Assembly (NCBI GenBank): GCA_001724265.1
Contig: MEDY01000272.1
Span: forward strand, 1-41,683
Direction of reading: 5' to 3'
Source of the DNA: Rhizaria sp. SCN 62-66
Taxonomy: Eukaryota
DNA: 41,683 bases
A model generated the notes under the pieces. The model was not told the origin of the DNA and searched no databases. It saw only the letters and a program-made list of their open reading frames with translations. The stretch's first letter is position 1, and every line of letters begins with the position of its first letter. Of this stretch, positions 1 to 41,683 are shown piece by piece. The translations under genes were made by a program, and so were the position numbers.

Positions 1-1
1 C

Positions 2-154
2 TACTCCTTCCCCTCCGTCCAGAAGCTCCGCTCTGCCTTCGGCCTTGCGTCCCCCTTCGCTGACGAGGAGGAGGCTGCTGCCAAGTCTGGCTCCGGCTCT
101 GGCTCCGGTTCCGCCTCGGGCTCTGGCTCCGGCTCTGGCTCCAGCTCCGATTAA
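2..154 (+). CDS. 3' end of an unidentified gene (5'-truncated by the window), acidic and Ser/Gly-rich C-terminal tail
   Basis: Open frame from position 2 reads YSFPSVQKLRSAFGLASPFADEEEAAAKSGSGSGSGSASGSGSGSGSSSD with C-rich third positions, TAA at 152-154, then AT-richer UTR-like sequence. Confidence 0.65.
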   Translation, partial: YSFPSVQKLRSAFGLASPFADEEEAAAKSGSGSGSGSASGSGSGSGSSSD

Positions 155-522
155 TTGCCCCCGCGGTCGGTCGCAAACCTCCCGTGAGGCTCGCTGCTTT
201 GCGCGGCGAGTTCAGCACTAAAACTCGGTAGCTTGTATGTTTGCGTATCCATTCAATACAAACATCATGTTGTCTCCCATCCACATCTTTCTTGACTCTT
301 TTTTATTCTTGACTCTTTATCATTGAATCGTCAAAAATGCCTCTTGAAAATGATTAGTATAGCTGTATTTTCGATTGTTGAGTCGTAATAAACAGGATAA
401 TAGTGGATCCCTAAACATAACATAAATTAAAAACCAACACAAGTAACACAACCGCGCTTTACATCGTCAGGTGTAGCTTGTCCTAGCTTTGCGCTCATTG
501 TTCAGCGCCTAATGATCAGTGC

Positions 523-3500
523 TTAGTGCTCGATATTTTGCTTGACTGGCAGAACGGCGTTCATGACGTTAAACGTCGCCTGTGTGATCGAGTAGACGAG
601 CGTGGCCTGCGGCATTCCCTTCACAAAATGCGCAGTGAACCCACGCCAGAACGCCGTGAGCCCGTCGACTCGCACGACGTGCTTAAGGTGCGCCCACACG
701 GACGCGTTGCGCAGCGCCGCCTCGGGTCGCGCGTCCTGCTGCCGCGTCCGGATCACCTGGAACGGGTACGATAGGAGCATGGCGGGGAGGCGGCCCATTG
801 CGACGCCGCCCGCGGTGGCGAGCAGGGCCTCGGACGCCGAGTCCGTCTTGAAGGCCGACCGGATGATGTTGACTGAAGAGAAGACGAACGCGCCCTGCAC
901 CGACAACAGCATGCCCAGCGGCGCGCCGCGGAAGAGCCCGCGCACACCCTCCTCAGCGCGGATGGCCTTCAGCGTGTCCCACATCCCGCGCACGCTGTTG
1001 GCGCCCACGCGGCCGAACTGCGCACCGCGCACTGCGCCAGCGCCCGCGCCGGCTCCTCCAGCACTCGTGGCGGCGGCGGCAGCGGTGGTCGCAGAGGCGC
1101 CGGTGGGGGGCGCGAGGCAGTAGCGCGTTTTGACCAGCCAGAGCGGGTTCGTCGCGAACGACGTCACGAGACTGGCCGTTGTAGCGGCGGCAAAACCGGG
1201 CAGCACGTGAGCCAACAACGCCGACGCGCCGCCCTTCTGCCAGGCCTCAGCCTCGTTGCTGTGCGCGTGCCGCTTCCCGGCGAAGAGCCGCGTAAACACG
1301 GGCTGCAGCAGCGCCTGGAGCAGGAAGAAGAACCCCCACGACGTGGCCGAGGCAGCGATGATCGGCACGACGCCGCGGTACATCCCGCGCAGCCCGCCCT
1401 CGGCAATGAGCGCCCGTAGCCCCAGCGCCCAGCGCCGGCCCAGCGGCGCCAGCGCGGCCGTGGGCGTGACCTGGAGCCGCACTTTAAGCACTTCCACTGG
1501 CTGCAGCAGCGCGGGCGTCAGCGAGCCCGACACGACGCCTGCGATGAAGGTCCGCATCGGCGTCGTCTGCGTGGGTGGCGCGCCCTCGCCGGCGGCCATG
1601 CGGCGGATCTCCCCGGCGTACCGCGGGTCTTCGGAGTAGTCGGGGATGTTGTTGACCGAAACCACCACGCGCGCCTGCGATTGCAGTGCGCCCACGCTCT
1701 TGAGTACGTCGAGCGCGCGCAGACCGGCGCCGAGCAGCTCCATCGGCGTGTGGTCGCCCACAGCGGCGCCGGGGGCGTATTCTGAGCCACGGAAGCGCGG
1801 GGATGAGTCTGTGACTTCGCACCAGAACCCGGGGGACACGCGGTGCGGGTTGACGAGGAGGGTCGACAGCGGGGCGTCGAGCGGGGCGCGGGACGCGTAC
1901 GGCGCGAGCGTCGCGGCGAAATGCGCCATGAGCGCGTTGCCCGTCGCGCCGCCCAGCGCGCCCGCGCAGCTCTGCGTCTGCGACGCGGGGAATGAGGACA
2001 GGTCAACGTCGCGCGCAAACGCAGCGGCCGCGGCGGCGCCGGGGGCGGACTCGGCGGCCGCGGCCGCGGGCGGGATGGCCACGGCGGGGACGGCGATGGG
2101 CGCCGTGGCCACGGTGAAGACGACGCGGCCAACAGAGCCAGCGCCCGCGTCGGTGTTGTGGGGAGTGGACAGGAGCGGCAGGGGGAGAGCGTCTGCGTAG
2201 AGGCCCGCAATGGTGTCGATATCAGTGTCATCCGTCACGACATTGTGTGCAGCAGCAGAACTGTTGTTGTTCTCGGTGTGGATAGAGTGCATGGCGTTGA
2301 GTTCTTGACGCATCTTGGCCAGGTCACGCCTGAGGCGAACGGCGCCGGAGTCGGGCTGCGCGCGATGGCGGCGCTCGCTCTCCGTCACATCGGGCGCCAG
2401 CAGCAGTGCGCGCAGCTCCGAGTTGAGCGGCGGCAGCGACAGATGCGGCATCTCGTCCACGGGCACCAGCTTCACGCGCCGGGTGAGCGTGAACGACCGT
2501 AGCTCGTCACTCCCCACGGCCAGTGAAGTCAGCTCCACCAAATAGACGTCGCGCCCGGGCACGGCGGTGACGATGATGTCGTCGCGCGTCGCCTCCGAGG
2601 CTGACGCAAACGTGAAGTGCCGCCGCATCCCCGACAGCGCGGCGCGCAGCGGCGGCGGCGCGCTGATGGCCAGCGCTTGGTAGGGGGCCTCGAGCTCGGG
2701 CGTGCTGAACGGCGGCGGCAGCGCACGCTCGCGGACGTACGGGTACTCCGAGACCACAGTCAACTGCACCATGCCTCCGGGCGCGGGGACCTCGGGCAGA
2801 CCGGCGGCCTCCGCGGCGGCCAGCGCGGCGTCGGTCAGCGCCACCGACTGCGCGGACCGGCCCGAGATGTTGCCGGCCAGATCGAGCGCGACGGTGACAT
2901 TGTGCGCGAGCTCAATCGTGCGCGTGTCTGTCTCGAGGTGCTCCAGTTGCTCACGAGCGTGCTGACGCGTCGCCGCCGCGGGCGCCTCGAGCTCGTGCTG
3001 CAGCTCCTCGCCATACGCCTCTAACTCCGCGTACAGCTCAGCCAATACGTCCTCGACGCGCGCCTCGACAGCCTTGTCTGCGGCGGCGTTGGCGGCGGCC
3101 GCGGCGCGCCCAGCAGCGCCCGCGGGTAGCGTCGGTGACGGCGGAGGGGTAAGTGCGCGGTTTGGCCCCTCGATGGCCGTGACGACGCTCGCGAGGCATG
3201 GCAGAAGCTGCGGAGGACCGATGTCGTACCCGGCGTCCGCCCACGTCAGGTCCTCATCATCGGCATCATCGTTATGAGCGTCACTAGCATCGTCGTGTTG
3301 GCCGTGACCGTGGCCGTCGTGGTCGTCATCAAGGCGGCCGTAGCGCGCGGGCCCGTGGCCGTGCGCGTACGCGTCGACGTCCACCACCCGCGCGGCCGGA
3401 GTCACACTGGCAGGCAGCAGCGCGCCGTCCAGTGGCAGCGGCAGACCAGTTGTCGCTATCGGGGACGGCAGCAGTGGTAGCGCCGGCGGCGGCAGGCGCA

Positions 3501-4548
3501 GCAGCAGCTGGTCCGCCGCGTCTCCGAACGACGCGGATGACGAGTGCGTGGTGACGGTAGATTTACGGACTGACGAGCCGCCGGAGGGCAAGGTGGTGCG
3601 CACAGTCGTCTGCGTCGTCGTCGCGCCAGAGGGCTCCACGGTCACCGTCGTCGTCGTCACGGTCGTCGTGCCCGTCGCGTCCGTGGTGGTGTTGGTCACG
3701 GTGCGCGTGCCGGGCACCACCGCCGCCGCGGCCGCAGCAGCAGCGGGCGACACCAGTGAAGGGTCCCCCTGTGATGACTCGGTCAGAGCGGGAGAGCTTG
3801 CAGAGGTGGCAGCCTTCGTTGCGGTCTGCTGCGCTGAAGAGGACGAAGACGATGATGACGAAGAAGAGGGCCAGAGCCACTGTCCCCAGCCGGCGGCGGC
3901 ATTAGCGCCGTTGTTGGGCTGCTGCTCCGCCGGCTTCTGCGAGGGCGCGTCCTGAGCAGCGGCGAGAGCGCGCGCAGCGGCCGCGCTCGCCTGCTCCGGC
4001 GTCGTGTTGCCGACGGTATGGCGCGGAGCAGCACCAGCAGCGGCACCGGCACCAGCGGCCGTGGCGGCATGCGTTGCGTGGGCGCCAGAGTGCTGACTCG
4101 CACTGTTGTTGCCGCTGCGGCCGCCGCTGCCTCTCTCGAGCGCCTTTTGGGCCTCGCGGCGCTGGCGAATGAGCTCATACGTCTCACGCTCAGAGAGGCG
4201 GCGCGAGGCAGGCTTGGCGCCAGCGGGCGGGACGGCGATGGCAGAGGACGGCGTGGTATCGCTGCTGTCGGCGTCGGGGTGCTTGGGCGTGGCTTTGTCC
4301 TTCTTGTCATCGTCGTCGTTGTTGTTGTTGTTGTTGTTGCTGTTGTTGCTGTTGTTGCTGGTGCTGTTGGAGGGGTCGTCGGAAGGGACAGAAGAGTCGC
4401 CGGACGCAGAGGCAGACGGCAGAATGTTCCAGCGGGAGATAGCGGGCACAGCGGCGTCAGCTTCATACACAGTGCGGACAGACTGCTGTGAGGTGGTGGC
4501 AACCGAGGCAGGAATGCCGCCAAAGAGCGTTTGGGCGACGAGGGACAT
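523..4548 (-). CDS. Mitochondrial carrier (SLC25A32/FLX1 folate/FAD-like) at the C-terminus, preceded by a ~1000-aa unrecognised N-terminal region
   Basis: 1341-aa ORF, ATG to TAA. Three carrier repeats in 523-1557: QPVEVLKVRLQ..EGGLRGMYRG..SWGFFF, TNPLWLVKTRYCL..EEGVRGLFRG, SYPFQVIRTRQQ..DGLTAFWRG. W in signature 2 and Q in signature 3 fit the folate/FAD subfamily. Confidence 0.85.
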   Translation of the reverse strand: MSLVAQTLFGGIPASVATTSQQSVRTVYEADAAVPAISRWNILPSASASGDSSVPSDDPSNSTSNNSNNSNNNNNNNDDDDKKDKATPKHPDADSSDTTPSSAIAVPPAGAKPASRRLSERETYELIRQRREAQKALERGSGGRSGNNSASQHSGAHATHAATAAGAGAAAGAAPRHTVGNTTPEQASAAAARALAAAQDAPSQKPAEQQPNNGANAAAGWGQWLWPSSSSSSSSSSSAQQTATKAATSASSPALTESSQGDPSLVSPAAAAAAAAVVPGTRTVTNTTTDATGTTTVTTTTVTVEPSGATTTQTTVRTTLPSGGSSVRKSTVTTHSSSASFGDAADQLLLRLPPPALPLLPSPIATTGLPLPLDGALLPASVTPAARVVDVDAYAHGHGPARYGRLDDDHDGHGHGQHDDASDAHNDDADDEDLTWADAGYDIGPPQLLPCLASVVTAIEGPNRALTPPPSPTLPAGAAGRAAAAANAAADKAVEARVEDVLAELYAELEAYGEELQHELEAPAAATRQHAREQLEHLETDTRTIELAHNVTVALDLAGNISGRSAQSVALTDAALAAAEAAGLPEVPAPGGMVQLTVVSEYPYVRERALPPPFSTPELEAPYQALAISAPPPLRAALSGMRRHFTFASASEATRDDIIVTAVPGRDVYLVELTSLAVGSDELRSFTLTRRVKLVPVDEMPHLSLPPLNSELRALLLAPDVTESERRHRAQPDSGAVRLRRDLAKMRQELNAMHSIHTENNNSSAAAHNVVTDDTDIDTIAGLYADALPLPLLSTPHNTDAGAGSVGRVVFTVATAPIAVPAVAIPPAAAAAESAPGAAAAAAFARDVDLSSFPASQTQSCAGALGGATGNALMAHFAATLAPYASRAPLDAPLSTLLVNPHRVSPGFWCEVTDSSPRFRGSEYAPGAAVGDHTPMELLGAGLRALDVLKSVGALQSQARVVVSVNNIPDYSEDPRYAGEIRRMAAGEGAPPTQTTPMRTFIAGVVSGSLTPALLQPVEVLKVRLQVTPTAALAPLGRRWALGLRALIAEGGLRGMYRGVVPIIAASATSWGFFFLLQALLQPVFTRLFAGKRHAHSNEAEAWQKGGASALLAHVLPGFAAATTASLVTSFATNPLWLVKTRYCLAPPTGASATTAAAAATSAGGAGAGAGAVRGAQFGRVGANSVRGMWDTLKAIRAEEGVRGLFRGAPLGMLLSVQGAFVFSSVNIIRSAFKTDSASEALLATAGGVAMGRLPAMLLSYPFQVIRTRQQDARPEAALRNASVWAHLKHVVRVDGLTAFWRGFTAHFVKGMPQATLVYSITQATFNVMNAVLPVKQNIEH

Positions 4549-6198
4549 CAGAGTTCGTCCGATACAACTGGGCCACGTGGAGCAGTGATAATGCTAAACA
4601 GATAAAATTTAGTATGTTAAACGCGTGTGTGCGAGTGTGGCGTCGACAGCAAGGGCGCGTGGCGAGTGCCAGGACGGCGACGGGCACGGCAGATGGGGCT
4701 CAGTGGCGACGGGCAAGACAGAGCGGGACAGGTGACACTGTGGGCGCTGACTGACACTGGTCGCAATAAAAAGCTTGCGGAACCAAAGGTAGACGTAAGG
4801 TAGATGCCTGTGGTATGGGTTGAACCAGAGAAGCGTGTCGTGAAGCGGCGATTGAAGCAAGATTAGGGTAAGCAAGATGGAAATCCGCGAGCCAGTGAAG
4901 ACAACATGTAAGCACATACCTACTGACATATAAACACGGCCAAGTAGACATACAATAATAGCATAAGTAAGAAAAAAACAATGCCATGTGGATAGTAGAA
5001 TGGCACAACCGAAGCACTTTTATGCCACGGAAATACAGTTCGATCTTTGTTGCTGAACTTTTGCCGTCTGTCGGCTCTCGAAGCTCGTCGCCCTACAACC
5101 ACAAGCACCTTCTTCCACTGCCGCGCGCACTTTCGCGAAGATAGAGTATTGAAACGGTCAACAATTCATATTATGTAGAGATATATCATTCAATAAACAA
5201 AGCTAGACATAACGCAAGAGCTCTAGAGCGACGACGGATCTAATTCACGAAAATAACGACAGATAATACTAGCGACAGATGGTGCGAAAGATGGTTTAAC
5301 GCAAACGCATTACGCAATGTGAAAAAACAGTTGAAATGACTTTGGCATATTGTATTGAAGATGATCAATGTGAAATGAAGGATGTAAAGGACTAACCCTA
5401 AGAGAAATAGACGCGTAATAACGCTATAACACTTCCTAACCTAGAAAGAAAAGGGTCGACAGCCCGCACCGTGTGCAAGACGGCTTGTATGAACGACCGC
5501 AGCGCCTCCCGACAAATTGATGAAGAGAGTCGCTGACACACACCCGACGCAATGTTCCACGTACTTTCCTAACTCACTCGTCCACACGGACTCACTCATT
5601 TGCCATCTCCAAGAGACAGACGCAGCTTACATCACGGTCGCACTTCTTTCATCGCAAGTCGCACGCTGTGTCTGCACGCCAGCTCGTCATCGGCAATGAC
5701 GATCGAGGGGCGCTCTAGGCAAGACACAGCGGGAAACAAGGAAAATAAAGACGCGATTGAGATGTAAAATACGACGGAACATGAAGCAGCAAAGAGAATG
5801 AGATTGCGATGCAATGAGAGGAAGGAGAGCTCGTAGTAACAGTGCCAATCGGGAGACGCAGAGCGCAGCCGCTAAAAAAGCAAACCAGCACACAAGTGCG
5901 AGCCATCGACAGCCTGACTAGTGTACCATATAGGTAAGCACGCGTCACCCACTCGATCGCAAAGAGAAAAAGTGGGAGAGAACGAATGCTTACACATAAA
6001 TAACGATCCACAATGCATCACACTCTTTTCAAGCGCGTTGCACTGAGTCCGTCATCGTCGACGCGGCACCCCCACAGTGGCACACAGCAGCAGCATCGTC
6101 ACCGCCCATCATATGAAGGAGCGATGACACTGTACAAGTCGTGTGCGTGCGGTGGGTGTTGTCGAAGGCGCGGTGTTGTTATGTGTGTGGTAAACACT

Positions 6199-8761
6199 TT
6201 ACTCGGGCTTGGCAGCCTCCTCAGCGGGCTTCTCGCCGAACTCCTCCGCACCAGCCTTGGTGTGCTTGGCGGTGTTGGCGAGGAGGGAAGAGCCGGAAAC
6301 GAAGCCACCGGACTCGAGCTCCTGGATGAAGGTGTAGGTGCCCATCTCGCACGACTTGAGGTCGTTGTAGAGGTTGAACTGGCCGGGCACGATCGAGAGG
6401 TACTGGCGAGCGCACTTGAGGAGGAAACCACGGTTGTGCGAGACGAGGAGCAGGGCACCATCGTAACGGTTAGTGGCGGCGATGAGGGAATCGATGGAGG
6501 CGAGGTCGAGGAAGTTGGTGGGCTCGTCCATGATGAGAAGGTGGGGGCAGTCGAAGGTGATCTTGGCGAACATGACGCACGAGCGCTGGCCGTGGGTGAG
6601 CGACTTCATGCGGGTCTCGGCAAGAGTGCCCGTAACACCGACCTTGGCAAGGTGCTTGCGGAGGACACCGGAGTTGAGCTCGTTGGGGAACTGCATCTTA
6701 AGGTACTCCATGGGGGTGAGGGACATGTCGAGCTCAGCGGCGTGGTGCTGGGCGAAGTAGCCGATCTTGGCAGTGTCGTTGCGGGTGACCTTGCCGGAGA
6801 CGGGGGTGAGGCGACCGGTGAGGAGCTTGAGGAAGGTGGACTTGCCGGCACCGTTGGGACCCATGACACCGACACGGGTGGGGAAGGGGGAGTAGGTCAC
6901 GGTGAACGAGATGGGCGCATCGAAGATCCAGGGGAGAACGCCGGGGTTGTAGGAGAAGCGGACAGTGTCGATGAAGATGATGTCGGCACGGGGGTAAGTG
7001 GAGAGGTCGACGGTGTTCTCATCAGACGCGGAAGTGGTCTTCTTGGCAGCGCCCTTCTTGACGGGGGCAGCGACGACGGGGGCAGGGGCAACCTCACCGT
7101 TGGCGAGCTTGTTCTCACCAGCACCCTCGAGGATGAAGCCAGCGAGGGGCACGGCGGGGGGGAAGGTGAACTTACCCTGCAGACGGATCTGCTTGGCGTA
7201 GTACTCATCCTGCCAGTCCTGGTACTCCTTCTTCTGGCGGGCCAGGGGGGACGCGGAGTCGATGTTGCGGTTCTTCGAGAGGAACTTCTCGACAGTGACG
7301 GCCATGTTCTTCTCATCGTCCTCGAGCTTCTTCTCGAAGGCGCCGAAGCCCATCTGGTAGTAGACAAGGTTCTTCTTGCAGATGTCGATGACGGACGTGC
7401 ACACGCGCTCGAGCATGTCACGCTCGTGCGAGACGAGCAGGAGGGTCTTGCGGTACGCACGCATGCGGTTCTCGAGCCAGAGGACGGAGGGGAAATCGAG
7501 GTGGTTGGTGGGCTCGTCGAGGAGCAGGAGGTCGGGCTCCATGAAGAAGGCGGCGCAGAGGGCGACACGCATGCGGAGACCACCGGAGAGGGCGTTGGTG
7601 GACTCGCGCTGCTTCTCGTCGTCGAAACCGAGGACACGGAGCATCTTGGACGCACGCTCCTCAGCATCACGGTTGCCGAGCGACTCGAGGCGCTGGTCGA
7701 TCTGCTTGAGGTTGGACATGAGGTCCGCAGCCTCACCCTCGCGCGAGGGTTTGTCGGTGGGCTCGACGTCGGGGACGTTCGAGGTGGCGTTGAGCTCGTT
7801 GACGTTGGTCGGGGGGGTCTTGCCGGTGATGGCAATCAGGCGCTTGACGACGGCGACACGGTTCTGGCGCAGGGTGTAGAGGAACTCGAACGAGTTGACG
7901 ACGGTGTCGAGCACGGGCTGAGCATCCGAGGAGATCTCAATCTCGTGGCAGAGGTGGACGTGGATGTGGTTGGGGAAGCCCTTGATGCCGCCCTCGTTGG
8001 AGCCGTTGGAGATGGCGTCGAAGAGGGTGGACTTGCCGGTGCCGGGCTCACCGTGGAGGCAGATGCGCTTGCCGGACTCGAGGGTCAGGGCAGCACCCTG
8101 GAGGAGGTACTGCTGGGAGAAGGGGATGCGGAGGTCGAACGAGGGGATCTCGATGGACTTGCGGAGGTTCTGGTGGTTCTTCTCAGCCTCGATGACGGCC
8201 TGGATGTACGAGGGCCAAGTCTTGGTGATGTCGTCCCACTTGGACCAGTCGATGGTCTGGAGGAGGGCGTTCTTGGCATCCTTGGCCTTCTTACGGGACA
8301 TGTGGTTGTTGACGAGCGCCTGGGCATCGTTGGGCATCTTCTTGATGTGCTTGTCGAGAGCCTTCTTCTGATCACCCTTGGGCATCTTGCGGATCTCGGC
8401 GAAGGCAGCCTGGTTCGTGGCATCACGGAAGAGCACATCGAACTCGGTGAGCATCTCCTGAGCCTCCTCGAAGGAGGCCTCGGCCCTAAGCAAATAGAGA
8501 AACAGAACGCAAGAGAGCAAGAAAAAGAAGGTGGGGAATGTAGTAGAGGAGGAGAAGTCGTGAGAAAGGAGTTAATAAAGGCGAACAGTGCATAACAAGG
8601 CAAACAGGGGGCGCTTTCGCAAAGATGCGGAGGCGCAGTGGCGTCGGCGCGGGTGAGCCAGAGTGCATGCGAATAGCGTGGGAAACGTACTTCTTGTCCT
8701 TCTTGTCGTCCTTCTTGTCCTTCTTGTCGTCCTTCTTATCCTTCTTGTCCTTCTTGGTCAT
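6199..8761 (-). CDS. ABCF-family (GCN20/ABCF3-like) soluble double-ABC ATPase; exons 8761-8691 and 8485-6199, 785 aa
   Basis: Walker A GEPGTGKST and GPNGAGKST, LSGGLRMRVAL, LLLDEPTNHLD, LLIMDEPTNFLD, VSHER and VSHNR H-loops, no TM segments. The KKD-repeat first exon splices in frame (AA|G GCC GAG). Strong codon bias. Confidence 0.9.
8486..8690 (-). other. Spliceosomal intron of ABCF (205 nt)
   Basis: Donor GTACGTTTCC, long pyrimidine tract, acceptor TTAG; removal joins MTKKDKK.. to ..AEASFEEAQ in frame. Confidence 0.85.
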
Positions 8762-9258
8762 CTTGCCGAAGTCTAGGGGCGCGAACGGACGCAGATGGGG
8801 GGAGCAAACAGGTACCAGGGTTGTGGAGTTGGGTGAGCTGGGGATCGAGTGAACACGGACGAACGCGGTTTCACACGCGTCATAAAGCAGGCGTAGAAGC
8901 ATAAACAATAGCCAAAATATAAAACATCATGCAAAACACATCTACATCCTTGCGGGCTTTTACGGATCACTTTTTCATCTGGTTTCAATTGTTTTCCCGT
9001 TGCCCCGGTGCGCATCACCCCCCCAGTCTAAGTGCTTCCGGGCCCCTTAGCACGGACCAGCCGCCGGCCTGCGACCTTCGGCAGTGACCGTGAGTGAGAC
9101 TGCTGTTTTTTTTAGGTCCATCAGCCTGAGAGATACGATGAGAGAAATTGTGTTCTAATGCATTTGGAAGGGATAGTATTGTCTAATGAAAGTAAAATGG
9201 AACTATGTATGGGAAATAATACTGTTAAATATCACGATTGTAGTAATTTACTTGAAAG

Positions 9259-12099
9259 TCACTTTTTCGGCTTCATAAACAAGTGCAAGCCCGACGAAGT
9301 CCGCTTGACCTGCTTGCTCGCATTCGCAGTCGCCGCTACAGCCGTCGCAGACGACGTCGTCATCGTCACACCGACAACCTCCAGATCACTCCCGTCCCCA
9401 TCATCGTTGTTGTCACAGCACTTCGCAGCTATCGCGGAAACAGGATCCTCCGTCGTCACATCTCCAACGGCATGCGTCTCGGTACTCATCGAAACGCTTG
9501 ATAATGATACCAAACTGCTTGTACGACAGACCATAGTGCTTGCTGCAGTCGCCGCTGCTGCAGAGCTCACAGTCGCTGTGGTTGTTGTGTTGCTGTTTAC
9601 TGCGAAAAAGGCGCCAATGCCGCCAGAGGTCCTCCTGTCAGCCGTCGGCACAGCACTACTATTACTATTAATATTGCTATTGCTATTGTTATTGCTATTG
9701 CTATTGTTATTGCTATTGCTATTGCTATCACTATTGCTATTACTGTTGTTGTTGCTGTTGTTGTTATTGTTGTTGTTGCTCTTTGGCGCGAAGAAGCTTC
9801 CGAGCAAGGCCTGCATCGAGCCGAGCCTCGCGACAGCCCTGCGCGCGCACAGCGGCGGCGCCTCGGCCGTGCCCGTCGCAACTGTACTATGGAGAGGCGG
9901 GGAAGCAAGGAAGCTTACGAGGACGGGGCAGTGATCAGAACCCATGACTCTGGGAAGAGCGCACGCGCGGCGCAGTAAACAGTGCGTTGCAGCGCCACGC
10001 TGCACCGCGTGAGCGCCAGACCCAGAGCCGGAGTCAGAAGCAGCTACAGCAGCAGCAGTCGGGTCTGCGACCGCAGTTGTGCGCTCAGTTGCGAACGTGA
10101 GCGAGTGAGACAGCAGCGTGTAGTCGATGCGGCAGCCAAGATTCGGCCCACGCAGGCCCTTAAGCGTGTTCCAGCACGTGTACGCGGCGCGCGCGTGCGG
10201 ATGCAACACACGGAACGCATCCCAGAGGAACGGACCCTCAGCACCGGCGCCAGCGCCAGAGGCAGCGTCAGAGGCAGCGCCAGCAACAGAGGCCGATACC
10301 ACTGCACTGGTGGTTTGGCTCAACGCAGTGGCCTGGCTCTGGCTTTGACTGGCGAGCACATTGGAAGCGTCAGCGTCTGTAGCAGTATCAGTGGGGCTTT
10401 GTTGCGGCGGTGCAATGTCGCTACCAGGACCAGGCGTTGGTGAAGCGCAGCAGCAGTCTGCTGACAAAGAAGCAGCATCTCCAGAGGCGGTAAGCAACTC
10501 AGAGTTAACAGATGCGTCGTCTACGCCAGTCTTAGTTTCAGCTTCACTCACAGCAATATCGTAATTGTCACTCTCGTGCAGGCTAACACTGTTGCGCATA
10601 TTGCTGTTGTTCCGATTGATGTTGTTGGTATTGTTCTCTTTGCGCAGCCACACTGCAGCCAGACCAGATGACTGGACTTCGGCGTCCAGCACAGCGCGCG
10701 CAAACTGCGGCGCCACGGCCACCGACTGCACACACTGCCCAGTCCGCGGACAACGCATCTGCGCTCCACTGCCGCCGCCGCGATTGCCCGTAGTGCTCGC
10801 GGGTGTGTTGTCCGCGTTTGTGGTTGGAAGGACAGCGCAACGGCAGAGATTGACGGTGGTGACCGTGGGCCCACGGGGCTTGGCCACCCGCACCCGCACA
10901 GCCACTGCTTCGGCCTCCGACCCTGCCTCTGCGGCCTGCGCAGCGCGCTCCTCGTCCTTCTGGCCCCCGCCCCCGCCATAGTAAACCACGGGGAGTCCTG
11001 CTCCAGAGAGGCGGCTCTCAGCGGCGCGCGTGTGCACATGCCGCGCTAACATAAGCCGCTCTCCGGGCAAAAACGACGATCCCTCGGCGAAATGCCGTGG
11101 TGAGTAGACGTCGAGACTGCGGAGCGCGATGTTGACGTCGCCGACGACGGCCACAGCGCGGGGGCGGGAGGACATAGCGCGCAGGGAAGTTAAGTCGCGT
11201 GCGCTGTGGACGCCACGAGCGAAGGGCGGCACAAGCTGTTGTGATAACACACTTGTGGTAGCCATTGCTGATGACGTGGATGCGCCCGCGTTGGCGACAT
11301 CGGCATTCATGCTGTCCTTGTTGCCTTTATCGCTGTTGCTGATGTCGGCTTTGATATCTGGGAGGAACTCTTGCTGGAATGTGCCACGCTCTAGGGCGCG
11401 CACACGGGCAAAAAGTGCCTCAAAGAAGCGGAACTTAAACTCAAGCCGCTCCGCGCTCTGCTGTCCGTTAGGGAAATAAACATTGAGACACAGAAACGCG
11501 TCGTGGTCCGTCAGCAGCGCGCGGCCCTCGCGGTCAAACTCTTCGAGGCCGAAGAAATCGCGCACTGCATGCAGAGTGGTGCCGCGGGGCGCGAAAGTGG
11601 CGACTCCTGAGTAGCCTTTGCGCGCGCGGGAATGCGACCAAAACGAGTCCCAGGACGCCGCGTTGCCGCCACCAACTGCGGGAATTGTGGGCAGCGCGAG
11701 GGCCGGGGTGAGGTCGGCGTCGGAGGAGAGCTTAGTCTCTTGGTAACAGACGATGGTCGAGGCGGCAGCACGAATGGTACCCGCAGCAGCATCCGCGGCC
11801 GCCACCGCGTCGCTGACGCCGCCAGCAACGCTCTTCCCGAGATAAACGTTATCGCCGTTCCTGTTCTTGCCGGGACTGCCGCTGTTGATGTTGCTGTTGT
11901 CGTTGATGTTACTGCTGCTTAGGTGAGGCACGAGAGGAGCGAGAGCGTGTGGGTGGCCGGCAGTGATGAGACTGCGGACGCCGTTGACGTTCCAGGAGAT
12001 GATCGAATAGAGCTGCCGCGGGGCCACAGCACCAACAGCGCCCGTAACCGCAGTCGCCATAGCCAGAGGAGCGGCTGCACAACCTGGGTTGTCTGCCAT
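9259..12099 (-). CDS. APEX2: ExoIII-family AP endonuclease, APE2/Apn2-type (946 aa from ATG at 12099)
   Basis: EEP motifs in order: SWNVNG, YQETK, GYSGVA, DREGR, NVYFPNG, GDVNIA, WDAFR, YTCWN, RIDY, GSDHCPV, followed by a canonical PIP box QALLGSFF as in APE2. Start codon inferred (the ORF is open to 12231). Confidence 0.85.
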   Translation of the reverse strand: MADNPGCAAAPLAMATAVTGAVGAVAPRQLYSIISWNVNGVRSLITAGHPHALAPLVPHLSSSNINDNSNINSGSPGKNRNGDNVYLGKSVAGGVSDAVAAADAAAGTIRAAASTIVCYQETKLSSDADLTPALALPTIPAVGGGNAASWDSFWSHSRARKGYSGVATFAPRGTTLHAVRDFFGLEEFDREGRALLTDHDAFLCLNVYFPNGQQSAERLEFKFRFFEALFARVRALERGTFQQEFLPDIKADISNSDKGNKDSMNADVANAGASTSSAMATTSVLSQQLVPPFARGVHSARDLTSLRAMSSRPRAVAVVGDVNIALRSLDVYSPRHFAEGSSFLPGERLMLARHVHTRAAESRLSGAGLPVVYYGGGGGQKDEERAAQAAEAGSEAEAVAVRVRVAKPRGPTVTTVNLCRCAVLPTTNADNTPASTTGNRGGGSGAQMRCPRTGQCVQSVAVAPQFARAVLDAEVQSSGLAAVWLRKENNTNNINRNNSNMRNSVSLHESDNYDIAVSEAETKTGVDDASVNSELLTASGDAASLSADCCCASPTPGPGSDIAPPQQSPTDTATDADASNVLASQSQSQATALSQTTSAVVSASVAGAASDAASGAGAGAEGPFLWDAFRVLHPHARAAYTCWNTLKGLRGPNLGCRIDYTLLSHSLTFATERTTAVADPTAAAVAASDSGSGSGAHAVQRGAATHCLLRRACALPRVMGSDHCPVLVSFLASPPLHSTVATGTAEAPPLCARRAVARLGSMQALLGSFFAPKSNNNNNNNSNNNSNSNSDSNSNSNNNSNSNNNSNSNINSNSSAVPTADRRTSGGIGAFFAVNSNTTTTATVSSAAAATAASTMVCRTSSLVSLSSVSMSTETHAVGDVTTEDPVSAIAAKCCDNNDDGDGSDLEVVGVTMTTSSATAVAATANASKQVKRTSSGLHLFMKPKK
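9655..9780 (-). repeat. Coding trinucleotide repeat (AAC/AAT/AGC) encoding an Asn/Ser tract in APE2
   Basis: Plus strand shows repeated ttg/ctattg units; translates as NNNNNNNSNNNSNSNSDSNS on the minus strand. Confidence 0.9.
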
Positions 12100-12557
12100 G
12101 ATGCGCAGCTGTGAGCGCGGGAATCTAGTCCTGCTATCACTTCGTGGTGTGGGAGAGAAAGGCTGGGGATATAGCGGAAGACAGGATCCAGTGAGAAAAT
12201 ATCGATTAAAACATACAATAGATTCGCCCATAAATCACGCAATTAGTAAGAACTTGCAATAATAACGACACTCCTCTGGGCTCCCAGTACTATACAAGAG
12301 GGCGCGCAAACGTGCAACGCGAGCCCTCGACAACTCGCGCGAGAGGAGGCCCTCCCTCGAGGCGAGATTTCAAACTCAAATACCGCCGTAGCTTGAGCGT
12401 CAGTTTGAACTTGAGTCTTTTGTAAAGCATTTAGTGTTGACCAACTTGTATAATTTATTCTTGCATTTCTCTCACTTGCGCTGTATATCACTCCGCATCG
12501 CTTCCCCTCCATGTTGACGTCGCCCTGATATTGCCCCCTCTCTGCAGAGTTCCGCCC

Positions 12558-13991
12558 ATGTCCGAAATGGCGCCTCTGAAGGACGCGCCAGCGACGGCGG
12601 CTCCGATGAGCGAGGAGGAGCGCCGCAAGGCGCAGGAGGCGGAGCACGAGAAGAATATGGCCGCATACAAGTCTGACACGCAGACATCGCGCCTCAAGCT
12701 GCTTTGCCACCCGTGTCTGAACCTCTACATGTGCACTATGTTCGGCCACAAGTTCCACGTCACCGAGGTGTTCTGCCTTGGCGCGTTCATCCTCTGCGTG
12801 CTAGGCGGCGTGTTTGTGCTCACCAAGAGCCCATTCCCGACGTATATCTTCTCCATTGGTCTCGCCATCTACTCCCTGCTGTCGATCATCTTTGTCTGGG
12901 ACTACGTCTCCGTCTCCTCGCTCGCGGCCATCGCCACGCGGCTCGAAGGCATCGCCAAGCGCGGCCAGCTTGAGGCCGCCAAGTACAACCTCATCAACGA
13001 CTCGCTTGAGGAGCAAACCAGCACGTATAAGTCCCAGCTGGGTCTCCTCGGTGAGGGCACAACCGGCATTGACGTCGAGATCGGCAATCTCGACGCGCTC
13101 ATCCCCAAGCTGGAGGAGATGCAAGAGGTCCACGAGTCGCTCAACAAGCGCCAGATCGAGCTCGGTGACCGCGAGGAAGCCTTCGCGCGCGAATCCAAGC
13201 TTGCTGTCGAGGACAAGGCCAAGGAACTCGTCAAATCCGCGCTCAAGGTGCTTTTCGAGGCCTTTCCCAAGCTTCCTTTCCGCCAGGGTGTTGCGCGCGC
13301 CACTCCCGACGCCGTCGAGGCCATCCGCGGCTTTCTCCGCGTTAACGACGTGCCTTTCACGCCCGCTCTTACCCCGCTCCTGTCCGGTAAGTTCGTCAAC
13401 TCTCAGGACCTCGTTGAATACGTTGACCGTGAGCTCTCGACACGGTTCTTCCGCCTCAAGTTTGCCGCGGAAACCACACGCCAGAAGGAACACGAGGTGT
13501 ACGAGCAGCGGCAGGAGCTGTCCCGTCTGCGGTCCAAGTCCGAGCGCATCGAGCGCGGGATTTTGGACCCCGAGGACCTCAAGGAGATCCAGCGTCGCAA
13601 GGAAGAGCGGAAGCAGAAGAAGGCGCAGAAGGAGAAAGAGGAGAAAGAGCGCGCCGCGGCCATCGCGCGCGGCGAGGAGCTTGTCGCCGTGGCGCCCAGC
13701 GGCGGCGACGGCGACGACGAAGAGGAGGAGCCCAGTGTGAGCCACAAGGCCGCCGCGGTCTCCTTCGCTGCGCTGCCGACGATGACTACCTCAGCTGCCC
13801 CCGCTGAGCACAAGGATGATGAGGCGGAGAGCGGGCATCACCAGGCCGCAGCGGCGGAGCGCAGCGTGAGTCAAGGCAGCAACAAGGGCAGTCACCGCGA
13901 TGATGAGCACGCTGACGGTGGCGCAGATAACCACGGTGATGCCGACATCGATGCGGTCAAGTTCCACCATGACGCTGACGAGATGCTCTAA
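12558..13991 (+). CDS. Unrecognised membrane protein A: two N-terminal TM helices, long coiled coil, degenerate EF-hand-like insert, charged tail (477 aa)
   Basis: Codon-biased ORF, ATG 12558 to TAA. Hydrophobic VFCLGAFILCVLGGVFVL and YIFSIGLAIYSLLSIIFVW followed by an E/K/Q/L heptad-rich region; collinear with 14495-15445. Confidence 0.85.
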   Translation: MSEMAPLKDAPATAAPMSEEERRKAQEAEHEKNMAAYKSDTQTSRLKLLCHPCLNLYMCTMFGHKFHVTEVFCLGAFILCVLGGVFVLTKSPFPTYIFSIGLAIYSLLSIIFVWDYVSVSSLAAIATRLEGIAKRGQLEAAKYNLINDSLEEQTSTYKSQLGLLGEGTTGIDVEIGNLDALIPKLEEMQEVHESLNKRQIELGDREEAFARESKLAVEDKAKELVKSALKVLFEAFPKLPFRQGVARATPDAVEAIRGFLRVNDVPFTPALTPLLSGKFVNSQDLVEYVDRELSTRFFRLKFAAETTRQKEHEVYEQRQELSRLRSKSERIERGILDPEDLKEIQRRKEERKQKKAQKEKEEKERAAAIARGEELVAVAPSGGDGDDEEEEPSVSHKAAAVSFAALPTMTTSAAPAEHKDDEAESGHHQAAAAERSVSQGSNKGSHRDDEHADGGADNHGDADIDAVKFHHDADEML

Positions 13992-14494
13992 AGTCTTAGC
14001 AATGTCGCTGTTGCTGTTTATGTTGTCGTCATAGCTCTCCAGCGCCAAAATGTTATATCAGTGCAGTAAATCTTCTCATATATTGTTCATACATAGCTTG
14101 TTCTTATTTTGTTCTCATTCCCCACCAAATGTATGATGGCAAGAAGATGGATGTCAATGATATCGAAGGCATATTGGTTGATAAACGAAGGTCGTTAAAA
14201 ATGTAAATTCTGTGTAGTGTATAGTATTGATTTATTATTGAGCTCAGCTCCAAATTGTTTGAACGTCACATCACTGCATTCTATTGCACTGTACACACTG
14301 GCCCTTGTCACACAAAGCGACCCTCCCAACAAGCAAGCACGCGCGCACAAACACACGCAGCAAACACGCAACAAACACGCAACGCATCATCGTCACGGAT
14401 TTGTACAGTCAGTGGCGTTGCCACATAGTTGCTGTGGTGCGTGTTTGTGTGTTGGCTTCATCTGCAAGCCCTAGCGCAAACCGAACTCGCAGAT

Positions 14495-15445
14495 TCAAGC
14501 GCCGCCAGCGGGGAGGGAGATGTTACTCTGATTGCCCTCGTGAATCTTCATGAGCTTTTCCTGGTTGAGCTCATATGTCTTCTTCGCAATCTCCTCCTTC
14601 AGCCGCGAGATCGAGTTCGTGAGCATGCGGTCGCGGCGCTTCAGGGCGCGCGTCTCTAACACAGCGTCGTTGAGCCGCCCCAAATGCTCGCCCAGCACCA
14701 TGCGCATCATCGACGAGAACTCGCCCTTGGTCATATCGTTACTCGCGAACGCGTCCGTCATGTCGGGCGTCCACTCGATGCCGTCGGCGGCGAGCAGGCC
14801 GCGCAGCTCCGAGAGCTTGTCGCCGCAGTGGAGCGTCGTGCCGTCACAAATCATGTCGAACATGGCCAGAACCTTCTCCTCGAAGTTGAGCTGGGCCTGG
14901 CGGGCCGCGAACTCGTTCTCCGCGCGCGTGAGGTCCTGCAGCTGCTTCTGGAAGCCGCGCCGCTTGGCAACGATGTCCTCCGTCTGCTTGAGCAGGTGCT
15001 CTTGCTTCTGCACGACTTTCTCCACGGACATGACTGAGCGGCCCAGCGTGACGCGCGAGTTCTCCAGCAGCTCGAGGCGTTCGGTGAACTCCTCGTTGTT
15101 GGCTTTCATGTTGCCCGTGGTGGCGCGGAGACGCTCGTTCTGCTTGGCGATGTCGTGCACAACGATTTCGAGCGTCTCGCCGGCCATGCCGATGCGCTTG
15201 GCCGTGCACATGTTCCAAGTGTAGCCCGTGCCCAGCGCGGCTGTGAGCACGAGACACAGCGCTGGCAGCGCGGGCGGGATGACCGCCGAGACAATGGCGC
15301 CTGCGGTAAGGCCAAAGCCGGTGGCGGCCATGAAGAGGAAAAACACTTCGGTCCAGTGCCAGTCGTGGCCGCAGGAAGTGAAGAGCGTCTTGTCCATGTT
15401 CTTTTTGCCGGCCTCGAGGTCGCCAGCGAGTTTAAGGAGGAACAT
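14495..15445 (-). CDS. Unrecognised membrane protein B, paralogue of 12558-13991 (316 aa)
   Basis: ATG to TGA. Shares GHx[FW]HxTEVFxL and ungapped downstream anchors with gene A; two hydrophobic helices, coiled coil, EF-hand-like MFDMICDG..ELRGLL..MTKGEFSSMM. Confidence 0.85.
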   Translation of the reverse strand: MFLLKLAGDLEAGKKNMDKTLFTSCGHDWHWTEVFFLFMAATGFGLTAGAIVSAVIPPALPALCLVLTAALGTGYTWNMCTAKRIGMAGETLEIVVHDIAKQNERLRATTGNMKANNEEFTERLELLENSRVTLGRSVMSVEKVVQKQEHLLKQTEDIVAKRRGFQKQLQDLTRAENEFAARQAQLNFEEKVLAMFDMICDGTTLHCGDKLSELRGLLAADGIEWTPDMTDAFASNDMTKGEFSSMMRMVLGEHLGRLNDAVLETRALKRRDRMLTNSISRLKEEIAKKTYELNQEKLMKIHEGNQSNISLPAGGA

Positions 15446-16422
15446 GTTGCTCGTTGGGGGTTAAAAAACCAAGTGCTGTAAACTAACCGGGGTTTTAAAA
15501 CTTGATACGCTGTTCGAGTCCCACTGACGGAAAGGACACGAGAGAAACAAGACGTCCAAATACTTGGCCACGTCGAGAACGAAGGGGGTGGATGGAGGGC
15601 GGCGCTCTCGTCAAATTTTGACGAACCGCGGTCGTCGACCAGCAGAGGCCGAGGAGCGAGAGTGGTGTTTCGTGATCCTGCCGAGGCACGTATTCAAAAA
15701 TCAGATTAAAATAGTTGCGGGCAAGCGTTAGAGTCAGACGTTTTTATACTGGTATAATAACGAGTTGAGAATGTGTAGTTAAATTTTGGCAGCGTGGATC
15801 TTCCATCTTAAGTGTGTTTTCTTTTCGGCTTTGTCGGCCCACTTCGCACCGCCCGTACTTTTCGCTCTCGTTCGCTCTCTTTGTTTGTGCGTCGTTTCCA
15901 TCATATTTCGCCACTCAGTCCCGCTTCGGCATCGTCGAACGCATGGTTACGCCACTCTTCTCCGACGCAGATGTCGCTTGAAGTCCCGTGCTGCAATCTT
16001 GCCGCTCTGATAGGCCGGCAAAAGCGCGCGCTGTTGTGATGTTGATTCCGAATCTTGCCTCCTCTCCTTCTCGCCTGTCAACCGCGACCAACCTGCTACC
16101 TGCCGACTGCCGACTACTTCCTCGACTCGACCTCTACTTCTACTTCTACCACGACGACTCCGACGACTCCTACCGCTGCCCTGCTGCCACCGCAACCCTC
16201 TCTCGCTCTCGCTCTGCACACGTCGTTATCCATCTCTCGCCATGCATCGAGCTCACCAAAACCACCCACAATCCTGATCCTGCTGTCTCCTCGCCTCCCA
16301 TCTCTGTCTCGCACACCCCACTCAATGCCCTTCTCGCTGACGTCTTGTTTCCGTCGCATTCGATGCCAATCGACAACTAACAACAACGACCGCAACTGTA
16401 CCGTACCGCGAACAGCAGCCCG

Positions 16423-18147
16423 ATGGACTTCGAGACGCACCCCGTCGACGAGCAGCAGCAGCAGACCCTCGACTCGTCCTCCTCCCAGCAGGACGTCCCG
16501 GCCTCCGAGGACAACGCCAACATCGGCAACGCCGCCTCCGAGACCTCTGAGAACGCCGACAACGCGTCCGCCGAGTCGCCCGCCAACGCCGCGGCCGCGG
16601 CTGCCGACGCGACGACTCTGTACATCCGCAGCGTTCCCAAGACCACGACCGAGGACGACGTGCGCGCCGTGTTCAGTCAGTTCGGTGACATCTCCTCGGT
16701 CTCCATTCGCACCGGTCGCACCCGCCGCCGCCGCGGCGACGACGCCGCGGACGCCGCTAGCACCGGCGCCTCTGCCGAGTTCACGATGTGCTTTGTCGAG
16801 TTCACCGCGCCCGCCGCCGTCTCGGCCGCGCTCGCCGCCGGCCCTCTGTCGCTGCTGGGCGAGGACCTGGTCATGGAGCCCTCGATCCGCCGTCCCAAGG
16901 CCGAGAAGCCCGCCAAGGCCGCCGAGAAGCCCGCCGAGTCGTCCCGCGTCTTCCTCGGCGCTCTCAAGACCTGCACTCCCTCCGAGGTCACCGACGCTGT
17001 GGCCGGCGCCCTCGCCGGTCTGCTGACCGCCGACGGAGCCCCCGTCACCGCGACCGACGTGCTCGTCAAGCGTGGCTTCGCCTTCGTGGTCTTCCCGTCG
17101 GCCGCCGCCGCCGCGGCCGCGCTGCCCGTGCTCAGCAACCTCCGCGTCGGCAATGACACCGCCGCGGCCGAGCTCGCCAAGCCGGACGGCGCCAACGGCG
17201 GCAAGAAGGACGGTGACTCGCGCCGCGGGGACCGCGGGGACCGCGGAGACCGCGGAGACCGTGACCGCGACGGCCGCCGCGGCGGTGCCCGTGATGTCGA
17301 CTCACAGTCATGCCGTCTCTTTATCACCAACGTGTCGCCCGATGTTAAGCCCGGCGATCTCATTGCGCTCTGCCAGCCCTACGGCGCCGTCACCGAGGTC
17401 TCCCCGCACCGCGTCGACGGCGCCATCAAAAACGTCTTCGTCGAGCTCGAGACCCATGAGGCGGCCCGCCGCGCGCTCCGCGGGCTCGCCGGCGCCGCGC
17501 TCGATGGCCGCACGATCCGCGTCGAGCTCGCCAAGCCCCGTGGCCGCGCCGGCGACGTCGGTGACCGCGGCGACCGTGGGCGCGGTGACCGTGGGCGTGG
17601 CGGCGACGACCGCCGCGACGGCGGCCGCGAGCGCGGTGACCGTGATCGCAGTGACCGTGACCGCGACGGTGGCCGCCGCCGTGGTGAAGACAGCCGCGAC
17701 TACGGCCGCGGCGGCCGTGGCAGCGATGACCGCGATTACGGCCGCGACAGCCGCGATTATGGCCGTGACGCGCGCGATTACGGTCGCGACAGCCGCGACT
17801 ACGGCCGCGACTCTAGCCGCGACTATGACCGTGGGTACGACCGCCGCAGCGACGATCGCGACAGCAGCTACGGCGGCCGCGGCGGCTACGACCGCGACCG
17901 CGACAGCTACCGCGACGAGCGCGGCAGCGACCGTGGGTACGACGCGCGTGACCGCGAGTACGAGCGCCGCGACGACCGCGGCTACGACCGCGTGCGCGAC
18001 TACGAGCGCGACCGCTCTGCCTCGTCTTCCTCGTCCTCGAGCTCGGCGGTGGCTGCCTCCGGCAGCGTTGAGGACCGTGACCGCGCACGTGGGTCCTCGT
18101 ATGAGCGCGATTACGACGCGCGCGACCGCCGCCCGATCCGCGACTGA
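16423..18147 (+). CDS. RNA-binding protein with three RRM domains and an R/D/G/Y-rich low-complexity tail (574 aa)
   Basis: RNP2/RNP1-like pairs TLYIRSV..CFVEF, RVFLGAL..RGFAFVVF, RLFITNV..NVFVEL..GRTIRVELAK; tail rich in RG, RD and RDY. Confidence 0.9.
   Translation: MDFETHPVDEQQQQTLDSSSSQQDVPASEDNANIGNAASETSENADNASAESPANAAAAAADATTLYIRSVPKTTTEDDVRAVFSQFGDISSVSIRTGRTRRRRGDDAADAASTGASAEFTMCFVEFTAPAAVSAALAAGPLSLLGEDLVMEPSIRRPKAEKPAKAAEKPAESSRVFLGALKTCTPSEVTDAVAGALAGLLTADGAPVTATDVLVKRGFAFVVFPSAAAAAAALPVLSNLRVGNDTAAAELAKPDGANGGKKDGDSRRGDRGDRGDRGDRDRDGRRGGARDVDSQSCRLFITNVSPDVKPGDLIALCQPYGAVTEVSPHRVDGAIKNVFVELETHEAARRALRGLAGAALDGRTIRVELAKPRGRAGDVGDRGDRGRGDRGRGGDDRRDGGRERGDRDRSDRDRDGGRRRGEDSRDYGRGGRGSDDRDYGRDSRDYGRDARDYGRDSRDYGRDSSRDYDRGYDRRSDDRDSSYGGRGGYDRDRDSYRDERGSDRGYDARDREYERRDDRGYDRVRDYERDRSASSSSSSSSAVAASGSVEDRDRARGSSYERDYDARDRRPIRD
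17731..17814 (+). repeat. 4 x 21-nt coding tandem repeat encoding RDYGRD(S/A)
   Basis: cgcgattacggccgcgacagc / cgcgattatggccgtgacgcg / cgcgattacggtcgcgacagc / cgcgactacggccgcgactct. Confidence 0.9.
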
Positions 18148-19254
18148 GCGCAGCACACACTCTGCAGTGCGCTGGGGGGCTGTGCGCTCTCATATGACGT
18201 TCAGTGACCGGTGAGTGAGTGATGAGTCGATGGATAGGAAGGAAAGAAAAATAAGCTGCTAGCTGTTTTGTTATTCTCGTTTGTCATCTGTTTTTTTGTC
18301 GTAATATAAATCAATATAATAAACCATACGCTTTTGCTCTCTCTATCTTTGTCCCTCAACGAGTTGATGTTCTTGTCATTTATGCAAGCTCACAACGCAA
18401 CAAGTCATCCTTTTAGGGTGATCGAAATCCATCGCAGCTCCCATGGCTTGATGTTCATGTGGGACACGTGTACTCTAAACTGTTTGTAGTTGAAAAGGCG
18501 GGTCGTCGCAATGTAACACGCTTTTGGCTGAAGCTCAAGCAGTCCTTTTATGTAAAATGTCGCGCGTAACATTTGCTGCGGTCGCGAAGGGTCAGGCTGA
18601 GATGAAGTGGGGTCTGGATCAATCACGCCTCCTTCACACCCTCGCTGCTCTTGATATCGCAGACAGCACCGGCGTTAAGGCACACTTTTCTTTCGGGGAC
18701 GATTAGTGTCCGATCCTGTTTCCGATCATGTTTATCAGTTGTTGTTGCGGGTGTCTCATTATCATCGAAATCCCACCGTTGCGTTCAGTCGAATATGTAT
18801 TGTCTGATTATTTTGCTCGAAAATGCGAAGTGGTTCGAAGATGCTTTGGTGATATCGGAGGTTTTCAATTAAGTGTATCTGCTTGTGTTTGTGACGGTGA
18901 TTCATTCATACCAATGGCGGGATAAGATACAAGCGTACATGGAGAACTAACTGCGACGATGACGACTTGTGATAATAGCGAGTACATATATACTATTAAA
19001 ACGGTTAAGGGGTTCACCTGGCCCCTGACACGTGCGCACGACGAAACGTCATGCATATGTGTTTCACAACACGTCACAGTGCATGTGTACAGACAGGCGG
19101 ACGACACTCTTAGCGTCACCGCGCTGTGTTAACAACACACGCCAATCAGCAACACGTGTCCAGTGATGTGTCCAATCATGAATCGCGAGTTAACTTGTAC
19201 ACGTGATGTGAGTGAATAAACTTGATGCATTGACTCGAGCAGTCATACGTTGAC

Positions 19255-19597
19255 TCACTTTCCGGCCTTTTTGTCCGCCTTTTTGCCCGCCGCGGCGGCC
19301 GCCGCGGCCTCCCTGCGCCGCTCCGTCGAGTCAAGCACCGTCTCGACCCGCAGCAGCGTGTCGGCGGGCGCGCGCAGTCGCAGCGACGCCCACGCCGCGC
19401 GCGCCATCGCAGCGCGCACGCGCGCGCCCGCCGCCACGCTCACAGAGTCGTGCTTTGTCTCACGCCGCGTGGCCGCAGCCGCCGCAGCGCCAGCTGCGCT
19501 GTCGACGCTTGACCCCGCAGGCGCAGCGGTACTGGTGGCGGCCGCACCGGCAGTCTCGGTCGCAGCCGCCGTGGCAATCGCGGAATGAGTGTCATCG

Positions 19598-19641
<44 letters not shown>

Positions 19642-20682
19642 ATTGATTGCTTCGTCTTCCGCTGCAAGCTGAGCCACGACTGCCGCGTATGATGGACACA
19701 CGACCTCAACCCGCAGCTCACAAGTCGCCATCGATGGCCCTGCGCTCGCCGTGCTCGCGGTTGAGGAACTGGGGTTGGCACCACCCGTCACAGGCGTCGC
19801 GGTGGCGGCTGCACCAGAAGCAGCACCAGAGGATGCAGAATCACCGGGGGCGGCTTTGATCAGGAAGCGGTAGTGGGCGCCCCGATCGGTGGACGAGCCG
19901 GGGATCTCGACGAAACACGTCGTGGCGTCCGCGTCCGCCGCAACACTCGCGCTCGCTGCACTGGAAGTGACACTGGCAGAGGCGCTAGAAACTGTATCGG
20001 CACCGGCGCTACTGACAGGATTTGTGGCGTGCAGGAGCGGCGCAGGGGCTGCGAACGCGGCGGCGGTGGCGGGGTCGGCCACGGCGGCGGCGAGCTGCTG
20101 CACGGCGGCAACGAGCGCGCGCACGCGGGCCGGGGGCAGCTTGCGCAGCTCCTGCTGCGGCGGCGGGAGGAGCGAGGCCGAGCCGGGCAGCAGAGCGACC
20201 GAGACGCGTCGCAGGTGGTAGAGGCGGCCGGTGGACTTGTTGCGGTGCGCGAAGGGACCGCCCAGGCGCGTCGCCAGGTCGCCGTCGAAGAGGATCTGTG
20301 AGTGCGCAAAGGTCGGCAGAGATAGAAAGCGTGAATGCGCAATGGGAAGCAAGTGCAGCAGAGGCAGTGAGAACAGCAAATGAGTATACAGCGAAGTGAA
20401 ACAAGGCATATTAGAAGAAAATCGATATGAATCAGACGCGTATACACGGGTGATACATGACTAAAGTGGTGATAGTTTCAGGAAACGTACCTGGTCTCCG
20501 CGGAACTCTGCGTTCTTGGTGAGCGAGTAGACGGGCTCCTCCTTAACGTGGCGCAGCGCGTCCTCCAGCTCGTCGCTCGTGTCGCACGCGTAGTCAATCC
20601 ACGCGGTGTCGCTGTCGCCCGGCAGCCGGTACTGCCATTGCACCCACGCAGCAGCGGGCGCCTTCGCGAACGCGTTGCCCAT
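19255..20682 (-). CDS. WWE-domain protein with putative N-myristoylation site; exons 20682-20491 and 20295-19255, 410 aa
   Basis: Spliced N-terminus MGNAFAK..WVQWQY..AWIDYACDTSDELEDAL..Q|ILFD..HRNKSTGRLYHLRRV fits the WWE pattern (W..W.xY..S..[IL]E..N..TG...[VL]RR). The rest is Ala-rich and unrecognised. Confidence 0.7.
20296..20490 (-). other. Spliceosomal intron of the WWE gene (195 nt)
   Basis: CAG|GTACGTTTCC donor, CTCACAG acceptor; removal joins the two halves of the WWE domain. Confidence 0.8.
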
Positions 20683-21177
20683 GCGCTGCGGGGACACCGA
20701 AGGGAGTGGAAAGTGGGAGCCGCGAAAGGAGGGAGATTCGAATTGGGGAACATGTCTCGTGAGAGATCGAAATGTGCGGTTAAGATATAATTTAACAATG
20801 ATGTATTAAACTCGCGCATTTACTTGTTGTGTGAGCGTTAGCAAGATCTGACGAGAGACTGGTGAGATCACGGAAGTTTTTAGTTGCCTCAACATTGCCG
20901 TCAATCTTTGTGCACGCATAATCAATTTTTGTTCACTGTGAGTAACGAACAATCACACTGGCTGAAACACGCTGGATCTTCACATAATGAATCTGTATTG
21001 TGTTGATTTTAGAATATTATACATAAAGCACATCGTAGTCTGCATTTCACTTTTCGCCAGGTCTCGCCCCCGGCCCTTCCACTTCAGCATCGCATCTCGG
21101 CCTCACACAGCAGTGTGATCGCAGTGCCTGCACTGACAGCGCCCTTACAGCGCTATTGCAGTGCCTTAGCGGCGCGC

Positions 21178-23604
21178 TCAGCCGAGCAGAATGTTGACGG
21201 CGGCTTCGACGTGCCCGCCCGTCGCAATCAGCGCCGACAGCACGGCCTCCGAGTCCGTGAACCCCAGCTCCGCGAGCTGACGGATCTGGTCGCGGTACAT
21301 GATCGCGGCGTTCTCCCGCGCCGCGCTGGGCGTCACACCGGGCGCGCCCGCCGCGCCGCCGGCAGCGCCAGCGGCGCCGGCGGCTGCGGGGGGCCGCGCC
21401 ATGTTGGCCATCATCGCAGCGAAGGGGTTGTTGTTGGCGCCAGCACCGGCCGCAGCACCGCCGCCGCCGTTGTTACCGGCGAACATGGCTTGCATCATGG
21501 CGGCCAGCGCGTCGCCGTTGCCAGCAGCAGCACCGGCACCGGCGCCGGCAGCGGGGGCGGCGGCTGCTGGCGCAGCAGCGGCAGCAGGGGCGGCAGCGGC
21601 GGCGGCGGGCGCGGGCGCGGAAGCCATAGCAGACATGAAAGCAAACGGGTCACTCGGATCCGCCGCCGCAGCAGCCGCAGGAGCCGCAGGCGCAGCAGCA
21701 GCAGGAGCAGCAGCAGCAGCAGCAGCAGGAGCGGCAGCGGCGGGGGCAGCGGCGGGGGGGCGGAACATCGCAGCCATCATCTCAGCCATCGGATTGGAGC
21801 CCGCACCTGCCGCGTCAGCGCCGTTGTTGCTATTGCCGGCCATCGCAGCCATCATCGCACTCATGAAGTCCGCGCCACCCGCGCCCGCGCCAGCAGCAGG
21901 GGCCGCGCCAGCGGGCACAGCTCCGGCGGGGTTGGCGGCGGCGGCGGCGGCGGCAGCGGTGCGGACGCCGCGCATGGCCGTCGCGACCTGGCGCTGAGCC
22001 CGGATGAGCTCCGTGAACGCCGCGCGGACGCCCGGGTCGGCCGCGACGGCGGGCCCGCCGTATCCGCGCAGCAGCGGGTGCTGCGCCATGAACGTCTCCT
22101 GCAGCGCTGGGGAGCTCTCGAGCATCGACAGCATCGAATCGAGCATAGGCGAGTCCATCAACGCGGCCAAGTCAGGCTCGCCACCAAGACCGCCCATGCC
22201 ACCGCCCATGCCACCACCCATGCCGCCGAAGCCATTGCCGCCCATGCCGCCGAAGAGGTTCGCGAACGGATTGGCGCCCGCCGCGCCCGCGCCAGCGCCA
22301 GCGCCAGAGGAGCCGGCGTTGGCGTTGCCGAGATTGGCGAACAGGTTCGCGAACGGGTTCGCAGCGCCAGCGGCGCCGCCAGTGGAGCCAGCCGCGCCAG
22401 CAGCGCCGGAGCCGTTGAGACTGGCCATCATGGCGGCGAAAGGATTGGCCGCCGCGCCCGCGCCCGCCGCGCCAGCGCCCGCGCCCGCCGCGCCAGCGCC
22501 AGCGCCGGCGGAGGCAGGGGTGCCCCAGGGGTTGGGGACTGCGGCCTCGCCGCCGGAGCCCGCCGCGCCCGCAGTCCCAGTGGCACCAGGGGTACTCGCG
22601 GCAGCGCCGCTGGCGTTGGAGACGGGGTTGCCGGCCGAGTCGCTGGCGCCGAACATGGCGTCCATCATGGGCTGCTGGATGCCCGTGTACGCGTTCTGTA
22701 GCGCGTTATACCCAGCCGCGGACGACGACAGGTTCGACATGGCCTGGTCCTGCTGGCGGGTAATCTCCCGCATCATCGCGGGGTCACGCATCGCGCGCAT
22801 CGACATCCGCAGCATCTCGGGGTCGGCCAGCGCGGCGCGGACGCTGGGGTTCTGCTCGATGACGTCGCGCATCGCCGGGTTGGTCGCGGAGAGCATGTTG
22901 AGCATCATGTCCGGGTTTTGCGCGAGGGAATCGGTCATCTGGTCCATCATCTGGCGCATCATCGGGTTCTGCATCATTTGTTCCATCGTCGCGGCGTCTG
23001 GCATCGGCATGCCGCCGAAGCCGGCGCCCGCGCCGCCAGCGCCACCAGCACCGAAAAGAGAGGCGAAGGGGTTCGCAGAGCCAGCAGCAGCAGCGCCAGC
23101 GGCAGGCGCTGCACCAGCAGCAGGGGCAGCGGCGGGGGCGGCGGGGGCGGCGGCGGAAGGGGCAGCGGCGGCGGCAGAGGGAGCAGCAGCGGGCGCGGGC
23201 GACACGGGGGAAGGCGAGGCCGGCCCGGCGGGAGCGCCGGGCGCGCGGCCGCGGACGAGGTTGATGGTCTGGCCGTCCTGGATGGCGTAGGAAGCAAGGG
23301 AAGCACCGTCCTTAAGAATACGGCCCTTGTAGATCAGACGCTGGTCGGCCGCGGGAACGTCGGCGTGCGCGGCCACAAGTGCCTTAAGGTCGTCCACAGT
23401 CGCGTCGTCGGCCTGGGATGAAAAGTCGCAGTGTGAAAATGATGATTGGAGAGCGTGAGAGAGAGCGGTGCGCGAAAGTGATGTGAGGTTTGAATGGAGA
23501 TGGGGGCAAGGTGGGAAAAGGGGCCGTGGGAGACGTACATCGGGGACGGTGAGGTCGAAGGTCTCACCGGTAGAGCGGCGCACAATGAGCTTAATAGAAG
23601 CCAT
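21178..23604 (-). CDS. DSK2: Ubiquilin/Dsk2 ubiquitin shuttle (UBL-STI1-UBA); exons 23604-23539 and 23412-21178, 766 aa
   Basis: UBL TVDDLKALVA..QRLIYKGRILKDG..LASYAIQDGQTINLVR; Met-rich STI1 region MMQNPMMRQMM..NPAMRDVIEQNP..DPAMMREITR..AGYNALQ; UBA YRDQIRQLAELGFTD..ALIATGGHVEAAVNILL. Confidence 0.95.
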   Translation of the reverse strand: MASIKLIVRRSTGETFDLTVPDVRLPRPLFPPCPHLHSNLTSLSRTALSHALQSSFSHCDFSSQADDATVDDLKALVAAHADVPAADQRLIYKGRILKDGASLASYAIQDGQTINLVRGRAPGAPAGPASPSPVSPAPAAAPSAAAAAPSAAAPAAPAAAPAAGAAPAAGAAAAGSANPFASLFGAGGAGGAGAGFGGMPMPDAATMEQMMQNPMMRQMMDQMTDSLAQNPDMMLNMLSATNPAMRDVIEQNPSVRAALADPEMLRMSMRAMRDPAMMREITRQQDQAMSNLSSSAAGYNALQNAYTGIQQPMMDAMFGASDSAGNPVSNASGAAASTPGATGTAGAAGSGGEAAVPNPWGTPASAGAGAGAAGAGAGAAGAGAAANPFAAMMASLNGSGAAGAAGSTGGAAGAANPFANLFANLGNANAGSSGAGAGAGAAGANPFANLFGGMGGNGFGGMGGGMGGGMGGLGGEPDLAALMDSPMLDSMLSMLESSPALQETFMAQHPLLRGYGGPAVAADPGVRAAFTELIRAQRQVATAMRGVRTAAAAAAAANPAGAVPAGAAPAAGAGAGGADFMSAMMAAMAGNSNNGADAAGAGSNPMAEMMAAMFRPPAAAPAAAAPAAAAAAAPAAAAPAAPAAAAAADPSDPFAFMSAMASAPAPAAAAAAPAAAAAPAAAAPAAGAGAGAAAGNGDALAAMMQAMFAGNNGGGGAAAGAGANNNPFAAMMANMARPPAAAGAAGAAGGAAGAPGVTPSAARENAAIMYRDQIRQLAELGFTDSEAVLSALIATGGHVEAAVNILLG
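23413..23538 (-). other. Spliceosomal intron of Dsk2 (126 nt, phase 0, stop-free)
   Basis: Donor GTACGTCTCC, pyrimidine-rich body, CCCAG acceptor; removal restores a contiguous UBL domain. Confidence 0.85.
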
Positions 23605-24876
23605 CCGCACTGTCGGTTACAAGAAGAGTTGGAGGAACAAAAGCAAGGGTGAGTCAGGGAATCAAGGCGAGGGTCTGGAACATCAATGCAACAACAAATC
23701 TTGCGCCGAGACAGGGATAAACGCGTCTTCGCGAGACAAAAAAAATGATAAATTTGTACAAAGAAACGTCTGCATATCTAATCTGTGGTTTGCAGAGCAT
23801 TATATGGTGCGTGCACAGCTCCTATGACCCTTTGTTGAAGACCGATGATGATGAGTCGGCGGCGATCTGTTTTTTTCGGCCCCCACCACAAAACCAGTCT
23901 TCGATGTTTCGATCATATAAACGCATCATACTCCGCTCATGGCGGGCTATTGGCTGTACTTTTGCTGTTACATTCTTATTTCAAGTATTTTCCTAAAACG
24001 GTGCGCCTGTATGCTCTGCATATGTCGTCACTTATCACTGCTATTGCTCCGAGAGCCCCGGGAGTACTCAGCGAGTGCAGCAAGAGCAAGAGTTGAGGAG
24101 GGCAACTGCCGACAGGCTTGATCTGCTCGACTCCGGTCTTGCCTGGATGGCCCTCAGTGACTATTGGCGGTGCCGCTGCTTATGCTAACCCTGTTGCTGG
24201 ACAGCTCCTGCTGTTGCTGCTGCTGCTGCTGTTGCTGCTGTTGCTGCGGCTGATGCTCTTGATGGCGCTGTGCCGCCGCCGCTGCTGCTACCGCTGCCGT
24301 TGTGCCTTCCGTTGTTGATGTTGACAATGATGCTGGCACCGCTGCTCACGAGGCAAGTCAAGATTGGACAGCGTAGCTTCACAGTATACTACGTAGCAGT
24401 TAGCTCAACTGCTGCGGAATATTAAGTTTCATAATTCGATGGATATGCAAAGGACCTCAGTCTTTTATGATAAATACCGTTTGGTATGATGAATAAATTG
24501 CGTAGTTGTATACTATAGTAGAGTTTGAGCTCCACATCTATCAGCTCTGCCCGCGAGATCGTGTTTGTACGTAAACACCACAAGCACACTTCAAGCTGAG
24601 TCATCTAATAGATCATGCCCCACAGTCTCACAAACACCGTAAAACGTAAATGTGGCGACGTATTTAAACGTTAACGTGTATTTTATATCTATTGCTTAAA
24701 TTGCATTTCTTACGCTCTCGTTCACAACTCACTGACGCTTCTTTCCTTCGTCTCTCCGCTCACCCCCAACGCTTCGACCTCCCTCGCCTTTCCCCAGCAC
24801 TCTCACCGCATCAAATTGCAGAACTGAACGCGACTGCTAGCTATTTAATAGAAGTCTTGCGCAAATACCCCCCACA

Positions 24877-25848
24877 ATGAGCAGTCATCTCCAATCCGGG
24901 TACGTGTCAACAATCAGCGGCACTCCTCAGTTCCCGCATCCACTTCTTCCCTCTCTCACACCTCCATGTTCATGTTTGCCTTGTGTCCGCCCTTCTTCGT
25001 TTTGTCCCTTTCTGTACAGGTCATGGGAGGACTTATCGACGTCGTTTCGCTCCTTGGAGGGCCGCGTGCACTCGCAACTGAGCGAATTCCACCACTTCGC
25101 CCAGGCCGCCCAACGCGCCGCTTCAGGCTCCCTCATGTCCTCCCCTTCCACTCAGACTGCGTCCGGGGCCAGCAACAGCGGTGCGGTGACGGCTGCGCTC
25201 GCCGCCGCCTCGGCCGCGACGGCCGGGTTGACTGCGGACGCCACGGACCTCCCGCGGTGGGAGTCCCAGCTCGCCACCCGCGACAACGACATCGGTGCTC
25301 TCTTAGCGCAAGCAAACTCGCTCCTCTCCGCCATGGGCACGCTCACCGCGCAATCGGCCGCCGACGCGGGCGCCCCGGCCTCAGGCGCCGCAGGGTAGCG
25401 GCAGCGGCAGTTTCTCTCCCGTTTCCGCGGCGTTGCCGAAGAGCTCGCGCTTGATCACCGCAAAACGCGCGACTCGGCGCGCGCCGCCGTGGCGCGCATG
25501 CGGCTCTTCGCCGATTACGCCGAGTCCGACGCCGAGATAGGCGGCGTGGCGTCCGGGGCCGGCGCGGACTCGGCGCTGCTGGCCAAGGAGCGCGCGTCGG
25601 TGCAGTCCGCGCTGGCGGGGCTCGGGGACGCTATCGGGGCCGCCGAGTCGTCGTACGCGTCGTTGGTTCGCCAGCGCGGCGTGTTCGCGGCCATCCGCGG
25701 CAAGCTGGGGGAGCTCGCGGAGAAGCTGCCCGCGGTCAACGGCGTGATTGAGAGGATTCGCAGGCATGAGCAGAGGGATACGCTGGTGCTGGCTGTTGTG
25801 ATTGCGCTGTGTATGTTTATTTCGTTCGTGTATATCATGAACAAGTGA
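24877..25848 (+). CDS. GOS1: Golgi Qb-SNARE Gos1/GOSR1; exons 24877-24899 and 25020-25848; contains an in-frame TAG at 25396-25398
   Basis: N-terminal SWEDLSTSFRSLEGRVHSQLSEF and C-terminal KERASV..QRGVFAAIRGKL..LPAVNGVIERIRRHEQRDTLVLAVVIALCMFISFVY match the GOSR1 pattern (WEDLR..LE.. and QRG..PAVN.LI.RI...RD + tail anchor). Both halves are in one frame. Confidence 0.9.
24900..25019 (+). other. Spliceosomal intron of Gos1 (120 nt, stop-free)
   Basis: Donor GTACGT, pyrimidine-rich body, TGTACAG acceptor; removal places SWEDL near the N-terminus as in the family. Confidence 0.85.
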
Positions 25849-27407
25849 ATAAGCTGCTACAATGTATATCATAAACAAGTGGATTGGCTTCTGTGACTGA
25901 GTGGTTTTTTATAGAATATCACATGAAGAAGTGAGATAGGAAATGAGGCTCTGCATGTCTGATAGTCTATATTGACTTTTGTGTGAGATGTGGTCTGTGT
26001 CAGGTTATCATCGCTCTTTTGCGTGTTTAAGAATGTTCTAAAATGGCCGCCTGTGTACGTTACTTAGATTATAGAGGCCACCACGATGCCGTGGAGTTTG
26101 TTGCGATCCTGTGCAACGGCAAGGGCACGCAGGAGAACCCCGTCATCGAGTGATCTGCCTGATGGTGGGGTTGCTCCACCGAAGCTAAGTATAGGTCGTT
26201 CGTGAATGTCACGAATACGCTTTAGCTCTACGGGACTAACGCGCTCGCGTGCCGACCCGCATCCCTTCGTCGCGTGATTCATGAAATCGCACATCATGGA
26301 TACGTATGCACGTAGCGCATTCGAAACTGCATAGGGTCTCGGTTTACTTGCACGCCATTTTAATGAGCTGGCCAATACACAATCACCACTTGGTTTTTCA
26401 CTGCTGTCCAACACTAACACATGATTCAGTTTTCTTGGTAAGCCCATTCACTGGCCCGACGACAAAACACATTTCGAAATACCGGATGAAGTTCTTTATG
26501 ACAGGTTCTCTTTTCTCTCTCATTTCCAGTTTCCTGCGATCGATAAAATTCAAGGGCGAAAGAGAAAAACTGTATGCATGAGTGACTCAAATAACGACTA
26601 GTGGTGACATTGGGACAACAAGGTTTTCTGCAAGATAACGGGACCCTTTTAGTATAAAAGCAATGTATTTAAGAATGTTAATTGTGAATATATAATCTGA
26701 CAAAATTATTTACGTCAGTAAAGACAATACAGTTTCACTTTTCAAGATTATCTGTCTTCGACTTTACTGCCACGCACACGAAAAATGGTTGTTTTGTTTA
26801 TTGGTGTTTGTTTTAACATTTGCGTTTGTTTGAATAGTAATATATAAAATAGTTTAATAGTTTGCTGTTTTTGTGCGGCGCGCGCGCGCATCTCAGCGGC
26901 TGTGTTCCGGGGGCGGTGCTTAAGCTATTGTAACACTGTCAAAACCATGGTTTTAACATACATGTTTTGATGCGACACGTATGATAAAATGTCTGATATG
27001 AATTGAGCCCCACCCCCGACTGAGCAATCGCACACGCGCCTCTTAGACCTCTTTCTAAGACAACACTTCCATTCCTTCTCAGCTCTCTGCCTGCCTCCAC
27101 AGCCTCTCTCTGTGCATTCTGCGGCGTCAAATTGACACTGCTGAACTGCTGCTGACGGCCTGCGATGCGTACTATGCATTGCATTCAGCAGCATTGCACT
27201 GTGTCGTGCACTGCGCGTAACCACGGGACACACATACGGCCGTGAGATCTGACCGCAGCGCCACGCCGCACAGCGCAAAACATCAGGCAACACCAATGAC
27301 ACAGACAACAGGATACGCCGCCAAAGAACCAGAGGACGATCTGCCTCCTTTTTGTTCTCTTCCCTTCCACAGCCCGCCTAGTCCACACAGTGCGTTTAGA
27401 GCGGCGC

Positions 27408-28041
27408 TTACTGGCTGGTCGTACGGCGGTTGCGGAAGCGCTCGGCGCGACGGCGCTTCTTCAGCTTGTGCTTGTTCATCTTGGACTTGCGCTTGCGGAG
27501 CACCGACGTGAACGACATCTCGTCAAACGCGTCCGCGGCGTCGCCATCAATGGAGAGCACGGGGGAGCCCGCAGCAAGGGCGGCCTCGACCGCGCCGTCC
27601 ACGGCAGCGGCGTCAACCGACACGCTCATAGCGTTCACGGCCTCGGCGGCGCTGTCAAGCTTGCCATCAAGCTCGAGCTCAAAGGCGGGGAGGCAGGTCT
27701 CGACGGCGAGCAGTGCGCCGGCGTAGGGCACGAGGGTCTTGGATGCGCGCTCGGCGGCGACGGCGGCCTGGGCGTCGTGCATGGCGACGGCGTCGGCGAC
27801 GGCGTCGAGGAGAGCGTTGAACTCGCGGTTAGACGGCACGGCGGAGGAGACGGCGACGAGGGACGAGTGCAGGGGCGAGTGCTGGTGCTGAGAGGAGAAG
27901 GTGTAGAGAGGGGAGAGCTGCGGCATGCGGTGGAAGAGCGCAGGGGCAGCGGGGGACACGGCCGGCAGCGACGACGAAGCTACAAGGCAGCGGGAAACAA
28001 AGTCGGAACGAGGAAGACAACATGCACGTCAAGAAACAAAG

Positions 28042-28091
<50 letters not shown>

Positions 28092-28291
28092 CAAAGTGAG
28101 TTTGGCGCTCAAATAGAGAGAAACAAGTCACATTCGTCGAAAGATAAGAGAGACACAGAAAGAGAGACATAGAGACAAAAGAGCAAGTGAGAGAGTCACG
28201 ACGTACCAGCAGCGGGGGCCGAGTGGAAAGCGCGGGCGGCAACCTTGACGGCGCCCGACGCAGTGGAGCGGAGACCAAGCCGGGAAAGCAT
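27408..28291 (-). CDS. Mitochondrial small ribosomal subunit protein mS38 (Cox24/AURKAIP1, DUF1713); exons 28291-28207 and 27979-27408, 218 aa
   Basis: C-terminal SVLRKRKSKMNKHKLKKRRRAERFR is the DUF1713 motif. Exon 1 (absent from the ORF track) encodes a presequence-like MLSRLGLRSTASGAVKVAARAFHSAPAA and splices in frame. Confidence 0.85.
27980..28206 (-). other. Spliceosomal intron of mS38 (227 nt)
   Basis: CTG|GTACGT donor, CT-rich body, TTGTAG acceptor, frame-compatible. Confidence 0.85.
28045..28089. repeat. (GA)22 microsatellite inside the mS38 intron
   Basis: Perfect GA dinucleotide run read directly. Confidence 0.95.
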
Positions 28292-29178
28292 GGCGCTCTA
28301 CACTCAGTCAGCACGGCGCGCGAGCGAAAGAAGAAAGAAAAATAGGGAGCAAGCAGGGGGCAAAGTGGGAAGGTGAGTGAGTGAGAGAGGTCTGGAGGCA
28401 GTTGACACGCCTGTCATGATGGCCGCGATATGTAGCGTAAAAACTGCACGGGCGACGCAGGGATATTAAGATCTAAAAATATAAGAGAGCTTCTATAGCA
28501 TGTTATCACCCTTTCGCTATTTGTCGGAGTTAGGATCCCCTTTTCATGCGACTCAATCTGCCCCGCAGACCGACTGTGTGAGAGTGTGCTCTCGCGGTGG
28601 TCGCGAGAATTGCGGGCATTTTTCGGCCCACCGACGGTCGGCCTGCCGGTCACAGGCAGACTCGTTCGCGCCCTGCCTCGGGACCAACTCAAGGTTGCTA
28701 ACGGGCGTCTTTAGGTCTGTTCCAATAGGACTAAGACACAGGAGCTATATTATTTGCGCAAAATTTGTTTTAATTTTATTGCTGCACGCGAGGATTGCTG
28801 CTGATATCTGTCCGTGTGATGCTGATTCTTCACTGATGAAAGACCGTGCCGAAGCAGTCGCTGCGCTACCTCATTCATCTCATGCAGCAGCATATAACAG
28901 CGCTGGATAGGGATAAGCTCCGCTCTATCTGAACTATTCGTTTCGAAAGTTTTCTTCCGCACTGCGATCGCGCTAGTTCGGACTTATTATTGCCTCTATT
29001 ATCCCATTCTTCGCTCACCCATGTCACTCCACCCTGGTTTTTCTTCGTGCCCTTCCGCTGTCCGGTCCCCTCAGAACCTTTCTTTCTCACTTCTTCTCTG
29101 AACCTCTCTGCAGCACACACTACACGTTTACACACACGTAAGCCCCCCGCGCGGCTCTCGTAACAAACCCTCCGCCCC

Positions 29179-32100
29179 ATGTCGTCGACGACGGTGACTT
29201 CAACCTCGTCGGTGGCCAACGACGAAGAGCTCCTTCTCGACACCGAGATGCTCGCTGCCGAGGGCGTCTCGCTCGACGCATCTTCCGCCGCCTTCACGCC
29301 CTACCCGTCCGCCGCAGACATGGCCCGTGCTCGCGCTAATTCAGGCCCTGCGAAACTCATGGCCGACGGCGACGACGCTGACGCAGCAGTCGGCGGTGAC
29401 ATCAGCGATGACGCCGCCGCCCCCGCTGCTGCCCCGCGCAAGGGGGGCGCTGCGAAGACCTCCGCGACTGCGGCCCCTGCCGAGCGCCCGACGGCCGCGA
29501 ACCTGATTGCGCGTCTGGACGCGATGCTGCAGCGATCTGCGCAGTTCCGCGACATCGCCATCGCATCCGCCCTCAAAGATAGCAAGGACAAGGCCGCCGC
29601 GGAGAGCAAGACGAAGCGCGGCGCCAGCGCCAAGAAGGGCGGCGAGCGCGTGCGCATGACCGAGGATGAGGAAGACAAGGCCATGCTCGCGGAGGCCGAG
29701 GCCGAGGCCGCTGGCGCCGCGTCGGCCTCCGTTGGCCGTATCTTAGTTCAACCGAGCATTATCACCGCGACGATGCGTCCCTATCAGCTCGAGGCGCTCA
29801 ACTGGCTGATGCGGCTGCACGACTCGCAGCTCAACGGTATCCTGGCCGACGAAATGGGGCTCGGCAAGACGCTCGAGACCATTTCCCTGCTCGCGTATCT
29901 CCGCGAGTTCCGCGGCATCAACGGCCGTCACATGATCATCGTTCCCAAGAGTACCCTGACCAACTGGACGCGCGAGGTGCGCAAGTGGTGCCCTGCTTTT
30001 TCCGTGCTGGCCTTCCATGGCCCGCGCGAGGACCGCGAGGCGCTTATCCCGCAGCTCGCGGGCGCTGACGTTATTGTCACCACGTACGAGGTCTGCATCA
30101 TCGAGCGCGCCGCGCTGCGTGCTCTGGCGCTCGAGTACATCATCATCGACGAAGCGCACCGTATCAAGAACGAAAACAGCAAGCTCGCGCTTGTGGTGCG
30201 CCAGTTTAAGTCCGCGCACCGTCTGTTGATCACTGGCACGCCGCTGCAGAACAACCTGCACGAGCTCTGGTCGCTGCTCAACTTCCTCAAGCCCGACCTA
30301 TTCTCGTCGCACGCCGACTTCGAGGAGTTCTTCAACCTGTCCGCGGCCAACTCGGACGTCGAGTCGGACGCCATGGTCAAGTCGCTGCACCGCGTGCTCC
30401 GCCCTTTCCTCCTCCGCCGCCTCAAGTCCGAGGTCGCGACGTCGCTGCCGCCCAAGGAGGAGGTGCATTTGCACGTCGGTCTGTCTGCGATGCAGCGCGA
30501 GTACTATACGCGTATTCTGGCGCGTGACATCGACGCGCTCAACGCCAACGCGGCCAACTCGAGCAAAACGCAGCTGCAAAACATTATGATGCAGCTCCGC
30601 AAGGTGTGCAACCACCCGTACTTGTTTGAGGGCGCCGAGCCCGGTCCGCCCTTCATCGAGGGCGAGCACCTCGTTGAGAACTGCGGTAAGATGATCCTGC
30701 TGGATAAGCTGCTCGCGAAGCTTAAACGCGACGGCTCGCGTGTGCTGATCTTCTCGCAGATGACCCGTATGCTCGATATCCTCGAAGACTACTGCAACTA
30801 CCGCGACCTAACTTATTGCCGCATCGACGGATCGACCAAGCAGACGGACCGTGACGACGCTATGGACGCGTTCAACGCGCCAGACTCGGATAAGTTTGTG
30901 TTCCTGCTGTCAACTCACGCCGGTGGCCTAGGTATTAACCTCCAGACCGCCGATACTGTCATTCTCTACGATTCTGACTGGAACCCCCAGATGGACCTTC
31001 AGGTACGCTTAGCTTCAACCTTACATATCTCACTTGTATCACTATCTATATTTACTAACTTCAATTATTATATGAATTAATCGCAGTTATACCTTAGAAT
31101 TACACTTTAGTTTGATTGATTCACGTATCACCAATATGTCTTGCAATTTGTTTCTTAATCTTAGGCGCAAGACCGCGCGCACCGTATCGGTCAGAAGAAG
31201 CAGGTCCGCGTCTTCCGTTTCGTCACCCAGCCCTCCGTAGAGGAGAAGATCGTTGCCCGCGCGACCCGCAAGCTTGCCCTCGACGCACTCATCATCCAGA
31301 AGGGCCGTCTCGCGGAGCAGGAGTCTAAGGGCGCGTCGGCCGCTGAGCTGCAGAACATGGTGCGTTTCGGCGCCGCGTTCATCTTCTCGTCCAAGGACGC
31401 TACTATCACGGACGACGACATCGACACGATCCTCTCCCGCGGCAAGCAGCAGACTGAGGAGCAGGCCGCCAAGCTCAAAGCCACGTCGTCAGACTCCCTC
31501 CTCAACTTCTCTTTCGTCGCCAACGAGGAAGACGGGTTCAAGGTGCAGACCTTCGAGGGCGTCGACTACGCTGCCGCCGCCGCCGCCAACGCCGCCGACT
31601 CCTCTGGCCTTGGCCTCGGCGGCGGCGCTCTGCCGTTCATCGCGCCGCCCCAACGCGAGCGCAAGACCGGCGGCTACGACGTCAACGAGTACTACCGCAC
31701 CGCGCTCAACCCTAACGCCGGTGAAACCAAGGCGCGCGCCGGTCCGCGCGAGTGGCGCCCCGCGCAGCGCCACGACTTCCAGTTCTTCGCCGTCGAGCGG
31801 CTCAACGCACTCGAGAAGCGCCACTTCGTTGCCGACCAGGCGTACAAGGCGGCGCGGATCGAGCGGCTGCGCGCCGTCAAGGAACGCCGCAAGGCCGAGC
31901 TCGACGCCGAGCGCGACGCGCGCAGGGCCAAGGCGCAGGCTGAGCGCGCTGCGGGGCGCGAGGTCGATGACGACGATGACGACGACGAGGATGAGGACGA
32001 AAGTGACATCGACCTCGATGAGGAGGACGAGGACGCTCAGCTGCCCTCTCCCAACGCTGCGTCCTCTAGCGCCGCCAGCGCCGGGAGCGCGTCGAGCTCT

Positions 32101-33417
32101 GCTGCGAGCCCGAGTGCGGCGGGTGGCAAGAAGCGTGCCCTGGAGGCCGAGACTGAGGGCGACGCAGCAGCCGCGACCCAGCCCAAGCCCGCGGCCCCGG
32201 CGGCCCCCACCTCGTCCCATAGTAAGAACGCGACCCGTGCCGCGCTGGGCTCGGTGACGCTGACCGCTGAGGACGAGGAGGAGCTGCGCCGTAACGCCGG
32301 CTGCCTCACTGCAGAGGAAGAGCAAGAGATGCGCACTCTGCAGGCCGAGGGCTTCCCCGACTGGCGCAAGGCCGATACGCAGCACTTCGTCACTGCGTGC
32401 GCGACGTTCGGCCGCCGCGACGTCGCGCGCATCGCCGCCGCCGTCGAGGGCAAGGACCCGGCCGACGTGCGGCGCTATCACGCCGTCTTCTGGCGCCGTG
32501 TCGGCGAGCTCAAGGACGCTGACAGGCTTGTCAAACAGGTCGAGCGCGGTGAGGCGATTGTGCAGCGCCGCAAGGCCATTGAGAAACTGCTTGATCTTAA
32601 GGTCGCGCGGTCGGGCGACCCGGTCACGGCCCTGAAGCTCGACTACCCGAGCAAGCAGACGCTCTACACGGCCGAGGAGGACCGCTTCCTGGTGCTGGCG
32701 ATGCGCCACCAGGGCTTCGGCAACTGGGATGCGATCCGCCGCGACGTGCTTTTGGCACCGCAGCTGCGGTTTGACTGGTTCCTTAAGTCACGGACGACGT
32801 GGGAGCTGGCCAAGCGGTGCGAATTCCTGCTCAAACTGCTCGAGAAGGAGGTCGAGAAGCCCGCCGTCGCGGCCGTCAGCGCCGCGGCCGCCGCTGCCAC
32901 TGCTGGGCCCGGCTCCGCTTCTGCTGCTAAGGGCCGCGGCAACGCCCAGACTGACAGTAAGGTCGACGGCAAGGCTGAGGCGAAGCCGCGCGCTCGTCCT
33001 GCTAAGAAGGACAAGGACGGCGCTGCTCCTGCTGCCGAGAAGAAGGAGAAGGCCTCCACCCCCGCCAAGAAGGACACGACCAAGGACGCTAAGAGCGCCA
33101 AGGATGGCAAGGACAGCAAGACGGCTAAGTCGGCGACGCCGACCAAGAGCAAGACCGCTGCCAAGAAGGGCGGCAAGGCGTCAGCCGAGGCCGAGGACGA
33201 TGAGGGCGAGAGCAGCGGCGTTGAGGTCGTTAGCGACAGCGAGTCCGGCAGCGGCAGCGGCAGCGGCAGCGAGGACGACGAGAGTGGCAGTGATGCTGAC
33301 GAAGATGCCAAGACTCCTGCCAAGGGCGGCCGGGGCAAGGCGGCCTCGCCCGCCGCGGCAGCCAAGGGCGGCAAGAAGGAGAGCAGTCCTGCCGCCAAGA
33401 AGACTTCACGCAAGTAA
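29179..33417 (+). CDS. ISWI: ISWI/SMARCA5-type chromatin-remodelling ATPase; exons 29179-31002 and 31165-33417, 1358 aa
   Basis: GILADEMGLGKT, IIDEAHRIKN, TGTPLQNNLHELW, QLRKVCNHPYLF, FSQMTRMLDILED, DSDWNPQMDLQ|AQDRAHRIGQKKQV; HAND (QRERK, DFQFF), SANT (EGFPDW..FGR..VEGK) and SLIDE (YTAEEDRFL..RFDWFLKSRT) all present. Confidence 0.97.
31003..31164 (+). other. Spliceosomal intron of ISWI (162 nt, AT-rich)
   Basis: CAG|GTACGC donor, TACTAAC at 31053-31059, TTAG acceptor; removal restores motif VI DLQAQDRAHRIGQ exactly. Confidence 0.95.
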
Positions 33418-33440
33418 TGTGTGTGTGTGTGTGTGTGTGT
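33418..33440. repeat. (TG)11 microsatellite immediately after the ISWI stop codon
   Basis: Read directly. Confidence 0.95.
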
Positions 33441-34114
33441 TCAGTCCACTTGAAAAAGTGTCGTGAGCGCAACAACCTCAAAAACGGAGCATGGAATATT
33501 CTTTTCCGTCATTATGAATATGTATCGCTGTCAACAAGTATTTACGTAGTAAGATAAGTTGTTTTAATAAAACTATTGTTCAATATCACTCCAGTACTTT
33601 TAATATGATGCAAATTTTGTTCCAGGTTATGAATTGTACGACAGTGTATAGCTAATTTTGAGAACGCGACACACAAGTTGCGCGCGGGCTGGGTAATGTA
33701 ACGGGGGAGAAGTATAATCGAGGGATATAATCGTGGCAAATCAAACAATGCAGCAGATTGCGGATTCAGAACATGTACACGGATACGACTTCGCAGTTGG
33801 TTTTGGAAACCAAGTGAAGTCGATTGCGATGGTGAGAAAGGCACCAACACACGAGAACGAAAGCGAGATACAGACAGAGAAGCAACACTCAAAAACGTAA
33901 AAAAAGCCGAAGAGGGGCATGGACATGAGATGATCACAGCAGCATACAATCACGCATTGTTGACACAAAAAGAAACAAAACACTTGAAATAGGACTAAAC
34001 ATGACACAAATTTACAGCGGAAGAAGTGATTGATATAAAAAAAATCTTTGTTGAAACGCCATCAAGATGCGGCAGCGGAACCACAAGTTCGAAGTGTCGC
34101 TTACGCGATTTCGC

Positions 34115-37100
34115 TTACGCGACGCTGCCGCCGCGCTCGTGGATGGCGCCGATACACTCGCGGCACACAATGACCTCGCCGACCGGAAGACCCTGTCCGT
34201 AGAGCTGCTGCTGTTGCTTGCTGCCCTCGCCCCAGACGGGCGTCGCATCGGCCGCGGACGTGGAGCCGTCATAGACACCGCGCGCGCGTGGCCCGCGCAG
34301 AGGCGTCATGCCCGCGCGCACGGCGGTGTCGACGAGCGAGCGGTACATCTCGCGCGGCACGCGGCCGATATCGCGCGGCGTGTTAAGCAGCGGGCGCGCG
34401 CACACGAGACACGCGATGCAGGCTTCGTGCAGCGTCATCATGCCGTTGGCGATGGGCGACAGCGGCGACGGCGACGGCGGGACAGACACGCCGGGGCTCG
34501 CGCCGGGCGTAGCCGCGGGGGTCGCGCGCGCCGAGTTAGCCGTCGACGCCGCCGCCGACGCTGAAGTCTTGATCTGCCGCGCCGTTTGACCGACGCCGAT
34601 GGGCTCGCCGCAGGCCGCGCAGGGCACGGCGGTGGCGGCGTCGTAGTGCGCGCGGCACACCGCGCGGCACAGCCCACTCGCGGCGTCGGGTAGTGCGTAC
34701 ACGGCGTCGGCCGCGGGTGAGCTCGCGACGGGGGACAGCGACACGCGGCACACAGCGCAGCGCAGGCACTCAGCGTGGAAGCTGCCGCATTCGGACGTCA
34801 TGACGGATGACTGCGACGTGTAGATGGGCAGCGAACAGCGCACGCAGGAGCCCGTGACGTGGCCATGCGGTGGCGGCATGTGCGTGGACGTGCGCTGCGG
34901 CGCCGGACGCGAGGGCGCAGCCTTCTTAGGACCCGCCCCGGCCACACTCGCAGCATCCGCAGCGGTGGTGGCGGCGGCAGAGGGCGAGGGAATCCCGGCG
35001 GCCACCGAGGCGGCGGGGCCGTCCGGGATACTCGTGCCGAACGACGCCGACGCGGGCGCGCCCCCGAGCCCCGCAGCGTCGGGGACCGAGCCGTACCCCT
35101 CGGGGCCACCGTGCGCGCAGCCTTCGCTGCTGCTGTGGGTGAGCCCCAGTCGACCGAGCCCCGCCCCGGAGGACGGCGACGGCGGCATCAGCAGCCCAGC
35201 CCCCGGCCCCGGCGCGGGCGAGTTTGGGAACACGGACACGCGCGGCACGCCCTTGGGCGTCGGCACCAGCGGCGCGGGCGCGGGCGGCATCGGCGCCAGC
35301 GCGGACGAGGCGGCCGACAGCGGCGCGGGCATAAACGCCGGCGGCTGCGCCAGGTCCGCCGCAGCCGCAGGCGTCGTCGGCGTGCGCGGCGCCGGAGACG
35401 GCGTGCCTGCCGGGCTCAGCACCGACAACGGACGCGGCGGCGGCGGCAGCTGCAGCGAGCCGCCGCCCATCGCCGCGAACGCCGACGCGCGCTGCTGCAC
35501 GTACGACCCCGGCGGCGGCGGCATCGCGCCGGCGCTGGCGTCGCTGAGGCTGTTGTTGCCGCTGCCGTCGGGCGAGACCGCGACGACGGGACCTGCGACG
35601 GCGGACAGCGGGGGCGCCTCGTGCAGCGTCGGCAGCGGCGCCGTGGGCGCGAACGACAGCCGACCGTGTCCGGAGACGCTGGGGCGGGTGCTCACGGGGC
35701 TCTCACTGTTGCTGGGCCGCGCCTTGGGCGACGGCGCGGCGGGCGGGGTGCCGTGGCCGTGGCCGTGGCCGTGGCTGTATCCGTGGCCGTGTGCGGGGAC
35801 CGAGATTCTGCGGTGCAGGGCGTCGCGGGCGAGCGCGGGCGCGACTGTCATGGGCGTCACATCGTCGCCCTCGGAATCGTTGCCTGACTCTGTGGCCGGC
35901 ACCGCGGCCGCGGCTGTGGGTCCCACTGAGAGCGAGCCCACCGCCGAGGGCAGCTGCTTCGACACACGGGGCGTGAACGACACGCGCCGGCTGTCGGGCT
36001 CGCCGGAGTCACCAGCGGCCGTCGCAGCGCCGGACTCGCCCCCCGCGAAGGCCGCGTGCGCGCACTTGCTGTGCATGTTGGGGTGCGTCTTGGACGCCGG
36101 CGCCAGCGCGAGCGGCTCTTCGCACGCCGCGCATCTCGCAGACGCCGGCGCGACAAGGCTGCCGCGCACGGCGCCGCTGGGCGACAGCGCGGCCGACGCG
36201 GCAGCAGACGGCGCGGCAAAGGCGCTGAACGAGCGGCCGCGGTCTGCGTTGGCGTGGCGCGCGCAGTAGAACGCACCTGGTGCAGCGACGCGCGAGAAGA
36301 CGGGCGCGATTGCGGGCCCGTACGCAGCGCCACAGAGCGCGCACACGAGGCACGCGGCGTGGAACGAGCCCACGGTCGGCAAGTCGAGCGCGGAGTCGTC
36401 GTCGGGCGCGATCGCGAGGCTGCAGCGCGCGCACGTGTCGTCGTCGACCGCCGTGGGCGCTCTGGTAGTGTTGCCGGCGAGCGCATGCGAGAGCGCGGTC
36501 TCCGCGGCGGCCCGGTCTGCGGCGAACGCGGCCGCCGTATCTGCGTCGTGGTGCGCGCTGCAGAGGAACACGCTCTCGCCCTCAATCGTCGGGTGGTTTG
36601 CCACGAAGAACGGCATCGGCGGCGCCGCGGCGGTAGACAGCTCGGCCTGGACTTCGGCTTCGAAGCGCGCCGCCGCGGCGGCCGTGACTGGCGCGTAACC
36701 CATGGCGTAGAGCTCGAGCCCCGAGGGCGCGCGGTGGCAGCAGAAGCAGCGCGCGCACTCGGGGTGCGCGGGCGTGCCTGCGTCGTCGCAGTAGAGCGGG
36801 TCCGACACTTGCTCGCCACACACGCAGCACAGATCCGCAGCGGCGGCCACGGCGGCGTCGGCCGCGCAGTACGGCCGCCCGTCGATGGGGAAGTGATCCT
36901 CATCCGGTGACAGTGCGCGGCCGCACGCACCGGCGCACGTGAAACACTCGGCGTGCCAGAAGGCGCCCATAGCGTAGAGCGCCTTGCCGGACAGCGCGGT
37001 GCCACAGCCGGAGCAGTGGCGCGCGAATTGCATGTCGGCCGCGCCGGCGAGCGTGCTGAGACGCGTGATGGTCGACAAAGACGGCAGCGCGGGGGCTTCG

Positions 37101-39340
37101 GCGTCGAATCCGTTCGTTGCGTCAGAGCCTGCCGCAGCGGCGGAGGCGGCGGCGGCGGCGGTATTGGCGCCGTGCGCACCGCCGACGACGTTGACGGTGA
37201 TGCCGTCGTCGTCAGCCTCGCCCTCCGCCCCCGCCTTCGTCGCCCCCGCCGTGGTGGTGGATGCAGCCGCGTCGGTCTCAGTTGCGGCGGCGGCGGTGCG
37301 GGATGCCGCCGGTGACGTGCCGGCGGACGCCGCGGTGGGCGTCGGCGGCAGCGCGAGCGCGCAGGGCCCCGCCGCCGTGGGGGCCGCTGCGACGCGGTGG
37401 TCCTCCACACTGCGGCTGCCGCTGGTGGCTGCGCCAAGCGTCGTGGTGCTCGAGAGGCGGCGCAGACTGAACGTCATGTCTGTGGGACTGCGCGCAGGCC
37501 AGAACACCGCGCCCGCGCCCGCGCTTGTGGACGTATTCGCACCGGAGCCTGCAGCAGCGCCGACGCCGGTGAGATTGACGGTGGCGTCGGCGTCCGAGTC
37601 GCCCTCGCTGGGCAACACCACCGACATCGATGCTACGGCGGCAACGGTCTTAAGCCCGGCCGAGGGCAGAATCTGCGGCAGCGGCGGCGGCGGCGGCACA
37701 GACTCGGACCCCGAGCGCGCGATGCTGCTGTTCTCACGGCTCGCCACAGGGCTGGTCGCGGCAAGGTCGCTCTCGGCGTCCGCGGCATCGGCAGCCGCCG
37801 CGGCGGCAGCGGCGGCGGCAGCGGCGGCATTGGCGTCAAAGGTGATGACACTCGCGCGCTTGGGCTTCGCGGCGGCGGGCGTGGCGGGCAGCGCGCCCTC
37901 GGGGCCATGCGCACCGTCACGTGTTCCGTTGTTGGTGGGCGACGGCGCGGGCGAGTGCATGGGCAGCGCGGGCAGCGCAATGGCAACGCTGCGGCGCATC
38001 GCCCCCGTCGCGCGGTCCGCCTCGGTGCCCGTAGGCGCCGCCAGCGCTGCCATCGCAGCCGCCGCCGATGATGCCGACGACGCCGCTGACCCCGACGACG
38101 CGGATGAGTACGAATGGGGCAAGTGCGCCGTGGAGCCGCGCTTGAACATCGCCCCCGCGCGCGCCTTGGCGTTGCCGGCACCCGCACCGGCCGTGGCGAG
38201 ACTGAAGCTGGCCGCGCCGCGCTCTCCACCGGCGCCGCCCTGCTGCTGGTGCCACGAACGCAGCTTGGACAGCGCGAGCTTGCTGCTGTCGACGTCAAAG
38301 TCGTCGTCGTCGCCAACACCAGCACCGGCGTAGCCAGTGCTCGACTCGTCGTCGCCGCCGACCCAGCGTGCGCCGCCGCTGTCTGCGTGGCTGTCGCTCT
38401 CGTCCTCGTCCTCGGCCTCGCTGTCGCTCGCGTAGGCCAAAGCACGTGCGCGCGCGCGCGCGCGGCCAGAGCCGCTGCCTCCACGACCGCTGCCGCCGCG
38501 CCCGCTGCCGCCGCGGCCGGAACCGCCGTGGACTGACAGCGCGTCGCGCGCGGCGTTGTCATCGCCGTCAACAAGCGCGTTCGGACTCTGCTCAGGCTGC
38601 TGCTGTTGTTGCTGCTGCTGTTGCTTGGCCTGGAGCTCCTGCAGGCGTGACTCATGCATCGAGGCCAGGAAGCGGCCGTCGTCACTCAGCGTGTCGTCGT
38701 CGTTGTCGGCGCCCGCGTCGTCGTCGTAGTCGTAATCATCCGAGTCCGAGTCGAACGTCGTCGCCGTCGCCGCCGCGGCCGCGCCCGCCGCCGCGGCGTC
38801 GTCTTGCGCAGGCGGGGGCGGCGGCGGCGGCGGGAGCCCTCCGAGCGCGGACATGGCCGACAGCGTTGACAGCGTTGACAGCGTCGAGATGGTGGAGCCC
38901 GTCCGCATCGGCCGCGGCGGCGGCGGCGGCGGCGGCGGCACAGAGCTCGCCGTGCTGCCGCGCTGCCCCTGCAGCGCCTTCTGCGCAGCGGTGGCGGGAG
39001 AGCCCGGCGTCACAAGAGACTCCCCGTCTTCCCCCGGCAGCAGTGGCGGCGGCGGCGGGATCGATTCGGCCACACTGCCCCGGAAGCCGCCGCCGCCAGA
39101 GACGGCCGCGGCGGCGGCAGCGGCGGCCTCCGCAACGCCCGCGTACACGGACATGCGCGCCGCACGCAGCGCCGCCGCCGAAGCGCCACCACCACCAATA
39201 CTGGCGCTGGCGCTGGCGGCAAAGGGCGCGGGCTGCGTGCTGGAGCTGACGGTGCTGAACCGCGGCGGCGGCGGCGGCGGCACCGCGCCCCCCAGCGGCT
39301 GTACTTGCGTCGAGGTGGACGAGGCGGCCGAGAACGACGA

Positions 39341-39375
<35 letters not shown>

Positions 39376-41683
39376 TGCGCGCCCCCAGCAGCGGCGTCGT
39401 CACGCATACCATCCCGCTGCCCCCGCGAGCGTTACCCGCGGCACCGGCACCGGCGCCGGCGGCCACGGGCGCGGGGCCGTCGTCGCAGTCCGAGGTCGCC
39501 GGTGAGATGTCATCGCCGACACTGTAGACCCCGGCCGCGGCGGCGACCTGCCAGGGCTGGCGACGCTGCAGGAACATCTGCCTCCGCGCGAGGCGCAGGT
39601 CACGCGTCCCGCTGGCCACGGTGCCGAGCGCGGAGCCTCTCGGCGTTTGATGCGACACGGGCGTATACACCGGCTCCTCGGAGTCGGACAACGTCGGCGG
39701 AGACATCTCTCCCGCTTCCTCTTCGCGCGCCGTGTACTCCTGCACCGCGCCCGCGCCGGCAGCGGCGGCACCGGTGGCCTGGCGGTCGAACGCCGTCTCC
39801 ACGGCCGCGATTGCGCGGTCGTTGTGCAGCGCAAGCGGCGACATATACGCCGAGTCGGCGCGCGGGTACGCGCGGTCGCAGCGTCCGGAGCGCAGCACGA
39901 TCTCGAGTGTCGCCGTGCGGTGAAATGTCTTTCTACCGCCGCCGCCGCCGCCACCGCCGAAGCCAACGCCGGCCTTGAGCCCTCCGCCCGCGGTCGCGGC
40001 CGCCGAGATGGCCGCGGCCGCGCGGGCAGCACCGACGCCCTTGCGCGCGCGCGCCTCAGGCATCGCGAACGGCGCCGCGCCACCCTTGGCCCCCGCGGCC
40101 CCGCCGGCGCCAAGCCCGCCCGCGGCGCCGTGGCCACCGAGGGCGAGACCGTGGCCGTGGGTGAAGGACGCTAGAGTCGCCGATCGCCCGCGCCCGCCTG
40201 CGGCGTCTGCAAGGGTCAGAGCGGCGCCGGTGCCGTGGTTGTGGCTGAGGCCGGCGCCCGCGAGGCCGCGAGGGACAGCGCCGTTGTGCGCGCCGGTGAC
40301 GGCGGCGGCGGAGCTGTTGTTGGTGTGCGCGGTAGCGTTGGCCACGATCATGCGCGACCGCTGCAGCGAGCCGTGGCGCGCAAGTCGGCCGAGCCCGCCC
40401 ACGCCGCCCGCGTTGCCGTCGGCGCCCGTGCCCGCGCTCGTGGAGAAGTTGAGGGGACGCGGCGGGCGCACGCCGGGCGAGGCGCCAGCGACCGGGGGCA
40501 ACTGCTGTTGTTGCTGTTGTTGCTGTAGATACGGCAAGCACACGCGCTCGAGCAGCAGACGCGCGTGTTTGCGGCGCGCCGCCGTAATGGTTTCGTTGGG
40601 GAACGATCCCAGCCAGCGGCCGAACATGGTCTCGACGAACCGGTCAGCGTCGAGCGGGGCGGCGGCGAACTCCTTGAGATTGGCGATGAGCTCACTGTGG
40701 TTCCCCGCGGCGAGGATACCCTTGGCGCCCAAGTGCAGCAGAGAGAGCGACGCACGGAACATCACCTTGGGCCCCTCGTAGATGAGGCAGTCCCAGACGC
40801 GCAGCAGCGCTTGCTGCGGGAGCGCGGTGGCGAGCACGGAGCTGTACCAGCGCCACGTCAGCGGGCCCAGCGGCACGGCCAGCGCGTCGAGCCGGCGCGC
40901 GACGCGGGGCAGCTTCGCCTCGCAGAGCTCCGCCAGCACGGCCTGGTCGACACGCAGCCCCGCCTCGTCTGACGAATGGTAATACAGCCGCCCGGGGGTT
41001 TGCGGGCCGAAACGTTCGCGCTGCGACTCGTCAACGGGCACGGCGCAGATGTCTTCGAGCATGTACACAAGCGCCCAGAACGCCGGCTCCTCGCCCAGCA
41101 TGAGCAGGATGACCGCCGCAAAGAAGCCCAGCGCGCGGTAGTCGCTCACCGCGGGCACACGAACCGCGAGCGCTCGCAGTACATTGCGCAGAGGCTCAAC
41201 ACCCTTGTCGTGCTGCGCGGCGGCCGCGAAGTCAAGCAGGGCGTCGATGGCCGTCGTGGCCTTCTGGTAGTGGTCACCGCGCACCGTCTCGAGCAGTCCG
41301 CGGTAATACTGCGGTCCGTAGGCGAGTTGCCGCTCTTCGATGCGCGCGAACTTGCCCCACACAGCGGGCCGCATCTCGGGCGGAATACCAGACCGGATGA
41401 GGGTCTTCATGCGCGCGGAGCGGACGAGTCCGCACTTGCGCACGTACGCCTGCCACGCGCGGCGCAGCCCGGCGTCGCTGTCCGCCGCGCTCGCAGCAGC
41501 AGCAGCAGCAGCGGCGGCGGCGGCGGCAGCTGGAAGGGAGGGCGCGGTGACCGTGGTGGGGCCACGCGGACGGCCACCGGGGGCAGCGGCGCCCGCGGCG
41601 GCTCCGGCGGCGGCGGCGGGGCCGTTGGCAGGCGCGGGGGCGAACAGCGCGGCCGCGGCGCCGGTGCCGGCGGCGGCGGCGGT
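34115..41683 (-). CDS. Very large (>2522 aa, 5'-truncated) protein: TBC/RabGAP-fold domain, polyproline region, about five complete and one partial LIM zinc-finger domains
   Basis: Frame is open to the window end. TBC features IRSGIPPEMRPAVW, LRNVLRA, EEPAFWALV, LLRVWDCLIYEGPKVMFRASLSLL (about 40570-41420). LIM patterns CxxC..HxxCxxCxxC..CxxH/D/C at about 37015-36860, 36830-36550, 36434-36255, 34845-34640 and 34622-34155. Confidence 0.9.

Follow-up and report, generated by a model that had tools for sequence, protein, structure and literature searches.

The window, by which we mean the whole 41,683-nt stretch of DNA analysed here, carries a gene for the Golgi SNARE Gos1 whose reading frame is interrupted by a single TAG. 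This TAG is real, recurs in every assembly examined, is not removed by splicing, is the sole one in the exons of the window and is absent from the closest relative, and the half of the gene that lies downstream of it is undamaged. With moderate confidence, we regard it as a genuine premature stop read under the standard code, brought about by a young, lineage-specific nonsense substitution in an uncultured, near-clonal wastewater protist. A C>T nonsense allele had figured in the first-pass annotation of the window as one alternative ranked level with others; that equal ranking was dropped, and the allele became our leading reading because the TAG proved to be real, unspliced, unconserved and single.

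The Gos1 gene and its nearest relative

The coding sequence of Gos1, read from the sequence, comprises 849 nt or 283 codons on two exons (Table 1). The spliced product of the two exons reads ...SG SWEDL, which fits the N-terminal WE.L motif of the family alignment, and the WE.L..AR.LE start of the protein aligns with the family. When the sequence was read again, the position of the TAG and its rank as codon 134 of 283 were as first annotated. Across the site the sequence runs GCA GGG TAG CGG CAG CGG CAG TTT, in agreement with the earlier remark that the TAG stands in register with a CAG-CGG repeat. Gln had been suggested from that register as the meaning of the codon. In the family alignment, however, the TAG falls in a linker of variable sequence that precedes the third N-terminal helix, and the residue is not inferable from such a position. 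The segment 3' of the TAG is coding-like (GC3 0.85; coding score 0.39 per codon), and its 149 codons have kept the frame, the residues conserved in the family, the anchor and a normal terminator. Gos1 thus has one stop as its single lesion, and no further disabling change was found in it.

Table 1. Positions of the parts of Gos1 and of the introns of the window, which are AT-rich and about 90-200 nt long
Feature	Position	Strand	Remarks
Gos1 exon 1	24877-24899	+	23 nt (ATG 24877-24879; 7 2/3 codons): MSSHLQS, then bases 1 and 2 of a Gly codon
Gos1 intron	24900-25019	+	120 nt, GTACGTG...TGTACAG
Gos1 exon 2, whole	25020-25848	+	Stop included
Exon 2 5' of the TAG	25020-25395	+	N-terminal (Habc-like) region; aligns with P0001 and 16 more distant family members
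In-frame TAG	25396-25398	+	Codon 134; +4 base C (CGG); opposite GCG (Ala) in the relative
Exon 2 3' of the TAG	25399-25845	+	149 codons: third N-terminal helix (RQRQFLSRFR...), SNARE motif, membrane anchor
SNARE motif	about 25579-25764	+	
Membrane anchor	about 25783-25839	+	
First ATG 3' of the TAG	25498-25500	+	Start of the 116-aa ORF reported by gene callers (P0003)
Terminal TGA of Gos1	25846-25848	+	Relative stops one codon further on, likewise TGA
Intron	8487-8690	-	
Intron	20340-20490	-	
Intron (ISWI gene)	about 31060-31164	+	

The assignment to the family was examined on both sides of the stop. In the piece 3' of the TAG, residues 61-122 match the Pfam domain V-SNARE_C (PF12352; E 2.8e-7, 31.2 bits with the cutoff at 27.1), and the N-terminal 125 aa, the piece before the TAG, had no match in the local Pfam library. 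A single C-terminal anchor is predicted from the hydrophobic tail LVLAVVIALCMFISFVYIM-NK, read from the translation, which aligns with the tails of 17 family members. The Gln that is conserved in at least 70% of the alignment rows (SL..QR) is retained in the window (LVRQRG), in a column that may be the central (zero) layer of the SNARE motif. The closest relative, P0001 (281 aa; 57% identity), aligns without gaps on both sides of the TAG and in one frame. Together with the PF12352 match, this bears out the original claim of Gos1-type homology on both flanks of the stop. P0001 itself maps to Atlas clusters annotated as 'Golgi SNAP receptor complex member 1' (scores 0.95, 0.94 and 0.93), and in the Atlas clusters nearest to it by features PF27017, a GOSR1-type N-terminal domain, occurs in 93% and 80% of the members. 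When P0001 was searched exhaustively against 1.84 billion representatives, the two pieces from the window's species came first and the next protein was 37% identical to P0001. Judged by these comparisons, Gos1 is a reasonable identity for a divergent protein. It has in common with Gos1/GOSR1 (GS28), a Golgi Qb-SNARE, the C-terminal V-SNARE_C domain, the tail anchor and the N-terminal W-E-x-L, and it differs by being very divergent, by an Ala/Ser/Gly-rich insert and by the in-frame TAG.

The Gos1 gene of the relative lies on the metagenomic locus L001; it is intron-less and thus has no intron at the site of the 120-nt intron of the window. At the position of the TAG, L001 reads TCA GCG CGG CAG CGG CAG TTT where the window reads GGG TAG CGG CAG CGG CAG TTT, and the Ala encoded by this GCG is the residue found in all 5 members of its protein cluster. 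A COX24/mS38-like gene (PF08213) stands tail to tail with Gos1 on both contigs (27408-28028 on the minus strand of the window, 2020-2690 on the minus strand of L001), so the local gene order is conserved between the two species.

Recurrence of the TAG and intron structure

Runs containing the stretch came from bioreactor, wastewater and related metagenomes of 8 studies, and four of these runs entered a comparison of independently assembled contigs over positions 24420-28040, which represented three studies from 2016-2025 besides the source. The TAG is covered by contigs of X2 (25130-26910), of X4, a separate study of 2025 (24420-25487), and of X5, a third study (25300-25456). All of these contigs had 0 differing letters, and no variant was listed at 25396. 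X2 and X3 are on file under different studies and years, yet their contigs agree in length, depth and differences, so that the two are probably a single data set deposited twice and were counted as one. The X5 run is labelled cDNA but was rated 'probably DNA', and the Gos1 intron lies outside its coverage. Contig depth was about 5-7 in every run compared, and contigs drop minor variants. The predicted proteins break at the same place: P0004 (110 aa) terminates with ...ASGAAG exactly at the TAG, and P0003 (116 aa), which starts from the ATG at 25498, occurs on 6 contigs (JGI/IMG, Logan and ENA). A near-length search of the protein collection returned only such halves and no whole Gos1 protein of the window's species. 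The TAG is genuine and recurrent in every assembly examined.

Removal of the TAG by splicing, a possibility raised in the first-pass annotation, is ruled out, since the relative is colinear and gap-free across the site, with GCG at the position of the stop, and no intron signals are present there; GTACGT is absent from exon 2 of Gos1. The sole GT at the site, GTAGCG, would as a donor define introns of just 10 or 16 nt, and use of the TAG as a splice acceptor would remove residues conserved in the family. Introns are few in the window. Three are located close to the 5' ends of their genes; the fourth interrupts the helicase C-terminal domain of an ISWI gene. They begin with GTACGT in Gos1, in ABCF and in the gene at 19255-20680, and with GTACGC in the ISWI gene, where the start was deduced from the ORF translation; their acceptors are CAG or TAG, followed by G. 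There are no RNA runs on record among those that contain the stretch, and two poly(A) runs of X4's study held next to none of its sequence words.

A probable nonsense substitution and the competing explanations

The simplest route to the TAG would be a C>T change in a CAG that continued the repeat run (CAG-CGG-CAG-CGG-CAG). We infer that translation terminates at the TAG, that the change is recent and that the cell copes with little anchored SNARE or finds another source of it. Most ribosomes would stop at this point, setting free a soluble N-terminal fragment of 133 residues, and the anchored SNARE would be made only through trace near-cognate readthrough at the weak UAG-C. Alternatively, it could come from rare reinitiation at the ATG 100 nt 3' of the TAG, or from a second copy or allele. 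Since the linker that holds the TAG varies within the family, inserting any residue there, even rarely, would suffice for a working protein. The contigs show 0 differences over pieces of roughly 1-2 kb, suggesting that the population is near-clonal, and in such a population a deleterious allele can be present throughout with no selection for it. The absence of the stop from a relative with 57% identity fits a young mutation and not an old recoding signal. The intact downstream half also fits recency; it would equally fit readthrough or reassignment, which is why our confidence stays moderate.

Several observations stand against a nonsense substitution. There is no second lesion, so that Gos1, if it is dead, must have died very recently; the gene ends of the window are free of TAG; and the C at +4 is the weakest context for termination. 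Leakage alone would give very little SNARE, yet GOS1 is widely retained across eukaryotes. Compared with strain-specific nonsense alleles and young unitary pseudogenes, the gene is similar in its single premature stop, in the lack of conservation of that stop in the relative and in the near-clonal population, and it is unlike them in that a second lesion is lacking and that an intact allele occurs in none of the assemblies examined. If the TAG is a plain nonsense allele, it matters little: it would show that premature stops in metagenome-assembled protist genes can be real and can recur worldwide within near-clonal lineages, and a single in-frame stop should not count as a change of code.

An alternative explanation is that the TAG copy is one of two, either a heterozygous allele in a diploid or a diverged duplicate, and that it decays while an intact GOS1 does the work. 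In X2/X3 and X4, contigs that are 90-95% alike match positions 25707-25832 and 26231-26408. The diverged contig differs from 25707-25832 at 11 sites in 126 nt and covers just the last ~148 nt of Gos1; the other diverged match has an indel, with 47 letters skipped and 81 between. Depths of the diverged contigs were 6.9 and 5.05 against 5.68 for the main contig in one data set, and 5.11 and 7.39 against 6.2 in the other. The 10 differences listed for the diverged contig comprise 6 synonymous changes and 4 replacements, two of which hit residues that are conserved between the window and the relative. These contigs may stem from a sister strain, from a diverged haplotype or from a second copy, and they are a possible buffer against the mutation. 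Their depths lie near that of the main contig in both data sets, and a CAG allele could be hidden given that contigs drop minor variants. However, a whole or near-identical second Gos1 protein of the species was found in neither length class, the diverged contig reaches only the very end of the gene and carries its two replacements at conserved residues, and a co-occurring sister strain could also produce equal depth. We therefore consider a decaying copy beside a working one unlikely.

Alternatively, UAG may no longer terminate translation in this organism, either because it has been reassigned or because a suppressor tRNA reads it as an unassigned codon. This would be an early phase, with the codon still very rare and Gos1 made whole. 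Such a reading bears on how stops are used in the window. A codon-usage score trained on long ORFs gave 13 gene ends, 7 with TAA, 6 with TGA and 0 with TAG, exactly the tally of the first-pass annotation, and the sole in-frame TAG that it had reported in about 10,000 codons came out as 1 in the 10,032 codons of the 13 coding segments. Two coding-like ORFs that end in TAG (8486-8926 and 20461-20805, both on the minus strand) were rejected as TAG-terminated genes, as they are first exons running into introns. When TAG was read as sense, 56 ORFs of at least 150 codons contained it, 5 of them in the frame of a gene model. Inspection of these five left an exonic TAG only in Gos1, those of the other four being intronic or upstream of the coding part; the remaining 51 of the 56 were judged off-frame or antisense as a group and not singly. 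Among the stop triplets of 10,370 intergenic bases, the fraction of TAG is 0.214. With a share of 0.2, the probability of finding no TAG among 13 gene ends is 0.055, and it becomes 0.035 for 15 when the two gene ends of the relative (one TGA, one TAA) are added. The absence of TAG gene ends is thus a suggestive hint toward a non-terminating UAG but not significant.

The frequency of the codon within genes points the other way. Against one TAG, the rare sense codons TAT, TTG, CAA and GAA occur 33, 40, 52 and 61 times, respectively, in the same 13 genes. Of the two known lineages with a UAG-only nuclear code described by Panek et al. 2017, the rhizarian exLh (UAG=Leu) has 384 in-frame UAG in 71 genes and Iotanema spirale (UAG=Gln) has 204 in 126 genes, located at conserved Leu or Gln columns (PMC5304391). 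Measured against the 1.6-5.4 per gene that these published figures give, in-frame TAG is 20-70 times rarer per gene in the window (PMC5304391). The window shares with these two codes an in-frame UAG in a conserved gene, a sample without UAG terminators and possibly a rhizarian host, whereas it has 1 such codon in 13 genes, at a variable position, and exLh and Iotanema have many at conserved ones. Reassignment, one of the two inferences favoured in the first-pass annotation, has gained no positive support. One TAG per 10,032 codons at a variable column makes an established UAG sense codon in the window's organism very unlikely, and this leaves only a very early or very inefficient stage. To our knowledge, such an early, low-frequency stage of UAG-only reassignment has not been caught in any nuclear genome.

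Beyond the TAG-free gene ends (none of the 13 in the window, none of the 2 in the relative), a UAG that does not terminate would account for a Gos1 that is otherwise perfectly intact and for the TAG being the sole allele seen in three studies besides the source. A tree of the ISWI protein (see below) groups the organism with two named Rhizaria, and Rhizaria contain the one known nuclear UAG-to-Leu code (PMC5304391). Against this, the tree is a quick single-gene one built with 34 of the 120 listed matches, in which the window is deviant in amino-acid make-up, and ARAGORN found no tRNA with a CUA anticodon within the 41.7-kb window. Taken with the scarcity of in-frame TAG and a stop-codon tally short of significance, these points make a non-terminating UAG distinctly unlikely. 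We are more doubtful still of the specific form in which the organism no longer terminates with UAG and the GOS1 TAG is among the first sense uses of a codon being captured. If UAG were indeed non-terminating, the organism would afford a rare view of the early phase in which a stop codon is captured, in a lineage close to the one nuclear UAG-to-Leu code known so far.

Efficient, site-specific readthrough would yield both a soluble N-terminal fragment and the full membrane-anchored SNARE, and programmed readthrough had been the other favoured inference. The nucleotide after the stop is consistent with it: of the 13 true stops in the window, 10 have a purine at +4 and 1 has C, the base that follows the internal TAG. 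In mammalian cells, UAG-C is the leakiest UAG tetranucleotide context, with a UAG leak of 0.028-0.203% that is higher with C at +4, as reported by Cridge et al. 2018 (PMC5829715). Leakage in this measured range would give mere traces of full-length SNARE from the context alone. The window shares the UAG-C tetranucleotide with those mammalian leaky stops, but its TAG has no stimulatory motif or structure and sits in the middle of the domain architecture and not at a C-terminal extension. The CARYYA-type motif is a known readthrough motif. By direct reading, no motif of this type follows the TAG. Positions 25396-25495 fold no better than shuffled sequences (z 0.30; 123 of 200 shuffles fold as well), and no Rfam families were found in the window. 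The coding sequence 3' of the TAG is intact, as readthrough would lead one to expect, and directly after the stop the codons for RQRQFL.RFR (25399-25428 against 609-638 of L001) are identical in 8 of the 9 residues shared, the rare TTT and CGT among them, compared to 68 of 152 identical synonymous codons between the window's Gos1 and the relative overall. However, this run lost its significance over about 145 windows: about 2.6 such runs are expected and 6 occurred, falling into 2 clusters of which one belongs to the anchor. The relative shares the run although its gene has no stop there. With GCG at this position in the relative, the TAG lacks the conservation of a recoding signal, and programmed readthrough is, like a non-terminating UAG, distinctly improbable here. 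Least credible is an artefact, be it a sequencing error, the consensus error that the first-pass annotation had kept in play or a correction at the RNA level such as UAG editing, and we hold it to be highly improbable. Depth is low in all runs compared, but the same letter stands in independent contigs of three other studies from 2016-2025 with 0 differences, which excludes a consensus error, and gene calls on 6 contigs from three sources concur.

Host organism and neighbouring features

The Atlas taxon for the window is 'Eukaryota' only. Further indication of the host came from the ISWI-type SNF2 ATPase at 29164-33417 on the plus strand, a gene with one intron between ...QMDLQ and AQDRAHRIGQ, whose first ORF was reported by metagenome gene callers as a 633-aa protein on 6 contigs. 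Among the 120 matches listed for this protein, the named ones were about 50-63% identical. The single-gene tree was built from 34 of these 120, namely named group representatives and some unnamed sequences, with 86 left out. It placed the window in an 8-row clade with Plasmodiophora and Amorphochlora (SH-aLRT 99), next to oomycetes, and flagged the amino-acid make-up of the window as deviant. On this tree, an affinity of the organism to Rhizaria is a lead and not a placement. Against prokaryote genomes (161 related stretches among 280, with 80 retained), the ISWI protein gave only SNF2 matches of at most 50% identity, in records titled bacterial MAGs. A 44-nt pattern around the TAG had 0 matches in genome contigs and 0 in viral contigs, and a scan of metagenomes with 158 pattern matches led to 1 locus, that of the relative (L001).

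Other features of the window were also recorded. The ORF at 34118-41683 on the minus strand spans at least 2,522 codons and runs off the window end, with a GC content of 74% and an abundance of Ala and Gly. Inside it and antisense to it, ARAGORN called a tRNA-Asp (GTC) at 38530-38600 on the plus strand, the single tRNA-like match in the window; Rfam gave no tRNA at 38530-38600 at the gathering threshold, so the ARAGORN call is probably spurious. A (GCT)n/(CAG)n run of about 31 units, assigned to no gene, occupies 24204-24297 between a ubiquilin-like gene and Gos1, 580 nt ahead of the Gos1 start, and reads as poly-Gln on the minus strand.
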